A stretch of 64,000 bases of DNA from an uncultured Verrucomicrobiota bacterium. Lineage in GTDB: Bacteria; Auribacterota; JABMQX01. The notes under the pieces are model-generated. The model saw only the letters and a list, made by a program, of their open reading frames with translations, was not told where the DNA came from and made no database searches. Below are positions 1-64,000 of this stretch, piece by piece; the stretch's first letter is position 1; each line of letters starts with the position of its first letter. Made by a program: the position numbers and the translations under genes. The stretch is from positions 10,499 through 74,498 of the forward strand of contig CAZFAP010000003.1 in assembly GCA_964516325.1 (NCBI GenBank), given 5' to 3'.

Positions 1-627
1 GTCAAATGGCTGATTTCGATGAGCGCGGTCGGAAGCCTGAGGGAAGAGCTTCGTCCGACCGATGTTGTGATTCCTGACCAGTTCTACGACCGCACGAAGC
101 TCCGGAAGGACACGTTCTTCGGCGACGGGGTGGCGGCGCACGTCTCCTTTGGCGATCCCGTGTGCAAGAGCCTGTTCCACATCCTCGTCGAGGCAGCCAG
201 AGAAGCGGGCGCGGTCGTCCACAAAGGCGGCACGTACGTCAACATGGAAGGTCCCGCGTTTTCGACGCGCGCGGAATCGAACACGTATCGCAAGCTCGGG
301 TTTGATGTCGTGGGCATGACGAATCTCACCGACGCGAAGCTCGCTCGAGAAGCCGAAATGTGCTATGCGACGCTGGCAATGGTCACCGATTACGACTGCT
401 GGAAAGAAGATGCAGAGGAGGTCAGCGTCGAGACCATCATCCGGACTCTTCAAGAGAATGCGAAAATGGCTCAGCGAATCATGCAGCTCGCGATCAAGAA
501 AATACCAGCGGAGCAGAATTGCCAATGCGCTCGCGCGCTTGAGAAAGCAATCATCACCCGACCCGACCTCATCCCACAGGAAGCGAAACGCAGGTTGGAG
601 GCAATCATCGGCAAGTACATTAAATAG
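1..627 (+). CDS. mtnP: S-methyl-5'-thioadenosine phosphorylase (5'-partial, frame open from base 1)
   Basis: PNP/MTAP motifs: GTYVNMEGPAFSTRAES, VVGMT, EAEMCYATLAMVTDYDCWK. The reading frame continues upstream of ATG19 (VKWLISMSAVGSL). Confidence 0.92.
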   Translation, partial: VKWLISMSAVGSLREELRPTDVVIPDQFYDRTKLRKDTFFGDGVAAHVSFGDPVCKSLFHILVEAAREAGAVVHKGGTYVNMEGPAFSTRAESNTYRKLGFDVVGMTNLTDAKLAREAEMCYATLAMVTDYDCWKEDAEEVSVETIIRTLQENAKMAQRIMQLAIKKIPAEQNCQCARALEKAIITRPDLIPQEAKRRLEAIIGKYIK

Positions 628-715
628 TCTCTTCTCAGAGGGAGGCCGCACCGTCCTTGGACCGGCGTGCCGCGTATCGCGCGGGCGCCGCCATACAAAC
701 AGGGGCGTCAACGTC

Positions 716-3058
716 GTGGAAACAGAAACCAGAGACATTCTCCAAGGGACCATTGAAAAAGTCATTTTCCTCAACGAGGCGAACGGCTACACCGTCGCTC
801 GCCTCCAGCCCGACTCCCGCGATGCGCTGGTCGCCTCATTGCGCAAGCATGGAGAATCCTCTGTCGTGGGTCGCGGCCTCATGGACCTCGACCGGACCGG
901 TTCCGTGACGATCGTGGGGAATCTTCTCGGTGTCTCTGCGGGGGAAATCCTGCGTTGCATCGGCGGCTGGGTGGTGGATGAGAGGTTCGGACTTCAGTTC
1001 CGGGTGGAAGAGTACGAGTCCGTCGTTCCCTCGACGGAGGAGGGGTTGCGAAGATACCTTGCGTCCGGGCTGATTCCGGGCATCGGGGAGGGCTTCGCCA
1101 AGCGCCTGGTTGACCACTTCGGGATGGAGACGGCTGACATCATCGAAAATGAACCCGACCGCCTGAGGGAGGTGCCCGGCTTTGGGACGAAACGAATTGC
1201 CGCGCTCCGCGGCGGCTGGGAAGAGCAGGCACAGGTGCGTCGGATCATGATATTCCTCCACAGCCACGGGATCAGCACTCCTCTCGCCCTCAAGATTTAC
1301 AAAAGATACGGCAACGAGTCCGTGCGTGTCCTTCAGGAGAACCCGTACGCGCTCGCGCTCGAGGTCTCCGGCGTCGGCTTCATCAAGGCGGACAGGATTG
1401 CCCGAACCCTCGGCTTCGCGTTGGATTCGATGGAGCGTGCCCAGGCGGGGATTGTGTATGTTCTCGAACAGGCGGCGATGGGGGACGGGCATTGCTATCT
1501 GCCGGTCCGAGAACTTGTGGCCCGGGCATCGGAGCTTCTGGGGGTGGAGAGTTGGATTGTCGTCGAGGCGCTGCAAAGGCTGTTGGAATCAAAACTGGTG
1601 ATCCTCGAAAACATTGACCAGTCCGCGGAGGTTTCGGTCGGAGACGAGGAAGGGAATTCCAACCTTGCGACACTCATTGAACAAGAGGAGGATGGTGCGC
1701 CGGAACACGCGGTGTTCATAAGGTCTCTGCTGTTGGCGGAGCGGGACGTGGGAGCGAGGCTCGTCCGCATGAAATCCGCAGCGTCCTCGATCCCTCCGAT
1801 CAAGATTGACAAAGCAATTCAGTGGGTTCAGCAGACCGTCGGCATCACTCTTTCCGAAGAGCAGAAAAATGCTCTGCGTCTCGCGCTGAAGGAAAAGGAC
1901 CTCGTCATCACGGGGGGGCCCGGCACGGGAAAGACGACGCTGATCAATTGCATCTCCAAGATTTGGGGCTATAAGAAGGTCGCGTTCTTCCTCGCGGCGC
2001 CGACGGGAAGGGCGGCAAAGAGAATGTCGGAACTCACCGGCGAAGACGCCAAGACGATTCATCGGCTGCTGGAGTTCAGCCCCAAGACGGGGCATTTCGT
2101 GAGAAACCAGGATTATCCCCTTGAATGCGGCGCCCTGATTCTCGACGAGAGCTCTATGCTCGATATCTCTCTCATGAGCAGCCTTCTGAAAGCGACGCCC
2201 GACGAGGCGACCCTAATCCTCGTCGGGGATGTGGACCAGCTCCCGCCCGTTGGACCGGGGAACGTCCTGAAAGACATCATTGATTCGCACGTGATTCCCT
2301 CCGTCAAGTTGACGGAGATATTCCGGCAGGCGCAGCGCAGCCGCATCGTGATTAACGCGCACCGCGTGAATGCGGGCATGTCACCAGACCTGGAGCCGCC
2401 GGAAAGCGGCGAAGAGACGGACTTCTATTTCGTCGAATGCGAGACCCAGACGAAGGTTTTAAGCGCCGTCAAGACGCTCGTGGCGGAAAGGATACCGCGG
2501 AAATTCGGGTTCGACCCGATCGCGGACGTGCAGGTTCTTTCGCCAATGCATAAGGGACCAGTGGGAGTGGAGAACTTGAATTTCGAGTTACAGGAGCTTC
2601 TCAACCCAAGCGGCGAAAGAATCATCTTCGGGGGCAGGTCGTTCCGCAAGAACGACAAGGTGATGCAGGTGAAGAACAACTACGCGAAGGAGGTTTTCAA
2701 CGGCGATACGGGCGCCATCGCCGAGGCGGACGAGAGCCAGGGGATTTTGAGGGTGAGTTTCGGCGACAAGTTAATTGAATACTCGCGGGCGGACGTGGAC
2801 GAGCTTGTGTTGGCGTACGCGGCTTCGGTCCACAAAGCGCAGGGCTCCGAATATCCGGCGGTGGTCATTCCCATCGTCACGCAGCACTACATGCTTTTGC
2901 AGAGAAACCTGCTCTACACGGCGATCAGCCGGGGGAAACAGCTCGTCGTCCTCGTCGGCTCGAGAAAAGCCATCGCTATCGCCGTCAACAACGACAGGGT
3001 GACGAAGAGATACACCAACCTCGAGAATCGCCTCCGCAACCTCGCCCTGGGGTCTTGA
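716..3058 (+). CDS. recD2: ATP-dependent RecD-like DNA helicase (RecD2)
   Basis: N-terminal OB-like region (LQGTIEKVIF..NGYTVARL), HhH (GIGEGFAKRL, VPGFG), Walker A GGPGTGKT, AAPTGRAAKR, ILDESSM, VGDVDQLPPVGPG, AYAASVHKAQGSEY. GTG716 chosen after a purine-rich RBS-like tract; the longer ORF start overlaps mtnP. Confidence 0.9.
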   Translation: METETRDILQGTIEKVIFLNEANGYTVARLQPDSRDALVASLRKHGESSVVGRGLMDLDRTGSVTIVGNLLGVSAGEILRCIGGWVVDERFGLQFRVEEYESVVPSTEEGLRRYLASGLIPGIGEGFAKRLVDHFGMETADIIENEPDRLREVPGFGTKRIAALRGGWEEQAQVRRIMIFLHSHGISTPLALKIYKRYGNESVRVLQENPYALALEVSGVGFIKADRIARTLGFALDSMERAQAGIVYVLEQAAMGDGHCYLPVRELVARASELLGVESWIVVEALQRLLESKLVILENIDQSAEVSVGDEEGNSNLATLIEQEEDGAPEHAVFIRSLLLAERDVGARLVRMKSAASSIPPIKIDKAIQWVQQTVGITLSEEQKNALRLALKEKDLVITGGPGTGKTTLINCISKIWGYKKVAFFLAAPTGRAAKRMSELTGEDAKTIHRLLEFSPKTGHFVRNQDYPLECGALILDESSMLDISLMSSLLKATPDEATLILVGDVDQLPPVGPGNVLKDIIDSHVIPSVKLTEIFRQAQRSRIVINAHRVNAGMSPDLEPPESGEETDFYFVECETQTKVLSAVKTLVAERIPRKFGFDPIADVQVLSPMHKGPVGVENLNFELQELLNPSGERIIFGGRSFRKNDKVMQVKNNYAKEVFNGDTGAIAEADESQGILRVSFGDKLIEYSRADVDELVLAYAASVHKAQGSEYPAVVIPIVTQHYMLLQRNLLYTAISRGKQLVVLVGSRKAIAIAVNNDRVTKRYTNLENRLRNLALGS

Positions 3059-3086
3059 CTTCCGTCCGGACACGAGACGCTACGCC

Positions 3087-3947
3087 CTACAGTTCCTTCT
3101 CTTTCTCGAACGTGTGTTCCTTGAGACGGAGAGAAACGACCGCGAGCACCAGGAAAGCCAGACAAATCCCGATGAGGGTTTTCACCGCTTGATCCGGCGG
3201 CGTGGGCTCCACGGCGAATGCCAGAACGCCGCCCTGGGAGCCCCAATTGGGGATGAGGCTGTGGATGTAATGCATCAACGTCAATTTCTTCAGGAACACG
3301 GGAAGATACGGAAGGATGCTTTCCCAGACGAAGCAGTAGCCGAAGGCGGTTATGACCGGGTGCTTGAAGGTCGCCCCGAAAAAGGTGAAAACGGCGCCAT
3401 AAGCAAGCACCGCGAGCACGACAACTTCAGCGCATCTCGAGAAGGGAACAGCATTCCGGAATGAAGTTGGGTCCTGGTCCAAACTCGAGAAAATCGAATA
3501 GGTCGCAATCAGGGACGCGAGAAGAATCGCACTGGCGCTCAGCGCATAAGCCAGGAATTTCCCGACGACAATCGCTTCTCTGGGGAGCGGTCTGACGAGA
3601 AGAAAGATAATCGTGCGGTCGCTCCTCTCGTCGGCAATGAGGGAAATGCCATAGACGATCGTCGTGAGGAGGACAACGAAATAGACGTAAAGCCCGACGA
3701 AGAGGCCGGTAAATATCTCCTGGCTGGCGGGTCGTATCTCTTGCTCCGGAGCGACGTGTTTGATAATGAGCGCGAGACCGACTGGCACGCAAGCGAGCAG
3801 AATGACCGCGATTGTCCGCTTGGTCATAGCAAGGTTCCGCACCGTCAGGCGGGCCATCGTCCACGTTTGGTAAAGCCAGCGAAATCCGGGGTTGCCTATC
3901 GGCCCGGGGAGTTCCCGCGTTCGCGTGCTCTCAGAGATCTCGCTCAT
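3087..3947 (-). CDS. ABC-2 type transporter permease
   Basis: About six hydrophobic segments and GISLIADERSDRTIIFLLVRPLPR, typical of ABC-2 permeases. Overlaps the upstream ATPase stop (ATGA). Confidence 0.85.
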   Translation of the reverse strand: MSEISESTRTRELPGPIGNPGFRWLYQTWTMARLTVRNLAMTKRTIAVILLACVPVGLALIIKHVAPEQEIRPASQEIFTGLFVGLYVYFVVLLTTIVYGISLIADERSDRTIIFLLVRPLPREAIVVGKFLAYALSASAILLASLIATYSIFSSLDQDPTSFRNAVPFSRCAEVVVLAVLAYGAVFTFFGATFKHPVITAFGYCFVWESILPYLPVFLKKLTLMHYIHSLIPNWGSQGGVLAFAVEPTPPDQAVKTLIGICLAFLVLAVVSLRLKEHTFEKEKEL

Positions 3948-4909
3948 GTTCTCTTCTCTTCGACAAGGTATTTGAAAACTGCTTCCACGGTATCGTCGGG
4001 GGACGTCAGCGACTCCACTTCGACATTGTTAGAAAGAACAAGCTCCGGCAGCCGCGTGAAAAACGCATTGGGGCTGACCGTTTCGACCAACAGCCCCTGA
4101 TCCTTGCCCTCGAATCGCACGGACACGACGTCCTGGAACTCCAACAACTTCGCGGAGAGGTATCTTGGCTTATCGCACGTTATGTGCACCTTTCGCGGGT
4201 ACTTGTCGAGCAGTTCGCGGACTTCGTGGACATTCCCCTCGGCAAGGATTTTGCCGTTGTTCATGACCACGATATTGTTGGTCATAGCCTCGATCTCGTG
4301 GAGGATGTGGCTGGAGACGACGACGGTCTTTCCTTCCTCCGCGAATTTCCGAATGAGGTCAATGATCTGCTTTCGGGCGAGGGGGTCCATCCCCGAGAGA
4401 GGTTCGTCGAGGAGCATAATCTCCGGATCGTGCGCGATAGCCTGCGCCACCTTGAGCCTCTGCCGCATTCCCTTGCTATAGGCGCCGATTCTCTTGCTGG
4501 CCTGTTCGAGCAACCCGACCGTGCCGAGCGCGGCCTTAACCCTTCGCCTCGCTGCCTTTGGCAGAAATCCTGAAAGTCGGAGCATTGCAGATAGAAACTC
4601 GAAGCCGGTCATTCCCCGGTAGAATGAATCAATGTCCGGGCAATAACCGACGGAGCGAAAGACGGAGGGATTTGACCAGGGGCGTCTGCCACGAATTTTG
4701 ACTTCTCCCTGGCTCGGCTTGAGTTGTCCAGCGATGAGATTGAGCAGCGTGGTCTTTCCGGCGCCGTTCGGTCCCAAAAGCCCCGTTATGCCCGGGCGAA
4801 TGATCACGCTGATTTTGTTGACGCCGATGACCTCGCCGTACCACTTCGATAGGTCAACCGCTTCAATCGGGGCGTCTGCGTGATTCACGGTTTCTCTCTG
4901 CGAGATCAT
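3944..4909 (-). CDS. ABC transporter ATP-binding protein
   Basis: Walker A GPNGAGKT, signature YSKGMRQR, Walker B MLLDEP, H-loop SSHILHE. Confidence 0.92.
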   Translation of the reverse strand: MISQRETVNHADAPIEAVDLSKWYGEVIGVNKISVIIRPGITGLLGPNGAGKTTLLNLIAGQLKPSQGEVKIRGRRPWSNPSVFRSVGYCPDIDSFYRGMTGFEFLSAMLRLSGFLPKAARRRVKAALGTVGLLEQASKRIGAYSKGMRQRLKVAQAIAHDPEIMLLDEPLSGMDPLARKQIIDLIRKFAEEGKTVVVSSHILHEIEAMTNNIVVMNNGKILAEGNVHEVRELLDKYPRKVHITCDKPRYLSAKLLEFQDVVSVRFEGKDQGLLVETVSPNAFFTRLPELVLSNNVEVESLTSPDDTVEAVFKYLVEEKRT

Positions 4910-5976
4910 TTGACCACCTCAACTCCTCGCACCCTGCGGACCAGGACCACCGCGCACAGGACCATGATCCCGACGAGAATCGCCAGCGACCATCCCCACG
5001 GAGCATCGAAGGACCCCTCCAGGCCAAAAATCTTGTCGCCGACGCGTATCCAGTTGTGCTGGAAAGAAATGAGGAGATAGGCGTCGTTGCGGGTCGAATT
5101 CCGCAGGACCAGGGCGACGGCGGGTGAGAGCAGAAAAAGCGCCGCACCTCCGGAGGCAGCGCTGGGGATATTCCTTGAGAGCGCCGAAAGCGCCAGAATT
5201 GGAAGCGACCCACTGAAAACGATCAGCAAGGAATATCCGGCAGTGGCCGCCGCCACCCACCAGTACGTGCGAATGTACAGGGAGTCGCCGAGGAGTATGG
5301 CCTGAAGCAGAAACAGGATGATCCCCGGAACTAATGTGACCATCGTCAGGAGAAAGGCGATGACCCCTAATTTGCCGAGAATGTACTCTCTCCCTGTGAT
5401 GGGCTTAGCGAGGTAGATTTGAAGCGCATTGAATCTGACGTCCTTGGCAATCAGCCCCGCTCCAACGGTCAACAACAGGAGGAAAAGAAAGAGAAACTCC
5501 CTCTTCATGTAACCGTTATAGAAGTCTGGCTTTACACCCGGCGGAATCAGACGCTTGATCTCTGTGTTCGTCTGGCGAGCGACCGCGAGAATCTTCTTAC
5601 TGTTTTCCCCCTCGGGGACAAAAAGCCTCACCTGAGGCGGCTCACCCTGCGACCCGATTCTTTCTTGTGAGAGCCTCTCCAGAAAAGCTCTCGCGTCGCC
5701 CTCAATTTCCGCCTCGTACACTCTTTGGCCCATTTCCGCCGTGGGCGCGGGGCCTCCAATCTGTCTTATGAACGTCGAGACTTTTCCGAGATGGGTCAGC
5801 CCGTATATAAACACGCCCCCCGCCAAGAACGGCAGGAGCGAGAAGGTAAGCAACACCCTCACCGCCTTTTTCTTGAAGGCCGTTTTGATTCCGTACTTGG
5901 TGATGACCCACCATCGGAACGCATGAGAGCGAAAGCTTCCCGTCCAGTGCTTGTAGCTCTGGTCGTAAACGGGCAT
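4906..5976 (-). CDS. ABC-2 type permease with ~60-aa insert homologous to the ATPase C-terminal domain
   Basis: Multiple TM segments; GAGLIAKDVRFNALQIYLAKPI motif; insert QRVYEAEIEGDARAFLERL...EIKRLIP after TM1. Confidence 0.85.
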   Translation of the reverse strand: MPVYDQSYKHWTGSFRSHAFRWWVITKYGIKTAFKKKAVRVLLTFSLLPFLAGGVFIYGLTHLGKVSTFIRQIGGPAPTAEMGQRVYEAEIEGDARAFLERLSQERIGSQGEPPQVRLFVPEGENSKKILAVARQTNTEIKRLIPPGVKPDFYNGYMKREFLFLFLLLLTVGAGLIAKDVRFNALQIYLAKPITGREYILGKLGVIAFLLTMVTLVPGIILFLLQAILLGDSLYIRTYWWVAAATAGYSLLIVFSGSLPILALSALSRNIPSAASGGAALFLLSPAVALVLRNSTRNDAYLLISFQHNWIRVGDKIFGLEGSFDAPWGWSLAILVGIMVLCAVVLVRRVRGVEVVK

Positions 5977-6894
5977 TTATCTCTTTCCCTTTTCGTTCAC
6001 GCTCTCGACGAAGACTTGCTCTAACGAGCTCTTCTCGAACACCAGGTGCCGTATCTGACTGCCGCTGTCCCTCGCCGCAGAGAAAATCTTCGCTGTCCCT
6101 TCCTCTTCCGGAATGAAGACTTTGATCAGGTTATCCTTCCATTCGTTCCACTCGTAGCCGTAGTCCGCAAGCCGGCTGCAGAAAGACCGCGTGTCCCCCC
6201 AAACCCTCACCTCGTACACCTTCTTGTTCACACCCTTCAAATCGGCGATATTTCCGTGAACGACGACTCTCCCTCTATCGAGCACGACAACCTCATCGCA
6301 TACCGCCTCCACGTCGGGCAAGAGGTGCGTCGAGAGGAGCACACCGACGCCCTTCTCTCGCGAGATGTCTTTGATGAGATGCAGCATCTCCTCTCTTCCC
6401 GCGGGGTCCATGCCATTCGTTGGCTCGTCGAGAAGCAGGAGTTTCGGGTCGTGGATCAGAGCCTGGGCGAGCTTGATCCTCTGCTTCATCCCTGCGGAAA
6501 AGGTCTCTACGGTTCGGTATCGCGCTTCGCCCAGCCCGACATAGTGGAGGATCTCATGAGCTCGCTGCGTGGCGTCGTCCTTGGGCATTCCGCACAGCTC
6601 GCCAAAATATGTCAGGAATCGGACGGCGGTCATGTCTGGAATCAGGCAATCGTCTTCAGGAAGGTAACCGACGAGTTGACGCACCCGGAGTCGTTCGTTG
6701 ACGATGCTGTGGCTGAGGACCGTGCCGGTCCCTTTGTCTGGGTTCAGAAAACCCAGCAAACCTCTTATCAGCGTCGTTTTTCCGGCGCCGTTCGGGCCCA
6801 GAAGCCCGACCGCCGGTCCCTCGACGGAGAAACTCACGTCATCGAGGGCCAGCGTCGCGCCGTACCGAACGGTCAGTCCTTCGATCTCGATCAT
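5977..6894 (-). CDS. ABC transporter ATP-binding protein
   Basis: Walker A GPNGAGKT, FSAGMKQR, LLLDEPT, STHLL; C-terminal extra domain. Confidence 0.92.
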   Translation of the reverse strand: MIEIEGLTVRYGATLALDDVSFSVEGPAVGLLGPNGAGKTTLIRGLLGFLNPDKGTGTVLSHSIVNERLRVRQLVGYLPEDDCLIPDMTAVRFLTYFGELCGMPKDDATQRAHEILHYVGLGEARYRTVETFSAGMKQRIKLAQALIHDPKLLLLDEPTNGMDPAGREEMLHLIKDISREKGVGVLLSTHLLPDVEAVCDEVVVLDRGRVVVHGNIADLKGVNKKVYEVRVWGDTRSFCSRLADYGYEWNEWKDNLIKVFIPEEEGTAKIFSAARDSGSQIRHLVFEKSSLEQVFVESVNEKGKR

Positions 6895-6939
6895 ATCTGT
6901 TGTTTCTGTAACTCCTGAACCTCCTCTAAAATTGGTAAA

Positions 6940-6948
6940 ATTATATCA
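6940..6948 (-). promoter_or_regulatory. Extended -10 promoter candidate for the ABC operon
   Basis: Minus strand reads TG-a-TATAAT about 45 nt upstream of ATG6894. Confidence 0.45.
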
Positions 6949-7154
6949 CAGCCGCGGCTTTCCCGTCGCGGGAATAATCCCCCCTTTGCGGTGTTGACAC
7001 CATCGTCAGGCCGAGTCGCCCTGAACTATAGTATGGGTCTCAACCACGAATACTTCACAAAAACTGACGTCTGCCGGTTGCTGGCAGCGCTGTGGCTTTG
7101 AATCTGGCACTCATCGTTCGCGGTGCGCCTCGTGCGGAGCGGACCGAATTGGGC

Positions 7155-7526
7155 TCACCGCCTGGGAGGGAACGCATCCTTGATGAGCTCGATTTCTGGC
7201 GGGCCGTTTTCGGGGAGGATGATTCCCACAAAGTCAAATCGCCAATCCTGGTCTTCGAGGCGGTATCTGTGGAGATAGTGGCGGGCAGCGCGGGTAACGT
7301 GGCGCCTTTTCTCGCGACTCAGGGCTTCAAAAGGCGAGCCGTATTTCCCCGAAGATAGCGTTCGCACCTCCACGAAGGCTATGGTTTTCCTGTCCTGGGC
7401 GATGATGTCAATTTCGCCGTGCGGGCACGAATAGTTGATTGCCCGCATTCGGTATCCCTGCCTTCGCAGAAAGTTCCGCGCGATTTTCTCCCCCTTTTTT
7501 CCGAGGTCATCCGTCTCGCGGGCCAT
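7155..7526 (-). CDS. YraN family (UPF0102) putative endonuclease
   Basis: LGKKGEKIARNFLRRQGY, GEIDIIA, IAFVEVRT, RFDFVGI. Start at MARETDD. Confidence 0.9.
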   Translation of the reverse strand: MARETDDLGKKGEKIARNFLRRQGYRMRAINYSCPHGEIDIIAQDRKTIAFVEVRTLSSGKYGSPFEALSREKRRHVTRAARHYLHRYRLEDQDWRFDFVGIILPENGPPEIELIKDAFPPRR

Positions 7527-7700
7527 GCGCTGCCCCTCGACCTTTTGTTCACTGTTTCTCCAATTGCGACCGTTGCATAGTATCGCACAAGCGTGCCCGG
7601 CGGGGCAAGGACTTGGGAGCATTCGTGCCAACCCGGCACAACCCTGGGTTTCCTTATGGACCGGGTCTGGCCGATTGGAGAATCGCGCGGTGGTTCGGTG

Positions 7701-7729
7701 TTGACATGGGGGCGAGGCTTTGGTATAGG
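7701..7729 (+). promoter_or_regulatory. sigma70-type promoter candidate
   Basis: TTGACA-N17-TATAGG, with TG at the extended -10 position, upstream of the glycosyltransferase. Confidence 0.4.
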
Positions 7730-8012
7730 CACGTTACAGGATCGCAGGGGACTGTCTCGATCCCACAGCGCGCTGTCTCAAGCGGCGCGGACGTGGCCCG
7801 TCCACTCGTCATGGGCAGCAGCAAGCCTATCTGCTCCCGAGGCAGATAGTCGAATAGATGGACACAGAGTTGAAGCTTGCGGAGGCGGCTGCTTCCTTCT
7901 CTTTCAGGAGGTTCGCGGTAATATTTGCTGCTGCGCCTGCGACTCGCCACCGTCTGCGGGTTTTTGTCTCCAAGAGGCAGTTTTGGCAGCGCACGGGTGG
8001 TTTCCCGGGACA

Positions 8013-9194
8013 ATGAAAATAGCGATTATCCACGATTACCAACCCAACCTGGGCGGCACAACCGAGGTCGTGATCCGAATGGCAAGGGCCCTCAGCAAAA
8101 GGGGGCATTCGTGCAAATTGATTACGCATCCCGAGTCGTGGGTGCTGGGGCGCGATAAGGAGAACCTCGAACTGGTCCGTACGCCGAAGTTCAGGATAAC
8201 GTTCATGGAATACATACCCCATCACCCGGTGAAAGTCGGCAAGATCGTTTCTTTGTATGAAAGCGGGCATATAGACCTGTGCCACGCTCATTATGCCCTG
8301 CCTTACGGCCTGACCGCGTATCTCGCCAAGCAGACCTGCGGGATCCCTTACGTGCTGACGCTTCACGGCACGGACGTTCATCGGCTTGCCTCCGTGCGGC
8401 CGCTAAAGCCCGTTCTGAGATTGTGCTTGGAGAATGCCGATGCGGTGACTACCGTGTGCGGGTACCTGAGGGCTCGGGCAAAAGCAAAGCTTCATCTGCG
8501 CAAAAGGATTGTGGTGATTCCGAATTTCGTGGATACCGTGCGCTTTCAGAAGATACCGCGGTCTCGCGCGTTGAGGAAGCAATTTCGCATTCCGCCCGGG
8601 ACATCGGTGGTAACGCATATCTCCAACTACGCAGCGATCAAAAACACATTGATAATCCCCGATATCGCACGGCTTGTCGTTCAATGCCACCCCAAAACGG
8701 TCTTTCTGATGGTCGGCGAACGGCTGGGAGAAACCGGCTATGACCTCGAGAGGCTCAAGAAGAAGGTGTCGGATTTCCACTTAGACCGGCACTTTCGATT
8801 TGTTGGAAGGCGAGCGGACATTGCGCGGATTTTGAGCCTGTCGGAAACGACCATCCTGACTTCTTTGAAAGAGGGGGCGCCTCTGGCAGCGCTTGAGTCG
8901 CTCGCAATGGGCGTTCCGGTAGTGTCATCGAGGGGCGGAGGCATGCCGGAACTTGTCAAGCACGGGATGAACGGCTTTCTCATCGAGACACAGGACATCG
9001 AGAAGTATGCGGAATTCATCCTGCGGCTTATCCAGGACCACGAGTTAAGGTCCAGACTTGGAAGGAAGGCCGTGCAAACGATTCATCAAAAGTACTCGGA
9101 AGACCTGGTCATCCCCCGATATTTAGAGTTATACGAGTCGGTCCTGAAACGCTCGGGCAAGAGGGGCCGCGGCAGGCGTCGCCGAGGTGCATAG
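8013..9194 (+). CDS. GT4 glycosyltransferase, BshA-like (N-acetylglucosaminyl L-malate synthase family)
   Basis: DLCHAHYALPY and LTLHGTDV resemble BshA; VIPNFVD; GT4 C-terminal motif KEGAPLAALESLAMGVPVVSS. Confidence 0.8.
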   Translation: MKIAIIHDYQPNLGGTTEVVIRMARALSKRGHSCKLITHPESWVLGRDKENLELVRTPKFRITFMEYIPHHPVKVGKIVSLYESGHIDLCHAHYALPYGLTAYLAKQTCGIPYVLTLHGTDVHRLASVRPLKPVLRLCLENADAVTTVCGYLRARAKAKLHLRKRIVVIPNFVDTVRFQKIPRSRALRKQFRIPPGTSVVTHISNYAAIKNTLIIPDIARLVVQCHPKTVFLMVGERLGETGYDLERLKKKVSDFHLDRHFRFVGRRADIARILSLSETTILTSLKEGAPLAALESLAMGVPVVSSRGGGMPELVKHGMNGFLIETQDIEKYAEFILRLIQDHELRSRLGRKAVQTIHQKYSEDLVIPRYLELYESVLKRSGKRGRGRRRRGA

Positions 9195-9303
9195 CAGCCT
9201 TCTTGCCGGGCGAATGCAGATTGCGACGTCGCGCAGAGCGAGAGCACGTGCGACGGCAATGGGAGACAGAAAGGAAGGCAGTTGAATTCGAGAGGGCACG
9301 ACA

Positions 9304-10659
9304 GTGAAACTGAGCAGGCGTGAGTTTTTGCAGGGCATGGCGGGAATTGTGGCGGCGAGGGTTCTTTCGGGCGAGCGGGCTCATGCCTCGCCAACAGGGG
9401 GACATCGGATCGTCCGGGTGCACAATCCGCTGGCGAGCTTTTTCGACGTGCTTGACTTCGAGTTCCAGAAGAATGTCCCGGAGACGTACTACGGGAACTT
9501 CGTCAATCAGCAGATTGTGTACGAGATGTTCGATAAAGCCCTTTGTGCTTTTACCGGGGACGACGACCCGGTCCACGCGATGCGGAGGCTCGTTCCCTAC
9601 AAAGCGGGAGAGCGGGTCTTTATCAAGATTAACATGACCTGTGGGTACAATCTCTGGCGAGGGCAGTGGGAGACAATCAACTGGGATTTGCACTACAACG
9701 ACACGGATGCCATTGCGGAACCGATTAATGCCACGGTCCGGGCGCTTGTGAGGATCGGCGTGCCTCAGGAGATGATTTCCATAGCCGACGCGACGTGGTC
9801 AGAGGGGTATCCCGACTCAGAAAAGCGGACGCCTCGCCTGACGCCGAACCGGGTGGCGAAGAAGATAAAGGCGGCATTTCCGTCGGTGGTCCTGTATCGG
9901 TCGTCCTTTATGCCGGATGGGAACGGAATCACGTGGAAAAGCAACGACCCGAACGCAATTGTCAAATTCCGCGATGCTCTCATTGACCAGAGCAAACAGC
10001 GGGTTACGAGCCACCGGCTTCCCGACCAACTGATTACGGCAGATCACTTCATAAACCTGGCGATGTTGAAAAGGCACGATCAGGCGGGGATCACGGGTGC
10101 TTTCAAGAACAACTTTGGGACGATCACGAGTTGCAGTTATTTCCATGAACCGCAGTACGCGGGACAGGGAAAGCCGGGGGCGATGTTCAGCCAGGACGCC
10201 AACCCCGCGGTGGACATCTGGCTCAATCCTCATGTCGGCGCGAAGACGCGGCTGATTGTCTGCGACGGCATTTTTGGCGGCTGGAATTGGGGAATGGACC
10301 CGCCGACGGGCTGGAAATCGTTTGGCGGGCGCTCGCCGAATTGCATCCTTCTTGGCACGGACCCTGTGGCTATGGACAGCGTCATCTTCGACCACGTTAC
10401 GGAGTCCCTGCTGGAAAAGGTAAAGAGCTATCCCGGGCCGAACATGCTTGTGGATGCGGCAAAGGTGGGCTTGGGACACCATGAGTCCCGCAAAAGCCCG
10501 GCCGCCCCTTACAAAACCATTGACTACCTCGAAATCAACCAGAAACCCGACGAAGCAAAACTCCACAAGCTTGCCGAGCTGAAAAAGAAACACAAATCCG
10601 GCGGGAAAACAGCAGAGGAAATCCGGGACCTCCTGAAAGAGTCCCAAATGGTGCGATAG
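9304..10659 (+). CDS. Tat-exported DUF362-like protein
   Basis: Twin-arginine signal SRREFLQG; VFIKIN, HFINLAMLKRHDQAGITGAFKNNFG, LIVCDGI, GTDPVAMDS motifs. Confidence 0.7.
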   Translation: MKLSRREFLQGMAGIVAARVLSGERAHASPTGGHRIVRVHNPLASFFDVLDFEFQKNVPETYYGNFVNQQIVYEMFDKALCAFTGDDDPVHAMRRLVPYKAGERVFIKINMTCGYNLWRGQWETINWDLHYNDTDAIAEPINATVRALVRIGVPQEMISIADATWSEGYPDSEKRTPRLTPNRVAKKIKAAFPSVVLYRSSFMPDGNGITWKSNDPNAIVKFRDALIDQSKQRVTSHRLPDQLITADHFINLAMLKRHDQAGITGAFKNNFGTITSCSYFHEPQYAGQGKPGAMFSQDANPAVDIWLNPHVGAKTRLIVCDGIFGGWNWGMDPPTGWKSFGGRSPNCILLGTDPVAMDSVIFDHVTESLLEKVKSYPGPNMLVDAAKVGLGHHESRKSPAAPYKTIDYLEINQKPDEAKLHKLAELKKKHKSGGKTAEEIRDLLKESQMVR

Positions 10660-10920
10660 TTTTTCTCCCCCGCTCGACCCACCCGCCCAGCCCATTAGCC
10701 GTCCCGGCGAACTCGTCCCCGATAGCCGGAAAGCCCCACGGAACAGCACCCCGAACCTCTCCGTCTCATCGCTCACACCCGAAAACCCGTGCCAGACTCA
10801 ACCTGTGTCTACCGGACGCTTGCAGGATTCCCCACAAACGCTCTTGAGAACACCGGCTCTTCGTTTGGGTCTCCAGCGATGCTGTAGCCCCGGTCTGCCA
10901 TCCTGCCCCCACAGGTGCCG

Positions 10921-11454
10921 TCACTTCTTTCCGAAGGTTGCCTTTGTGAAGCGAGCTACGTCCTCGGCCGCTTGTTGGGCGCCGCCTTGGGGGACCTCCG
11001 TACGAATTATGGCCAAGAGCCCCCCCTTCCCGTCGGCGTAGCTCACCTCGTAAGTGATTGAACGCAAGCCGGCAAGGGAGCGTGAAATCAGGTTTCCATG
11101 AGCGTCCGTCACCTGCCAGTAACTCCCGGAGAGTTCAACAATACACGCGCTCAGGTAGAGCTCGGCGCTGTCCGGGGCCTTTAGAAAGCCGTTCTGCCTC
11201 AAGAAATTATCCAAGGCAGCAAGAAATTGAAGAAGCTCTATCGTGGCTGGCAGCGTCGCTTCCTTCTCCATCGCATTGGCGCAGCCTTCTGAGAACACCT
11301 TTCCTGATGAGACACAAAAAGTCGAAACCGGCAGCTTCAGGTCGGTGGAAGATAAGTCCGTACTCTTTACCACGCTGACAGTTGTGCCACAACCACCGAC
11401 CATGGTGGCCACCAATAACAACCCGATCACGCGTTGCAACGATTTTGCCTTCAT
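10921..11454 (-). CDS. Hypothetical lipoprotein
   Basis: GGAGG RBS, then MKAKSLQRVIGLLLVATMVGGC (lipobox). 177 aa. Confidence 0.65.
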   Translation of the reverse strand: MKAKSLQRVIGLLLVATMVGGCGTTVSVVKSTDLSSTDLKLPVSTFCVSSGKVFSEGCANAMEKEATLPATIELLQFLAALDNFLRQNGFLKAPDSAELYLSACIVELSGSYWQVTDAHGNLISRSLAGLRSITYEVSYADGKGGLLAIIRTEVPQGGAQQAAEDVARFTKATFGKK

Positions 11455-11868
11455 GATATGACCTCCTGTCTTGCGTTTCTTGCTTTCAGGACTCCTGACT
11501 GGACCGCTTAACCCCAAGTTGCGCTTGTTAGGGAGATATACCATTCTGTTCTGGTGAGGGCATCACTTTTGAAGCACGGCGAGACAAAAGGGTGATCGAA
11601 GAAACCGATGACAGCCGAAATGGGTTTTTGGGATCTCCTGACGAGTACAGTTGCAGAAGTAGGCGGAGGAATACTGTAGAGATTTTACCTTGAGAAAAAC
11701 GGGGCGGGCGCAGATCGGAGGGTGATTGCCGATGCCCGAATCTTTCATCTTGACCAGGAGTCGCTATGATGCCAGGACTCGACGTAGGACCCGGGTGCCG
11801 TGGTGCCGCACGGCGGGATATGTGCGGGGGCTCCGGGTAACCGGACTCCATACCGCGACCCTTTTCTC

Positions 11869-12507
11869 TCAGCTCCCAGCTTCCTCCTTGATAATTCTAC
11901 AGATGACATCAACAGCGTTGACGACCGTTTCGCCCTTGTCGTACTCTAATATAACTGACAGCACTACTTTCTCGGTTCGAGCATCTATTACTTGAAGGTA
12001 GAACGTTGAGACGACAATCTTGTCCATGAACCGAGGTGGCTTGTCTTCAGGGAAAGTAGTCTGTCGCCTTCCTTCAAAAAGTGTCCCTGCGATTACCGCA
12101 TCCAAACCTAACTTCTGCGCTATCTTGATGACATTCAGAATCACATCCTGTTGGGTCTCTTTGTCCGCTTCTGCCTGCTTTCTGATCCTGTTCAACTCCT
12201 CCACGGTCACCTCAGAAACCTTTGTTCGTTCGACAACCTCGAAATTGGCGTCTCTTAGTTTGGCGGCCAATAAATCCTCCGCAACCTGGCCAAACAGCTC
12301 AGAAGTCGACGTTATCAAGACCGCTGTTCTCTTGATCTTCCTTAGGTCCTTTTTGGAAACGTCGGGTGGTTTAATGATTCTAGCTATGTTTCTTGGCTTA
12401 GAATCAGGAAGGTCCGTCTCAGATTCGGACCCGAACGCATCCCGGCCAAAAACGCATAGCCACAACAACAAAGTCAGAGTGACCGATCGAACGTGGTGTT
12501 CAGCCAT
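11869..12507 (-). CDS. Secreted CsgG/HfaB-like domain protein
   Basis: Signal peptide; FEVVERTKVSEV...IAQKLGLDAVIAGTL...LQVIDARTEKVV is the CsgG/HfaB/LpoB-like pattern. Confidence 0.6.
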   Translation of the reverse strand: MAEHHVRSVTLTLLLWLCVFGRDAFGSESETDLPDSKPRNIARIIKPPDVSKKDLRKIKRTAVLITSTSELFGQVAEDLLAAKLRDANFEVVERTKVSEVTVEELNRIRKQAEADKETQQDVILNVIKIAQKLGLDAVIAGTLFEGRRQTTFPEDKPPRFMDKIVVSTFYLQVIDARTEKVVLSVILEYDKGETVVNAVDVICRIIKEEAGS

Positions 12508-12508
12508 G

Positions 12509-14407
12509 CTACTTCAACCTCGGTTTGCCGAAGGGGTCATAGAAGGAACTACTATGCATAAGGTTCTGATACGATGGTATTTTGGGCTGCCAAAGTTGCT
12601 GGCGGAACTGCTGCCGAAATTGCCAATCGTTCATCCGGTTCTGGATCCCGTTCAACGATGGGTACGTGTGGGGTTGCTGATACGCAGCATTATTTAGCCA
12701 CTGGCCGAACTGCCTCTGAGCATCGAGCTGTCGCTGTCCCCCTTGGTTCAAAGCATCAAATGTCTGTCTGGACAAGAGGGCATCCGTTCTCTGGTTGGTA
12801 AAAGGGTTTGTGAAGCTAACATGTGTCGGAGGGGGCGCGGCCACGGTCCGCGCGCGGAGCAACTCGTCCGAGAGCACCGTTCCCGTATTCACAAGTGAAG
12901 AGCGCAAACCACCAGTGACGTCACCCCCAGCACGGATGACTTCTACCGCGTCAAGACAGTTGCCGATGTACTGGTTCCTGAAGTAGTTATAGTTAGTAGA
13001 AAAAGTTCCTAATTCGCTCTGCTTGGTGGGAATATAGGAATCAATTGTAGCGTTAATTCCCGCAATTCGCTGGTTTATAGGCTGCCAAAAGCTCTGTTCC
13101 ACCATCGAGTGCGCCGCCCTTCTCACAACCCATCCAAGCGAGACATCGACCGACCTGTCGAAAGCGACATTTCCGCCGAGCCGCCCAATGGAGTTCCAGC
13201 TGGGTTTGTGAATGACTTCGAGAACACCGCGGCGCCACGACCAAGCCGACTGCGGCACGCTAAGCAGGTCATGCGCAAGACATATCCTGTTGGCACCCAA
13301 GGCGGCTTTCGTCGCGCCTGGTATCCATACGTCGGAGAGGACGCGCGTTTCAGTTTGGACGTAAAGCTTTGCAGCACTTATTTCGTTCTCCACGCGTCGG
13401 ATGTTATCGCGGTAGAACGACATCTGCTCTTGGCCAGATACCAGCCGAAGGGATAAACCAGCATTCTCGTTAGCCAGGTAGTTGGACAGATAGCTGTCCG
13501 TGTGAATCGTTGGCCCTCGTAACCCTTCATCACCCCGTGCGGCCATCGCGGAGGCCTCGGTGAGGGGCCGGTCCCGAAGAGTCGAGTAGGTCGGACTCGT
13601 GCTGATAGGTGACATCCATCCGAAATTCGGTGAGCCTACCCTCGGCAGTTTGTCATTAATCTTGGAGGGATCAGTCCACGTTTGTGATCCCTCCCCGACG
13701 GCAAACCAGTCTCTCAATGCTCCCGGAACGAGAGACCGATCGTTAAGGTTCAACGGCTTGTCCGGCCCCCACTTGCCGGCGAATGCTGCGGCGCCCTCGT
13801 ATCTATAAACGTCGACGGCGGACTTCCTCAAGGCCTCGTTGTACACCTCAAGTGGATGATCAAAGCACTGGGAGCTTTTTCCGAATCCGAATGCTTTGTA
13901 CGGTCCTATGACCTTCTCTGCCGCCGCCTCCTTGGCAAGCATTTCCTGTACTTCGTTCCTGATTTGCATCTTCAATTCGTGCGGCAGGTCTTTGAACGTA
14001 GTCATCTGGTCTCGATACTTCACCGGAATATTGGATTCCAACACGGAAAAATACGCGCGATTCTTGAACCTTGTGTCATCATTGTACCGTGCTGTCCGCA
14101 TCACGCCGTAATTCGCACCGTCAACCTTTCTCATTTGAAGTTCGACTGCGCTGAAACCGTACTTGTGGCGGTCCACGATCACACCAACATGCGGTATGTC
14201 ATCCGCGAGTCCGATTGTGAGCGGTGGTCCCAATATCCCTTCGCCGTGGCGCACAATTAAGTCTCCCGGTTGGGCGGTGAGACGAAAGGTACCGGCTCTT
14301 TCATCAGAGTCGGTCTCGGCACCCCGTGCGGCAAGAGCAGGACGCCCGGCCGTTAGAACAACCGCGATCGATAATACTGTCTTAATTCGCCCCGTACTCA
14401 TGTGCAT
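12509..14407 (-). CDS. Secreted protein with a putative permuted papain-like (YiiX/YebB-like) domain and Gln-rich C-terminus
   Basis: Signal peptide ending ALA; GDLIVR..PHVGVIV..AVEL..GPYK..QCFDHPLEVYNEA follows the His-before-Cys pattern. 632 aa. Confidence 0.5.
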   Translation of the reverse strand: MHMSTGRIKTVLSIAVVLTAGRPALAARGAETDSDERAGTFRLTAQPGDLIVRHGEGILGPPLTIGLADDIPHVGVIVDRHKYGFSAVELQMRKVDGANYGVMRTARYNDDTRFKNRAYFSVLESNIPVKYRDQMTTFKDLPHELKMQIRNEVQEMLAKEAAAEKVIGPYKAFGFGKSSQCFDHPLEVYNEALRKSAVDVYRYEGAAAFAGKWGPDKPLNLNDRSLVPGALRDWFAVGEGSQTWTDPSKINDKLPRVGSPNFGWMSPISTSPTYSTLRDRPLTEASAMAARGDEGLRGPTIHTDSYLSNYLANENAGLSLRLVSGQEQMSFYRDNIRRVENEISAAKLYVQTETRVLSDVWIPGATKAALGANRICLAHDLLSVPQSAWSWRRGVLEVIHKPSWNSIGRLGGNVAFDRSVDVSLGWVVRRAAHSMVEQSFWQPINQRIAGINATIDSYIPTKQSELGTFSTNYNYFRNQYIGNCLDAVEVIRAGGDVTGGLRSSLVNTGTVLSDELLRARTVAAPPPTHVSFTNPFTNQRTDALLSRQTFDALNQGGQRQLDAQRQFGQWLNNAAYQQPHTYPSLNGIQNRMNDWQFRQQFRQQLWQPKIPSYQNLMHSSSFYDPFGKPRLK

Positions 14408-14422
14408 CGCCTCCCTTCGCGA

Positions 14423-15361
14423 CTAAAAGATCGGAAAGCTATACTCAAACCCGAAAGTGTTTCTTTTGATGTCAAACCCTTCGTCCAAGTTAGCTATGAT
14501 TATTCTGGCGTCCCCCCCTCTGACAAAAGGCGGAGACTTCAGGGCGAAAGTGAGGGCCAAGTCCTCGTCGCTGTCGAACCACGTGGCTTCCCCTATTTTC
14601 GTCTCACCTATGCTGGCCGCCCTTAAGCCCACCTCGAGAAAGCTTCCTCCCAAGAGGAATCCAATCCCGCCACCGTAACCAAAGACATCGCCGGGGTCGG
14701 TATCATGCTTCTCCAGCCTAGCTGTGTAGTCGGCCATGCCAAAGACGTAAAATGAGTCAGATACATACTTCCTGGCATAGATACCTCCGGTGAAGTCCCA
14801 GGTGCCGTCTCCCAAGGAGGAATATTTGGCCATGTCCGAATTCATGTCCAGGCTCGCGATTACGCTCGGTGTTCGCTTCCCTTCGAGTAAGAGGTGGTAG
14901 TAGGCGCCTCCGTACACATCCCCGACTCCAAACTCCACGTCGGATTCCTCAAACAGCCTGGCCACCCCTTTCTCATGTTTCAATTCCACAGCACTAAATG
15001 GCACGCCAAGGTAGACCCCTGTCCTGGGGCTGAGCGCGTAAATGCCGGCCACCCTGAAAACCCCGTAAGTCTCGGAATACTCCAAGCCCAAGCTTTCCAA
15101 GTAAGCCTCTATGTGCGGGTCTAGCCCGTAGAGGCCTGTGAGTATCTGAGCGTAGGAGAGGCCGTATCCGAAACCCAAGTCAAGTCTGAATCTGTCCTTC
15201 AACACGACCTTCTCTCTCTCCGTCTGATACTCCTCACTCAGGACGATTTCTCTTTCGTAGGGAAGGCCAACATTAGGCATGACGACCAGCGTGATGGTCG
15301 CAACGAGAACCGAGGAGGCAACCCCTGCCCTCCCCCATCGATGAAAATGTGCGTGTTTCAT
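14423..15361 (-). CDS. Outer-membrane beta-barrel protein (transporter-like)
   Basis: Signal peptide, alternating aromatic/hydrophobic beta-strands, GDGTWDFTGG, C-terminal FGFEYSFPIF (terminal Phe). Confidence 0.6.
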   Translation of the reverse strand: MKHAHFHRWGRAGVASSVLVATITLVVMPNVGLPYEREIVLSEEYQTEREKVVLKDRFRLDLGFGYGLSYAQILTGLYGLDPHIEAYLESLGLEYSETYGVFRVAGIYALSPRTGVYLGVPFSAVELKHEKGVARLFEESDVEFGVGDVYGGAYYHLLLEGKRTPSVIASLDMNSDMAKYSSLGDGTWDFTGGIYARKYVSDSFYVFGMADYTARLEKHDTDPGDVFGYGGGIGFLLGGSFLEVGLRAASIGETKIGEATWFDSDEDLALTFALKSPPFVRGGDARIIIANLDEGFDIKRNTFGFEYSFPIF

Positions 15362-15442
15362 ACCGCCCTCCTTCCAGGCCGCATCTCGACATTCTCCTTG
15401 CCTCTATCGGGCATTTTATCTCGCGCAACCTAAGAAAGCAAA

Positions 15443-15460
15443 TTGACGTACAGGTGTCAA
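15443..15460. promoter_or_regulatory. Palindromic operator candidate TTGAC-N8-GTCAA
   Basis: Perfect inverted pentamers about 80 nt upstream of the beta-barrel start codon. Confidence 0.3.
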
Positions 15461-15567
15461 GAAGAAAGTGTATTGGGTGGGCTTCAGTCTTGGAGTGCTG
15501 AAGCTGCACCCCTGCCGTTGAGGGCCGGAGCACGGCTCCCCGACCCCGAAGGGCTATGCGATTCATC

Positions 15568-17028
15568 TCAGTCGCGTACCTCGAAGTGGCGGAAGTCGGC
15601 GAGGCCAGCCGTCCACTCGGCGGTCTTGTCCCCGTTGGCAGCGATGAAGTCGGCGGCTTTGAGCCCCATCACAATCGAGTGGTCCATGTTGTTGTGGAGG
15701 AATAGGCCGCCGCGGCCGATGAGGTAGAGGTTCCGCAGCCCGTCGAGAAAGCGATAAACGGTCTGGAAATTGTCCTGCCAGGCGAGGTCGTAGATGGGGT
15801 AAACGGCGGGAAGCCTCTTCGAGAAGATTCGGTCAATCTCCCTCTCGGAAGCCAACAAGCCGACCTGCTGAAGGTCGTCCTTGACGTGCCGGAGGAGTTC
15901 ACCGTCCTGCATTTTCCAGAACCGGTCTCCCACGTTGCAGAGAACCTCGACGCACAGCACGGTCTTCCCCTCGGCGCGAATCATGTGCGGACTGAACCTT
16001 TTCGGCTCGCTAATCCTTCCGAACGCATACCTCGTCTCGGGATAATAGTAGGTCTCGGATTCGCAGCAGAAATCCCTCTTGACGTCGAGGTATAGGAACC
16101 TGATTGCACGCCACTTCAGAGCTTTCGCGCTGGCTTTGACAGGCGGTGGAGGCAACGGAGCAACCAAACCCGCCAATTCGTTGAGAGGTATGGTGGAAAT
16201 TAGGAGCTCTACCGGAAGGGACACCGTGCGACCTTGATCCCGGAATATCAGTTCTCGCACTCGCTCAGGACCCACGCCGATGGTCTGAACGATAGCCCCC
16301 GTCAGCAATTCCCCGGCGGAGTTCAGAAATCGCCTCTCGAGTTCCTGAGCAATGGTCCCGATGCCATGGCGAGGGTAGTAAAAGTATTTCTTCTCCGTCT
16401 TCCTTCGCAAGACTATGTCGCGGGCGATGGCGAGGGGCTTCTTCAGAGAGACTCTGGTCTTTGCCGCATGAGCGGACAAGGTCTTGGGGTCAATTCCATA
16501 GACTTTCCAAGCGTAGGGGGAGTAGAAGAGGTCGTAGATGACCTTGCCTGCCCGTCGAGTCATGCACTCCTCATAGGAAAGGGCGGCTCCATCATCGCCT
16601 CGCCCACCGAGACGAGTTGCGAGAAAGCTCATTCCGCCGCGAAGCGCGGCGCCGAATCCCAGCGCCTTCACAAAGCCTGCGAGGTCGGGCGGATAATCCA
16701 TGTACCGTCCATTGAGGCGAAGCCTGCCCCTTCTTTCCCGAAGGACCATGTCTTCGCCCAGGAGCTCGCGGAAGAGGCTCATCGCCTCCGGCGCGAAGGT
16801 AGGGTGAATGCGGTGGGAGCCGAAATCGTAGGAGAGGTCGCCTTCGGAGAAGGTGTGAGCCATGCCGCCGGTGAAATCCTCTTGCTCCAGGAGGAGCACC
16901 CTATCGCCAAAGGACTCGGCGAGCTTCCAGGCAGCCGTCAGCCCGGCGAGTCCGGCGCCGATAACAACGATTCTGGGTTTTTCTCGTTTTTCGATTTTCA
17001 CGCTCACCCACGCAAAATACCCGGTCAT
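15568..17028 (-). CDS. FAD-dependent oxidoreductase (HemY/UDP-galactopyranose mutase-like family); start uncertain
   Basis: Rossmann GAGLAGLTAA, LLEQEDFTGGMA, DFGSHRI, C-terminal IGRGGLFLHNNMDHSI. Alternative GTG starts at 17007 and 17001. Confidence 0.8.
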   Translation of the reverse strand: MTGYFAWVSVKIEKREKPRIVVIGAGLAGLTAAWKLAESFGDRVLLLEQEDFTGGMAHTFSEGDLSYDFGSHRIHPTFAPEAMSLFRELLGEDMVLRERRGRLRLNGRYMDYPPDLAGFVKALGFGAALRGGMSFLATRLGGRGDDGAALSYEECMTRRAGKVIYDLFYSPYAWKVYGIDPKTLSAHAAKTRVSLKKPLAIARDIVLRRKTEKKYFYYPRHGIGTIAQELERRFLNSAGELLTGAIVQTIGVGPERVRELIFRDQGRTVSLPVELLISTIPLNELAGLVAPLPPPPVKASAKALKWRAIRFLYLDVKRDFCCESETYYYPETRYAFGRISEPKRFSPHMIRAEGKTVLCVEVLCNVGDRFWKMQDGELLRHVKDDLQQVGLLASEREIDRIFSKRLPAVYPIYDLAWQDNFQTVYRFLDGLRNLYLIGRGGLFLHNNMDHSIVMGLKAADFIAANGDKTAEWTAGLADFRHFEVRD

Positions 17029-17357
17029 CCCCGGGGAATTGGAGGCGAATTCTACCTGTCCCCCCGAAAGAAACAAGGTCTTTTTGGGGGGACCCGGCCC
17101 TTCCGGCTAAGCGGGGGCGGATATCCTTCTCATCGAGGGCATGAGGCTCAGTACCTCGCACGCCCCGGGAAGGGCCACGCGGCGACGTGTCAGTTTTTAG
17201 CAAAAAAGACTGCTGCGGTCAACTTTCTCGTTGCCGCAGCGGGGGTGCGGCGGCAAGGGGGAATCCGGCAAGATAGGCGCGCGAAAAAGGGCTAAGCACG
17301 CCGCGCGGCGAAAAGGTAAGATGGAATGATGATGGCGAAGGGAGAGGATCAGGCTCG

Positions 17358-17897
17358 CTACTTCCTCTTTCGGAAGAAGATGTCGGTTTGCATTCGGACG
17401 GAAAGCTTGCGGCTGGTGGTCATGGGGGAGCTGGCGGTCAGGAGTAACCTTGCTGTGACGACCTGGTTGGAAAGCGAAAACGTGAGGTCTTCGACATCGC
17501 CGAAGCGATTGAGCCGAATCTCATCTCCCGCGACGGCGGAATTGGGGTCGTACCAGACGCAGGTCCCAAGCTGGTAATACCGGGAAGTAACGTCGTCGGT
17601 GTACCAGAACGTGGGGGGGTCGTGCTTGTCAACCATGAAGGTGACCGAATGGCCGTCCGCTGGGACCAGGACTGTGCCGATGTCGGCTTCTCGGAGTCCG
17701 AACCGGCCATTCACCCCTCGGACGACCTTCTCCATGACAATTCCTGCGGTTCGTTCGAGAGCGACGTTTGTGGAACCTTCCGCCCAGGAACGGAGGGACA
17801 TGAGGTAAACGAGGGTAACGCCGCCGATGAGCATGACCGCGGCGATGAGGGGGATAATCAGTTCGACGAGGGTAAAACCGTGTTGCCGTCGCATCAT
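17358..17897 (-). CDS. Type IV minor pilin, PilW-like (set A)
   Basis: Prepilin cleavage motif QHG|FTLVE followed by a hydrophobic helix. Confidence 0.8.
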   Translation of the reverse strand: MMRRQHGFTLVELIIPLIAAVMLIGGVTLVYLMSLRSWAEGSTNVALERTAGIVMEKVVRGVNGRFGLREADIGTVLVPADGHSVTFMVDKHDPPTFWYTDDVTSRYYQLGTCVWYDPNSAVAGDEIRLNRFGDVEDLTFSLSNQVVTARLLLTASSPMTTSRKLSVRMQTDIFFRKRK

Positions 17898-17919
17898 ACC
17901 TTCCCCCGGGGAGATTCGG

Positions 17920-18369
17920 TTAGCCTCCGGCCTGAGAAGGAGAACCGGGGAAGCCAACCCACGTCGTCAAGTCGTACGACCACGGAAGGAGTCCCGCTCC
18001 AGCCGCTTTCTCTTCCCAGGAGATGGCCACGGTGATTGTGATTCCGTTGTCTTCCGGCTGGAGGGTGGTGGTGCGAGTGCAGGAGACAAAGGCCGCTGCA
18101 TCCCTTTCATCCAGATGGAGGCTGGCTTCGACAGTCGCGCCAGGCATCGCTGAGAGGTCAGCATACCGGATGGATTTAAGGTACTCGATCCGCGCTTTCG
18201 CAAGGTTCATGGCCTGAGTCCAGTGCTTGGCGCCGGTGCTGCTCAATCGCCCATTCAGGAGGGTTCCAAGGGCGCCGCTGACTGCGGTCATTCCAATCAG
18301 GCATGATACGAGCAATTCAGGAAGAGATGTTCCCTTCTTCGATCCAACTTGTGCTCGTATGTTCCACAT
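17920..18369 (-). CDS. Type IV minor pilin, PilV-like (set A)
   Basis: KKG|TSLPE prepilin motif, AMNLAKARIEYL, C-terminal ITVAISW...YDLTT. Confidence 0.75.
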   Translation of the reverse strand: MWNIRAQVGSKKGTSLPELLVSCLIGMTAVSGALGTLLNGRLSSTGAKHWTQAMNLAKARIEYLKSIRYADLSAMPGATVEASLHLDERDAAAFVSCTRTTTLQPEDNGITITVAISWEEKAAGAGLLPWSYDLTTWVGFPGSPSQAGG

Positions 18370-18506
18370 GGTTTTCTCCCTGTTAAGTGCTGATCTCTAC
18401 TCAGCGTTTATCGGAAAAATCCTCAGTTTTTTTCCTCCAGCCCGCTTGCTCCGTGCGTCCCTTCTGATCTTGTACTGCCGAGCTGGCTAATTCTGCCCCT
18501 TAAAGG

Positions 18507-18522
18507 AGCAACTTGCGTACCA
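18507..18522 (-). promoter_or_regulatory. sigma54 (-24/-12) promoter for pilV-A/pilW-A
   Basis: Minus strand TGGTACGCAAGTTGCT matches TGGYACGNNNNTTGCW with exact GG/GC spacing. Confidence 0.75.
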
Positions 18523-18571
18523 GGAGGCCGCGTTCTCACGTCCTAACCCCTGGGATGCTTCTAACGGGGCC

Positions 18572-18587
18572 TGGCAGGCAATATGCT
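18572..18587 (+). promoter_or_regulatory. sigma54 (-24/-12) promoter candidate for pilX-A
   Basis: TGGCAGGCAATATGCT: correct GG/GC spacing, two mismatches to consensus. Confidence 0.5.
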
Positions 18588-18706
18588 ATCACATCCCGTG
18601 CCAGAGCCTGTTTCGGTCGCCGGGAGATACCGGGTCAAGTCCGCTGAGAACAATTGGACAGGCTGAGAGGGTGCGGGCACGGACGGCATCGAAGAAGGGA
18701 GTCAAT

Positions 18707-20320
18707 ATGAAGCGGGTACTTCAGAACGAGAGTGGGTCCATTCTGCTGATCACGATATGCCTTATCATGATATTAGGGATAGGGGCGGCGGCATTTCTGC
18801 ATCTCAGCAAGACGCAGGTCGTTCAGGTGCGGTTCGAGTCGCATTCGACGAAGTCGTTCTATGCCGCGGAGGTCGGGCTTGAGAAAGGAATGAAGCTCCT
18901 CAAGAACGATTTCTATTACACGCCGGTTGGAACGGAACCGTCCTGGGCGGACAGCAAAGTTTACACCGCGACGGGGTATATTGACCTGACCCGTGGCGGC
19001 GACATCATTTTCCCCCAATATCTCGACCTCGAGGACCCCGATTATGACGAAAACTTCTACCCGCTGCTCGACGAGACCCAGTACGTCCTGGATGGGGAGG
19101 GAGCCTACAAATCAACGTACCGGGTGGACCTCTCGAATCTCCAGGGGTGGAAAGATAGGATATGGGTCAAAGCCACCGGACGGTACTATCGGAGAAATGA
19201 GGGTGGGACGCGGTTCGTGCTCGAGGCGCAGCGAAGAGTCCTGGCATTAGTCCGGGCCGTCGAGATTTCCCCTTGGAACAACGCCATTTTCGCGGGGGAA
19301 GGGCAAGCGGGACGAATCATCAATGGAAACGTGGACATCCGGGGCTCCGTTCATCTTCTCGGGACTTCACTTGGAAGCAGCGACTTCGCCGCGGAATTCG
19401 GCGGCAGTGGCAACGTAGGCAACAACTATTCAGGCATTCCGTCCGAGTTGGCGCTGAGGATACCCTCAATCCAGAAGACATACGGAAGCGAGGTGGTGGA
19501 CTCTCTGGAGGCGGAGGTGAGGATCCAGCACGGAAAGCTTGCCCTGAGCGGGACGTCTTGTGTGGGGGCACCGGATGTTCCCGGAAACGGCGTCAAGGAG
19601 CCGGTGGATGGCGTCTATATCACGGACGGTTACGGGGGCAACAAAGGGGATCAGAACGTCTATTCGGACAACGGCAAATACAACCCGTACGATCTCGCCG
19701 AGTTTGACATTGAGTTTCCGCGATTATCGGAGCCGTATGGGGGTTACGCAAGCTATCTCGGTTACCTCCGAGCCAACGCTCTCGTGATTTCCAACCAGCA
19801 GCAATTGAACCAGTTGCGCGGTATCACCCCGACTTCGTCTTTCTCCTACTCAGGCGCGAAGGGGGAAATCAGCATGGATGGAACCGGGCGCCTGACAGTC
19901 CGCGGGATCGTCGTTGTGGAAGGGGACGTAAACTTCAACAAGGCGGGGAGCGACAAGACCATCCTATATCAGGGGAAAGGCGCTCTTGTGTCGGCGACGA
20001 GCGTGGGCATTAACTGCAATCTCTTAACGTCCTCCTACAGCACCTACCCGACAGTGGACATTCTGGGCGTGATGGCGGCCAACCTGATCAACTTCAACTC
20101 CGCAGGCATCAACGTAATGGGGGTTTTCTATGCGGAGAACCAGATTATTTCCCAGAAGCAGACGAGCGTCGCAGGAACGTTCTTCTCTAATTACTTCGAC
20201 ATGGGACAGAACGTTCCTTCGATTTATCAGGTGCCAGATGTTGTCAGACATCTTCCCGCCGGAATGATCGGCGATATCCGCGTCTGGACGGTGAAGAGAA
20301 TCACCTGGGGAGAGATTTGA
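18707..20320 (+). CDS. Large PilX-like minor pilin (set A) with C-terminal putative beta-helix domain
   Basis: ESG|SILL prepilin-like N-terminus lacking Glu5, SFYAAEVGLE (PilX signature); C-terminal half rich in short beta repeats. Confidence 0.75.
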   Translation: MKRVLQNESGSILLITICLIMILGIGAAAFLHLSKTQVVQVRFESHSTKSFYAAEVGLEKGMKLLKNDFYYTPVGTEPSWADSKVYTATGYIDLTRGGDIIFPQYLDLEDPDYDENFYPLLDETQYVLDGEGAYKSTYRVDLSNLQGWKDRIWVKATGRYYRRNEGGTRFVLEAQRRVLALVRAVEISPWNNAIFAGEGQAGRIINGNVDIRGSVHLLGTSLGSSDFAAEFGGSGNVGNNYSGIPSELALRIPSIQKTYGSEVVDSLEAEVRIQHGKLALSGTSCVGAPDVPGNGVKEPVDGVYITDGYGGNKGDQNVYSDNGKYNPYDLAEFDIEFPRLSEPYGGYASYLGYLRANALVISNQQQLNQLRGITPTSSFSYSGAKGEISMDGTGRLTVRGIVVVEGDVNFNKAGSDKTILYQGKGALVSATSVGINCNLLTSSYSTYPTVDILGVMAANLINFNSAGINVMGVFYAENQIISQKQTSVAGTFFSNYFDMGQNVPSIYQVPDVVRHLPAGMIGDIRVWTVKRITWGEI

Positions 20321-20327
20321 CAGACAG

Positions 20328-20366
20328 CCACCCTCATCCCGTCTCGCAAGACGTGCGTGAGGGTGG
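20328..20366 (+). other. Intergenic stem-loop after pilX-A (no U-tract)
   Basis: CCACCCTCA...TGAGGGTGG outer stem with inner GTCT-cgca-AGAC. Confidence 0.4.
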
Positions 20367-20510
20367 GCCAGGTGGAGCGCACCCTCCGTTGACTGTCGCG
20401 TAAGGGCCGAGCGTTCAATGGATTGCGCTCGCGGGTGTCCCATTTGCTCATCTTTCGGCGGCCAGCTCACGAATGTGTTTCGCATCCCGGTCCTCCGGCT
20501 TCCGGCTCGT

Positions 20511-20526
20511 TGGTACAGAAGTTGCA
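20511..20526 (+). promoter_or_regulatory. sigma54 (-24/-12) promoter for pilV-B/pilW-B/pilX-B
   Basis: TGGTACAGAAGTTGCA, a full consensus match, 27 nt before ATG20554, with GAGGA RBS between. Confidence 0.75.
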
Positions 20527-20553
20527 GCGTTGAGTCTGCCGAGGACCAGAACT

Positions 20554-21036
20554 ATGGGAAAAACCACACGCGGTCAATCCGGGATCACCCTTGCGGAAGC
20601 AATGGTCGCTCTGGCTTTGCTCGGTCTCACGGTCGGGGGCACGTTGACCTCATTTGTCATGGGGTGTTTTTCCGCTACGAACGCGCGCTATTCCACCCAG
20701 GGGATCAACCTCCTTCAGGCCAAGGTCGAGGAACTCACCGCGGGGCTCTACGAGGATGTCCGAGACCAAGGCCCAAGCCAGGTGACGATAGATCCTGGCC
20801 CCGACCTCGAGTGGGGCACGGATGATGATGCGCTGGGAGACCTGCGCGTCGAAGTGGACGATCGCAGCGACCTTGACGGTGACGGTGACACCGTCGAGGA
20901 AGAAATAGACGTGGATGGGGATGGCGGGAACGACCGATGCAAACCGGTCCATGTCAGTGTCACGCGGACGTGTGTTTCGTTTGGCGGCCGCACCTCCGTG
21001 ACAGTTCATTTGGACACACTGATTGCAGAGCATTGA
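20554..21036 (+). CDS. Type IV minor pilin, PilV-like (set B) with DxDxDG motifs
   Basis: QSG|ITLAE prepilin motif; QGINLLQAKVEEL; DLDGDGD and DVDGDGG. Confidence 0.75.
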   Translation: MGKTTRGQSGITLAEAMVALALLGLTVGGTLTSFVMGCFSATNARYSTQGINLLQAKVEELTAGLYEDVRDQGPSQVTIDPGPDLEWGTDDDALGDLRVEVDDRSDLDGDGDTVEEEIDVDGDGGNDRCKPVHVSVTRTCVSFGGRTSVTVHLDTLIAEH

Positions 21037-21045
21037 GAGGGAACG

Positions 21046-21633
21046 ATGGAACGAGACTGCACCAGAGCGCACGGCGGGCTGTCGCCGCGGTCATGGCGCG
21101 GGTTCACACTAATTGAAGTGCTCGTCGCCTCAACGGTGTTTGTGATGCTCTCCGCCGTGCTGGTGGAAATGTATCTGATGTGTCTTCGCACCTGGCACCG
21201 GGGAAGCGTGCAGGTAGTGTTACAGCGAAAGGTGGCCACGGCCGTGCAGCGCATGGTACAGGGGCACCGTTCCGTCAGCGAGACCCGGCAGCACGGGCTT
21301 CGCGAAGCTCAAGAAATCGCTGTGCTCGGCCCGCAAATGGTTGAGTTCAAGAGCGGTGTGGATGGCACTACAAGGCAGTTCTATCTGAACGGAAACGAGT
21401 TGGCTTACCGAACCGACGGGGGGGACGTTCAAACCATCTATGACCCGTCGCGCTCAGAATCCCCTTGGGTCACGGATAACTACAAGACCGACCTGCACTT
21501 CACTCAACGGCAGGACGGCACGGTCGAGGTTCGAGTGCTGGGCCAGGAGCGAGTAAGGGGTGGGTGGATCACTGCCTGCCTCGTCACCAGAGTGGCGCCC
21601 AGGAACAGCAAAAAACTGGAGGAGGCGCATTGA
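21046..21633 (+). CDS. Type IV minor pilin, PilW-like (set B)
   Basis: WRG|FTLIE prepilin motif; paralogous to 17358..17897. Confidence 0.8.
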   Translation: MERDCTRAHGGLSPRSWRGFTLIEVLVASTVFVMLSAVLVEMYLMCLRTWHRGSVQVVLQRKVATAVQRMVQGHRSVSETRQHGLREAQEIAVLGPQMVEFKSGVDGTTRQFYLNGNELAYRTDGGDVQTIYDPSRSESPWVTDNYKTDLHFTQRQDGTVEVRVLGQERVRGGWITACLVTRVAPRNSKKLEEAH

Positions 21634-23309
21634 TGAACCACCGACATCGAATCGCCCGCCAGGAAGGCATCGCCTTGGCTGTGGTGCTCGTCCTCGCTCT
21701 GGTGCTGGCGATCGGTTCGGCGGCCTTCCTGGACCTGACGAGCTCGGACCTCCAGCAGGCCCGCCGCGACGCGGAGGCCACCCGTGCGTTCTACGTCGCC
21801 CAGGCCGGAATTGACAAAGCCGTTGCTCAGCTCAAGGTTTTGTACTCGAGAGGGCAGGGGCATACTGAGGAGGAATTGGCAGCAATCACCCCTCCCGCCT
21901 ATGAGGGCTTCACGTTTGACGAATTCGGGGTGACCAGGGACGGGGCACCCTATTACAGCATGTTGGAGTGGGGCACATTCAAGGGGCTTGGCGGCCAAAT
22001 CCAAAAGATCAAAATCGCCTCAGGGGTATCATCCGCGCATTTTCATAACCTGAGGGTCGCCATTAGCCAGGAAGTCCAGGCTCAGTTCATCCCCGTCTTC
22101 CAATTCGCGATCTTCTACAACAGCGACGACCTGGAAATCCTGCCCGGTGCACCTATGAGCGTCCTCGGCCCGGCCCACTGCAATAAAGACATCTACATGG
22201 CCGCGGAGCCATCCGCGTCCCTCAGTTTCGACTCTATCGTCACATGCGTCGGCAACATCTACCACCGGCGCAAGGACTCCGAGCGCCTTCTCGCTGGCCC
22301 GGTCCAGATAAAGGACGGCGAAGGGACATACCAGACTATGCTGAATCAGGACGGAACATGGCTTGACAGCAGCCACCCGGATTGGACGCTTGAGTCCCAG
22401 AACCGCTGGGATGGCAAGGTCGCCACGGCGGCGCACCACGTCAGTCCTCTTCGTCTTCCCCTTGCGACCCCAGAGCAACCTCGCGAACTGATCGAGCGGA
22501 GGGACCCTTCTGACAGCCCCGAAGAGCGGGGCCTGAAGTACGGTTACAGAGCGGACCTGAGCATCATTGACGGAAACGCCTACGACAAGTCCGGAAACCC
22601 GGTGGACTTGACCTATCCCGACCCGAACATCCCGGGCAACAGGCTCAACCCCATCTCGACGAAAACCTTCTACAACTACCGCGAGGGAAAAACAGTCTCT
22701 GTCACGGAAGTTGACGTCGCCAAACTGCGCGCGAGTGGCAAATCTCCCGCGAACGGGATTCTCTATGTTTCCGACCACCGAAGCAGTTCGTCCAAGCAGG
22801 ACGGCGTGCGGTTAGTCAACGGAAAGGAACTTCCGAGCCGAGGTCTCACCGTCGCTACCGATAACCCGCTGTACATGTGGGGGGATTACAACACCGTCAA
22901 CAAGAAACCCGCCAGCGTCGCCTGCGACGCCGTGAACATCCTTTCCAACAACTGGAAGGATGAGAACAGCCAGAAGAGCCTGGACAACCGCGTTGCCTCG
23001 AACACGACGGTCAACGCAGCAATCGTCGCGGGCAACACGGTAACTTCTCCCGGCGACTACAACGGCGGCGTCGAGAACATGCCCCGGTTCCTCGAAAAGT
23101 GGACCGGAAAGACGCTCACGTATCGCGGGTCTCTGGTTGCAGCGTGGGTGAGTCAGATTGCGACCGGCCACTGGCTCTACGGTGCCCCCCACTACACCGC
23201 TCCGAACCGCGATTGGTCCTACGACAACGACCTGAGCGACCCCACCAAAGCCCCGCCGGGCGAGCCAAGCGTCTTCACAATCGAGGTCGCCCACTGGCAG
23301 TACGAATGA
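21633..23309 (+). CDS. Large PilX-like minor pilin (set B)
   Basis: QEG|IALA N-terminus, AFYVAQAGID, PVFQFAIF; C-terminal YNGGVENMPRFLEKW...APNRDWSYD; TGATG coupling to pilW-B. Confidence 0.78.
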   Translation: MNHRHRIARQEGIALAVVLVLALVLAIGSAAFLDLTSSDLQQARRDAEATRAFYVAQAGIDKAVAQLKVLYSRGQGHTEEELAAITPPAYEGFTFDEFGVTRDGAPYYSMLEWGTFKGLGGQIQKIKIASGVSSAHFHNLRVAISQEVQAQFIPVFQFAIFYNSDDLEILPGAPMSVLGPAHCNKDIYMAAEPSASLSFDSIVTCVGNIYHRRKDSERLLAGPVQIKDGEGTYQTMLNQDGTWLDSSHPDWTLESQNRWDGKVATAAHHVSPLRLPLATPEQPRELIERRDPSDSPEERGLKYGYRADLSIIDGNAYDKSGNPVDLTYPDPNIPGNRLNPISTKTFYNYREGKTVSVTEVDVAKLRASGKSPANGILYVSDHRSSSSKQDGVRLVNGKELPSRGLTVATDNPLYMWGDYNTVNKKPASVACDAVNILSNNWKDENSQKSLDNRVASNTTVNAAIVAGNTVTSPGDYNGGVENMPRFLEKWTGKTLTYRGSLVAAWVSQIATGHWLYGAPHYTAPNRDWSYDNDLSDPTKAPPGEPSVFTIEVAHWQYE

Positions 23310-23324
23310 CCGGGCTGCTGACGG

Positions 23325-25214
23325 TCAGGGACGAGCACTTCCACCCGTTTTTGAAGACCACATGCCGTAGGCGGGGATTGTCGGTCTCATGTACTTGCCG
23401 CCGCAGGTGAAACCCCACGTTACATCCGTCGGATTCTGGTTCAGTATGAGAATTTCCCCATCCTCGAAGAGCGTGAAATAGAGGTTCCGCGTCTTGGAGT
23501 CCTCGGCGACGATTTCTCTCGTGTCGCGGGAAAGGACGGGCAACTCGGTCAGCTTTTTCGCGATGAAAATGAAGTATCCTTCCCTCGGCCCCTCATCTAC
23601 GATCGCCCCGTCCGTCTCGAGAATTCGCCGGTAAAGAAGATCGTCCCCCTCCACGGTCTTGAGACGGGGGCTACTTTTGGAAGCAAACACAATCCCGTTT
23701 TCCCAGAGGCACCAGTCCCTGATCCGCCTCAGGGTTGATACGTCAGCGGTGTGCCCTTCCATGAGGATGAGAACCTTGTAGTACTTCAGCCCACCGTCTC
23801 GGATCATCCCCTCGCTGAGGTAATCAAAGTCAAAGAAGTCGCGCAACTGCGCCGGGTATCGCAGAAAACCCTGCCCATGAAGCTCAATGTCCGTCGTGGG
23901 ATAGAAGACGGCGACTTCCACTTTCGGCCTTCTTTTCTGAAAGAACGGCGCCGCTTTCAGCCAATTCTGTTCCGCCTGCGGGGATGCGAAGACGTTTCCG
24001 AAGTAGTGATGGAGCTGCTTGGCACCGGAAGCGGTCGCGTTGTAGCAGCGACCGGCGACGCCGTTTGGACTGACGCCGCCCGCTGGCTCAAATCCGTAAT
24101 ACGCCCCATAGAGTTTGCCCGCAGAAGCGACCCACCTCGTCAGGGAGAAGTTGACCGGATACGAATCGCCCTCATTGGTAATCCTCACGCCACCGGCCAC
24201 GGAAGCAGCAGTCTTGCACTGGTCTCCGAAATCGGAGCCGTGTCTCGGCTCGGCGTCTCCCCCGGTGCAGAGGTAGATGTCGGTGTCAAGGAAATGCCTG
24301 CGAGTTGTCTTCATCCAGAATGCCGCCCAATCGTTCATGCTGTCCTTGTACCAGTGAATCATGTCGAGCCACGCGATGGTCGAGGGGGCGTCTTTTTGAA
24401 GGAATGTCGTGACCGTCGAGAATTCGCGGTGGTTGGTCTTCCAGTCGCGGTTAAGGGCGGCCGTATTTTCATATTTGTCTTTCAGCCATCTCTGGAAGTC
24501 TTTGACCGCGCAGGGATCACCCGCCCAGAAGCCGGGATGCGAGTGGTATTTGCCGTGCGTCAGCGAAGTCCAGTCCTCTCCGGACGTCGCGGGATAGATT
24601 GCCTCGCCGTAGTTCCCGGTAATGCCGAGGAGGACCGATTCAATCACGCCCATGGGCTTATAGTGCGCGGCAAATTCCTTGATGAACCGAGAGACATGCC
24701 CGCGCAAATGCGGATTCCAGAGCGATTCGACCGCGCTCTGCTCCCCGTGTTCGAGGCAGACGTATTTGACGGAATCCTCGCTCTTGTAAAACCAGTCGGG
24801 CGTGGCATAGCCGGGGCCGATGATGAGAAAAGGCACCCATTTGATTCCAAACGACTGATCGAGCTTGGCAATCTGGTCGTAGAGGGAGAAGTCGAATTTG
24901 CCGGGGGACGTTTCCACGAGGTTCCATCGCACATAGGTCTCGTGGCTGGTTACGCCAGCGGCTTTCATCCGAGGAAGCTCTCGCTTAAGTTTCTCGATGA
25001 TGCCGGGGAGCTCGTCGGCGGTCGCGATGTCGAACCCTCCGATGGTAAGCTGCGTTCCTTCCCCCACAGTCACAGCGGAGCGCGGCTCTGCCGGTCCGGC
25101 CGGAGGTTTGCCGCCCGAAGATTCTTCACCGCCCGAAACCGCCGTTTGCCATCCCGCCAATAATCCGACCAGAGCAAGAGTGATAAACGATTTGAACTTA
25201 CGTATCCTGAACAT
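23325..25214 (-). CDS. Secreted TIM-barrel glycoside hydrolase (GH14/GH42-like)
   Basis: Signal peptide; ETYVRWNLVETSPGKFDFSLYD; LGITGNYGEAIYP resembles the beta-amylase GPxGELRYP motif; C-terminal trimerisation-like region. GAGG RBS before ATG25214. Confidence 0.65.
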   Translation of the reverse strand: MFRIRKFKSFITLALVGLLAGWQTAVSGGEESSGGKPPAGPAEPRSAVTVGEGTQLTIGGFDIATADELPGIIEKLKRELPRMKAAGVTSHETYVRWNLVETSPGKFDFSLYDQIAKLDQSFGIKWVPFLIIGPGYATPDWFYKSEDSVKYVCLEHGEQSAVESLWNPHLRGHVSRFIKEFAAHYKPMGVIESVLLGITGNYGEAIYPATSGEDWTSLTHGKYHSHPGFWAGDPCAVKDFQRWLKDKYENTAALNRDWKTNHREFSTVTTFLQKDAPSTIAWLDMIHWYKDSMNDWAAFWMKTTRRHFLDTDIYLCTGGDAEPRHGSDFGDQCKTAASVAGGVRITNEGDSYPVNFSLTRWVASAGKLYGAYYGFEPAGGVSPNGVAGRCYNATASGAKQLHHYFGNVFASPQAEQNWLKAAPFFQKRRPKVEVAVFYPTTDIELHGQGFLRYPAQLRDFFDFDYLSEGMIRDGGLKYYKVLILMEGHTADVSTLRRIRDWCLWENGIVFASKSSPRLKTVEGDDLLYRRILETDGAIVDEGPREGYFIFIAKKLTELPVLSRDTREIVAEDSKTRNLYFTLFEDGEILILNQNPTDVTWGFTCGGKYMRPTIPAYGMWSSKTGGSARP

Positions 25215-25356
25215 GACAGCACCTCTCTCCAAAGATTTGATTTTCATTGACAAACGATAGCAGATGGCATCCTGTGGGTCAACGACCGCGTCGTCGGAGA
25301 AACCAGCGGCATCGTCTTCTGCAACCGAAAACCATGGTGGCGCGGGACTCCTACAG

Positions 25357-28300
25357 CTACCCGGAAGGACCGCCGATCGTAACCTCGCCAATGATGACCG
25401 AGTCGCGCTCATGGGGGAGGTCCGTCTCCGAAATTGCCGGTCGTTCATCTCTCACAGGTCTCCACAAGCCAACGTTGATTCGATACCTCCCCGGGATCGC
25501 AGTCGGGGGGATTTGCTCCTCGGACTTGAGCAGGCGTTCGAGCCGTTCAGGCTTTTCCGGGATGGAAATATCGTCGAGGAGGACGTGGTCGAGTTGAAAT
25601 GCAATGCTTCCTTTTTCGTCGAGAAAATGGACCCACACAATCATGTCCGGGGGAACAACGTAGTCTCTCTCGATTTTCCAGTACATGGTCATGCGGATTT
25701 TTTGACCGGGCTGATGCGGTCCTCGGTTGATGGCATAGCCCGTGAGACGAATGTTCTTTCCGAAAGAGACGGCGACTTCACGGAAGTCGCTGGGCTGCAC
25801 GTCCGCTCGCGCTTTGGACACGATGTTCTGAAGCCTCTCCTTGTCTTCGGCGCTTAGCCCGGAGGTGAGCCGCTCCATCTGCTCGATTGGCTTTGCGAGG
25901 TCGGGCCTCAGCTTGTGGGCGAGAAGGCAGCATTGGAGAGCGTTGTGTCCGTCTCCCCGCTCCGCGTACCGCAAGCCAAGCTGAACCAACGGCGAGTAGT
26001 CGAGGGGACCAATCGTGGCATCGGAAGCAGGAGGCTCTCTTACGAGACGGAGAAGTCGGCTCAAAGTTGAAATCGAGGAAATGGGATCGGGCCGGATTTC
26101 AAACTGGTCAACTAAGAGGGGGACATAGCGATCGCAGCGGATAGTGATCTGGCATTCGGGGAGCTCCACCGGCTTCTCGAACTGGAACTCGACGATGCTG
26201 TAGGCAGCCGAAAAAGAGCTCGCAGGGAACGTCTTCTCGGAAAGAAACTTCTGCGTCCGCGGCTCAACGAGTCCGATCTTAAAGGTGGCGTTGTCGTTGG
26301 CGCTTCCCCGGTACTTCACGTTAACCCGGGCGAGATAGCAACCGGGCTCCAGGAAAAGAGGAGGCGTTCCTATCTCCCAGACTCCCGCGGCCGGTTGGTC
26401 GGTTTCGGGCGCGGCGGCTTTGTCTCCTGAGGCGGCTGTGTCCTCGACGGCGCTGAAGCCGAGCGGCCGGCCTCTCTCGGCCTCGACCGAATAGTAGGGT
26501 AACTCTCGGAAGTAATCGTCCAAAATGCCAAGCGCGGAAGCGAACGTTTTCGCATTCATCTCCTGGCTGAGGACAGCCGCCTTGTCCAAAAGGGCCTTCG
26601 TGCCCTCACGCATCTCCAACTGCGAAAGCTTGGCGGAGATGAAAGCCATCGCGGCGAGGACGGGGCTGGTGCTCCGTTCGGCCGCTTCTGCGAGGAAAGG
26701 ATATGCGGCCCCGTATTCTCCGATCTGATAGAGCGCGGTCCCCTTCTGTTCCGGGGTGAGCGCCAGCATCATCCATACTTTCGCCGCGTTGGTGGACGCG
26801 GACAGGTTGTAAAGATATTGAGAAGGCCCCGAAGGAAACATTTTCCGCAAGCCGGAGAGCCGCTTCCAGCGGACCTGGTGAGGCTCCAAGTATGGTTCCC
26901 ACTTCACTCCTCCCAGAGATACCCGGACATCCCCCGGGGGGGAACCATTTCTCACTATGACCAGGACTTCCTCTGCCGGTTTCGGTGCTACAAGGATGTG
27001 TGAGACCCCTTTGTCCTTTCCAAATTCGACCACCTTCTCGTCGCGGTAGAAGTCTGCGCCATTGGCGAAGATAAACTCGTTGCCGTCGAGGGAGGGAATT
27101 CGCTGGTAAACCGGGAGCGAGAAGCCCTTTCTGAGAAAGTCTGAGTCATTCGCAAAAATCCTTACCGTCGGATTCCGGAAGATGGGGAGGGCATCGTCCT
27201 CGAGGCTGAATTCTTTGAGCAAGAAAAAGCCCCGTGGAACCTTTTGAGGCTTTATGCTCGACTGGAGGAAAATCTGTCGGGAGGGGCGCGCCTCGTCCTC
27301 GCCGTAGCCCTCGAGTTCAAAGGTATAGGGACTGCTCCTGACGCGGTAGAACGATGGGAGGTTCTCTCTCGCCCATTCTTTCGATGCCTTTCGTGTATCC
27401 CGACGGGAATAAAAGAAGTCCTCGGTAACTGTCGCCTTCAGAAGGTGAAACGCGCCCGCGGCGACGATCAAAACCGCTGCAATCATCCTGAGCTCACGAA
27501 TCTTCCTCCAGCGAGCGATCTCAACTATCAGAGCCGAGGCTGCCAGGGATAACCCGGGCATCGCCGCTGAAAGATAGACGCGATGGAAGAGGGGCTTGGA
27601 GACGAAAATGAGCAGGAGGTAGAGGGTGGGGAAGGAGGCGACGATAGCCGTTGACTTCCTTCTCGTCAAGCACCGCACAAGGCCGGCGAACGCCATAATC
27701 AGGAGCACCAGCCCCAAGGAGCGCAAAAGGACAGGAAAATTCTTGCCGATGGAGAAGCAGACCTGGTTGAAGAATCCGGCGGCGAGTTGCTCCCGCGTCA
27801 ATCCCGCACGAGAGCTGTATCGGCACTTCCGCCAAACATCATGGAGGATCTTTCCCGGGGCGATGAACATGGAGGGAGTTGCCAGGCAGAAGCCAACGAC
27901 GAAGGAACCGCCCAGCAAGCCGAGGCGGGCAAGGGCCTTTTTCTCCAGGAGTCTCCGGGGCGGCCAGTAGCGGCAGAGGTGAGCTACAAGACAGGTCAGC
28001 CCGACAATCCCTCCATGGTACTTCGCCGAGAAAGTGAATGCGACCGCAACCCCGGCGAGGATGTAGTCCCGCGGTCGGCCCGCGCTGAACATCCTCAGCG
28101 CAAAGATCAGCGACAGATTGGCGAAGAACGACATAGTGGTGTCGTTGGTCGCCTCGTGCGCCGTTGTGATGTCCATGGGGTTGATGGCAAGGAGGACCGC
28201 AGCCAGTAAGGCGGTCGTGCGGTCGAGGCACTTTTTCCCGACTGCGTAGATGATCAGGAGAAGCGATGTCGAGAAGGCGACATTGACGAGGCGGGCGGTC

Positions 28301-28659
28301 CAGAAGAGAGCCATTTTGCTCGGTTTGTCGAGGTCAACGCCAAAAAAGGCTTTCAGCGCGGGTTTGGCGAGACCGATACCTCTCCACAGATATTCCACAA
28401 TGCGCGAATAGAAAAACGGGTACCCGTCGTAATAGTAATTGCCGAGGCGAAAGAAGTAGTTGCCGTGGCGGAACATCTCTACCGCCCAGATTTGTTTGGG
28501 TGCGTCGGGATGATAGACTTCTCCTTCGGTCAAGCCATGCCCGATGCCGCAAAGCCTCAGCCCCAACCCAAGAAGGACAATCGCCGCCAGCAGGATCGAG
28601 AGAAGGATCGGCGTCGTCTTTGGTTTTTGCTGCTCTTTGACTTTTGCCTTTTTTCCCAT
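25357..28659 (-). CDS. GT-C (ArnT/PMT, GT39-like) membrane glycosyltransferase with large extracytoplasmic C-terminal region
   Basis: YHPDAP acidic loop after TM1, ARLVNVAFS, LLAINPMDI, FSAKYHG; about 12 TM segments; C-terminal TPR-like and beta-sandwich domains. Confidence 0.75.
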   Translation of the reverse strand: MGKKAKVKEQQKPKTTPILLSILLAAIVLLGLGLRLCGIGHGLTEGEVYHPDAPKQIWAVEMFRHGNYFFRLGNYYYDGYPFFYSRIVEYLWRGIGLAKPALKAFFGVDLDKPSKMALFWTARLVNVAFSTSLLLIIYAVGKKCLDRTTALLAAVLLAINPMDITTAHEATNDTTMSFFANLSLIFALRMFSAGRPRDYILAGVAVAFTFSAKYHGGIVGLTCLVAHLCRYWPPRRLLEKKALARLGLLGGSFVVGFCLATPSMFIAPGKILHDVWRKCRYSSRAGLTREQLAAGFFNQVCFSIGKNFPVLLRSLGLVLLIMAFAGLVRCLTRRKSTAIVASFPTLYLLLIFVSKPLFHRVYLSAAMPGLSLAASALIVEIARWRKIRELRMIAAVLIVAAGAFHLLKATVTEDFFYSRRDTRKASKEWARENLPSFYRVRSSPYTFELEGYGEDEARPSRQIFLQSSIKPQKVPRGFFLLKEFSLEDDALPIFRNPTVRIFANDSDFLRKGFSLPVYQRIPSLDGNEFIFANGADFYRDEKVVEFGKDKGVSHILVAPKPAEEVLVIVRNGSPPGDVRVSLGGVKWEPYLEPHQVRWKRLSGLRKMFPSGPSQYLYNLSASTNAAKVWMMLALTPEQKGTALYQIGEYGAAYPFLAEAAERSTSPVLAAMAFISAKLSQLEMREGTKALLDKAAVLSQEMNAKTFASALGILDDYFRELPYYSVEAERGRPLGFSAVEDTAASGDKAAAPETDQPAAGVWEIGTPPLFLEPGCYLARVNVKYRGSANDNATFKIGLVEPRTQKFLSEKTFPASSFSAAYSIVEFQFEKPVELPECQITIRCDRYVPLLVDQFEIRPDPISSISTLSRLLRLVREPPASDATIGPLDYSPLVQLGLRYAERGDGHNALQCCLLAHKLRPDLAKPIEQMERLTSGLSAEDKERLQNIVSKARADVQPSDFREVAVSFGKNIRLTGYAINRGPHQPGQKIRMTMYWKIERDYVVPPDMIVWVHFLDEKGSIAFQLDHVLLDDISIPEKPERLERLLKSEEQIPPTAIPGRYRINVGLWRPVRDERPAISETDLPHERDSVIIGEVTIGGPSG

Positions 28660-28965
28660 TTGTCAATCGAGCCGTCGTGGACGCTTGCCCGCCTTCTTCT
28701 TTCAAGAACTTCGCTCACAGACCGGTGGGCGGTCAATCAAGTGCACAACCGTTTTTTACCTTATCAAACGCGCGGAGAAAAGGGAAGAGCAACCCGCGAT
28801 GTAACGCAGTCCATCGGTTAGCGTCGGATTGCCCATGACCTTCGGCACCCAAGGGCAAGGCATTACGCGGCTCTGAGGAATCGCGTTGACCGGGGGAACT
28901 TAGTGCGTTAAGATTTGCGGGCGTTGAGGGGTCAAAGGTCGTTTTCTCCGCGAGGACTGCACCCA

Positions 28966-29172
28966 ATGCCGACTGCGAAGCGACACATTCCGAAATACTT
29001 TCAGATCAGCCGAGACATTATCGGCTTGATCCCGAGCCGGGATTTGGTCCCGGGGATGCAGGTTCCCTCCGAGAACGAGATCATCCGGCAATACAAAGTC
29101 AGCAACACGACCGCCCGAAAAGCCCTCCAGGAGATCGAACGTGCTGGGTGGGGACGAGTTGGCGTTTTTTGA
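28966..29172 (+). pseudogene. GntR-family regulator fragment (HTH only)
   Basis: IPKYFQISRDI...VPSENEIIRQYKVSNTTARKALQEI, then a stop; no effector domain. Confidence 0.65.
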
Positions 29173-29401
29173 CCTGGCGGCGCTGGTGCTGGCGTTTCGT
29201 GTGGAAGGCGTCACGTTCTGTGGATAAGAGTTGACCCTCGAAATGGAGAATTCCGGGTACCACGAGGTCCACGACGAGGACTATGAGCCTCCCAACGTGA
29301 TAGCTGCCCAGTTCGACCGAATCAGAAATGAAGCGGCACAGAAGATTGAGCTTTTCGGCGGCGCGCGAGGAGTACCGCGACCGGGAGGCGCGACTCCATG
29401 A
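29156..29401 (+). pseudogene. C-terminal fragment resembling class II aldolase
   Basis: Frame ELAFFDLAAL...G*ELTLEMENS...RIRNEAAQKIELFGGA with an internal TAA; the ending resembles the KxxLFG C-terminus of FBA II; ATGA overlap with the next gene. Confidence 0.35.
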
Positions 29402-30089
29402 CACCCATCATCATGCTCCAAGTGGGACAGGACATCCCCACGGCGAAAATTATCGGATGGCGCTGAGCAAACGGACGATCCCTCACTTTTAGCTCGTCCT
29501 TGACGTGGACATGTCCGAGGTGCTGAAATGGCGTCTTCAGTGTAATCGCGACAAGAGCAGACATATAACCATAACGGACATTATTATCAGAGCGTGCGCC
29601 CTGGCTCTTGCCAACTTTCCCCGGTTGAATGCTCATGTTGACGACGAGAGGGTAGTGCTCAAGAGGGACGTCAACATTGGAGTCGCCACCATCGTGGAGG
29701 ATGGGCTTTTGCTCCCGGTGATTCCCAATGCTGACAAGAAAAGCCTCCCGGAGATTTCCGATATTTCCAGAAGGAATTCCGAGGCGGCGAGACGAGGTTT
29801 TGTCAACGCCAAAAGTGTTGGCAGTTTCACGGTCAGCACGCTCGGGAGCTATTCGATCCGGGAATACCTGCCCATCATCAATCCACCGGAGTGCGCAATC
29901 CTTGCGGTCAGAGCGGTGGAGCAGCGGGTCGTGCCGCGCGGGGGAACAATCGCCGTGCGCGACCTGATAACGGTCGTCCTGTCCTGCGATCACCGTGCCA
30001 TTGACGGTGTGTATGCTGCCCGATTTTTGAATTGCATAAAGGCGTACCTGGAGAAGGGCTTTTCGAACGACACACAATTCACCATGTGA
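29398..30089 (+). pseudogene. 2-oxoacid dehydrogenase E2 (dihydrolipoamide acyltransferase) pseudogene
   Basis: GGAGG RBS + MTPIIMLQVGQDIPTAKIIGWR* (start of lipoyl domain) joined out of frame to SKRTIPHF*LVLDVDMSE (TAG where Tyr is expected). Catalytic SCDHRAIDG is retained. Confidence 0.75.
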
Positions 30090-30130
30090 GGAACCGAGAA
30101 CACGGGGCGCTCGGTCTCTACGGAGAACGT

Positions 30131-30865
30131 ATGATCGAAGCGCTAATTTTCGACTGCGACGGTGTGATAGCAAACACAGAGCGGGATGGACATCGCATTG
30201 CATTCAATCTCGCGTTCGCGGAGAGAGGCTACAAATTCAAGTGGGGCGTCGAGCACTACGGAGACTTGTTGAAGATTGCCGGCGGCAAGGAGCGCATGCG
30301 CTTCCACTTCGAGGAAAAGGGCTGGCCCCGGGGTGTCTATGACCGCGACGAGCTCATCAAGGAGCTCCATCTGCGGAAGACAGTCCTCTACATGGAAATG
30401 GTGGAACGCCGACAATTGCCCCTTCGCCCAGGGGTGAAACGATTGGTTGACGAAGCTATCGCGGATGGCGTGGCTTTAGCCGTCTGCTCGACGTCCAGCC
30501 AAAGAGCTGTGGAGCTCATCGTCGAGAAGCTTTTCGGGGAGGAGCGGCAGTCGAAATTCGCGCTCCTTCTTGCAGGAGACATCGTATCGAAGAAGAAACC
30601 GGATCCCGAAATCTATAATCTCGCGAGGGAGCGGCTGAGGGTGAGGGCCGACCGGTGTCTCGTGATTGAGGATAGTCGAAATGGCCTTCTCGCAGCGAAG
30701 GCGGCGGGATTGCATTGTGTAATCACTACGAGCCGCTACACGGTGGACGAGGACTTCAAGGAAGCGGATGCGGTATTCCCTGAGCTGGGTGATCCGCCGG
30801 GCCGTCATGTGACTCTCAAGGACTTGCAACGAATTGTGGCTGCCAAAGACGGGTACATTTTCTAA
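30131..30865 (+). CDS. HAD-IA phosphatase, CbbY-like
   Basis: LIFDCDGVIANTERDGHRIAFN, KIAGGKERM, KKKPDPEIY, VIEDSRNGLLAA. Confidence 0.85.
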   Translation: MIEALIFDCDGVIANTERDGHRIAFNLAFAERGYKFKWGVEHYGDLLKIAGGKERMRFHFEEKGWPRGVYDRDELIKELHLRKTVLYMEMVERRQLPLRPGVKRLVDEAIADGVALAVCSTSSQRAVELIVEKLFGEERQSKFALLLAGDIVSKKKPDPEIYNLARERLRVRADRCLVIEDSRNGLLAAKAAGLHCVITTSRYTVDEDFKEADAVFPELGDPPGRHVTLKDLQRIVAAKDGYIF

Positions 30866-30921
30866 TCGGCGAACCCGTGTCCTGACTCTTTTGCCTATTG
30901 ATTCACAGCAAGGAAAAGACA

Positions 30922-31195
30922 ATGAAAATGTTCCTGGATTCCGCGGACGTTGATGCGATACGGAGAGCGAACGATACAGCGCTGCTGGATGGAGTTACCA
31001 CCAACCCATCTATGGTTGCGCAAACGGTGAAGAAATTCTCCCAACTCATCAAGGAGATTTGCTCTACTGTAACTGGACCGGTGAACGTCGAAGCGATGGG
31101 TTCCACTGCACAGGATCTCATCGAGAATGCACAGCCGCTGGCACGACTCTCCCCCAATATTGTCGTCAAAATCCCAATGACGGTCGAGGGGCTAA
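30922..31195 (+). pseudogene. Transaldolase / fructose-6-phosphate aldolase, N-terminal fragment
   Basis: MFLDSAD, DGVTTNPS, VVKIPMTVEGL; homology stops abruptly after about 91 aa. Confidence 0.8.
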
Positions 31196-31307
31196 CCTGG
31201 ATTATTCATAAACCCCCGGAGCGCGCTGGTTGGAGAGCGGGTAGCAAATGCTTTTGGAGGTTCGCGCTGGGAATAGGGCTGAAAGAGGCTTTTGCGGCTG
31301 AATCCGG
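31196..31307. mobile_element. Possible miniature IS remnant (IS1380-like ends)
   Basis: Begins CCTGGATTATTCATAAAC exactly where transaldolase homology ends; ends GCTGAATCCGG (imperfect inverted repeat) where an unrelated coding fragment begins. Confidence 0.3.
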
Positions 31308-31523
31308 AGACACTGCCCCCTTGCCCCCAATTGGTTTTCAGGCGGGGGGCACGCCAAAACGAAGCGAGCCTACCGTGATACCAAAGATGCTCCAGCTATC
31401 TTGAGCAGAGTTCAGGATGTCGGGAGTCTTCTTTTCTTGGAAAACGGCCGTGAGAACTGTCCGGTGTTCAAGAGCGTTCTTGACTGGGTCGGGCAGAAAA
31501 CAGGGGTTCCGGCATACGAGTAG
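31308..31523 (+). pseudogene. Orphan C-terminal coding fragment (DUF4276-like, tentative)
   Basis: Frame RHCPLAPNWFSGGGHAKTKRAYRDTKDAPAILSRVQD...NCPVFKSVLDWVGQKTGVPAYE* with no start codon. Confidence 0.25.
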
Positions 31524-31561
31524 GTCCGATCCGAAGACACTGTATGCTGCCGACAACCGCG

Positions 31562-32593
31562 CTACTTATCATCCGATATGAGCCACTCCTTGTTGAATTC
31601 GGCGTGTTTGATGTGGGTGCGGCGGTAGGTGTAAACGACATGGATGAGGCCGTCGCGGGTTTGAATGACTGCGGGATAGGAATACTCGCCCCTCTCGGTT
31701 TCGAGGTTCTTGATGAGAGGCCAGGTCTGGCCCTCGTCGGTCGAAAGTGCTGCCGACAGGGGTGTTCGTCCTCTCGGGGTGTTGTTGAAGATGAGGACGA
31801 GCTCGCCGCCTTGGAGCTTGACCATATCGAGCCTCGAGCCGGAGTTGGGGAGGTCGTGCTTGGTTGCCGGCGACCAGGTGCGGGCGTTGTCCCGGCTGGT
31901 GGATTGCCACATTTTCCCAGCAACCCACGTGCGCATGTAGCAGAGCAGCGAGCCGTCCTTGAGCTGAACGACGGACGGCTGGATGTTCCCGGGACTCGAT
32001 TTGATGGGGCCCGTTTTCTGCCAGGTTTCTCCGCCATCGCTTGAGATCATGAAGACGCTTGACACGTTCTCTTCGTCGTAGAGTGGAAGCAGGGTCTCAC
32101 CGTTCTTCAGGACGAGAGGCTTCGTGCCGGTCATCCAGCCAAGCTCCTTTCGCAGAAAGACCGGCTCAGACCAGGTAGCTCCATTGTCCTTCGATTTCAT
32201 GTATTTGATATTGCACGTCGTCCAGCCGTTCCCCTCCATCGTGACGTAGAAAAGCCACAGCGTGCCTTTCGGGTCGCACCACAGGACGGGATTGCCCTCC
32301 GATTTGTTTGGTGTGTCAACAAGCACCTTCACGTCTGACCATTCGGCAGCCCCCTGCGGTCGGCGGGAGAAGAGGACGGCAACGTCGCGAGCCTTCTCCT
32401 GTCGCCCGGCGTACCAGGCAACGAGAAGACCGGCGTTCGGGAGCTCGACGATCGTGCCCGCGTGGCAGCTCGGGTAGCCCTCAACTTTCTGAAAAATCAG
32501 CTCCCCCTTCAAGTGCGGCTTGCCACTTTCAGCACGACCAACCGAGCAGCCCGAGAATCCAGCGACAAGAAAAAGGACAATCAGCTTACCCAT
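31562..32593 (-). CDS. Secreted BNR/Asp-box (sialidase-like) beta-propeller protein
   Basis: Signal peptide; Asp boxes SKDNGATW, SSDGGETW, SRDNARTW, STDEGQTW; YSYPAVIQ. No RIP motif seen, so substrate is uncertain. Confidence 0.8.
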   Translation of the reverse strand: MGKLIVLFLVAGFSGCSVGRAESGKPHLKGELIFQKVEGYPSCHAGTIVELPNAGLLVAWYAGRQEKARDVAVLFSRRPQGAAEWSDVKVLVDTPNKSEGNPVLWCDPKGTLWLFYVTMEGNGWTTCNIKYMKSKDNGATWSEPVFLRKELGWMTGTKPLVLKNGETLLPLYDEENVSSVFMISSDGGETWQKTGPIKSSPGNIQPSVVQLKDGSLLCYMRTWVAGKMWQSTSRDNARTWSPATKHDLPNSGSRLDMVKLQGGELVLIFNNTPRGRTPLSAALSTDEGQTWPLIKNLETERGEYSYPAVIQTRDGLIHVVYTYRRTHIKHAEFNKEWLISDDK

Positions 32594-32694
32594 TTTTGAC
32601 CCTCCATCGAGATGTTCACAGCGACGAAGTTCTCCTCCGCGAGATTTCAAATCTCGCGATGCGATGCAGACCTCTCCGCATCAAATGATGCATT

Positions 32695-34224
32695 CTATTT
32701 CGCTCCGGAAATTCCCGGCGCGACTCTCTTCCGCCGCGAGATCACCAGCGCAATAACTGCTCCGACGACGAGCAAGGATGCCGCGCCGAGAAGCCCCGTC
32801 AGGTGCTTATGGAACGGGCATTCGAGCCACTGCCAGCTCCCGGGCAAACCTCTCGCGAAAGTCGCCCAGGCGATGACAGCGACGCTGACGATGACGCCGA
32901 CGAGAGCACTTTCATGGCGTGCGCGCCTGACCAGCAAACCGAGCAAGAACAGGCCGAGCATTCCTCCGCCAAATATGGCAGAGATTTGCCACCAGACGTC
33001 GAGAGCAGACTTCGCCTCGATCATCGCCAGGGCGGCTCCGGTGCCCAGAACGCCGAATGCCAAACTGGCCATTCGCAGGGCGCGAAGGCACTGACGATCG
33101 CCCGCTCCCCGACGGAAATAGCGGCGATAGAAGTCGGCGACGGCGACGCTGGCGGAACTGTTCACGCTGGAATCAATCGTGCTCATGGCGGCGGCGAAGA
33201 TCGCGGCGACCAGAAGCCCACGAACGCCCACGGGTAGCTCCGTGACGATGAAGAAGGGGAAAACTCGGTCTGCGCCGCCTGAAGCGCGGAGGCTTGCGGG
33301 CAGGCTGGCAGTGTGGAGTCTGTAATAGGCGAAAAGGGCTGTGCCGATGAAGAGAAAAATGGCGGACACGGGGACATACGTCAGCCCGCCGAGCCAGAGG
33401 GCTTTCCTCGCCTCTCTGTCGGACTTCGCGGCCAGATACCGCTGAATATAGTTCTGATCCACGCCGAAGTTCTTGAGATTCTCGACGATGCCGTAGATGA
33501 AGATGACCCAGAATGTCGGGAGCGCGAGATTGAGAGACCAACCGGCAAGGCCAAATTTATTCTCCGCGCGACCGACGGAAAAGATTCGGCCCAGTCCTCC
33601 TGGCATCCTGAACACCAGAATCGCGGCGCAGGCGAGCGCGCCGCCGAGCAGAATGAAAACCTGAACCACATCCGTCCAAACGACTCCTTCGATTCCGCCC
33701 AGGACGGTATAGATTGTCGTCGCGATGCCGAGAACCACGATGATGAAGACGAGGTCAACGCCGATGAATTCGGAGAAAGCGACAGCCAGGTAATAGAGCA
33801 CTGTCCCGACGCGGCCGAGTTGAAGGAGGACGAAGCTCAGTGCTGCGTAGGACCTCGCCCAGGGGCGGAAACGCTCCTCGAGGTACTCGTAGGCGGATAT
33901 CCTCAGCTTTCGGCGATAAAGAGGGATGAAGGAGACAGACGCGACGACGCAGATGATGGGGATTGTCAGGCTGAAAACGAACCGGCTCCAGTCGGATTTG
34001 TACGCATCGCCCGCGTAAGCGAGGAAGGTGATGCTGCTCAGGTAGGTGCCCAGGACGGATAGACCGAGCGCCCAACCGGGCATGGAGCGGCTGCCGACGG
34101 CAAACCCCTCCACCGTCCGGCTCCTTTTGAGAAAATAGCACCCGTACGCGACTATCCCGACCACATAAGCCCCGACCACGAGCTGGTCAGGCAACAGAAG
34201 TCTGTGGGATGCTGGACTTGTCAT
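32695..34224 (-). CDS. Sodium:solute symporter (SSS family)
   Basis: GTYLSSITFLAYAG, YEYLEERF, GGIEGVVWTDVVQ, DQNYIQRYLAAK, AAAMSTIDS. Confidence 0.92.
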   Translation of the reverse strand: MTSPASHRLLLPDQLVVGAYVVGIVAYGCYFLKRSRTVEGFAVGSRSMPGWALGLSVLGTYLSSITFLAYAGDAYKSDWSRFVFSLTIPIICVVASVSFIPLYRRKLRISAYEYLEERFRPWARSYAALSFVLLQLGRVGTVLYYLAVAFSEFIGVDLVFIIVVLGIATTIYTVLGGIEGVVWTDVVQVFILLGGALACAAILVFRMPGGLGRIFSVGRAENKFGLAGWSLNLALPTFWVIFIYGIVENLKNFGVDQNYIQRYLAAKSDREARKALWLGGLTYVPVSAIFLFIGTALFAYYRLHTASLPASLRASGGADRVFPFFIVTELPVGVRGLLVAAIFAAAMSTIDSSVNSSASVAVADFYRRYFRRGAGDRQCLRALRMASLAFGVLGTGAALAMIEAKSALDVWWQISAIFGGGMLGLFLLGLLVRRARHESALVGVIVSVAVIAWATFARGLPGSWQWLECPFHKHLTGLLGAASLLVVGAVIALVISRRKRVAPGISGAK

Positions 34225-34231
34225 CAGACGC

Positions 34232-34654
34232 TCAGTCCCTGAGGAAATAGGCGGCCTTGGAGTCGAAAGCGACGGCGAACTCCGTTACCATATCCGCTCT
34301 ACCGAGGAGCCGTGAGGAAGTGCCGCGAGAGAAGCCAACGACAACTGGGAAACGGACGTCAATCCCGGGGACAAAAGCGAGGAGACAGTGAAAGTATGCT
34401 CCAACCTTGCCATCGCATGCGGTTCCAAGTTCGGCGAAGACCCCAGAGGTGACATCGCAGATGCCTAAACCGCCAGCGTCGCCTTCGGGCATCAACGTAT
34501 CATCGGCTCCAGTATCGGCGAGCATGATGAAGGGCTGCCAGGTTCCGTGGCCCGGTGACATAAACACGGGGACCATCGGCCTGCCTTGACCGTCAACGGG
34601 GAATCGCGCGCAAAACGTGTAGAAGTGTCCGTTTTGGAAGAAGGTCTGCCCCAT
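34232..34654 (-). CDS. Single-domain retropepsin-like (clan AA) aspartyl protease
   Basis: MLADTGADDTLMP catalytic DTG and C-terminal LLGRADM psi-loop motif; 140 aa, no signal peptide. Confidence 0.75.
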   Translation of the reverse strand: MGQTFFQNGHFYTFCARFPVDGQGRPMVPVFMSPGHGTWQPFIMLADTGADDTLMPEGDAGGLGICDVTSGVFAELGTACDGKVGAYFHCLLAFVPGIDVRFPVVVGFSRGTSSRLLGRADMVTEFAVAFDSKAAYFLRD

Positions 34655-34660
34655 CGAGGT

Positions 34661-35302
34661 TCACCTCTTGGCCGAGAAGTTTCTGATAACCTGTTCGCGA
34701 ATCATTCCTATCCGGCTCCGCGCATCCCTGGCGGGAATGGAAACTATCATGGGATTTTGCTTTGGGAACGCGTCCGCCAGGTTCTTGCGCAGTTCCTGCT
34801 CCGTAGGCGCCTCCGCGACCACCTCCTGGTCGAGCACTGCGATATACTTCCCCGCGTATTTCTCCAAAAGCATGGGCAGATTGTTGCTAACCCACAGGGC
34901 GTTGAGGTCCGGCTTCGGCCGAGCCCTTTCTTCGAGACCTTGGCGGATGGATCTCAGAAGTCTATCGTACGGATCTCCCTTGGTCTTGTCTATGTAATCG
35001 TATGCGCCAGCCCTCATGAGTTCCGCGCAGGTCTCGATAGAGGCATGGGCGGTTATCACTACGGTTGTGGTGGATTTGGCCGTGAACCATCTGACGATGT
35101 CGGCCCCGGCCCCCTCTCCTTCGGGGAGCCACAGGTCCACGACGATTACATCGAACCTTTTCTGCTTTTCGATCTCGGTCTTTGCCGCGTCGAGAGACTC
35201 AGCCACATATACCTCGTAGGTTCCCTCGCGTTCGAGCGCCTTCCGCATTCCCTCGCGTGCGGGCTCCTCGTCATCAACTATGAGAACCTTGAATTTCGCC
35301 AT
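34661..35302 (-). CDS. Response regulator: receiver domain + DUF5678-like C-terminal domain
   Basis: VLIVDDE, phospho-acceptor VVDLWLP, ITAH, YIDK; C-terminal WVSNNLPMLLEKYAGKYIAVLDQEVVAEAPTEQEL. Confidence 0.8.
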   Translation of the reverse strand: MAKFKVLIVDDEEPAREGMRKALEREGTYEVYVAESLDAAKTEIEKQKRFDVIVVDLWLPEGEGAGADIVRWFTAKSTTTVVITAHASIETCAELMRAGAYDYIDKTKGDPYDRLLRSIRQGLEERARPKPDLNALWVSNNLPMLLEKYAGKYIAVLDQEVVAEAPTEQELRKNLADAFPKQNPMIVSIPARDARSRIGMIREQVIRNFSAKR

Positions 35303-37259
35303 CAGAATCGCCTCCTTTCATCGGAAGGAAAATCTCGAACCTTGCTCCTTTTCCATAAGTGCCCACTTCTCGGACGACCCCGCCGTGAGCCTCGACCGTT
35401 CTGCGGACTATGGATAGACCCAGCCCCGTGCCTCCAATGGTCGTCGAAAAAAAAGGCTCGAAGATGCGCTGCGCGTGCTCCGGCTTGATTCCAGGCCCAT
35501 TGTCTTCCACCGAAAGAACCACGTATTGTCTGTTATTGCGTTGCGGGAGGAGCTGCGCGGGAACTTCGGTCGCGCTCCTAACCGCCAGCCTTATTGTACC
35601 GCGCCCTTTCAAAGCCCTCGTGGCATTTATGAGAAGCTCTTCAACCGCTTCCCCTATCAGTTGCGCGTCGGCGACAATCGTTGTCTCCCCGGGAGGGAGG
35701 TCGCACTCGAGGGTTATCGTTTTCAGCTCATCGCCCACTCGCCTGGCGGCTCTGTGCATCACGTCGCATGGATCGCAGGGCTGAGGGTTCAATCTCAAAG
35801 GCGAGACAAACCTTTTGAACTCGCCGAGGACGGCCTCCGTTCTCTCGACGCATTCGGTGATGGTTTTTAGTTCTTCCCTGCCCTCACCGGGAAGTTTCAT
35901 GAAAGATAACTCCCGGAGCGCCCCTCGTATCCCGAAAGTCAGATTCCCTATCCTGTGAGCGGACCGGGCCGTCAGGGCCTCCCACGCTTCCAGCCTAGCG
36001 CGGCATATCTCCTCCTGCCTTCGCTCCTCTGCTCGCCGGCGTTCCTCTTCAGCAGCCTCACTGGCAACCTTGGCCGGCGCCTCCAGGAACCATCTGAACA
36101 ACCGGGCCGCAAAGTTATCTGGCTCCACCTCCAGAGAAGCCCTTATGGCTTCGAGAGCGTGTTCTCCGTCGGCGAGTGCGTGAAGCGAGAACGCCTTCCC
36201 CCGAAGCGAACTGGCATCTCGTGCGTTGACGGCCAGTGCCCTGTTGAACGACTCGATGGCCTCCTGGTGCTTCCCGAGGTAGCTCAGCGCGACGCCCTTT
36301 CCCCGGAGCGAGTGGTAATCGTCCGGCTTGGCGGCCAGTGCCTTGTCAAACCATTCAATCGCTTCGTGGTGTCGGCGGAGGTTGCCGAGGGCGACGCCCC
36401 TGCCCCGAAGCGAGTCGTAGTCGTTGGGGTTAACGGCCAGAGCCTTGTCAAACCATTCGATGGCTTCCTGGTATCGGCCCAGGTGCCCGAGGGCGACGCC
36501 CCTGCCCCGAAGCGAGTCGTAGTCGTTCGGGTTGACGGATAGAGCCTTGTCATACCATTCGATGGCTTCCTGGCGTCGGCCGAGGTTGCCGAGGGCGCTG
36601 CCCCTGTCCCGAAGCGAGTGGTAGTCCTTCGGGTTGAGTGATAGAGCCTTGTCGAACCATTCGATGGCTTCTTCGTGTCGGCCGAGGTGGCCCAGGGCGA
36701 CGCCCCTGTCCCGAAGCGAGTGGTAGTCGTTCGGGTTGACGGATAGAGCCTTGTCAAACCATTCGATCGCTTCCTGGTGTCGGCCGAGGTTGCCGAGGGC
36801 CCCGCCCCTTTCCCGAAGCGAGTGGTAGTCCTTCGGGTTGACTGACAGAGCCCTGTCCATCCATCCGATCGCCTCCTCGTATCGGCCGAGGTAGCCGAGG
36901 GCCACGCCCCTGTCCCGAAGCGAGTCGTAGTCGTTCGGGTTGACTGATAGAGCCTTGTCAAACCACTCGATGGCTTCCTGGTATCGGCCGAGGTTGCTGA
37001 GCGCCACTCCGCGAGACCTTGCGAAGAGAGGCCTTTCGGGAGCCAGGGACAGGGCCGCGTCGTAATGATCAAGGGCGGACTCGTAATGGCCTGCAAGACA
37101 GTCCAGTTCCGCAAGAAGGAAGTCCTCAAAGGCTCGGTCGCCGCCCTGCCTCGCCGCGGCGAGGCCCGTCTCCAGAAGTTCCCGAGCAGTTTGCTCCTCT
37201 CCCCGGGAAGCAGCTTCATCGGCTTGTCGGCTGAGTTCCTCGTACTCGGGTTCCGTCAT
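35274..37259 (-). CDS. Cytoplasmic TPR-repeat sensor histidine kinase
   Basis: About ten TPRs, coiled coil, H-box SAHRIGN, N-box EELLINA, VEDNGPGI, IFEPFFST, GGTGLGLSIV; no TM segment. Confidence 0.9.
   Translation of the reverse strand: MTEPEYEELSRQADEAASRGEEQTARELLETGLAAARQGGDRAFEDFLLAELDCLAGHYESALDHYDAALSLAPERPLFARSRGVALSNLGRYQEAIEWFDKALSVNPNDYDSLRDRGVALGYLGRYEEAIGWMDRALSVNPKDYHSLRERGGALGNLGRHQEAIEWFDKALSVNPNDYHSLRDRGVALGHLGRHEEAIEWFDKALSLNPKDYHSLRDRGSALGNLGRRQEAIEWYDKALSVNPNDYDSLRGRGVALGHLGRYQEAIEWFDKALAVNPNDYDSLRGRGVALGNLRRHHEAIEWFDKALAAKPDDYHSLRGKGVALSYLGKHQEAIESFNRALAVNARDASSLRGKAFSLHALADGEHALEAIRASLEVEPDNFAARLFRWFLEAPAKVASEAAEEERRRAEERRQEEICRARLEAWEALTARSAHRIGNLTFGIRGALRELSFMKLPGEGREELKTITECVERTEAVLGEFKRFVSPLRLNPQPCDPCDVMHRAARRVGDELKTITLECDLPPGETTIVADAQLIGEAVEELLINATRALKGRGTIRLAVRSATEVPAQLLPQRNNRQYVVLSVEDNGPGIKPEHAQRIFEPFFSTTIGGTGLGLSIVRRTVEAHGGVVREVGTYGKGARFEIFLPMKGGDSDGEIQGSHS
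36200..37060. repeat. 102-bp tandem repeat array (TPR-encoding)
   Basis: Anchor AG(A/T/G)GCC recurs at 36235, 36337, 36439, 36541, 36643, 36745, 36847, 36949, 37051; the central units are nearly identical in DNA. Confidence 0.92.
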
Positions 37260-37448
37260 TGTCGCCGGCTCTCCTTGTCGGCGCCTCGTCCCGCTGGGGG
37301 ACCTTTCCGGGCCATGGGCCCAACACGCAAGCTTTTGTCTTCTCGGTGTGGTCTTCCGATTGTATCATCATTCCGCGCAGGCTTCGAGCATGAGAGGTCC
37401 CATGAAGCCAGCGATTATCTACGACCAATTATAGCGTGTGGCTCAGGC

Positions 37449-39872
37449 ATGGCAATAACAATTGATGACAAGCGAAAGGTGATTCGCCTCAGCGTCAAGG
37501 ACCTTGTCTCTCCGAGCACTGTCCTGGGCTCCATTGTCGCCACGGAGCTTCTCCCGGCCCGCGCTTCTCTCGGGAGGGACGCGCACAAGGACCACCAAAC
37601 CGAGAGAGAAGAATCTCTCGCCTCCTATAGAAAAGAAGTGTATGTCAAGCACGAGATGAAGGTGGACAATTACACGGCTGTCGTGCAGGGCCGGATAGAC
37701 GGCGTCTATGAACGTCGGGGGAAGCTGGTTGTCGAAGAGGTCAAGTCGGTTATTTCGACGAAGGAGGTCATCGAGGCGATCAAAGAGGGGCTCTTTGAGA
37801 CGAGCATTTTGCAGGTGCAGGTATATATGCTCCTGCTGGCGAAGGAGACGGGGAAGGAGGTGGACGCTTACCTGGTCTTCGTCGGGCTCGACGATCGCTC
37901 GACGGAGAGGGTGGAAGTTGACTTCGACCCGGAAAGAATACGCCGCCTCGTCGTGGGGAGAGTTCGCGGCATTCTGGAGGAGCACAGAAAAAAGAAACTT
38001 CGCGAGGCTCAACTCCGAAGGACTGCGGAAGCGCTGGTTTTCCCATTCCCCGAGATGAGGAAGTATCAGAAGGAGATGATGGACGCAGTTCAAGAATCGC
38101 TCGAGCGCCGCAAGAATCTCCTCCTCTTGGCTCCCGCCGGAATTGGAAAAACCGTCGCGGCCATCTTCCCTTCTCTCCGGTATGCCCTTGAGAACAAGAT
38201 GAGGATTTTCTTCGTCACGCCGAAGACGACGCAGCAGAAGATCGTCGCGGAGACGCTTCGCATGACCGTTGGGGGGTGGCGGACAGTGTCGTGCATTTGT
38301 TTGCGCGCGAAAGAGAAGATGTGCGCCAACGATGTCTTCTATTGTCACCCCGACTTCTGCCCCTTCGCGAGGAACTACTACGACAGGCTTGGGTTGTCGT
38401 CTGCCGTCCAGGACCTCCTGGGGAAAGAAGTCATTGAGCCGGAGATGGTCTATGCGAGGGCGGTGGACGAGAGACTTTGTCCGTTCGAGTTATCGCTCGA
38501 CGTCTCCCTCTACGCCTCGGTCGTCGTCTGCGATTACAACTACGTGTTCGACCCCACAGTCTATCTCCGGCGCTTTTTCGCAGAACAGAAATACGACGAC
38601 ATCCTCCTGATAATTGACGAGGCTCACAACCTCTATCCGCGTGGGCGGGACTATTATTCCCCCGAACTGAGGCGCAGCGACATCCGCTCGCTCATGGCGC
38701 GAGCGACGAACTCGCAGGATTCGGTCTTGAGAGAAATTGCCAAGGCGCTTCAGCCTCTGGACAGGCACTTCGCGCGGCTGATGAAGGAAGGCAAAGAGCG
38801 GTTTGAAGGGGCGACGAAATTTCCGGTCGAGATAGATTTCTCTTTCTTCGACGAGGAAAAGGGGAGGATCGAGTCGGTCATGCTGCGCTATTTCTTGCAC
38901 AAGAAGACGCAACGCCTTTCCGCCCCGGACGATCCCTTTGAGCGATTCTACCACGACTTCAATTCGTTCTATGAAGTGCTCCAGCTTAAGGGCGAGGAGT
39001 TCTCGTACCTCTACGACGGCGAAGGCGAGAGTGAAGTGCTAAAAATACTGTGCAAGGACCCGTCGCGTTTCCTCGCGGAGCGAATCAGCGGCTTCCACGC
39101 TACTGTCGCCATGTCGGCAACTCTGGTGCCGCCGGAATTCTTCCGGGACGTCCTCGGCTTCGATAAGGATGCAACCCGCCTCGTCTCATTTCCTTCGCCG
39201 TTTCCGCCGGAGAACAGGAAGATCATCGTCGTGCCAGGCTTGTGGACGACCTACCGAATGCGGCGCCGTTCCTACGAGCAGACCGCTCGCACGATTGAGG
39301 AAATCGTCTCGGTCAAGAAAGGCAACTACTTCGTTTTCTTCCCGAGCTTCGAGTACCTGGACGCGGTCGGACAGTATGTCTCTCCGTCCGGTTTCGTGGT
39401 GCTGCGGCAGGAGCGAGCGATGTCCGAGAGGGAGAGGTCTGATTTGCTGAGGAAACTCACGGAAGGCGGGCAAAGCTATCTCGTGCTTGCGGTGCAGGGA
39501 GGCATCTTCGCGGAAGGCGTTGACTATCCGGGCGAGATGCTGATCGGCGCGATTATCGTCGGGCCGGGCTTGCCGAAGTACAGTTTTGAGCAGGAGTTGA
39601 TGCGAGAGTACTTTCAGGAGCAATACGGAGCGGGTTTCGAGTATGCGTATCTTTATCCGGGCATGAACAGGGTTGTGCAATCGGCGGGGAGAGTCATCCG
39701 CACGGAGAACGACCGCGGAATCATCGCGCTGTTAGGTGAGCGCTTCGCCCGCGCGGAGTATCATTCGCTCTTCCCGAGAGACTGGTACGTCTATTCGCCG
39801 ACGGAGCTAATTGCCAAAGACTATGCCGAGCAGATTCGGCAGTTCTGGGCCGAGAACGGTCAGGATCAATGA
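37449..39872 (+). CDS. DinG/XPD (Rad3-like) Fe-S DNA helicase with N-terminal PD-(D/E)XK nuclease domain
   Basis: QGRIDGVY...VEEVKS nuclease motif; Q-motif RKYQ, APAGIGKT, Cys cluster CAND..CHPDFCPF..LCPF, IIDEAHNL, MSATL, GIFAEGVD, VVQSAGRVIR. Confidence 0.88.
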   Translation: MAITIDDKRKVIRLSVKDLVSPSTVLGSIVATELLPARASLGRDAHKDHQTEREESLASYRKEVYVKHEMKVDNYTAVVQGRIDGVYERRGKLVVEEVKSVISTKEVIEAIKEGLFETSILQVQVYMLLLAKETGKEVDAYLVFVGLDDRSTERVEVDFDPERIRRLVVGRVRGILEEHRKKKLREAQLRRTAEALVFPFPEMRKYQKEMMDAVQESLERRKNLLLLAPAGIGKTVAAIFPSLRYALENKMRIFFVTPKTTQQKIVAETLRMTVGGWRTVSCICLRAKEKMCANDVFYCHPDFCPFARNYYDRLGLSSAVQDLLGKEVIEPEMVYARAVDERLCPFELSLDVSLYASVVVCDYNYVFDPTVYLRRFFAEQKYDDILLIIDEAHNLYPRGRDYYSPELRRSDIRSLMARATNSQDSVLREIAKALQPLDRHFARLMKEGKERFEGATKFPVEIDFSFFDEEKGRIESVMLRYFLHKKTQRLSAPDDPFERFYHDFNSFYEVLQLKGEEFSYLYDGEGESEVLKILCKDPSRFLAERISGFHATVAMSATLVPPEFFRDVLGFDKDATRLVSFPSPFPPENRKIIVVPGLWTTYRMRRRSYEQTARTIEEIVSVKKGNYFVFFPSFEYLDAVGQYVSPSGFVVLRQERAMSERERSDLLRKLTEGGQSYLVLAVQGGIFAEGVDYPGEMLIGAIIVGPGLPKYSFEQELMREYFQEQYGAGFEYAYLYPGMNRVVQSAGRVIRTENDRGIIALLGERFARAEYHSLFPRDWYVYSPTELIAKDYAEQIRQFWAENGQDQ

Positions 39873-39905
39873 AGCCTCGCTATCCAAGGAAGGGAGGGCA
39901 AGGAC

Positions 39906-41276
39906 ATGAGCGGTGGCAAAAACACAAGTAGAAGGGAATTTCTGCGAACGGTAGCCAGCGGCATCGTCGCTGGATTGCGTGCAACGATGGCGGGAAAGCG
40001 CGCGGCGCCGGCGGAAGGCAAAGTCATCGGCAGCAACGAAAAGGTCAACATCGGAATCATCGGCGTTGGCTGGCGAGGAGGGACGCATCTGAGGGAACTG
40101 GTCAAAAGGACGACGGATGTCGGAGACGTCCAGGTAACGGCGGTATCCGACCTGTACGAGCCGAGGCTTCAGCGGGCGAAGGAGACCTGCGGGGGAAAGG
40201 CGTTTCGGGATTATCACGAGCTTCTCAGCCAGAAAGACGTGGATGGCGTGATCGTCGCTGTTCCGTGGCACTGGCATGCGAAGATGACTCTCGATGCCTG
40301 CGAAGCGGGGAAGGATGTCTATGTCGAGACGCCGATGACGATCAACATTGACGACGCCAGAAAAGTCTATGAGACCGCGAAGCGAGCCAAGCGAGTCGTC
40401 CAGGTCGGAAATCAGATGGCGTCCTTCGACGAGTACTGGCGGGCAAAAGAGGTGGTTCAGTCCGGCGTCCTCGGAAAACTTCTCATTACCGAGGCGAGCT
40501 GGTGCCGCAACTCGAAGGAAGGACAGTGGAACTATAACATTGACCCGGATTGTAGCCCAGCGAATCTCGACTGGGAGACGTGGCACGGCGCGAAGTTCGG
40601 GCTGACTCCGCCGCGGCCGTTCAGCACGGAGCGATTTTTCCGCTGGAGGAAATTCCGCGACTATGGCGGCGGGTCGGCTTCGGACCTTTTGTGTCACACA
40701 CTCGGCTGTCTTCTCATTATGATCCCCCGAGAATTTCCTCAGCTCGTCACCTCCGCGGGCGGGCAATATGTCGAGTTCGACCGCGACATCTACGACACGT
40801 ATATCACGATGATCGAATATCCGAGCCAGCACATGGTCGTGATGGACGGGACGATGGTCAATGAGGAAGGGCGACCGGAGATGGTTCGCGGACACGAGGC
40901 GGCATGCTTTGTCTATCAAGATGGAGTCGCCGTGGCTCCGGAGGGTCCCTTCCAGAAAGAATTTAAGGAAAAATGCGAGAAAGCCGGGCTGAAGGGCGAA
41001 TGGGTCAAGACGAAGGTCGCTTCGTGGCGGCGGGAGCGCGAGGTCGAAGCGTTACGGATTCCCAAGCAGCCGCGCCCGACGCACATGGACAATTTCCTCC
41101 ATTGCATTCGAACGCGCGAGACGCCCGTTGAGGACGCCTTCGCCGGATACCAGATCACCGTCGCCGTGGAGCTTGGCGTGCAGTCCTATTATCAGAACAA
41201 AACGATGCACTTCGACCCGGAAAAGCAAATTGTCCTCAAGGACACCCCTCTCCGCCCGCATCAGATCACATACTGA
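39906..41276 (+). CDS. Tat-exported Gfo/Idh/MocA oxidoreductase
   Basis: SRREFL signal; IGIIGVGWRG; AVPWHWH; KDVYVETPM; VQVGNQ. Confidence 0.88.
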   Translation: MSGGKNTSRREFLRTVASGIVAGLRATMAGKRAAPAEGKVIGSNEKVNIGIIGVGWRGGTHLRELVKRTTDVGDVQVTAVSDLYEPRLQRAKETCGGKAFRDYHELLSQKDVDGVIVAVPWHWHAKMTLDACEAGKDVYVETPMTINIDDARKVYETAKRAKRVVQVGNQMASFDEYWRAKEVVQSGVLGKLLITEASWCRNSKEGQWNYNIDPDCSPANLDWETWHGAKFGLTPPRPFSTERFFRWRKFRDYGGGSASDLLCHTLGCLLIMIPREFPQLVTSAGGQYVEFDRDIYDTYITMIEYPSQHMVVMDGTMVNEEGRPEMVRGHEAACFVYQDGVAVAPEGPFQKEFKEKCEKAGLKGEWVKTKVASWRREREVEALRIPKQPRPTHMDNFLHCIRTRETPVEDAFAGYQITVAVELGVQSYYQNKTMHFDPEKQIVLKDTPLRPHQITY

Positions 41277-41419
41277 ACCGCGAAGGGCGGAGAACGGCCA
41301 TCGCCTGGGACCATTCTTCCCTACGACCTCTGCACGGTCTCCCCTGAAAATCGGTACCGTGAAGCTGGAGGGCGCGGCTACGGTTGAGAGGTGAGAACGG
41401 GGTGAACCCCATGACTCCA

Positions 41420-41491
41420 AGAAGCCCGGCTAAAGCCGGCTCCAAGAGGGGTGTTGCGGCGGGGACGCGGACCACGGGCTGAAGCCCGTGG
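41420..41491. repeat. REP-like palindromes
   Basis: CCGGCT-aa-AGCCGG and CCACGGGCT-ga-AGCCCGTGG hairpins in a ~520-bp intergenic gap between convergent genes. Confidence 0.5.
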
Positions 41492-41797
41492 CTAATGGCG
41501 CCGATGGCGCCACTGAAGGCCGGCAACCAGTGCCCGGGGGATTGGTGCCGCAGTCCCGCCGTGCCGACCGCGCACCAGGCGATGGCTGCCTGATGGGCAA
41601 CTGAGGCGTAACCACCTTACCACCGTTTTCATGGTCTCCGGGTGAACGAAGTTCATGAGGAACCTTGGTGGCGAGGAACTCGTTCGCGATTTGGCGGCGC
41701 GCCCCGTAGAGAGACGGTCGCGGGTCAGGATTCCCGGTCAGTCGTTGAGGTAAAGGATGCGGCGAGCGGCGCGTCCATCTGTGGGGAGACTGGGATG

Positions 41798-42112
41798 CTA
41801 CGTCACCTCCCATTCACCGGGTTTCATTCTGCTGAGAAGCTGGCGGCTTCCGTGGACGAGCCCAACGACGTAACAGGTGCTTGAGCGAACCACATAGATG
41901 AGCCTGTACGAGCCATAGATGAGTTCGCGTACGTCTTGCTGACCGAACTCCGGAACAACACGACCGCTTTGAGGAAAAGTCGCCAGCCGTCTTGCAGCCT
42001 GGAGCACCTTCAGAGCGAGGCGTTCGGCGTACGCCCGCGAGTCTTGGGCGATGTATTCAACGATAGCCCTCAGATCGTTTACGGCAGGCTCTGCCCAGAC
42101 GACTTCAGCCAT
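41798..42112 (-). CDS. Type II toxin, RelE/ParE family
   Basis: VVWAEPAVNDLRAIVEYIAQDS...FPQSGRVVPE...RELIYGSYRLIY. Confidence 0.9.
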   Translation of the reverse strand: MAEVVWAEPAVNDLRAIVEYIAQDSRAYAERLALKVLQAARRLATFPQSGRVVPEFGQQDVRELIYGSYRLIYVVRSSTCYVVGLVHGSRQLLSRMKPGEWEVT

Positions 42113-42285
42113 TGTCGGGTCCTTTTCTCGACCTCCTCCTGAGAAAGCGTCCGCCCCTCCTCGACAGCCTTGATCCCCGCCTCAATCTTCTCTCTCACGT
42201 AGAGGTGGTAGAGGATGTCCTCCAGTGTGCAGTCGTCGGGGAGCCCGTTGATTAGCTCAATCACCTGTTGTTTTAGGGGAGACAT
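42079..42285 (-). CDS. Cognate antitoxin (small hypothetical)
   Basis: KQQVIELINGLPDDCTLEDILYHLYVREKIEAGIKAVEEGRTLSQEEV; upstream of and overlapping the toxin. Confidence 0.8.
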   Translation of the reverse strand: MSPLKQQVIELINGLPDDCTLEDILYHLYVREKIEAGIKAVEEGRTLSQEEVEKRTRQWLKSSGQSLP

Positions 42286-42421
42286 AATCGAATCCTCCAC
42301 GGTCGGTCCTCAGCGGCCGAGTATTCGCTCTTTCCGGCACGAATGCAAGAATAGCCTTTCCTATCGCTGCCATGCAAGGGCGTCATTCGCTCCGCCTGCG
42401 CAAGAACGATTCAAAGCAGCG

Positions 42422-43756
42422 TCACTGGGTGCCCCAGGTGGTGGGGCGAGGCTGCATTTGTGATTCCCACGCCTTGAAAAGCGCCTTCAGTTCGTTGAGC
42501 CTCTCGGGATACTGAGCCGCGAGGTTGTTCTTCTCGGCAATGTCCTCGTCGAGGTTGAAGAGATATTCCTTCTCGCCGTCGCGAAGATATTTCCATGGAC
42601 CGCTCCGGACGGCGTCCTGCGTTTTCGTCCGCCAGAAGAACGTACGGGGATGGGGCTTCTCCTTGCCGAGAATGACGGGCATCAGGTCTTCACCGTCAAG
42701 AGTTCGACCGGCGGGCGGCTTGGCGCCGGTCAGAGCGAGAATTGTCGCTGAAAGGTCCATCACGATGCCTGCTTGGTCTATCGCTTTTCCAGCCGGGACG
42801 ACGCCAGGATACCGAATGATGCACGGAATGCGAATTCCCCCTTCCCAGAGGCTGCCCTTTTTCCTTGAGAGAGGATCGTTGCGAGAGAGGGTATCTCCGC
42901 CATTGTCGCTGGCGAAGATGACGACGGTGTTCGAGGCGAGGTTGTACTTGTCGAGCCTATCGAGGATTTCGCCGACCTTCTGGTCCATTCTCTCGACCAT
43001 TTTGACGTACGTGTCGCGTGTGCCCTTCGTCCAGTTGCCCTTGTCAATGGGTTTGTCAGCGTCGTCGGGGCCCTGAATCGGCCAATGCGGCGCATTGAAG
43101 CAGACATCGAGGAAGAATGTTTTCCCGCGCTGTCGGTCGAGAAAGCGCAGCGCTCGCTCCGCGATGAGATCAGTCATGTATCCCTTCACAACGACAGGTT
43201 GTGTATTTTCATAAAGGTCCGGCTCGTCGTTCACTTCCTTGTGGGTGAAGTAATTGACATTCCCGCTCAGTAAGCCAAAAAATTCGTCAAAGCCGTGATT
43301 GTTCGGGCCGAATTCCTTCTTGTATCCGAGGTGCCATTTGCCGAAAAGCCCCGTAACGTAGCCGCTGCCCTTCAGCATCGTTGCGATGGTCGTTTCGCTT
43401 GGCGGAAGTCCCAGCCGCTTCACTCCGGGGTGAATCGCCCATTCCAGCCCTTTGACCCTCTGCTGATAACGGCCCGTCATAATCGCGCACCTCGTCGGCG
43501 TGCATACCGGGGCGGCATGGAAGTCCGTGAACCGAACCCCCTCCTTCGCCAGGCGGTCAATGTTCGGCGTCTTGATGTCGGTGCAGCCGTAACAGCCCAG
43601 GTCGCCATATCCCAGATCGTCTGCGAGAATGAGCAAAACGGTCGGCTTCTCGCGCTCCTCCGCCGTCACCTCGAATGCCTTGCCCCCCAAAGCGAGGCCA
43701 AATCCGGCCCCCGCGCTGACTCTCACAAAATCCCTTCGCGTCATTCCCTTTTTCAT
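42422..43756 (-). CDS. Tat-exported sulfatase (Cys-type)
   Basis: TRRDFV signal; ILADDLGYGD; CTPTR formylglycine motif; GKWHLG; SDNGG; WEGGIRIP. Confidence 0.92.
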   Translation of the reverse strand: MKKGMTRRDFVRVSAGAGFGLALGGKAFEVTAEEREKPTVLLILADDLGYGDLGCYGCTDIKTPNIDRLAKEGVRFTDFHAAPVCTPTRCAIMTGRYQQRVKGLEWAIHPGVKRLGLPPSETTIATMLKGSGYVTGLFGKWHLGYKKEFGPNNHGFDEFFGLLSGNVNYFTHKEVNDEPDLYENTQPVVVKGYMTDLIAERALRFLDRQRGKTFFLDVCFNAPHWPIQGPDDADKPIDKGNWTKGTRDTYVKMVERMDQKVGEILDRLDKYNLASNTVVIFASDNGGDTLSRNDPLSRKKGSLWEGGIRIPCIIRYPGVVPAGKAIDQAGIVMDLSATILALTGAKPPAGRTLDGEDLMPVILGKEKPHPRTFFWRTKTQDAVRSGPWKYLRDGEKEYLFNLDEDIAEKNNLAAQYPERLNELKALFKAWESQMQPRPTTWGTQ

Positions 43757-44862
43757 TCGGTCTGTTCCTCCAACTCAAGGATTGATTCCAATGATTTTCT
43801 CGCGATTTCTCTCACGCTTTCTTCTTCATCGTTCAGGACTGTCCTGAGGGCAGGAATTGCGGCCCTCGCAGCAGGTCCCATTTTCCCGAGAGCCTCCGCG
43901 GAACTGCGGCGAACCTCCGGGCGTGAGTCGCTCAGCGCACCAATCAACGCAGGAACGGCTTCCCTCGGGGACGGCCCGATCTTTCCCAGCGCGACCGCCG
44001 CTTCCATCCGGAGCTGCGGGACCGGGCTTTGGAGCAGCCTCACCAGCTCTGGCGCCGCAACAGCGGCCTCCGAGCCAAAGTCGCCGATGGCTTTAGCCAC
44101 TGCGCAGCGGACGCTGGGCTTGGGATCGTCAAGGGCTTCCCGAAGCGCTGGCAGGACGATGTCCGGACACCGCCTCATTTTGCTAAGGGACGAAGCAGCT
44201 TGGATTCTGACCAGCAGGTGCGGATCGCGAAGCGACGCGACCATTTCCGGGATGACCGGTTCCGCGAGGGCGCCGCATTCTCCGAGGGCGAACAGGGCGC
44301 CGTGCCTGGCACCCGAGTTCTCGTGGGTCAACAACTCGCGCAGCCCGTCGGGGAGGTTGCCGGTCTCCGAGGCGATGCGCCCAACGGTCTCGCCAATCGG
44401 TTCCCAGAATGGGCAGCCCTGTGGATGTTTCAGCAGCGAGAAAAGGTCGGGCGCCGCAGGCAGGGAGGCTTTGCCGATGTCGCCAAGACACAGGATGGTC
44501 CAGTAGGCTTGGCGGTCGGTGCGGCTCTCAAGCAGCGGGCGAAGAGCGCTCACGGCGGGTGCGGCATCCTTTCCCAGCGCGCTCAGACACAGAAGGGCTT
44601 TCAGGCGGGTCTCCTCGTCCTCGCTTCCGAGCGCCTGAATCAGAAATGGCAGAGCATCTTTACCGATCTGGCGTACGCTGTCCTGATGGTCGTCGAGGAA
44701 AAGGGCGCATTCCGCGTCGTGGGGCCCGCGAAGTGGCTGGGAGAGGATTGCTTGAATACTCGCGCTCCTTTCAGGCAGTCTGCTCCTCCCCGACCGAAGT
44801 CCAACGTACAATGCGACGACCGCAAATCCTACGGCCGGTATAAGCGATGCACGAAGCCGCAT
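43753..44862 (-). CDS. Membrane-anchored HEAT-repeat (PBS-lyase-like) protein
   Basis: N-terminal hydrophobic anchor; repeated 'VPALIGALSDSRPEVRRSSAEALGKMG'-type units; ATGA coupling to the sulfatase. Confidence 0.8.
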   Translation of the reverse strand: MRLRASLIPAVGFAVVALYVGLRSGRSRLPERSASIQAILSQPLRGPHDAECALFLDDHQDSVRQIGKDALPFLIQALGSEDEETRLKALLCLSALGKDAAPAVSALRPLLESRTDRQAYWTILCLGDIGKASLPAAPDLFSLLKHPQGCPFWEPIGETVGRIASETGNLPDGLRELLTHENSGARHGALFALGECGALAEPVIPEMVASLRDPHLLVRIQAASSLSKMRRCPDIVLPALREALDDPKPSVRCAVAKAIGDFGSEAAVAAPELVRLLQSPVPQLRMEAAVALGKIGPSPREAVPALIGALSDSRPEVRRSSAEALGKMGPAARAAIPALRTVLNDEEESVREIARKSLESILELEEQTE

Positions 44863-45039
44863 GAGCTATCGTTCCTTTCCAATATTGTGCCACAAACCCG
44901 CCAGAGGGAATCCAATGCCGGTCTCCGCCACTCTTGAAAGGCGCCCGAACCCAAAGCGGCTCTTGAATTTCTCAGCGCCAGACCTTAGGCTTACAGTCTA
45001 TATTCTACGACAAGATGGAGTCATCAAAAACTCTTTGCT

Positions 45040-45987
45040 ATGGGCAACAGACCTCGCAAGAAATCGGTGCTGGCGGTGGGACAGTTTGTGGTGGATGTCC
45101 TGGTCAAGCCCGTCGAGCGGCACCCGCCTCCGGACGTGGCGGACGTCGTGGACTTCATCCGCCTCGACACGGGCGGCTGCACGCTTAATGCGGCTCGCGT
45201 CCTTCACAAGCTCGGCGTGCCGGTCCAATTGTCTGGACTCGTCGGCGAGGATAGGCTCGGAGACTTTCTCCTCTCTGAGGTCGCCCGCAGCGGGATGAAT
45301 GCATCGGGACTCAAGCGAAAGGGCGGGGCTGCAACTTCCTCGTCCATAGTTCTTGTCGGCTCCTCGGGAGAGAGGTCTTTTTTCCATTGTCCGGGTGCGA
45401 CCGCTGCAACGACGCTTGCGGACATTGACGAGGCGGATATCGAATGGGCGGACATCGTGCACCTGGCGGGGACGTGCGAGCTGAATTCTCTCGACGTCAC
45501 GGCTTTCCTCCAGAAGGCGAAACAGCTCGGGAAAATCGTCTCCCTCGACGTGGATTACGACCCGCAGGGGAGATGGGGCGAGCGGGTCAGGCCGTGGCTT
45601 CCGTATCTCGACTACTTCTTGCCGTCGAGAAAGGAGGCGACGGCGATCAGCGGGCGGTCCGATATTGACGAAATCCTCTATTTTTTCACTGAGAGCGGTG
45701 TGAAGACGACCGTCGTGAAATTGGGAAAAGACGGGTGCGTTGCCAGGTCGGCGGACGGGCACACGCTGAGGCATCCGGCATTCGAGGTTGAGGTCGTGGA
45801 TGCGACCGGGGCCGGAGATGCTTTCGTAGGAGGATTTCTTGCGGGCGTGGCAGAGGGACACACCATCGAAGAATGCCTCCGGATGGGGTGTGCGGCGGGG
45901 GCCCTGACCGTCGTGGCTCTCGGCGCCGGCGCCGGGCTTACAGACCGAAAACAATTCGACGAATTCATTCGGGAGCACTCAAAGTGA
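45040..45987 (+). CDS. PfkB-family carbohydrate kinase
   Basis: TGGCTLNAA, VGEDRLG, VVKLGKDG, DATGAGDAFVGG. Confidence 0.92.
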   Translation: MGNRPRKKSVLAVGQFVVDVLVKPVERHPPPDVADVVDFIRLDTGGCTLNAARVLHKLGVPVQLSGLVGEDRLGDFLLSEVARSGMNASGLKRKGGAATSSSIVLVGSSGERSFFHCPGATAATTLADIDEADIEWADIVHLAGTCELNSLDVTAFLQKAKQLGKIVSLDVDYDPQGRWGERVRPWLPYLDYFLPSRKEATAISGRSDIDEILYFFTESGVKTTVVKLGKDGCVARSADGHTLRHPAFEVEVVDATGAGDAFVGGFLAGVAEGHTIEECLRMGCAAGALTVVALGAGAGLTDRKQFDEFIREHSK

Positions 45988-46826
45988 GCCTTTCGGACAC
46001 AAAATCGCTTCTGTTCGCTGCAAGGTCAAACGGCTATGCCGTCGGGGCATTCACCGTCTGGGACATGGAATCGGTTCAGGCGGTCATCGGCGCCGCGGAA
46101 TCTCTCAAGCTGTCGGTCATCGCGCAGGTCGGTCCCTGGGAGGCGGATTTTGCGGGAATGGAGCTTCTCGCGGAAATCGTCAAGCACGTCGCGCTTCGCG
46201 GTTCGATCCCAGTTGCTCTGCACCTCGACCACGGCGAGAGCTTCGAGCGCGCCATGCAAGCCATTCATTGCGGCTTCACCTCCGTGATGATTGACGCATC
46301 GAATCTTCCATTCGAGGAGAACGTGGCGATCACGCGGGAAGTTGTGAAGTGCGCCCACGCTGCGGGAGTGAGCGTCGAGGGGGAAATTGGGATGGTCGGA
46401 GGAGGAATACATTCTGCGGAGATCGGGGGAGAGCCGCCAATGACGGATCCGGAGCAAGCGGCGCAATTTGTTGCCGAAACCGGAGTTGACGCCCTGGCTG
46501 TCGCCATCGGAAACGCTCACGGGTTCTACAAAGCTCCGCCCAAGCTCGATTTCGACCGACTGACGCAAATCGCCGGGAGAGTTCCCATTCCTCTCGTCCT
46601 CCACGGCGGCACGGGAATTCCCGACGACGCCATCCGCGAAGCGATCAAACGCGGCATCGCGAAAATAAACGTCTGCACCGAATTTGTCGCCGCCTTCGGA
46701 AAGACTTTCCAGGAAGTCCAATCCCGCCCCGATTTCGCTTACAACGTCCCAAAACTCTTCACCGAACCCCGCCGCCGGGCAATGGATCTAATCACAGAAA
46801 AAGTCAGGCTGTTCGGTGGGAGATAG
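45984..46826 (+). CDS. Class II fructose/tagatose-bisphosphate aldolase
   Basis: LHLDHG, FTSVMIDAS, VEGEIG, AIGNAHG, LVLHGGTG, KINVCT; GTGA coupling to the kinase. Confidence 0.92.
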   Translation: MSLSDTKSLLFAARSNGYAVGAFTVWDMESVQAVIGAAESLKLSVIAQVGPWEADFAGMELLAEIVKHVALRGSIPVALHLDHGESFERAMQAIHCGFTSVMIDASNLPFEENVAITREVVKCAHAAGVSVEGEIGMVGGGIHSAEIGGEPPMTDPEQAAQFVAETGVDALAVAIGNAHGFYKAPPKLDFDRLTQIAGRVPIPLVLHGGTGIPDDAIREAIKRGIAKINVCTEFVAAFGKTFQEVQSRPDFAYNVPKLFTEPRRRAMDLITEKVRLFGGR

Positions 46827-46888
46827 CGACCCTTGGTCCCGAGTCGGGCGTGCATCCCTCTTCTCCTCCGCCGGCCAACGCGCGGAGG

Positions 46889-47872
46889 TTACTGGGGTGA
46901 GACAATGTCGCCTTTGACCGACGAGTAATCGGGCTTTCGGTCGCGGTGAGACCCGCGTTCGACGATCACCTTGTCGAAGAAGACCTTGATGCCGGTGGCA
47001 TCTTGAATTACCGGAGTGTTCATGAGGTGATAATGGATATGCGGCTCGGAGGAGTTGCCGGAATTCCCGCAGAGACCGATGACCTCGCCCCGCTTGACCT
47101 TTTGACCCTCCCTGACCTTGGTGCTCCCCAACTTTAGATGCGCGATGACCGAAACTTCATATTCGCTGTGCTGGATGAACACAGCATTTCCGAGAGCCGA
47201 GTAGGGATTCATCGAGCCAGGGAGGTTGTCTCTCACGCCGGTGATGACGTCGGTTACCACGCCATCCGCCGGCGCCAGGACTTCTCTCCCGAAGGCGTAA
47301 TAATCCTCGTTTTTCGTTCCGTCTCCTTTTCGCGTTTTGCCGTCGTCTCCGACGCCCAGGAAATCGAATGCGAACCTCTGGTTGGGCACGTCGTGATGTT
47401 GATTCAACTCCTTCGTATCTCCGCCCCATTGCACAAACCATCCTCCTTTGAAGGGAAGCGAAAGAGCGGTTTTGTTCCTTTCGAGGACGGGAACGTCGGC
47501 CGTATGCGGTAGGAACCACAATCCGATGATTTTATCGTCCCCATTGAGAACGAGCTTGATATCGAGGACGCCCCGCTCAAAATAGGCTGGAATCACCGCC
47601 TGATTCGGCGGGTTGAATCTCGCCTGTCCCAGGTTCTTTATCTCGCCAAGCTCCTTGAGCAACCCGTCGAAAAACACCTTCGCTTTCTCTTCCGGGAGAG
47701 CCTCCAGCATCGCCTGGCTGAAATCCTGCCGGAGTGTCGCGTAATCCCTCCTGTTCATCGCCTCGATCATCCGCCGGGCGACTTCCTGGAACCGTGAAAC
47801 GGGGTCGGAACCCGCCGCGAAGGCGGCTACGCCCAGGAGAACCGCCAGGAGGGCTTTTCTGGCTCGTTTCAT
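46889..47872 (-). CDS. Secreted M23-family peptidase with N-terminal DUF3887-like domain
   Basis: Signal peptide; HHDV...RFAFDF (HxxxD-like); YAFGREVLAPADG; IAHLK; GNSGNSSEPHIHY. Confidence 0.82.
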   Translation of the reverse strand: MKRARKALLAVLLGVAAFAAGSDPVSRFQEVARRMIEAMNRRDYATLRQDFSQAMLEALPEEKAKVFFDGLLKELGEIKNLGQARFNPPNQAVIPAYFERGVLDIKLVLNGDDKIIGLWFLPHTADVPVLERNKTALSLPFKGGWFVQWGGDTKELNQHHDVPNQRFAFDFLGVGDDGKTRKGDGTKNEDYYAFGREVLAPADGVVTDVITGVRDNLPGSMNPYSALGNAVFIQHSEYEVSVIAHLKLGSTKVREGQKVKRGEVIGLCGNSGNSSEPHIHYHLMNTPVIQDATGIKVFFDKVIVERGSHRDRKPDYSSVKGDIVSPQ

Positions 47873-48095
47873 CGTTTTACCTCGCGATGTCTCGCACATT
47901 CCGTCGGACCACAGCACTCAAAAATTCGGTCCGAACATTACCGCGGGATTTCGGCGCGGGATTGAACAATGAATGCGAAGTTGTCCCCCATTTTGCCCAA
48001 ATCTGGTAAACTGACGCAAGACAAGTTGAGTTTTGACAACGACCGTCACAGACGCACAACTGCGTTCAACCCCTACACGGCTGAGGAGGACTCCC

Positions 48096-48824
48096 ATGGT
48101 CTTGATTCTCATTCTGACGCTTCTCCTGCCCACCGTTTCGGCGGCGGAGACTGTGAAAACGAAGCCGATCCGCGTTCTGCTCGTTACCGGGGCTGAGCAT
48201 CCGGCGCACAAATGGCAGGAGAACAGCCAGGCGATACGAGCCGCGCTCGCGGGTTCCGAACGGTTCGACGTTCGTGTCTCGGAAGACCCGGAGATTCTGG
48301 CGACACCAATCGCGGAACGGTACGACGTGATCGTCCTGAATTACTGCAACTGGGAGATTCCGTCGCCGAGAAAGGAGGCGCTCGAGAATCTCGCAAGCTT
48401 TGTCAAGAGCGGGAAAGGGTTGGTCGTCATTCATTTCTCATCCGGGGCGTTTCCGGACTGGGCAGAATATCCGAAGCTAATCGGGCGGGTCTGGGATAAG
48501 GTGCGAACGCACGATCCGTACGGGAGCTTTCAGGTGAAGGTCGTGGACAGGGGGCACCCGATCACCCGCAAGCTGAGCGATTTTGAGATTAGCGACGAAC
48601 TTTATTTCTGCCTGACGGGCGAAACCGAGGTGAAAGTCCTCCTAACCGCCCGGTCAAAGGTCACGGGAAAGGACGAGCCGATGGGCTTCGTGTTTCAATA
48701 CGGGGCGGGCAGGGTCTTTCACACGCCGTTGGGGCACGATGTGAAGGGCCTGACCTCCTCGGGTTTCACTGAGCTTCTCCGACGCGGTTGCGAATGGGCA
48801 GGAACCGGGAATGTGAAGGACTGA
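48096..48824 (+). CDS. Secreted ThuA-like (class I GATase fold) protein
   Basis: Signal peptide; VLLVTGAEHPAHKW; GKGLVVIH; DELY; GRVFHTPLGHD. Confidence 0.85.
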   Translation: MVLILILTLLLPTVSAAETVKTKPIRVLLVTGAEHPAHKWQENSQAIRAALAGSERFDVRVSEDPEILATPIAERYDVIVLNYCNWEIPSPRKEALENLASFVKSGKGLVVIHFSSGAFPDWAEYPKLIGRVWDKVRTHDPYGSFQVKVVDRGHPITRKLSDFEISDELYFCLTGETEVKVLLTARSKVTGKDEPMGFVFQYGAGRVFHTPLGHDVKGLTSSGFTELLRRGCEWAGTGNVKD

Positions 48825-49062
48825 TGAGGCATCTTGGAGAGCCATCGGCGCGACGATGATTTTGGGGCGGCTGGGGGGCCAATTGAAAGGGGCGTGGGAC
48901 GGCCCCTGAGGGCAAGGACCGCAATCCTTTGTTTCTCGATTAAACCTACCATTGCCCGCGAACGTTTTTACAGGATAGTCGCCGAAGTGTTTCTTGGCAA
49001 AGAGGGCCGGGGCTTGGACTACCCCGGGTCGGAAACGGTAAACAAACGAAAAGGAGGGTACT

Positions 49063-49752
49063 ATGAGAGCATCACGGACGCGAAACATCGCCATGGGGGT
49101 TGCTGCGCTCCTATGCGTCGTGGCGATGGGCTTGCTGTTAGCACCAAGGGCATTCTCGGAAGAGGGCCGCCCGCAGCGTGAGCCGATTCCCCCCGAGAAG
49201 CTGAAGGAAATCAGGGAGGCGCAGGCGAAATGCGTAGCTGCGATTGCAGAGGTCAAGGGCGAGGATGTTGACAAGGTCGTCAAGGCGTTCACAGCGGCAC
49301 GCCAGGAGTATCAGGACAAGGCCGCCGCGCTGCCCCGGGGCCAAGAAGGGATGCAGCAGAGGCGTGAGCTTTCCGAGAAATCTCTCGCCGGTCTGAAGGA
49401 AGCTTTGACAAAGGCAGTGGGGGCTGAAAAGACCGAGAAAATCATCGGTATTTTTAACCCGTTCGGCATGTCGAGCTTCTTCCTCGACAGGATGGTTGGC
49501 GACCTCATCGCGTTCCAGCTCCCGAAGGAGAAATTTGAGAAGGCGATGGTCTGCGTACTCAACTACAGCAAGGACCTTGGCAAAGCCATGGAGGAGGCGA
49601 GGCAAAGCGGCTCCTTTGAAGCAGTGCGTGAGAAAAGAGAGAAACTCAACGAAGCCCTGAACACCGAAATGGCGAAGCTCCTCAGCGAAGAGCAGATGGC
49701 GAAGTGGAAGGAGAGCACTTCCAGGCCATTCGGCGGGCGTCGGCAGCAATAG
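49063..49752 (+). CDS. Secreted all-helical protein (Spy/CpxP/LTXXQ-like), paralog 1
   Basis: AGGAGG RBS, signal peptide, charged helical repeats, ending LSEEQMAKWKE. Confidence 0.65.
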   Translation: MRASRTRNIAMGVAALLCVVAMGLLLAPRAFSEEGRPQREPIPPEKLKEIREAQAKCVAAIAEVKGEDVDKVVKAFTAARQEYQDKAAALPRGQEGMQQRRELSEKSLAGLKEALTKAVGAEKTEKIIGIFNPFGMSSFFLDRMVGDLIAFQLPKEKFEKAMVCVLNYSKDLGKAMEEARQSGSFEAVREKREKLNEALNTEMAKLLSEEQMAKWKESTSRPFGGRRQQ

Positions 49753-49819
49753 ACACGCGGCGGCTTTCGGAGTTGGTAGCGCGCCCTGCATTTTGCGCGG
49801 CGCTCGGTATTGACAAAGT

Positions 49820-49872
49820 AAGCGGGAGGGAACCCCGCCCTCGGCGGGGCTCCCTCCCGCTTTGTTTCTTTT
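49820..49872 (+). terminator. Rho-independent terminator
   Basis: GCGGGAGGGA-a-CCCCGCC-ctc-GGCGGGG-c-TCCCTCCCGC followed by TTTGTTTCTTTT. Confidence 0.75.
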
Positions 49873-50199
49873 GCGACTCCATAAGACTTCAAGGGCTTTC
49901 TCACGCAAAGTCCGCTGCGGACCCGCTTGAATGATTTGCGGCGACGGCGCTCCGACAACTGAATGAGTCTGTCCGGTCTCTCCGCATGAAGCAATTGTAA
50001 GTGAGCCTTTCCCTGGCATCAGGGATTTGCTATGATGCCGGACGAAGAAGCATGCTGCGGCTGCCATGCCTAAGAGCTTTCGCAGGGCACATGGTCGCCT
50101 AATTCGCTCTGCCGGTCGCGGCATGCGAGGACGGTCACCTTTTTCAAAGCAAAGCGGGGTCCAAACGAAAGTGAACCCACTAACGGAAAGGAGGTTGTC

Positions 50200-50874
50200 A
50201 TGGCTTTATTGCTTAAAAGAGTCGGGTCAGTGAAAGCCGCATGGATTGCGATCATCGTGGGTTTTATCGTCACTATGGTGGCATCGCCGTCCCGCGCACA
50301 GGAGCAGGAACAAGAACGATGGAAATTGTTCGTGACCCCGCCGGAGAATGCGAGGACGGTCTGGTTCATCCAGGCGAGGCATATCGCATCAGAACTCGGG
50401 CTTGAGCAGGACGGGGCACGCGAGCTCACACGCCGGTACATTTCCGCGAGGCAGGAGCATCTCAAGAAAGCGGAAGCCTTGCCCAAGGAACCGGAGTCTA
50501 TGCGTAAGTTCATGGAGATCAGAGATGAAGCGGCGTCGGCCCTTGAGAAATCTCTGGTGGAGGCTCTCGGCGAGGAGAAAGGGAAGAAGGCTTCGGCTTC
50601 ACTCGGCGGGTTCAGCTTCTTCTTCGATCACATCGTGGCAGACATCCTGGCCGCTCAGACGAAGGCCCTGACCGCCGCCTTCAAATATGAAGGAACGGCT
50701 ATCAAGGCAATGAAGGAGGCACGCGAATCCGGCTCCTGGGAAGGAATGCGGGAAAAGCTGAAGGCCCCCGTCGTGGAACTTGAGAAGCAAGCCGCCTCGA
50801 TTTACAGCGAACAGCAGTTGAAGGAATGGCAGGAGAAGTACGGCTGGTTTTTCGAGAGAATCCTTTCGGAGTGA
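50200..50874 (+). CDS. Secreted all-helical protein, paralog 2
   Basis: AGGAGG RBS, signal peptide; KAMKEARESGSWEGMREK and YSEQQLKEWQE align with paralog 1. Confidence 0.65.
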   Translation: MALLLKRVGSVKAAWIAIIVGFIVTMVASPSRAQEQEQERWKLFVTPPENARTVWFIQARHIASELGLEQDGARELTRRYISARQEHLKKAEALPKEPESMRKFMEIRDEAASALEKSLVEALGEEKGKKASASLGGFSFFFDHIVADILAAQTKALTAAFKYEGTAIKAMKEARESGSWEGMREKLKAPVVELEKQAASIYSEQQLKEWQEKYGWFFERILSE

Positions 50875-51120
50875 GGCGCATCCTCCCCGGGTTTCGAAGT
50901 CTTATCCTGAACTGGGAAACGAAGCCCCCGGAAGGAATCCCTGTTCGGATGTCACGCCCTGTGAAAGAGTCGTGCGTCTGCATGGAGCCTTGGCGAGAAT
51001 TAAGTCAAAGAGGTGCCATAGCGCCTCACTGCCAGGGGTTGCTTCCGGGGACCATGCTGGGCAGAGGGAGCGCTTTGGGCTGCACGCGAGCCGCCAGGTT
51101 CATCGTCAAGGAGAAGTCTT

Positions 51121-52173
51121 ATGTTCACAGCGGGCATTGTCTCGGGTCTTTCTGGGCTTCCGCTGTTGTCTGACGCACAATCGCGCTCCATCTCTGCCGA
51201 GAATCCGACAGGCGAGAAAGGGGGCGGGGCGAAGGAGGTTCCCGGACCAGACAACCCGGGGTCGGAACTCGGAAGGGGCTGGAAGGTTCGCCCGTGCATG
51301 ACGCTGGAGAAGGGGGCGACCATCACGCTCGCGGATATCAAGGGACCAGGCGTCATCCAGCACATCTGGATGACGGTCAGCGAGAAAGCGTACCGCGACT
51401 GCGTTCTCCGGTTCTTCTGGGATTCGGAACAGACCCCGTCAATCGAAGTCCCCCTCGGCGATTTCTTCTGCAACGGGCATGCGATTCGCTGCAAGGTCAA
51501 CTCCCTTCCGGTGGCGGTGAATCCATCGGGCGGGTTCAACTGCTATCTTCCCCTGCCGTTCCGCTCCCGCGCGCAAATCACCATCGAGAACCAGCGCTGG
51601 GAAAACATCGAGGGTTTCTACTACCAGATCAACTACTCGCTCACGGAGATTCCCGAAAACGCCGCGTATCTCCACGCTCAATGGCGGCGTTCGATGACCT
51701 CGCGACAAAACCCAGAGCATGTCATTCTCGACGGAGTGAAGGGACAGGGACATTATGTCGGGACTTACCTTGCCTGGACTCAGTTCTCGGACGGCTGGTG
51801 GGGCGAAGGAGAAGTGAAGTTCTACATTGACGGGGATAAGGAGCATCCGACGATATGCGGCACGGGAACGGAGGATTATTTCGGGGGAGCATGGTGCTTT
51901 GACGAGACTTACTCGACGGCGTTCCTCGGGTATCCTCTCTGGGTGAGAGAGCCGGGGCAAGTCCCCAAGCACGGGATGTACCGCTGGCACATCATGGACC
52001 CGATCCGATTTGCGAGCGACCTGCGGGTTACGATTCAGGCGTTAGGCTGGTGGCCGAACAAGAAATATCAGCCCCTGACCGACGACATTGCATCCGTCGC
52101 CTACTGGTATCAGACCGAGCCGCACGCCCCGTTTCCGGCGATGCTGCCGATGCAGGAGCGCTGGCCGCGATAG
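51121..52173 (+). CDS. DUF2961 / GH172-like glycoside hydrolase
   Basis: SRSISAENPTGEKGGG, GPGVIQHIWMT, EVPLGDFFC, WWGEGEVKFYIDGD, GTGTEDYFGGAW. Confidence 0.88.
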   Translation: MFTAGIVSGLSGLPLLSDAQSRSISAENPTGEKGGGAKEVPGPDNPGSELGRGWKVRPCMTLEKGATITLADIKGPGVIQHIWMTVSEKAYRDCVLRFFWDSEQTPSIEVPLGDFFCNGHAIRCKVNSLPVAVNPSGGFNCYLPLPFRSRAQITIENQRWENIEGFYYQINYSLTEIPENAAYLHAQWRRSMTSRQNPEHVILDGVKGQGHYVGTYLAWTQFSDGWWGEGEVKFYIDGDKEHPTICGTGTEDYFGGAWCFDETYSTAFLGYPLWVREPGQVPKHGMYRWHIMDPIRFASDLRVTIQALGWWPNKKYQPLTDDIASVAYWYQTEPHAPFPAMLPMQERWPR

Positions 52174-52365
52174 ACAGGCTCAGTGCTTCGCAAGCCTCTG
52201 GTGAACACATATCGGGTCTGCCACACGTGTAGGGACCTGAGGGATTAGGCGGGAAGGTTCTGGGTGGCGAACGGTGCCGCCCTGACACGGCATTGGCGCA
52301 CACAGCCCGGCTTGGGCAGCGCGCCGAACTTTGTGCGCGGCTGCGGGCAGGCAGGGCTACGATAT

Positions 52366-52442
52366 GGCGCCTTTTCAGGGCTTGGCCACCGAGAAGATGC
52401 CAAGCCCCAACGGGGTGAGATAGCTTAGCCCAGGGCAACGCC
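52366..52442. repeat. REP-like element
   Basis: GCGCCTTTTCAGGGCT ... GCCCCAACGGGGTGAGATAGCTTAGCCCAGGGCAACGCC, a palindromic REP-type pattern between convergent genes at the left edge of the R-M block. Confidence 0.4.
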
Positions 52443-52485
52443 TTCAGCCCGACCACCGGGTTGGGGTGTGGGGAAAAAGAGCGGT

Positions 52486-53091
52486 TCATCGCCATAAGCC
52501 TGCCCAAGGTCTCAGCAAGTCCCAGAATTCTGCCGGATTTAGCACTCTGATTCCCAGTTCGCTTAACCGGCTGCGGTGTTTCCAGATCGTGTTTCGATCC
52601 GTTGTGAGGAAGGCGTCACAGTTACCCATGTGGTATTGAAGCAACAGGAGCCGGTCAAAAGGGTCTTGGCGAAAGTCTGCAATCTCCATCAACTGCATCT
52701 CAAGCCGCTGGAGGTCAGGTGTCAGCTTGAAGCGATGCCGCACGCTCCCTCCCTCACGAACGCGGTCACGGGTTTCCTCCAGCATCACCAACCAGACGTC
52801 AAGCACATCCAGAGCCCAACGAAGCCGCCTGCTACACCGAGTGAAATCCGTCTCATTCGCCAACTCGGCAAAGCTCAGGGGAGAAACCAGAAACTGAAAG
52901 GCAGCTCGTTCGTTGACCTGAAAAATCCAGCGCAGGGCGCGCAGGTCGGCATCAAGCTGCTCATCGGAAACTCCTTCGGGCACTTCGCCCTCAAAGATGA
53001 ATCCGCCCTCATCCTGCAAGAGGTTCAATACGCATGTGTCCAACAGCAACCGGCCCGGAAGCTTGGAGAAATCCTCGGTGGCATCACTCAT
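52486..53091 (-). CDS. PIN-domain-like protein, translationally coupled to hsdS
   Basis: LLLDTCVL (first acidic), SPLSFAEL, DPFDRLLL, CDAFLTTDRN, IRVLNP; TGATG overlap with the hsdS stop. Confidence 0.6.
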   Translation of the reverse strand: MSDATEDFSKLPGRLLLDTCVLNLLQDEGGFIFEGEVPEGVSDEQLDADLRALRWIFQVNERAAFQFLVSPLSFAELANETDFTRCSRRLRWALDVLDVWLVMLEETRDRVREGGSVRHRFKLTPDLQRLEMQLMEIADFRQDPFDRLLLLQYHMGNCDAFLTTDRNTIWKHRSRLSELGIRVLNPAEFWDLLRPWAGLWR

Positions 53092-54281
53092 CAGAGTTCT
53101 CCTTTGAACGCCCTGTCGAGGATGGAAGGCAGCAGGGCGTCCAGTTCGGCGGCGGTGTCGGCTTGCAGCCGCTTCAGCGCGTCCACCTGGGCCTGCAGGC
53201 CGTCGACATAGGCGACGATCCGGCGCTGGACGGCGAGCGGGGGAAGAGGAACGCGAAGGCCTTTGAGCTTTGCCTGCGAGATCTTCGGCATCGTTGAGCT
53301 CGTGCCGCCGATCTGACAGCGTATGTACTCGCGTGCCTCAGTGCTGTGAAAGAAGCCGGCTAGAAAACGTGGGGCAATATCATCCGTTCGGACCCGGAGT
53401 CGGATGAGCAGGTCCGGCATTGCGCAGCGGGGTGGAATGCCCATGTAGACCGCGGCACGGCCCACGAGATCCGGGGTGTTGCCGCGGCTCACAAGGACGT
53501 CACCGGTTCTCAGCCAGTAGGGCGAGTTGTGGCCAAGGGCAACGTCTGCGCGCTTCGTCTCGAGGGGGTTGAACACGCCCGTGTTTACGGCACCGACCTT
53601 GGCAAAGCATACGCCACGGCCGAGTGTGGATGCCGGCACGGAAAGGCCGTTCATAAGCGGCTCCGCCAGCAGTCCTGCAAGTACCTCTCTCCGGACTGAA
53701 GGTTCCGAAAGAAACATATCAAACGCTCGGGTTCTGAGCGCGAGCGCCTCCTGGGCGGCTTGGAGGCGGAGGGAGCGCGCCTCGGCGATTTGAGCGGCCA
53801 GGGCCTCGATCCGCGCGACGATCCGGCGCTGCTGCGCCAACGGCGGCAGGGGGATTCCTATCGGCAGGAACCGGTTTGCTCTGAGTTCAGTCTTGATGCC
53901 TCCAGGAACCGCCTGGACAAGGATTTCCCGGAAAGCCGCGCTCCGCAGGAACCACCACAGGTAGTTGATGTCGCCACGTTCCTTGATGATCTCGTAGGCG
54001 CTGTAGTGGATTGTAGCAGCAACAGGTTCTTCATTCTGTTCGGCGTAGATGGCAATGGCGCCTTTGGCCGCATTGATGCCGGAAATCAGCAGGTCGCCGG
54101 GACGAACGAGGATCATGCCGGTTTTCGTTTCGCCATCCGGCCGGAATTCAATCCGCCCATCATTGAACCCAATCTTTGCCACGATGCGGACTTTCCCTAC
54201 CGCCATATCCTCGATGCTTGGCGTCTCCCCCCTTTCGCTCAGCACTTCTGCCAGCTTTACTTTAGGCCACGTCGCGCTCAT
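53091..54281 (-). CDS. hsdS: Type I restriction-modification specificity subunit
   Basis: Two TRDs with conserved repeats IPLPPLAQQRRIVARIEAL and VPLPPLAVQRRIVAYVDGL; ends LLPSILDRAFKGEL. Confidence 0.9.
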   Translation of the reverse strand: MSATWPKVKLAEVLSERGETPSIEDMAVGKVRIVAKIGFNDGRIEFRPDGETKTGMILVRPGDLLISGINAAKGAIAIYAEQNEEPVAATIHYSAYEIIKERGDINYLWWFLRSAAFREILVQAVPGGIKTELRANRFLPIGIPLPPLAQQRRIVARIEALAAQIAEARSLRLQAAQEALALRTRAFDMFLSEPSVRREVLAGLLAEPLMNGLSVPASTLGRGVCFAKVGAVNTGVFNPLETKRADVALGHNSPYWLRTGDVLVSRGNTPDLVGRAAVYMGIPPRCAMPDLLIRLRVRTDDIAPRFLAGFFHSTEAREYIRCQIGGTSSTMPKISQAKLKGLRVPLPPLAVQRRIVAYVDGLQAQVDALKRLQADTAAELDALLPSILDRAFKGEL

Positions 54282-55834
54282 GGCTTCTCCTTCAAGGCGG
54301 CCTTGATCTGCGCTATGAGTCCGGCGATGCGATGCTCCTTCTTGAGAATATCGTCGGCGAGTTGTTCGGGGGGTAGGTGCTCGAAGTCCTCCTTGCCGCG
54401 CGGGTTTTTGCGGTCGAGGTTGCAGTTGTTGGCGAGCAGCTCCGCGGCGGGGACCTTCCAGGCACGGTCGTTTTCCTCGCGCTTCTTCCACCATGCGATG
54501 CAGTCGGCGAATTCCTCGAACTGGAGCGGCTGGGTCTTGGTGTAGTTCTTGCGGCCCTCGGGCAGCGGATGCTCGTAGTACCAGACCTCCCGGGTGGAGC
54601 CGGATCGGTCGAAGAAGAGGAGGTTGGTCGGGATCCCCGTGTAGGGCGAGAAGACGCCGTTCGGCAGGCGGACGATGGTATGGAGGTTGAACTCCTTGAG
54701 GAGTTGCTCCTTGATGCGGGCGCAGACGCCGTCGCCGAAGAGCGTGCCGTTGGGCACGACCATGGCAGCGCGTCCCCCGTTTTCGGACCTGGCGCCAGGC
54801 CGCCTGAGCCGCCGCATGATGACCTGAAGGAAAAGAAGCGCCGTCTCCGAGGTCTGCATATCGGCGGGGAAATTTCCCTTGATGCCCGCTTCTTCTTCCC
54901 CGCCGAAGGGCGGATTGGTGAGGATCACGTCCACGCGGTCCCTGTCGCCGAGCTCCGTCAATTTGAAACGCAGGCTGTTTTCCGGGTCAATGTCCGGGGC
55001 TTCCAGCCCGTGCAGGAGCAGGTTCATCTGGCAGAGCAGGTATGGCAGGGGCTTCGCTTCCCCGCCCCGGATGCTGCGGTCCTGCAAGGCGCGGCGGTCG
55101 GCCACGGTCTTGCACTGCTTTTCGAGGTGCTGGTACGCCTCGACGAGAAAGCCGCCGGTGCCGCAGGCAGGGTCGAGCAGAGTTTCGCCAAGGCGCGGGT
55201 TGACGACTTCGACCATGAACTTGACCACGGCGCGCGGGGTGTAGAACTCGCCGTTCTCGCCGGCGGCGTCGCGCATCTCGCGGAGCATGGTTTCGTAGAA
55301 ATGGCCAAGGGTGAAGACCTCCTCCTTGGCCAAAAAGTGGATACCATTGACCTTGTTCAACACGTCGCGCAGGAGGTAGCCGCTGAGCATGCGGCAGGTG
55401 ATGTCCTTGAAGACCGTCGCGATGACGAGCCGGCGGCGGGCCGAGCGGTTGCCTCCCTGGAGGGAGCGCAGATAGGCCAGAAGGCCGGGGCCGCGTCTGC
55501 CGTTGGGGAGGGTCGTTTCCTCCTGACTGATGAAAGCCAGCAGTTCCGGCCCGGTGATGCCGTCCTCGCGAGCGGCCCAGTCGCGCCAGCGATAAGGAGG
55601 CTCGATGGCCGGACGGTGGCGTTCCCCGCGCATCTTGGCCTTGGATTCCTCGATTTGTTCCATGTCGTCGAGGAACTTCAGGAACATGATCCAAGTCAGC
55701 AGCGGCAACCGGTCAAGATCGGTGGATAGCCCCTTGTCCTTGCGCATGATGTCGCGGGCGGACTTGATGAGGCCTCCGATCTGCTGTGCAGTGGTTTGGG
55801 GCTCTTCCGCGGTTGCCTTTCTGCTACCAGCCAT
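54278..55834 (-). CDS. hsdM: Type I restriction-modification N6-adenine methyltransferase
   Basis: GEFYTPR, motif I LDPACGTGGFL, motif IV ILTNPPFGG, LPNGVFSPY. Confidence 0.95.
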   Translation of the reverse strand: MAGSRKATAEEPQTTAQQIGGLIKSARDIMRKDKGLSTDLDRLPLLTWIMFLKFLDDMEQIEESKAKMRGERHRPAIEPPYRWRDWAAREDGITGPELLAFISQEETTLPNGRRGPGLLAYLRSLQGGNRSARRRLVIATVFKDITCRMLSGYLLRDVLNKVNGIHFLAKEEVFTLGHFYETMLREMRDAAGENGEFYTPRAVVKFMVEVVNPRLGETLLDPACGTGGFLVEAYQHLEKQCKTVADRRALQDRSIRGGEAKPLPYLLCQMNLLLHGLEAPDIDPENSLRFKLTELGDRDRVDVILTNPPFGGEEEAGIKGNFPADMQTSETALLFLQVIMRRLRRPGARSENGGRAAMVVPNGTLFGDGVCARIKEQLLKEFNLHTIVRLPNGVFSPYTGIPTNLLFFDRSGSTREVWYYEHPLPEGRKNYTKTQPLQFEEFADCIAWWKKREENDRAWKVPAAELLANNCNLDRKNPRGKEDFEHLPPEQLADDILKKEHRIAGLIAQIKAALKEKP

Positions 55835-55845
55835 CGTTCACCTTC

Positions 55846-58200
55846 CTATGCGGCGTAAAGTAGGGTTTGGAGCTCGTTCACCACGGCACGAAGTTTTTCC
55901 GGTCCGCCGAAGAGCGCGGCAATCTCCATGACGTTGCCGTGCTGGTTGATAGGCGGGACTTCCAGCACGTCAGGCAGCACGAACTGCGCTGTTCCATGCT
56001 CGGTGTATTTGTCGAGGAGTTCGTTCAGAACCTGCCGGGCGGCGGGTCCGAACTGGTCGAAGAAGTCCCTTTTTTCGGATCGCAGGCGCTGGGCGCGCTC
56101 GCGGCGGGTCCGCAGGGGCGCGTTGAAGGCCAGATGGCAGAGCAGGTCCAACGGGTCGGCGTCGGGTTGCTGGGACACCTTGGCGAGTTGCTCAAAGTCA
56201 ATGCCGCGTTCCCCCAGATTTTCGATGATCTCCCGGCGCTGTTGCGGGTCGGCCCACTCGCGGCGCAGCTCGGCGGCGTTGCGATAGAGGGAGCGGACCT
56301 TCTCGGCGGTGTAGTCGGTGAACTTGATTACGCGCAGTTGCTTGCCGTCCGGGTCCAGTTCATAGACCAGGTAGGCGGCGATCTCAACCTGCCCGCCGTC
56401 GAAGTAATACTTGCGGCGTTCACGGGACGGTTCGTCCGGCGGCAACGGTTCGGGCAGTTCCTCCTCGTATTCTTCCGGCGTCTCTCCCACCTCGGGCGGG
56501 AGAGTCTCTTCCGTGCCGTCGCCGATGTGTTCTTCCGCAAGGGACACGGGGTCACCGTCGAAGTCCGGATCCGCAAACAGCCGTGTCGCGGAGCCGGTGT
56601 AGTCGAGAATGCTGAAGAAAAGTTTACCGTAATCGTCGCGGACGCGGGTCCCGCGCCCGATGATTTGCTTGAACTCCGTCATGGAGTTAATGACCCGGAC
56701 CAGAACGACGTTCTTCACCGTCGGCGCGTCCACGCCGGTGGTGAGCAACTGGGAGGTGGTGAGCACGGCGGGCGTCTGGCGCTCCACGTCCTGGAACTTG
56801 CTCAGGTGGCCCCGTCCGATGTCGCCCTCGTCGGCGGTCACGCGGCACACATAGTCGGGGTGCTGTTGCACGAGGTCGGCGTTCAGGTTTGTTAAGGCCC
56901 GCCGCATTTCGTCGGCGTGTTCCTGGTCCACGCAGAAAACGATCGTCTTCGCGAACCGATCGGTCGCCTTCAGGTAGGCCGTGAGGTGCCGGGCGACGGC
57001 TTCTGTCCGGGCGCGAAGCGCGACAATCCGCTCAAAGTCATTGGTCCGATATTCCTCGTCTGGGATTTCCCGGCCGTACCGGTCAAGATCGCCCTGGCTT
57101 GGACGCCAGCCAGCGGCATCCCAGGTGGTGATGACCCGATGGACGCGATACGGGGCAAGGAAGCCGTCTTCGATCCCCTGGCGCAGGCTGTAGGTGTAGA
57201 TGGGGTCGCCGAAGTAGCGGTAGGTGTCGCGGTTGTCGTCGCGCAGTGGTGTGGCGGTCATGCCGAGCTGGTATGCCGGTTCGAAGTACTCCAGAATTTC
57301 GCGCCAGTTGCTCTGGTCGCTCGCGCTGCCGCGGTGGCACTCGTCCACAATGACGAGGTCAAAGAAGCCTGGACCGTACTCGCGGTAAAGGCCCGGACGG
57401 CGCTCGTCGCGGGCGATCGCCTGGTAGATGGCGAAGTACATCTCCCGGCTCTTGTTGGCGATGCCGTTCTCGATCTTCCAGCGGGCATCGCCGAAGGGCG
57501 TGAAGGTCTTGTCCTTGGGATCGTCAATCAGGATGTTCCGGTCGGACAGGTACAGGATGCGCGGTCGGCGATGGCCGCCCTCGCGGTTCCAGCGCGAGGA
57601 CCAGAGTTTCCAGCAGATTTGAAATGCTACGACGGTCTTCCCCGTGCCGCTGGCCATGGTGAGCAGGATGCGGCGGCGGCCCTGCAGAACGGCCTGCAGC
57701 GCCCGGTTGATGGCAATTTCCTGGTAGTAGCGGGGGCGCTTGCCGCTCAGGTGGTAGGCTGGGGTGAGCAACCGTTGTGCACTGTCAGGAGCCAGTTCAT
57801 CGGCTTGGGTAAGCCGCGACCATAGTTCATCGGGGGTTGGAAACGCAGTCAGTTCGCGCTCTTGACCGGTGGTATAGTCAAACTCAACGATGGCGAGTCC
57901 GTTCGTCGCGTAGGCGAAGCTTAAGCCGAGTATTTCAGCGTACTCCTTGGCCTTCTGCATTCCCTCGCCGGGCGGGGACGTGTCCGGTTTGGCCTCCACT
58001 ACAGCCAAGGGCATGTCCGGGCGGTAGCGCAGGATGTAGTCCGCTCGCTTGCCGGGCCGCCGCCGCACCTGCTGGCCGACGACCACGATCCGGCCGTCGG
58101 TGAACGTGAGCTGTTCGTTGATCCTGTGGGGATCGCCGTCCCATCCGGCGGCTTGCAGGAGGGGTGTCACGTATTTGCGACAGGTGTCCGCTTCGTTCAT
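55846..58200 (-). CDS. hsdR: Type I restriction endonuclease subunit R (EcoEI/EcoAI-like)
   Basis: NEADTCRKY, RADYIL..VVEAK nuclease motif, RYYQEIAI, MASGTGKT, VDECHRG, GMTATP, TTGVDAP, KQIIGRGTR; EcoEI-type C-terminal domain. Confidence 0.95.
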   Translation of the reverse strand: MNEADTCRKYVTPLLQAAGWDGDPHRINEQLTFTDGRIVVVGQQVRRRPGKRADYILRYRPDMPLAVVEAKPDTSPPGEGMQKAKEYAEILGLSFAYATNGLAIVEFDYTTGQERELTAFPTPDELWSRLTQADELAPDSAQRLLTPAYHLSGKRPRYYQEIAINRALQAVLQGRRRILLTMASGTGKTVVAFQICWKLWSSRWNREGGHRRPRILYLSDRNILIDDPKDKTFTPFGDARWKIENGIANKSREMYFAIYQAIARDERRPGLYREYGPGFFDLVIVDECHRGSASDQSNWREILEYFEPAYQLGMTATPLRDDNRDTYRYFGDPIYTYSLRQGIEDGFLAPYRVHRVITTWDAAGWRPSQGDLDRYGREIPDEEYRTNDFERIVALRARTEAVARHLTAYLKATDRFAKTIVFCVDQEHADEMRRALTNLNADLVQQHPDYVCRVTADEGDIGRGHLSKFQDVERQTPAVLTTSQLLTTGVDAPTVKNVVLVRVINSMTEFKQIIGRGTRVRDDYGKLFFSILDYTGSATRLFADPDFDGDPVSLAEEHIGDGTEETLPPEVGETPEEYEEELPEPLPPDEPSRERRKYYFDGGQVEIAAYLVYELDPDGKQLRVIKFTDYTAEKVRSLYRNAAELRREWADPQQRREIIENLGERGIDFEQLAKVSQQPDADPLDLLCHLAFNAPLRTRRERAQRLRSEKRDFFDQFGPAARQVLNELLDKYTEHGTAQFVLPDVLEVPPINQHGNVMEIAALFGGPEKLRAVVNELQTLLYAA

Positions 58201-58680
58201 ATAGCCCCGTCGCCCACCAGGCGTGCAACCGTGGTTTATATGGTTTCTTCACAATAGCTTTAGGCCACAGGACTGCGGCATAAGACACCTATGGCCTATG
58301 TACTGCCAGGGTTCCGTTACGAGCGACTTGGCCCCCTGCTGAACCTTTGGGCGGGGTTCTATGTGGTTTCCGTATAACCTCCCCATACATGCCTCCTCAG
58401 GGGCCTGGGCCGGACTGCGAGGGCCCTTCCCGCCCATCATTCTCAGACGCCATCGAAGCCCATCCTCTGACAAGAGCAATTGTCCCCGGGGCTTCCGACT
58501 TGGACCCGCTCTTGCCGCTGGCCTCTTCGATACCGGTTTATTCTACGCCCCGGTTGTAGTCTGTCAAGGCATTTTTCTGCTGACAAACTCGCCGGTAGAC
58601 GCCGCCAGCGGACTCCCGGATCGCCTTGCGCCCCTGGCCGCGGCCCGTCGGGCAGGCGAGGAGCGTCACTCAGACTCCTC

Positions 58681-59763
58681 TCACGGGGAAGATGCGTTGG
58701 CCGGACGGTCAGAATGCTTCAGCGGTAGGGTCACCTCCCGCCCGGTGCGGGCTGAGTCGTATATCGCCAGTATGAGCTCGACGGACTTCCTCGCGCTCTC
58801 GCCGGTAATCATCGGCTCTCTGTCGGTCTTGATCGCATCCACGAAATCGCGGACTAACGTGATGTGCCCTTCGGCGGAAATGGCTCGCGGGTCGGAGACG
58901 CCATGGGCCCTCTCTTGTTGAGGAGCGATTTTTTCATCCTCCGCGAGGCGCCCGCCCTTCGCTACGGCCCAGCGGGTAATGCCCGCATCGGTGAGGATAA
59001 TCGTACCTTTCTCGCCGTGAAGTTCCAGTCTGGCGCCTTCGCCCGGGTTGCAGGAGGTGGCTCCTTCGATCACTCCGAAAGCCCCGTTCTCGAAAGTCAC
59101 GATTGCCGCGGCTGTGTCCTCGACCTCGATGTCGCGGACGAGGTGGTCAGCCCTGGCGACGACGGATTTGACATCGCTCATAATCCACAGGAGAAGGTCA
59201 ATCCCATGGACACCCTGGTTCATCAGGGCGCCGCCGCCGTCCATCGCCCACGTGCCTCGCCAGGCGCCGCTGCGGTAGTACTCCGGAGAGCGATAGAATT
59301 TCTGGTAAATGTCCCCGAGCACCATCTTCCCCAGAAGTCCGCCCTGGACGGCATCCCTGACTTTCATGCTCGCCTCGTACGTTCTCCTCTGGAAGATGCC
59401 GCCGAGCTTCACGCCTTCCTGCTTGCAGACCCTAATCATCCGGTCAATTTTCGGGAGGGTGATGTCCAGCGGCTTTTCGCACAGGACGTGCTTCTTGGCT
59501 CTCGCTGCCATGACCGCCTGATCCGAGTGCATTCCGGAGGGGGTGCATATACAGACGGCGTGGAGGTCGTCCTTTTTCAACATTTCCTCTAACTCAGTGT
59601 AATGCGGGATGTTGCCGTGCTCGGCGGAGAACTTCCTCGCCGCCGCCTCGTTCGGATCGCAAGCCGCCACGAGCTTAGCATCGGGGGTTTCCCGTATGCC
59701 CTTCGCATGAAAGGGAGCGATCACACCGCAACCGACCATCCCAAAGCCAACTTTGTCAGCCAT
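58681..59763 (-). CDS. Gfo/Idh/MocA oxidoreductase (cytoplasmic)
   Basis: GFGMVGCGVIA, ICTPSGMH, HVLCEKPL, DGGGALMNQGVHGID. Confidence 0.92.
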   Translation of the reverse strand: MADKVGFGMVGCGVIAPFHAKGIRETPDAKLVAACDPNEAAARKFSAEHGNIPHYTELEEMLKKDDLHAVCICTPSGMHSDQAVMAARAKKHVLCEKPLDITLPKIDRMIRVCKQEGVKLGGIFQRRTYEASMKVRDAVQGGLLGKMVLGDIYQKFYRSPEYYRSGAWRGTWAMDGGGALMNQGVHGIDLLLWIMSDVKSVVARADHLVRDIEVEDTAAAIVTFENGAFGVIEGATSCNPGEGARLELHGEKGTIILTDAGITRWAVAKGGRLAEDEKIAPQQERAHGVSDPRAISAEGHITLVRDFVDAIKTDREPMITGESARKSVELILAIYDSARTGREVTLPLKHSDRPANASSP

Positions 59764-60003
59764 TCTCTTCTTCCTCCTTCATGAAATTGCAGAGTCACGC
59801 GAGACCGCCCAAGGCGGCTTTTCGGCGTCAGCCTTCGTGCTGTCCATCTTGACAATTAGATTGACTCAGCGCCGCTTTCGTCCCCTCCCCCTACCCTCTT
59901 TCAGCGCCAAGCACGTTCGGATAAAGGATACCCTGCCTACGGCCGCTTTATGGCCGGCATTTTACCACGAAAATCGGCTGACGTCTGCCACCAATCAAAG
60001 CTG

Positions 60004-60257
60004 GGGTGTGGCTGTACTTTGGTGGTGTGATCTGGCTGACGTGGGGGGCGGGCATCAGGGGAAGCCCCACTGAAGCGGGCTGCGAGGGGGAAGATGGCGA
60101 CCTGGGCACCCCCGGCGAACCGGGGGGCTACCAGGAGTGGCGCCGGCTGGAAGCCGGCTGGCGACCCTACCCCGTAGTGACGGCCGCCGCCGAGTGTCAG
60201 GGTGGGCTCGTACCGGTCGTGCGCGGAACGGGAAACCCCCGAAATACAGCCACACCC
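60004..60257. ncRNA. Unidentified structured element (ncRNA candidate or MITE)
   Basis: Ends GGGTGTGGCTGTACTTT and GAAATACAGCCACACCC pair over 17 nt (13 contiguous WC pairs). Internal hairpins include CCTGG-GC-CCCCCGG-cgaa-CCGGGGG-GC-CCAGG and GCCGGC-tggaa-GCCGGC. No credible ORF. Confidence 0.45.
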
Positions 60258-60332
60258 GCAGAGCTGTGTCCCGAAATCTTTGGCGGCGACTCCAGATCCC
60301 CACGCGAAGGGAAAGAGTTGTCGTGATTCTGT

Positions 60333-60360
60333 AGAATAACCAAAGGACAATTCTCGTCAA
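60333..60360 (-). promoter_or_regulatory. sigma70 promoter candidate facing the structured element and the oxidoreductase
   Basis: Minus strand TTGACG-N16-TATTCT. Confidence 0.35.
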
Positions 60361-60363
60361 AGT

Positions 60364-60392
60364 TTGGCGGATGGGCGGATGCGATGTATAAT
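60364..60392 (+). promoter_or_regulatory. sigma70 promoter candidate for the lipoprotein
   Basis: TTGGCG-N17-TATAAT. Confidence 0.5.
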
Positions 60393-60485
60393 AAACGAGC
60401 ATCCTGCCCGGCAAGGGCAAACAAAAAACGCTGACACAAAGGGGCGTTCGCGCTCATTTTCTCAAATGGAAAGGAGAACAAAGCG

Positions 60486-60788
60486 ATGAAAAGCCTGGTC
60501 AGGATTCTGGCTGTTTTTCTGCTCTTGGGCACCGCTGCCAGTCTGCTCGGAGGATGCGGCGACGGAGATCACCATCATGACATGGTCGAGGATTTCTCCA
60601 TCACCGTCATCAACGACACCCCCTGGGATATTTTCGTCGAGCCTTTTGGCTTCCTGCTGGCGCCGGGCGACACAGTGGACATTGACGTCGGGTACGATGT
60701 TGTCCATGTGATAGCCGTGAGACACTTTGACGGACTGGTGCTCGCGGAACTCGACATGGTTCGGGGAGATGTTCTGGTAGTTCATTAG
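60486..60788 (+). CDS. Small hypothetical lipoprotein
   Basis: AGGAG RBS; MKSLVRILAVFLLLGTAASLLGGC lipobox; beta-rich acidic body. Confidence 0.65.
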   Translation: MKSLVRILAVFLLLGTAASLLGGCGDGDHHHDMVEDFSITVINDTPWDIFVEPFGFLLAPGDTVDIDVGYDVVHVIAVRHFDGLVLAELDMVRGDVLVVH

Positions 60789-60945
60789 CGCGCTGCCCAG
60801 TGCAGGACTGCGCGACGTTGCGACGCCCGGCATTTACCCTCGGAGCGATCGAGCTTGCTTTGGCTCTGCCGGCCTCTCCCGAGGAGGAGTCGGCGCGATA
60901 GTGCCTGGGCGTGCATGCGGGCGGACGTGGAAATGAGAGAGTGGT

Positions 60946-62466
60946 TCAGGTCAGGAGCTTATCTTCCTCCGGTCGGTGGATGATAAGCTCCGGTTTTCTT
61001 CTCCAGGGATAGATGGCAAAGATCGTTGCCAGGATGAAGGAGAGAATGAGGGCGTTAAGCCCGATAAGGACCAGCGCTTTCGCGGGGTAATCGCCGTAGC
61101 CGTTCTTGATGATGTCCACAACGTCCATCACGTAGATTGCCCCGAGGATGGCCGGAGCACCGAACTTGATGACGTGATCCCAGATTCGGGGTAACTTCCA
61201 CCGGGAAACGTCGTTGACGTGTTTCCTGATTTTGCTCGCCTTCAAGACCCACCCTATGAAGACGCATTCGAGGAGGCCCGCCAAAACCAGCCCGTAGTGG
61301 TTAATGAACCTGTCCACGATGTCCAGCCAGATCAGCCCGCTGCGGCAAAGAAAGACCACACTCCCCAGAAAGCCAGTCCCGCACAGGATACTGACAACTT
61401 TTTTTCGGGAGACCAAGAACTTGTCTGTGATGGCGCATGTGAGAGCTTCGATTATCGAGATCGCGGAAGTAATTCCTGCAATCGCCAGGCACGTGAAGAA
61501 GAATACTCCGAAGAGGCGGTTAAAGGCGGGCAACTCCGAGATGGCCTGAGGGTAGGTTACAAATGCGAGGGTCACCCCTTCCGCCACGACCTTGTTCACG
61601 GGGAGGTTTCTGACGTGAGAAAGGTATCCGAGGGCGCCGAAAACCGCGAAACCCGCAGTGAAAGAGTAAAGGCTATCCGCGGCGCTGGTAATGACGGCGT
61701 TTTTCATGAGGTCGCTTTTTCTGGGCAGATAGCTCGCGTATGCGATCATAATCCCAAAACCGATGGATAGCGTGAAGAAGATTTGCCCGTAGGCGCTCGT
61801 CCAGACTCTAATGTCCTTCAGCTTGCTCCAATCGGGTTTCAAGTAGAACGTAAGTCCGCGTCCTGCTCCCTCGAGGCTGCATGCCCAGAAAGCGAGAATC
61901 AATGTCAGGATGAAAAGAGCCGGCATGAATATCTTGCAGGCTCTTTCAATTCCCCTGTTCACCTCCTCGTAGCAGATGAACCATATGATGAGCCAAGCGA
62001 AGAGAGTGCTGACGAAGATTGGGGAGACAATATCCTGGAGGTTCCAGGGGCTGTCGGTCTTTTTCAGGAACGTCCCCAAAAAGAATTTCGCCGTATCCTT
62101 CCCCCACGCGAGGTCGAGGCTGAACCAGGTGTAGTTGAGGCACCAGCCAATGACAACCATGTAGTAGAGCATGATGCCGTACATGACCATGAGGGGCATC
62201 CACCAGCCGAACCATTCCAGCCTTTTGTTAACTCGCCAAAACGAGAGAACCGACGACCCCAACATGCTGTGGCCAAGGCCAAACTCGAGGATCATTAAAG
62301 GTATTCCGGCCGTCACAAGCGCTACAACGTATGGAATCAGGTAGGCGCCGCCGCCATTCTGATAGACCATATAGCTGAACCGCCAAATGTTCCCCAGGCC
62401 TATGGCGGAGCCCATCGCTGCGAGCAAAAAGCCCGACTGCGACGACCATTTCGACCTCTGCTCCAT
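60946..62466 (-). CDS. Neurotransmitter:sodium symporter (NSS/SNF) family transporter
   Basis: GSAIGLGNIWRF, GGGAYLIPY, YGQIFFTLSIGFG, AFVTYP; GGAGG RBS before MEQRSK. Confidence 0.93.
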   Translation of the reverse strand: MEQRSKWSSQSGFLLAAMGSAIGLGNIWRFSYMVYQNGGGAYLIPYVVALVTAGIPLMILEFGLGHSMLGSSVLSFWRVNKRLEWFGWWMPLMVMYGIMLYYMVVIGWCLNYTWFSLDLAWGKDTAKFFLGTFLKKTDSPWNLQDIVSPIFVSTLFAWLIIWFICYEEVNRGIERACKIFMPALFILTLILAFWACSLEGAGRGLTFYLKPDWSKLKDIRVWTSAYGQIFFTLSIGFGIMIAYASYLPRKSDLMKNAVITSAADSLYSFTAGFAVFGALGYLSHVRNLPVNKVVAEGVTLAFVTYPQAISELPAFNRLFGVFFFTCLAIAGITSAISIIEALTCAITDKFLVSRKKVVSILCGTGFLGSVVFLCRSGLIWLDIVDRFINHYGLVLAGLLECVFIGWVLKASKIRKHVNDVSRWKLPRIWDHVIKFGAPAILGAIYVMDVVDIIKNGYGDYPAKALVLIGLNALILSFILATIFAIYPWRRKPELIIHRPEEDKLLT

Positions 62467-62774
62467 CGGCACCTCCTTGCGGCTTTCGTCCGCCCCTTCT
62501 TTTGCGGACAAGAGAACTCAATAGCCGCGGTCCTCTCTTTGTCGGCTGCAATGCCCAGAGTGCCGCGGGTTTCCGTGGCCCTCAAGGCTTCCAACCGAGA
62601 GGGTCAAGGCAACGTCCAAGAGTCGGTCAACTGAAAAGTCTGCGAGGGCAATTTTCCACTTCCGGAACCCAAAATCAAGTCAAAAACCTTAACCGCGGTA
62701 ACCGCTCAGTTACGGGCGGACAACCCCACAACAATCCGACCCGCCGGGGCGAGTCAGCCCTTCCTTGTTTCTCG

Positions 62775-62802
62775 TCTGCGTCCATCTGCGTTCATCTGCG
62801 GT
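62775..62802. repeat. Short 10-bp tandem repeat (TCTGCGT[C/T]CA-like x3)
   Basis: TCTGCG at 62775, 62785 and 62795. Confidence 0.4.
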
Positions 62803-62868
62803 TTCATCTCTCCTACCGACGCCGCCGCAGCACGGGGGATCCCCCGCCTATAACTGAGGCGTTACTAA

Positions 62869-63126
62869 CCGCGCCGAAGGGGCGAGACAGGACCGGTCGT
62901 CCTCCATGTCCTCAACCGCGATTACGATGCTGAGGCCGATCGGATGCGCCCGGCGAAAGACGTTCGGGTCGGCTTCCCGAGAAGGATACTGCAAGGTCTC
63001 AGGGGGCAGGCGAAGTTGCTGGCTTATGATGGCGACGAACAGGACGCGCGCATCGAAACCGATGGCGACACGGCGCGCATAACCATCCCCGAGCTGCGTT
63101 TGTGGACGCTGGTGGCAATTGAATGA
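62869..63126 (+). pseudogene. Orphan C-terminal beta-sandwich fragment (glycoside-hydrolase-like C-terminus)
   Basis: Frame PRRRGETGPVVLHVLNRDYD...ARITIPELRLWTLVAIE* is preceded directly by TAA and has no RBS or start for the homologous part. Confidence 0.35.
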
Positions 63127-63559
63127 GGCCAAAAATCACGCAGCCGGTCCGTCCCGTGCGGCGCAGCCGCATCTGCAACAAAGGGATCCACCGAGATCTG
63201 GGTTGACAACCAGGAAAGAAATGGCAATACTTCCCTCAGCCGGTGAAATCCCGCGAACAGACGGGACTGAAGAGCAATCCCGCAAAAGGCGAGACTGGGT
63301 GGCGGCGGAGATCCGTCCGGGGGAGTTCCTCCCCGGCCGCAGGCTTTGGGCAGGCACCCCCCCAATCCTTGGGTCGGAGACAAGAGAATACGCCAAAGAT
63401 GGTGCACCTCTTGGAGCCTTATTTTAATCACAGTGGGTTGGGACGGCCCTCATCATTCCGGATCCTACCGCTTCTCACATTTTTCAATTGTCAAGGTGCC
63501 GGCAGCAAACATATCATTGGGGCGATCGTACGTCTTTTCAATTCATCAGGAGGTGCGCA

Positions 63560-64000
63560 GTGTTAATACCTCAATATGTTCGGCAGAGGAGGCTGGATCC
63601 ATCCGCGCCCGCGGCCTTCTTTAGAAACGTGCTGAAGGAGGCGATTGGCATTTCAGGAGCAGAGGAAGGAGGAGTCGTTCTCAGAAACGACCGGACAGGG
63701 GAACTGAGAGTTGAGGTCTTCATCGGCGAAGGGGTCGAGTATAAGAGACGGCTCATAGAACCGGACCCGACGAAGAGCGTCTGCGCTGCGGCTGCCGTGA
63801 GTAAGAAGGTTCAAAGCGTGCCAAACGTCGAGAAAGACCCCCGATTCCACGCCTTAAGCAACACGAAAGTGATGTCTGAACTTGTCGTTCCCATCCTGCA
63901 CGGAGATATTTGTGATGGGCTCATAAACCTTGAGAGTCCTCGTTTGAATGCCTTTCCTCCCAATATAGAGCGAACGATAGATGCATACGGTTGTGCGATT
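63560..64000 (+). CDS. GAF-domain protein (3'-partial)
   Basis: AGGAGG RBS + GTG; SVCAAAAVSKKVQSVPNVEKDPRF...SELVVPILHGDICDGLINLES, a GAF pattern; runs off the window. Confidence 0.75.
   Translation, partial: MLIPQYVRQRRLDPSAPAAFFRNVLKEAIGISGAEEGGVVLRNDRTGELRVEVFIGEGVEYKRRLIEPDPTKSVCAAAAVSKKVQSVPNVEKDPRFHALSNTKVMSELVVPILHGDICDGLINLESPRLNAFPPNIERTIDAYGCAI

What the first reader, a model, noticed from the sequence alone, without database searches (positions are those of the whole stretch)
34232..37259. Candidate new system: soluble TPR histidine kinase -> receiver-DUF5678 -> retropepsin-like protease
Seen: three tightly coupled genes (kinase stop overlaps the regulator start by 29 nt; 6-nt gap to the protease). 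The kinase has no TM segment, about ten TPRs and a complete H/N/G1/F/G2 set. The regulator has an intact phospho-Asp, Thr and Lys but no DNA-binding or enzymatic output; it ends in a ~60-aa module (WVSNNLPMLLEKYAGKYIAVLDQEVVAEAPTEQEL...PMIVSIP) that I recognise as DUF5678-like. The third gene is a 140-aa cytoplasmic DTG...LLGR protease. Known: single-domain clan AA proteases work as homodimers. From my recollection, stand-alone DUF5678 genes often sit directly upstream of such proteases. Inference: a DUF5678-protease pair has been wired to a two-component pathway, so that a protein ligand sensed by the TPR array controls proteolysis through phosphorylation (DUF5678 as inhibitor, activator or adaptor). 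This is a post-translational protease switch, possibly for stress, conflict or defence. I know of no described system with this architecture.
Basis: partly seen in the sequence, partly recalled or inferred. Interest (0 to 1): 0.8.

Follow-up and report, generated by a model that had tools for sequence, protein, structure and literature searches.

The report
Two-component system wired to a retropepsin-like protease
A soluble TPR sensor kinase, a response regulator that ends in a DUF5678 domain, and a small HIV-protease-like enzyme form a conserved three-gene cassette in uncultured Planctomycetota, and it looks like a phosphorylation-controlled protease switch related in logic to the Detocs anti-phage systems.

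Summary
The minus strand carries a TM-less TPR histidine kinase (35274-37259), a REC-DUF5678 regulator (34661-35302) and a 140-aa protein (34232-34654), with the stated 29-nt overlap and 6-nt gap. DUF5678 passes Pfam's threshold. The third protein fails Pfam's threshold alone, but a family profile and a confident AlphaFold model identify it as a retropepsin-like aspartic protease with an invariant D(T/S)GA.

The linkage is conserved. In 27 of 28 evaluable distinct loci the protease gene directly follows a REC-DUF5678 gene, usually with an ATGA overlap. A kinase, usually TPR-bearing, precedes it in nearly all loci with enough upstream DNA. The flanking genes differ between lineages.

New here: the same TPR-kinase/REC-DUF5678 pair also occurs with the regulator fused to Schlafen/AlbA_2 or TOPRIM-like domains, so effectors are swapped.

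The closest described system is Detocs, but there is no DtcB, and the effector is a separate protease coupled through DUF5678.

The cassette is most likely a phospho-controlled protease switch, probably a conflict or defence module. Binding, phosphorylation dependence and substrates are untested. I rate it a new variant of a known kind.

The parts
37428..37455 (-). Promoter-like site (TTGCCA-16-TATAAT, 11 of 12 matches), about 170 nt upstream of the kinase start
   Evidence: This is a consensus match only. No terminator-like site lies on the minus strand between the kinase and the end of the symporter.
35274..37259 (-). Soluble sensor histidine kinase: N-terminal TPR array (about 9 repeats), DHp with His435 (nt 35955-35957), and HATPase_c (aa 531-648)
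   Evidence: No TM segment. The H, N, G1, F and G2 boxes are conserved in 17 orthologues.
36225..37001 (-). 102-bp tandem repeat (7.6 copies, 84% matches) that encodes the near-identical 34-aa TPR units ('AIEWFDKALSVNP' every 34 aa)
   Evidence: No such DNA repeat is detected in the orthologue on L001.
34661..35302 (-). Response regulator: REC (aa 6-107, phospho-acceptor D56 = nt 35135-35137), conserved linker, DUF5678 (aa 145-190 = nt 34733-34870), and a 23-aa tail
   Evidence: The isolated C-terminal region folds as alpha-alpha-beta-beta-alpha-beta (core pLDDT about 90) and matches pandoravirus DUF5678 proteins.
34232..34654 (-). 140-aa cytoplasmic retropepsin-like aspartic protease: catalytic D47-T-G-A (nt 34505-34516; D47 codon = 34514-34516) and the L-L-G118-R motif
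   Evidence: An SD-like AGAGGTGA lies inside the last codons of the regulator gene.
32695..34224 (-). Na+/solute symporter (SSF), 7 nt downstream of the protease. It is probably co-transcribed here but is not part of the conserved cassette.
   Evidence: It is present only in the window's own clade (L001) and absent next to the cassette in all other lineages.

Best explanation
The three genes form one signalling-effector cassette.

The cytoplasmic kinase uses its TPR array to bind an intracellular ligand, most likely a protein or peptide. It autophosphorylates on His435 and transfers the phosphate to D56 of the regulator. The regulator has no DNA-binding output. Its DUF5678 domain is a docking and control module for the retropepsin-like protease encoded immediately downstream, so phosphorylation switches proteolysis on post-translationally.

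My preferred mechanism follows from two facts. Retropepsins are active only as homodimers that pair two DTG loops. Receiver domains of this type usually dimerise when phosphorylated. I therefore propose that each DUF5678 holds one protease monomer, and that dimerisation of REC~P assembles the active protease dimer.

The same TPR-kinase/REC-DUF5678 pair is found fused to Schlafen/AlbA_2 or TOPRIM-like domains. The cassette is also rare, patchily distributed and sits in changing neighbourhoods. The most likely role is therefore a conflict or defence (Detocs-like) or stress-triggered growth-arrest module, with the protease as the effector.

Shown: gene order, domains, conserved catalytic and phospho-transfer residues, conserved linkage, and effector swapping.

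Inferred: DUF5678-protease binding, the direction of control, the dimerisation mechanism, the ligand, the substrates and the defence role.
For: - Domain identities.
- Invariant D56, T84 and K106 in the regulator, the conserved His and ATP-binding boxes in the kinase, and invariant D47, G49 and G118 in the protease indicate that all three are active.
- In 27 of 28 evaluable distinct loci the protease gene directly follows REC-DUF5678. Twenty-four of these have a 4-nt ATGA overlap, which implies translational coupling.
- A kinase lies upstream in nearly all loci with enough DNA, and its TPR content ranges from none to about 11 repeats.
- Flanking genes are unrelated between lineages.
- Pairwise distances of kinase core, regulator and protease correlate at r = 0.92-0.94, so the three are inherited as a unit.
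- Four stand-alone DUF5678 + retropepsin-like pairs show that the DUF5678-protease link does not depend on REC.
- TPR-kinase followed by REC-DUF5678-SLFN_AlbA_2 (L056) and by REC-DUF5678-TOPRIM-like (L058) shows effector swapping on one signalling chassis.
- Detocs provides an experimental precedent for a TPR-kinase to REC-effector defence system, including TOPRIM (PF20469) effectors.
- The cassette is rare: 4 of 185,579 species representatives, all MAGs, mostly Planctomycetota.
- Some neighbours are defence or TA genes: a type II MTase in L016, PIN-RHH in L012, and a TIR protein plus a second DUF5678-protease pair in L053.
Against: - No physical interaction, phosphotransfer, protease activity, toxicity or phage phenotype has been tested.
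- There are no hits to known defence models for the regulator's output domain or for the protease.
- The association with defence genes is anecdotal and not statistically tested.
- The mirror-tree correlation is equally explained by shared descent.
- The conserved regulator tail 'VEAIE' in the main clade may reflect the protease gene's Shine-Dalgarno sequence (GGAGG) and the ATGA overlap rather than a protein contact.
- In the window's own clade the cassette is probably co-transcribed with a symporter and a BNR sialidase-like gene, which could point to a metabolic role.
- Two locus types lack an adjacent kinase.
- The TPR units in the window are near-identical copies, which is unusual for a specific ligand-binding surface.
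Confidence: 0.55

Rival explanations
1. Toxin-antitoxin-like release model. DUF5678 is an antitoxin-like inhibitor that keeps an otherwise active, toxic protease dimer blocked. Phosphorylation of the fused REC domain, or degradation of the regulator, releases the protease. The components are the same as in the best explanation, but the sign of control is reversed: DUF5678 acts as an inhibitor rather than an assembler.
For: Stand-alone DUF5678 + protease pairs have the classic type II TA layout: a small upstream gene, a 3-nt gap and, in L059, genes on the opposite strand on both sides. Three of four stand-alone DUF5678 proteins end in a conserved ELP[FW][GA]GW peptide that could occupy a substrate cleft. 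Translational coupling fixes the stoichiometry of the two proteins.
Against: The REC-fused forms lack the ELPxGGW tail. In the Schlafen and TOPRIM fusions DUF5678 is covalently joined to the effector, so simple release is impossible there. No toxicity data exist. DUF5678 shows no sequence or fold similarity to any solved antitoxin.
Confidence: 0.25
2. Housekeeping regulatory proteolysis. The cassette is an ordinary adaptive two-component pathway whose output is limited proteolysis of a specific cellular protein, in the manner of RimB or RssB. In the window it would be tied to the downstream symporter and BNR sialidase-like genes (nutrient uptake), not to conflict.
For: In the window and in L001 the cassette is followed after 7-8 nt by an SSF symporter and then a BNR protein. 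No terminator-like site lies on the minus strand between the kinase start and the end of the symporter; the only one falls inside the BNR gene. Cytoplasmic bacterial retropepsin-like enzymes with specific regulatory substrates are known, for example RimB. No defence-model hits were found.
Against: The symporter and BNR genes accompany the cassette only in the window's clade. Elsewhere the neighbours are ribosomal protein, ABC transporter, hydrogenase, MTase, STAS-kinase and other genes. The swapping of effectors to Schlafen/AlbA_2 and TOPRIM-like nuclease-type domains and the very patchy distribution are typical of conflict systems rather than of a conserved housekeeping pathway.
Confidence: 0.15
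3. No functional link to the protease. The regulator's DUF5678 domain has another output, such as binding nucleic acid or another protein, or the regulator is itself the protease's substrate. The gene adjacency would then reflect only operon packing.
For: DUF5678 has no known function and also occurs in phages and giant viruses. No interaction data exist.
Against: Adjacency holds in 27 of 28 loci, mostly with overlapping stop and start codons. It holds across neighbourhoods that are otherwise unrelated, and it holds for non-REC DUF5678 proteins paired with more distant proteases. That is hard to explain without a functional coupling.
Confidence: 0.05

Closest known systems
Detocs (defensive two-component system; DtcA/DtcB/DtcC; Rousset et al. 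2023, bioRxiv 10.1101/2023.01.24.525353)
   Same: Both have a sensor kinase with N-terminal TPRs and a response regulator whose DNA-binding output is replaced by a cell-damaging effector. Both have modular, swappable effectors. Detocs includes TOPRIM (PF20469) effectors, and relatives of the regulator here carry a TOPRIM-like tail.
   Different: No DtcB buffer receiver is present; the window holds only one REC. The effector is a separate polypeptide rather than fused. A DUF5678 domain lies between REC and the effector. A retropepsin-like protease is not among the reported Detocs effectors (PNP, REase, TOPRIM, TM hydrolase). Homology to the Dtc profiles could not be tested. The anti-phage function is untested.
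Response regulators that control proteolysis as adaptors (RssB for RpoS/ClpXP in E. coli; CpdR for ClpXP in Caulobacter) - from my own knowledge
   Same: In both cases a receiver domain's phosphorylation state governs proteolysis post-translationally, without any DNA binding.
   Different: Those regulators deliver substrates to AAA+ proteases encoded elsewhere in the genome. Here the partner is a dedicated, co-encoded single-domain aspartic protease, and the coupling domain is DUF5678.
RimB of the RimABK system (Pseudomonas fluorescens; PMC11957791)
   Same: Both are small cytoplasmic bacterial retropepsin-like aspartic endopeptidases that work in a complex with operon partners and are tied to a signalling input.
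   Different: RimB partners with RimK (an ATP-grasp enzyme) and RimA (an EAL protein) and trims polyglutamate from RpsF. That system has no kinase, receiver or DUF5678.
APRc (ApRick) retropepsin-like protease of Rickettsia (PDB 5c9f) and the retroviral/Ddi1 proteases
   Same: They share the fold (TM 0.69/0.73 to 5c9f), the DTG catalytic loop, and the hydrophobic-hydrophobic-Gly motif with its following helix.
   Different: APRc is a membrane-embedded autotransporter-like enzyme. Retroviral proteases are excised from polyproteins. Ddi1 carries UBL and UBA domains. None of them is paired with DUF5678 or with a two-component system.
Type II toxin-antitoxin modules
   Same: Stand-alone DUF5678 + protease pairs have the same layout: a small upstream gene tightly coupled to a potentially harmful enzyme.
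   Different: No aspartic-protease toxin family paired with DUF5678 turned up in the literature searches. DUF5678 has no recognisable DNA-binding antitoxin fold. Here it is fused to a receiver domain.

Membership tests
Two-component system (HisKA-type kinase + receiver) | Kinase with a phospho-acceptor His in the DHp domain and with N, G1, F and G2 ATP-binding boxes | tested here: met
   HATPase_c 3.8e-22. 'SAHRIGN' His435 and the ELLxNA, DxGPG, IFEPFxST and GGxGLGL boxes are conserved in 17 orthologues.
Two-component system (HisKA-type kinase + receiver) | Receiver with an acidic pocket, a phospho-acceptor Asp, and conserved Thr/Ser and Lys | tested here: met
   Response_reg 2.8e-19. D10, D11, D56, T84 and K106 are invariant in 13 homologues.
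Two-component system (HisKA-type kinase + receiver) | Cognate pairing and phosphotransfer | not testable with these tools
   Only adjacency or overlap and correlated divergence (r = 0.93) could be shown.
DUF5678 (Pfam PF18929) | HMM score above the gathering threshold | tested here: met
   37.6 bits against a cut-off of 23.2, E 1.9e-9, residues 145-190.
DUF5678 (Pfam PF18929) | Same fold as annotated DUF5678 proteins | tested here: met
   The model of residues 126-213 matches pandoravirus DUF5678 proteins (E 5e-5, TM 0.64-0.69). No PDB relative was found.
Retropepsin-like aspartic proteases (clan AA, single-domain) | Catalytic Asp-Thr/Ser-Gly-Ala loop | tested here: met
   D47-T-G-A. D47 and G49 are invariant, and T48 and A50 are at least 90% conserved, in 53 sequences.
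Retropepsin-like aspartic proteases (clan AA, single-domain) | Retropepsin fold with the hydrophobic-hydrophobic-Gly motif and C-terminal helix and strands | tested here: met
   AlphaFold pLDDT 91.7. Foldseek top hits are APRc, HTLV-1 protease and HIV-1 protease. G118 is invariant. The family profile aligns with the Ddi1 RVP domain over residues 39-135.
Retropepsin-like aspartic proteases (clan AA, single-domain) | Pfam or NCBIfam family score above the curated cut-off | tested here: not met
   gag-asp_proteas 18.9 bits against 28.2, Asp_protease_2 13.4 against 24.3, and TIGR02281 12 against 58. Precomputed Pfam hits to PF13975/PF13650 are listed for about a third of the family members; whether they pass Pfam's own cut-off is not stated. 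The protein therefore belongs to a divergent sub-family rather than to a curated family.
Retropepsin-like aspartic proteases (clan AA, single-domain) | Homodimeric active enzyme | not testable with these tools
   No multimer prediction or biochemical assay was available.
Detocs | DtcA: sensor kinase with N-terminal TPRs | tested here: met
   The architecture is met. Homology to the DtcA profile was not tested because no Detocs-named model was on hand. PADLOC returned only generic TPR hits.
Detocs | DtcB: stand-alone receiver 'buffer' gene in the operon | tested here: not met
   The regulator is the only REC hit in the whole 64-kb window. No second REC ORF lies near the cassette in any locus.
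Detocs | DtcC: receiver fused to the effector domain | tested here: not met
   In the window the effector is a separate gene. Related regulators fused to SLFN_AlbA_2 or to TOPRIM-like domains do meet this feature.
Detocs | Anti-phage (abortive infection) phenotype that depends on the His, the Asp and the effector site | not testable with these tools
   This needs experiments.
Type II toxin-antitoxin | Toxic protein neutralised by the product of the upstream gene | not testable with these tools
   Only the gene layout of the stand-alone pairs fits.

The most novel reading that the evidence does not exclude
DUF5678 is a previously unrecognised, general effector-coupling domain. Through it, a receiver domain, or in the stand-alone pairs an unknown N-terminal sensor, gates otherwise lethal enzymes. 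The TPR-kinase/REC-DUF5678/retropepsin cassette would then be a new class of prokaryotic immune or abortive-infection system that kills or arrests the cell by phosphorylation-induced assembly of an HIV-protease-like dimer. It would be evolutionarily independent of Detocs.
Probability: 0.25. Interest if true: 0.85.

Novelty: new variant of a known kind. Interest (0 to 1): 0.68.

Why it matters
If this reading is right, it would be the first two-component pathway whose direct output is a dedicated aspartic protease. It would also assign a role to DUF5678, a domain of unknown function found in bacteria, phages and giant viruses. It would extend the Detocs principle, in which phosphorelay acts as an immune trigger, to a new effector class and to effectors acting in trans. 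Finally, it would give a simple, genetically tractable system for studying how retropepsin dimerisation or activity can be switched by a partner protein. The three small soluble proteins have clear point mutants: H435A, D56A or D56E, and D47A.

Tried and rejected
- The genome scan with the six-sequence protease alignment failed because no stretch was conserved enough. I repeated it with a tighter alignment.
- Single-sequence homology search for the window's protease found only one relative. The profile search was needed to find the family.
- DUF5678 against the PDB gave nothing significant, either by sequence profile or by fold. The idea that it is a recognisable antitoxin or DNA-binding fold is therefore unsupported.
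- The viral contig scan for the protease family found nothing, so there is no evidence that the cassette is phage-borne.
- PADLOC gave no defence-family hit for the protease or for the DUF5678 part. It gave only weak REC-only hits to the candidate families PDC-M60B/C and generic TPR hits.
- Literature searches for DUF5678, PF18929, retropepsin + antitoxin, and retropepsin-like + response regulator found no description of this pairing. The two Aravind-lab conflict-system papers I checked do not mention it.
- I considered the conserved regulator tail 'SIPDxxVEAIE' as a pseudo-substrate. I set this aside because it coincides with the protease gene's GGAGG and ATGA signals.
- I considered the symporter and BNR genes as part of the system. 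I rejected this because they accompany it only in the window's clade.
- L032 is the one locus where the protease gene has no regulator upstream. The upstream DNA there is repeat-like, and I did not pursue it further.


Full report
**1. Checking the observation**

The minus strand of the window holds three tightly packed ORFs exactly as described:
- a 661-aa protein at 35274..37259;
- a 213-aa protein at 34661..35302, whose start overlaps the first gene's end by 29 nt;
- a 140-aa protein at 34232..34654, beginning 6 nt after the second gene's stop and in the same frame.

The first protein is the kinase. Pfam finds nine TPR_1 stretches, the TPR-S sensor model (8e-13) and HATPase_c (3.8e-22). NCBIfam aligns its C-terminal half with NtrB/AtoS/ZraS-type kinases. 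It has no hydrophobic segment that could span a membrane.

The second protein is the regulator. It has a receiver domain (2.8e-19) and a DUF5678 domain above Pfam's threshold: 37.6 bits against 23.2, E 1.9e-9, residues 145-190.

That support came from three results:
- A profile of six family members aligns over its full length with the retropepsin domain of Ddi1 (E 0.0013), followed by ApRick and HTLV protease.
- An AlphaFold model built on 53 homologues is confident (pLDDT 91.7). Its best PDB matches are the Rickettsia retropepsin-like protease APRc (E 6.7e-6, TM 0.69/0.73) and the HTLV-1 and HIV-1 proteases.
- D47 and G49 of the DTGA loop and G118 of the LLGR motif are invariant in 53 sequences.

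**2. Conservation of the three-gene linkage**

Homologues of the regulator with the same REC-DUF5678 architecture exist.

A 65%-identical one lies in a syntenic locus: kinase, regulator, a 142-aa gene, symporter, BNR gene (L001). A 35%-identical one lies in a completely different neighbourhood. There a 475-aa TPR kinase, the regulator and a 143-aa protease gene sit between rpsI/rplM and ABC-transporter genes (L005).

A profile search with the protease found about 90 clusters of a family of roughly 143 aa. The few named members come from Planctomycetota and Brocadiia MAGs.

I fetched contexts from the protein index, the genome collection and the metagenome collection. I scored all ORFs with HMMs built here for REC, the DUF5678 region, the protease and the kinase core, then removed duplicates. 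The results were:
- Of 33 distinct protease sequences, 28 had usable upstream DNA and belonged to the REC-associated clade.
- 27 of those 28 are directly preceded by a REC-DUF5678 gene. In 24 the overlap is the 4-nt ATGA, and in 3 it is 1 nt. Only the window's clade has short gaps.
- A histidine kinase precedes the regulator in nearly every locus with enough upstream sequence.
- The kinase's N-terminus usually contains TPRs, ranging from about two to about eleven, but two kinases have none (L046, L047).
- Two locus types have no adjacent kinase (L008-type and L053).
- One locus (L032) lacks the regulator and has repeat-like DNA upstream instead.

The genes flanking the cassette differ from lineage to lineage. 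The conserved unit is therefore kinase-regulator-protease. The symporter and BNR genes that follow in the window are specific to its own clade.

The kinase H-box His and the N, G1, F and G2 boxes are conserved. So are the regulator's D10, D11, D56, T84 and K106. Pairwise divergences of the three proteins correlate at r = 0.92-0.94. This shows inheritance as a unit, although shared descent alone could produce the same correlation.

**3. The DUF5678-protease link outside two-component systems**

The three most distant protease relatives found by the profile were all checked. Each is directly preceded, with a 3-nt gap, by a non-REC protein carrying DUF5678:
- L018: 135 aa, Pfam 4e-10.
- L020: 151 aa, Pfam 0.015.
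- L059: 90 aa, with a precomputed DUF5678 hit. Here the pair is flanked by opposite-strand genes.

A fourth pair lies 1.4 kb downstream of the REC-linked pair in L053, next to a TIR-domain gene.

Three of the four stand-alone DUF5678 proteins end in ELP[FW][GA]GW, a tail that the REC-fused forms lack. The likely history is that a two-gene DUF5678/retropepsin module acquired a receiver domain.

**4. Effector swapping on the same signalling pair**

I ran an exhaustive profile search with the regulator alignment against 1.84 billion representatives. Of the top 150 hits, 53 were REC-DUF5678 clusters at 50% identity. They fall into three groups:
- 38 are about 200 aa long, the window's type.
- 9 have C-terminal tails that cluster together. 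The three members scanned with Pfam carry a Schlafen/AlbA_2 domain (best 4.9e-22).
- 6 form a second tail cluster. Five of the six tails carry a 'VEGxTD' motif, four of them followed by 'FDxD'. These give weak OLD-like TOPRIM hits (0.0085-0.048) and weak retron RT-Toprim hits.

One locus of each fused type was examined. In both, a large TPR kinase precedes the fused regulator with a 4-nt overlap (1205 aa in L056 and 973 aa in L058).

One signalling chassis, a soluble TPR kinase plus REC-DUF5678, is thus combined with three different effectors: a protease in trans, and Schlafen-like or TOPRIM-like domains in cis. This makes DUF5678 look like the element through which the receiver talks to the effector. 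Swapping of damaging effector domains is also the pattern seen in conflict systems.

**5. What DUF5678 is**

The isolated C-terminal region folds as two helices, a beta-hairpin, a helix and a strand, with core pLDDT about 90. It has no significant relative among solved structures, by sequence or by fold. It does match predicted structures of DUF5678 proteins of pandoraviruses and a siphovirus protein (E 5e-5 to 5e-4). Its biochemical function remains unknown.

**6. Most likely mechanism**

The phosphorelay parts are standard and intact. The protease is predicted to be active and cytoplasmic.

Single-domain retropepsins are obligate homodimers. This is established knowledge and is restated in PMC11957791. 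Receivers related to NtrX, FixJ and NtrC, which are the best NCBIfam matches, commonly dimerise on phosphorylation.

I therefore favour a model in which DUF5678 docks one protease monomer and REC~P dimerisation assembles the active dimer. The main alternative is an antitoxin-like model, in which DUF5678 inhibits the protease and phosphorylation releases it. Both are inferences. No tool available here could test the interaction.

**7. Comparison with known systems**

The closest described system is Detocs. It consists of a TPR-bearing kinase (DtcA), a receiver-only buffer (DtcB) and a receiver-effector fusion (DtcC). The DtcC effector is PNP in 80% of cases and otherwise REase, TOPRIM PF20469 or a TM hydrolase. 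Defence depends on the kinase His, the receiver Asp and the effector active site.

The cassette here shares the logic and the TPR kinase, but it fails two defining features. It has no DtcB: the regulator is the only REC hit in the 64-kb window, and no second REC lies near the cassette in any locus. Its effector is not fused. In addition, it has the DUF5678 module and a protease effector that have not been reported for Detocs.

Homology to the Dtc profiles could not be tested. PADLOC gave only weak REC-only hits to the candidate families PDC-M60B/C.

Other useful comparisons are:
- RssB and CpdR, receivers that control proteolysis but through ClpXP (from my own knowledge);
- RimB, a cytoplasmic bacterial retropepsin-like enzyme that works with its operon partners;
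- APRc, the closest solved fold.

No paper in the searched library mentions DUF5678 or PF18929 in this context.

**8. Role**

Evidence that favours a conflict or defence role:
- effector swapping;
- the TPR-S type sensor;
- extreme rarity (4 of 185,579 species representatives under the search patterns);
- changing neighbourhoods;
- occasional defence or TA neighbours: a type II MTase in L016, PIN-RHH in L012, and a TIR gene in L053.

Evidence against:
- these associations are anecdotal;
- there are no hits to known defence models;
- the cassette is absent from viral contigs;
- in the window's clade it is probably co-transcribed with a symporter and a sialidase-like gene.

I put the defence or conflict reading at roughly even odds. 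The narrower claim, a phosphorylation-controlled protease switch acting through DUF5678, is somewhat more likely.

**9. Verdict**

It is best classed as a new variant of a known kind: a two-component system with a non-transcriptional, Detocs-like effector output. It has two unreported features, a trans-acting retropepsin-like effector and DUF5678 as the coupling domain. Interest is moderately high. The decisive experiments are simple and are listed under the next steps.

Noticed in passing
window 36225-37001 (-), inside the kinase gene: The TPR sensor is encoded by a 102-bp tandem repeat (7.6 copies, 84% identity). This gives eight near-identical 34-aa units ('AIEWFDKALSVNP' every 34 residues). 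The orthologue on L001 shows no DNA-level repeat, and its product is longer (729 aa as called, against 661 aa). This suggests recent repeat amplification or homogenisation in the sensor.
   Followed up: partly
window 37065-39872 (+), divergent from the kinase: A 935-aa protein has an N-terminal PD-(D/E)XK/Cas4-like nuclease domain and a DinG/XPD-type helicase. PADLOC typeIV_DinG scores 2.5e-116, and Pfam finds DEAD_2, HBB and Helicase_C_2. It is syntenic in L001. No CRISPR or Cas context was examined.
   Followed up: no
L056 4001-5113 and L058 5001-6221 (also P0198, P0202, P0208, P0220, P0223, P0241): REC-DUF5678 regulators occur fused to Schlafen/AlbA_2 or to a TOPRIM-like ('VEGPTD...FDxD') domain. 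In the one locus of each type that was examined, the fused regulator is preceded with a 4-nt overlap by a very large TPR histidine kinase (1205 aa and 973 aa). These look like two-gene, DtcB-less, Detocs-like systems.
   Followed up: partly
L053 2881-4357: A second, stand-alone DUF5678 ORF (Pfam 4.5e-8) overlaps a DTG...VLG retropepsin-like ORF and is followed by a TIR_2-domain protein (6.7e-6). This lies 1.4 kb downstream of a REC-DUF5678/protease pair. A HEAT-repeat protein lies between the two pairs.
   Followed up: partly
L018 2419-2826, L020 3542-3997, L059 1106-1378: Stand-alone DUF5678 proteins that precede retropepsin-like genes end in a conserved C-terminal peptide, ELP[FW][GA]GW. The REC-fused forms lack it. 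It could be a docking or pseudo-substrate peptide.
   Followed up: no
L016 5001-7069 (also L017): In one lineage the protease is extended to 171 aa and is followed without a gap (start adjacent to its stop) by a 517-aa protein with no Pfam or PADLOC hit. A type II DNA methyltransferase (PADLOC 4e-104) and a possible restriction enzyme lie divergently upstream. The kinase there is called as only 133 aa.
   Followed up: partly
window 30898-31404 (+): This ORF starts like a transaldolase/fructose-6-phosphate aldolase (a match I recognised by eye, not from a search) but loses the expected sequence after about residue 100 ('...VVKIPMTVEGL'). No frame continues it, so it is probably a truncated gene remnant.
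   Followed up: partly
BFVD hits to model m41938a891ec2: The fold of DUF5678 recurs in pandoravirus proteins annotated as DUF5678 and in an uncultured siphovirus protein. The domain is therefore shared between cellular cassettes and viruses.
   Followed up: no
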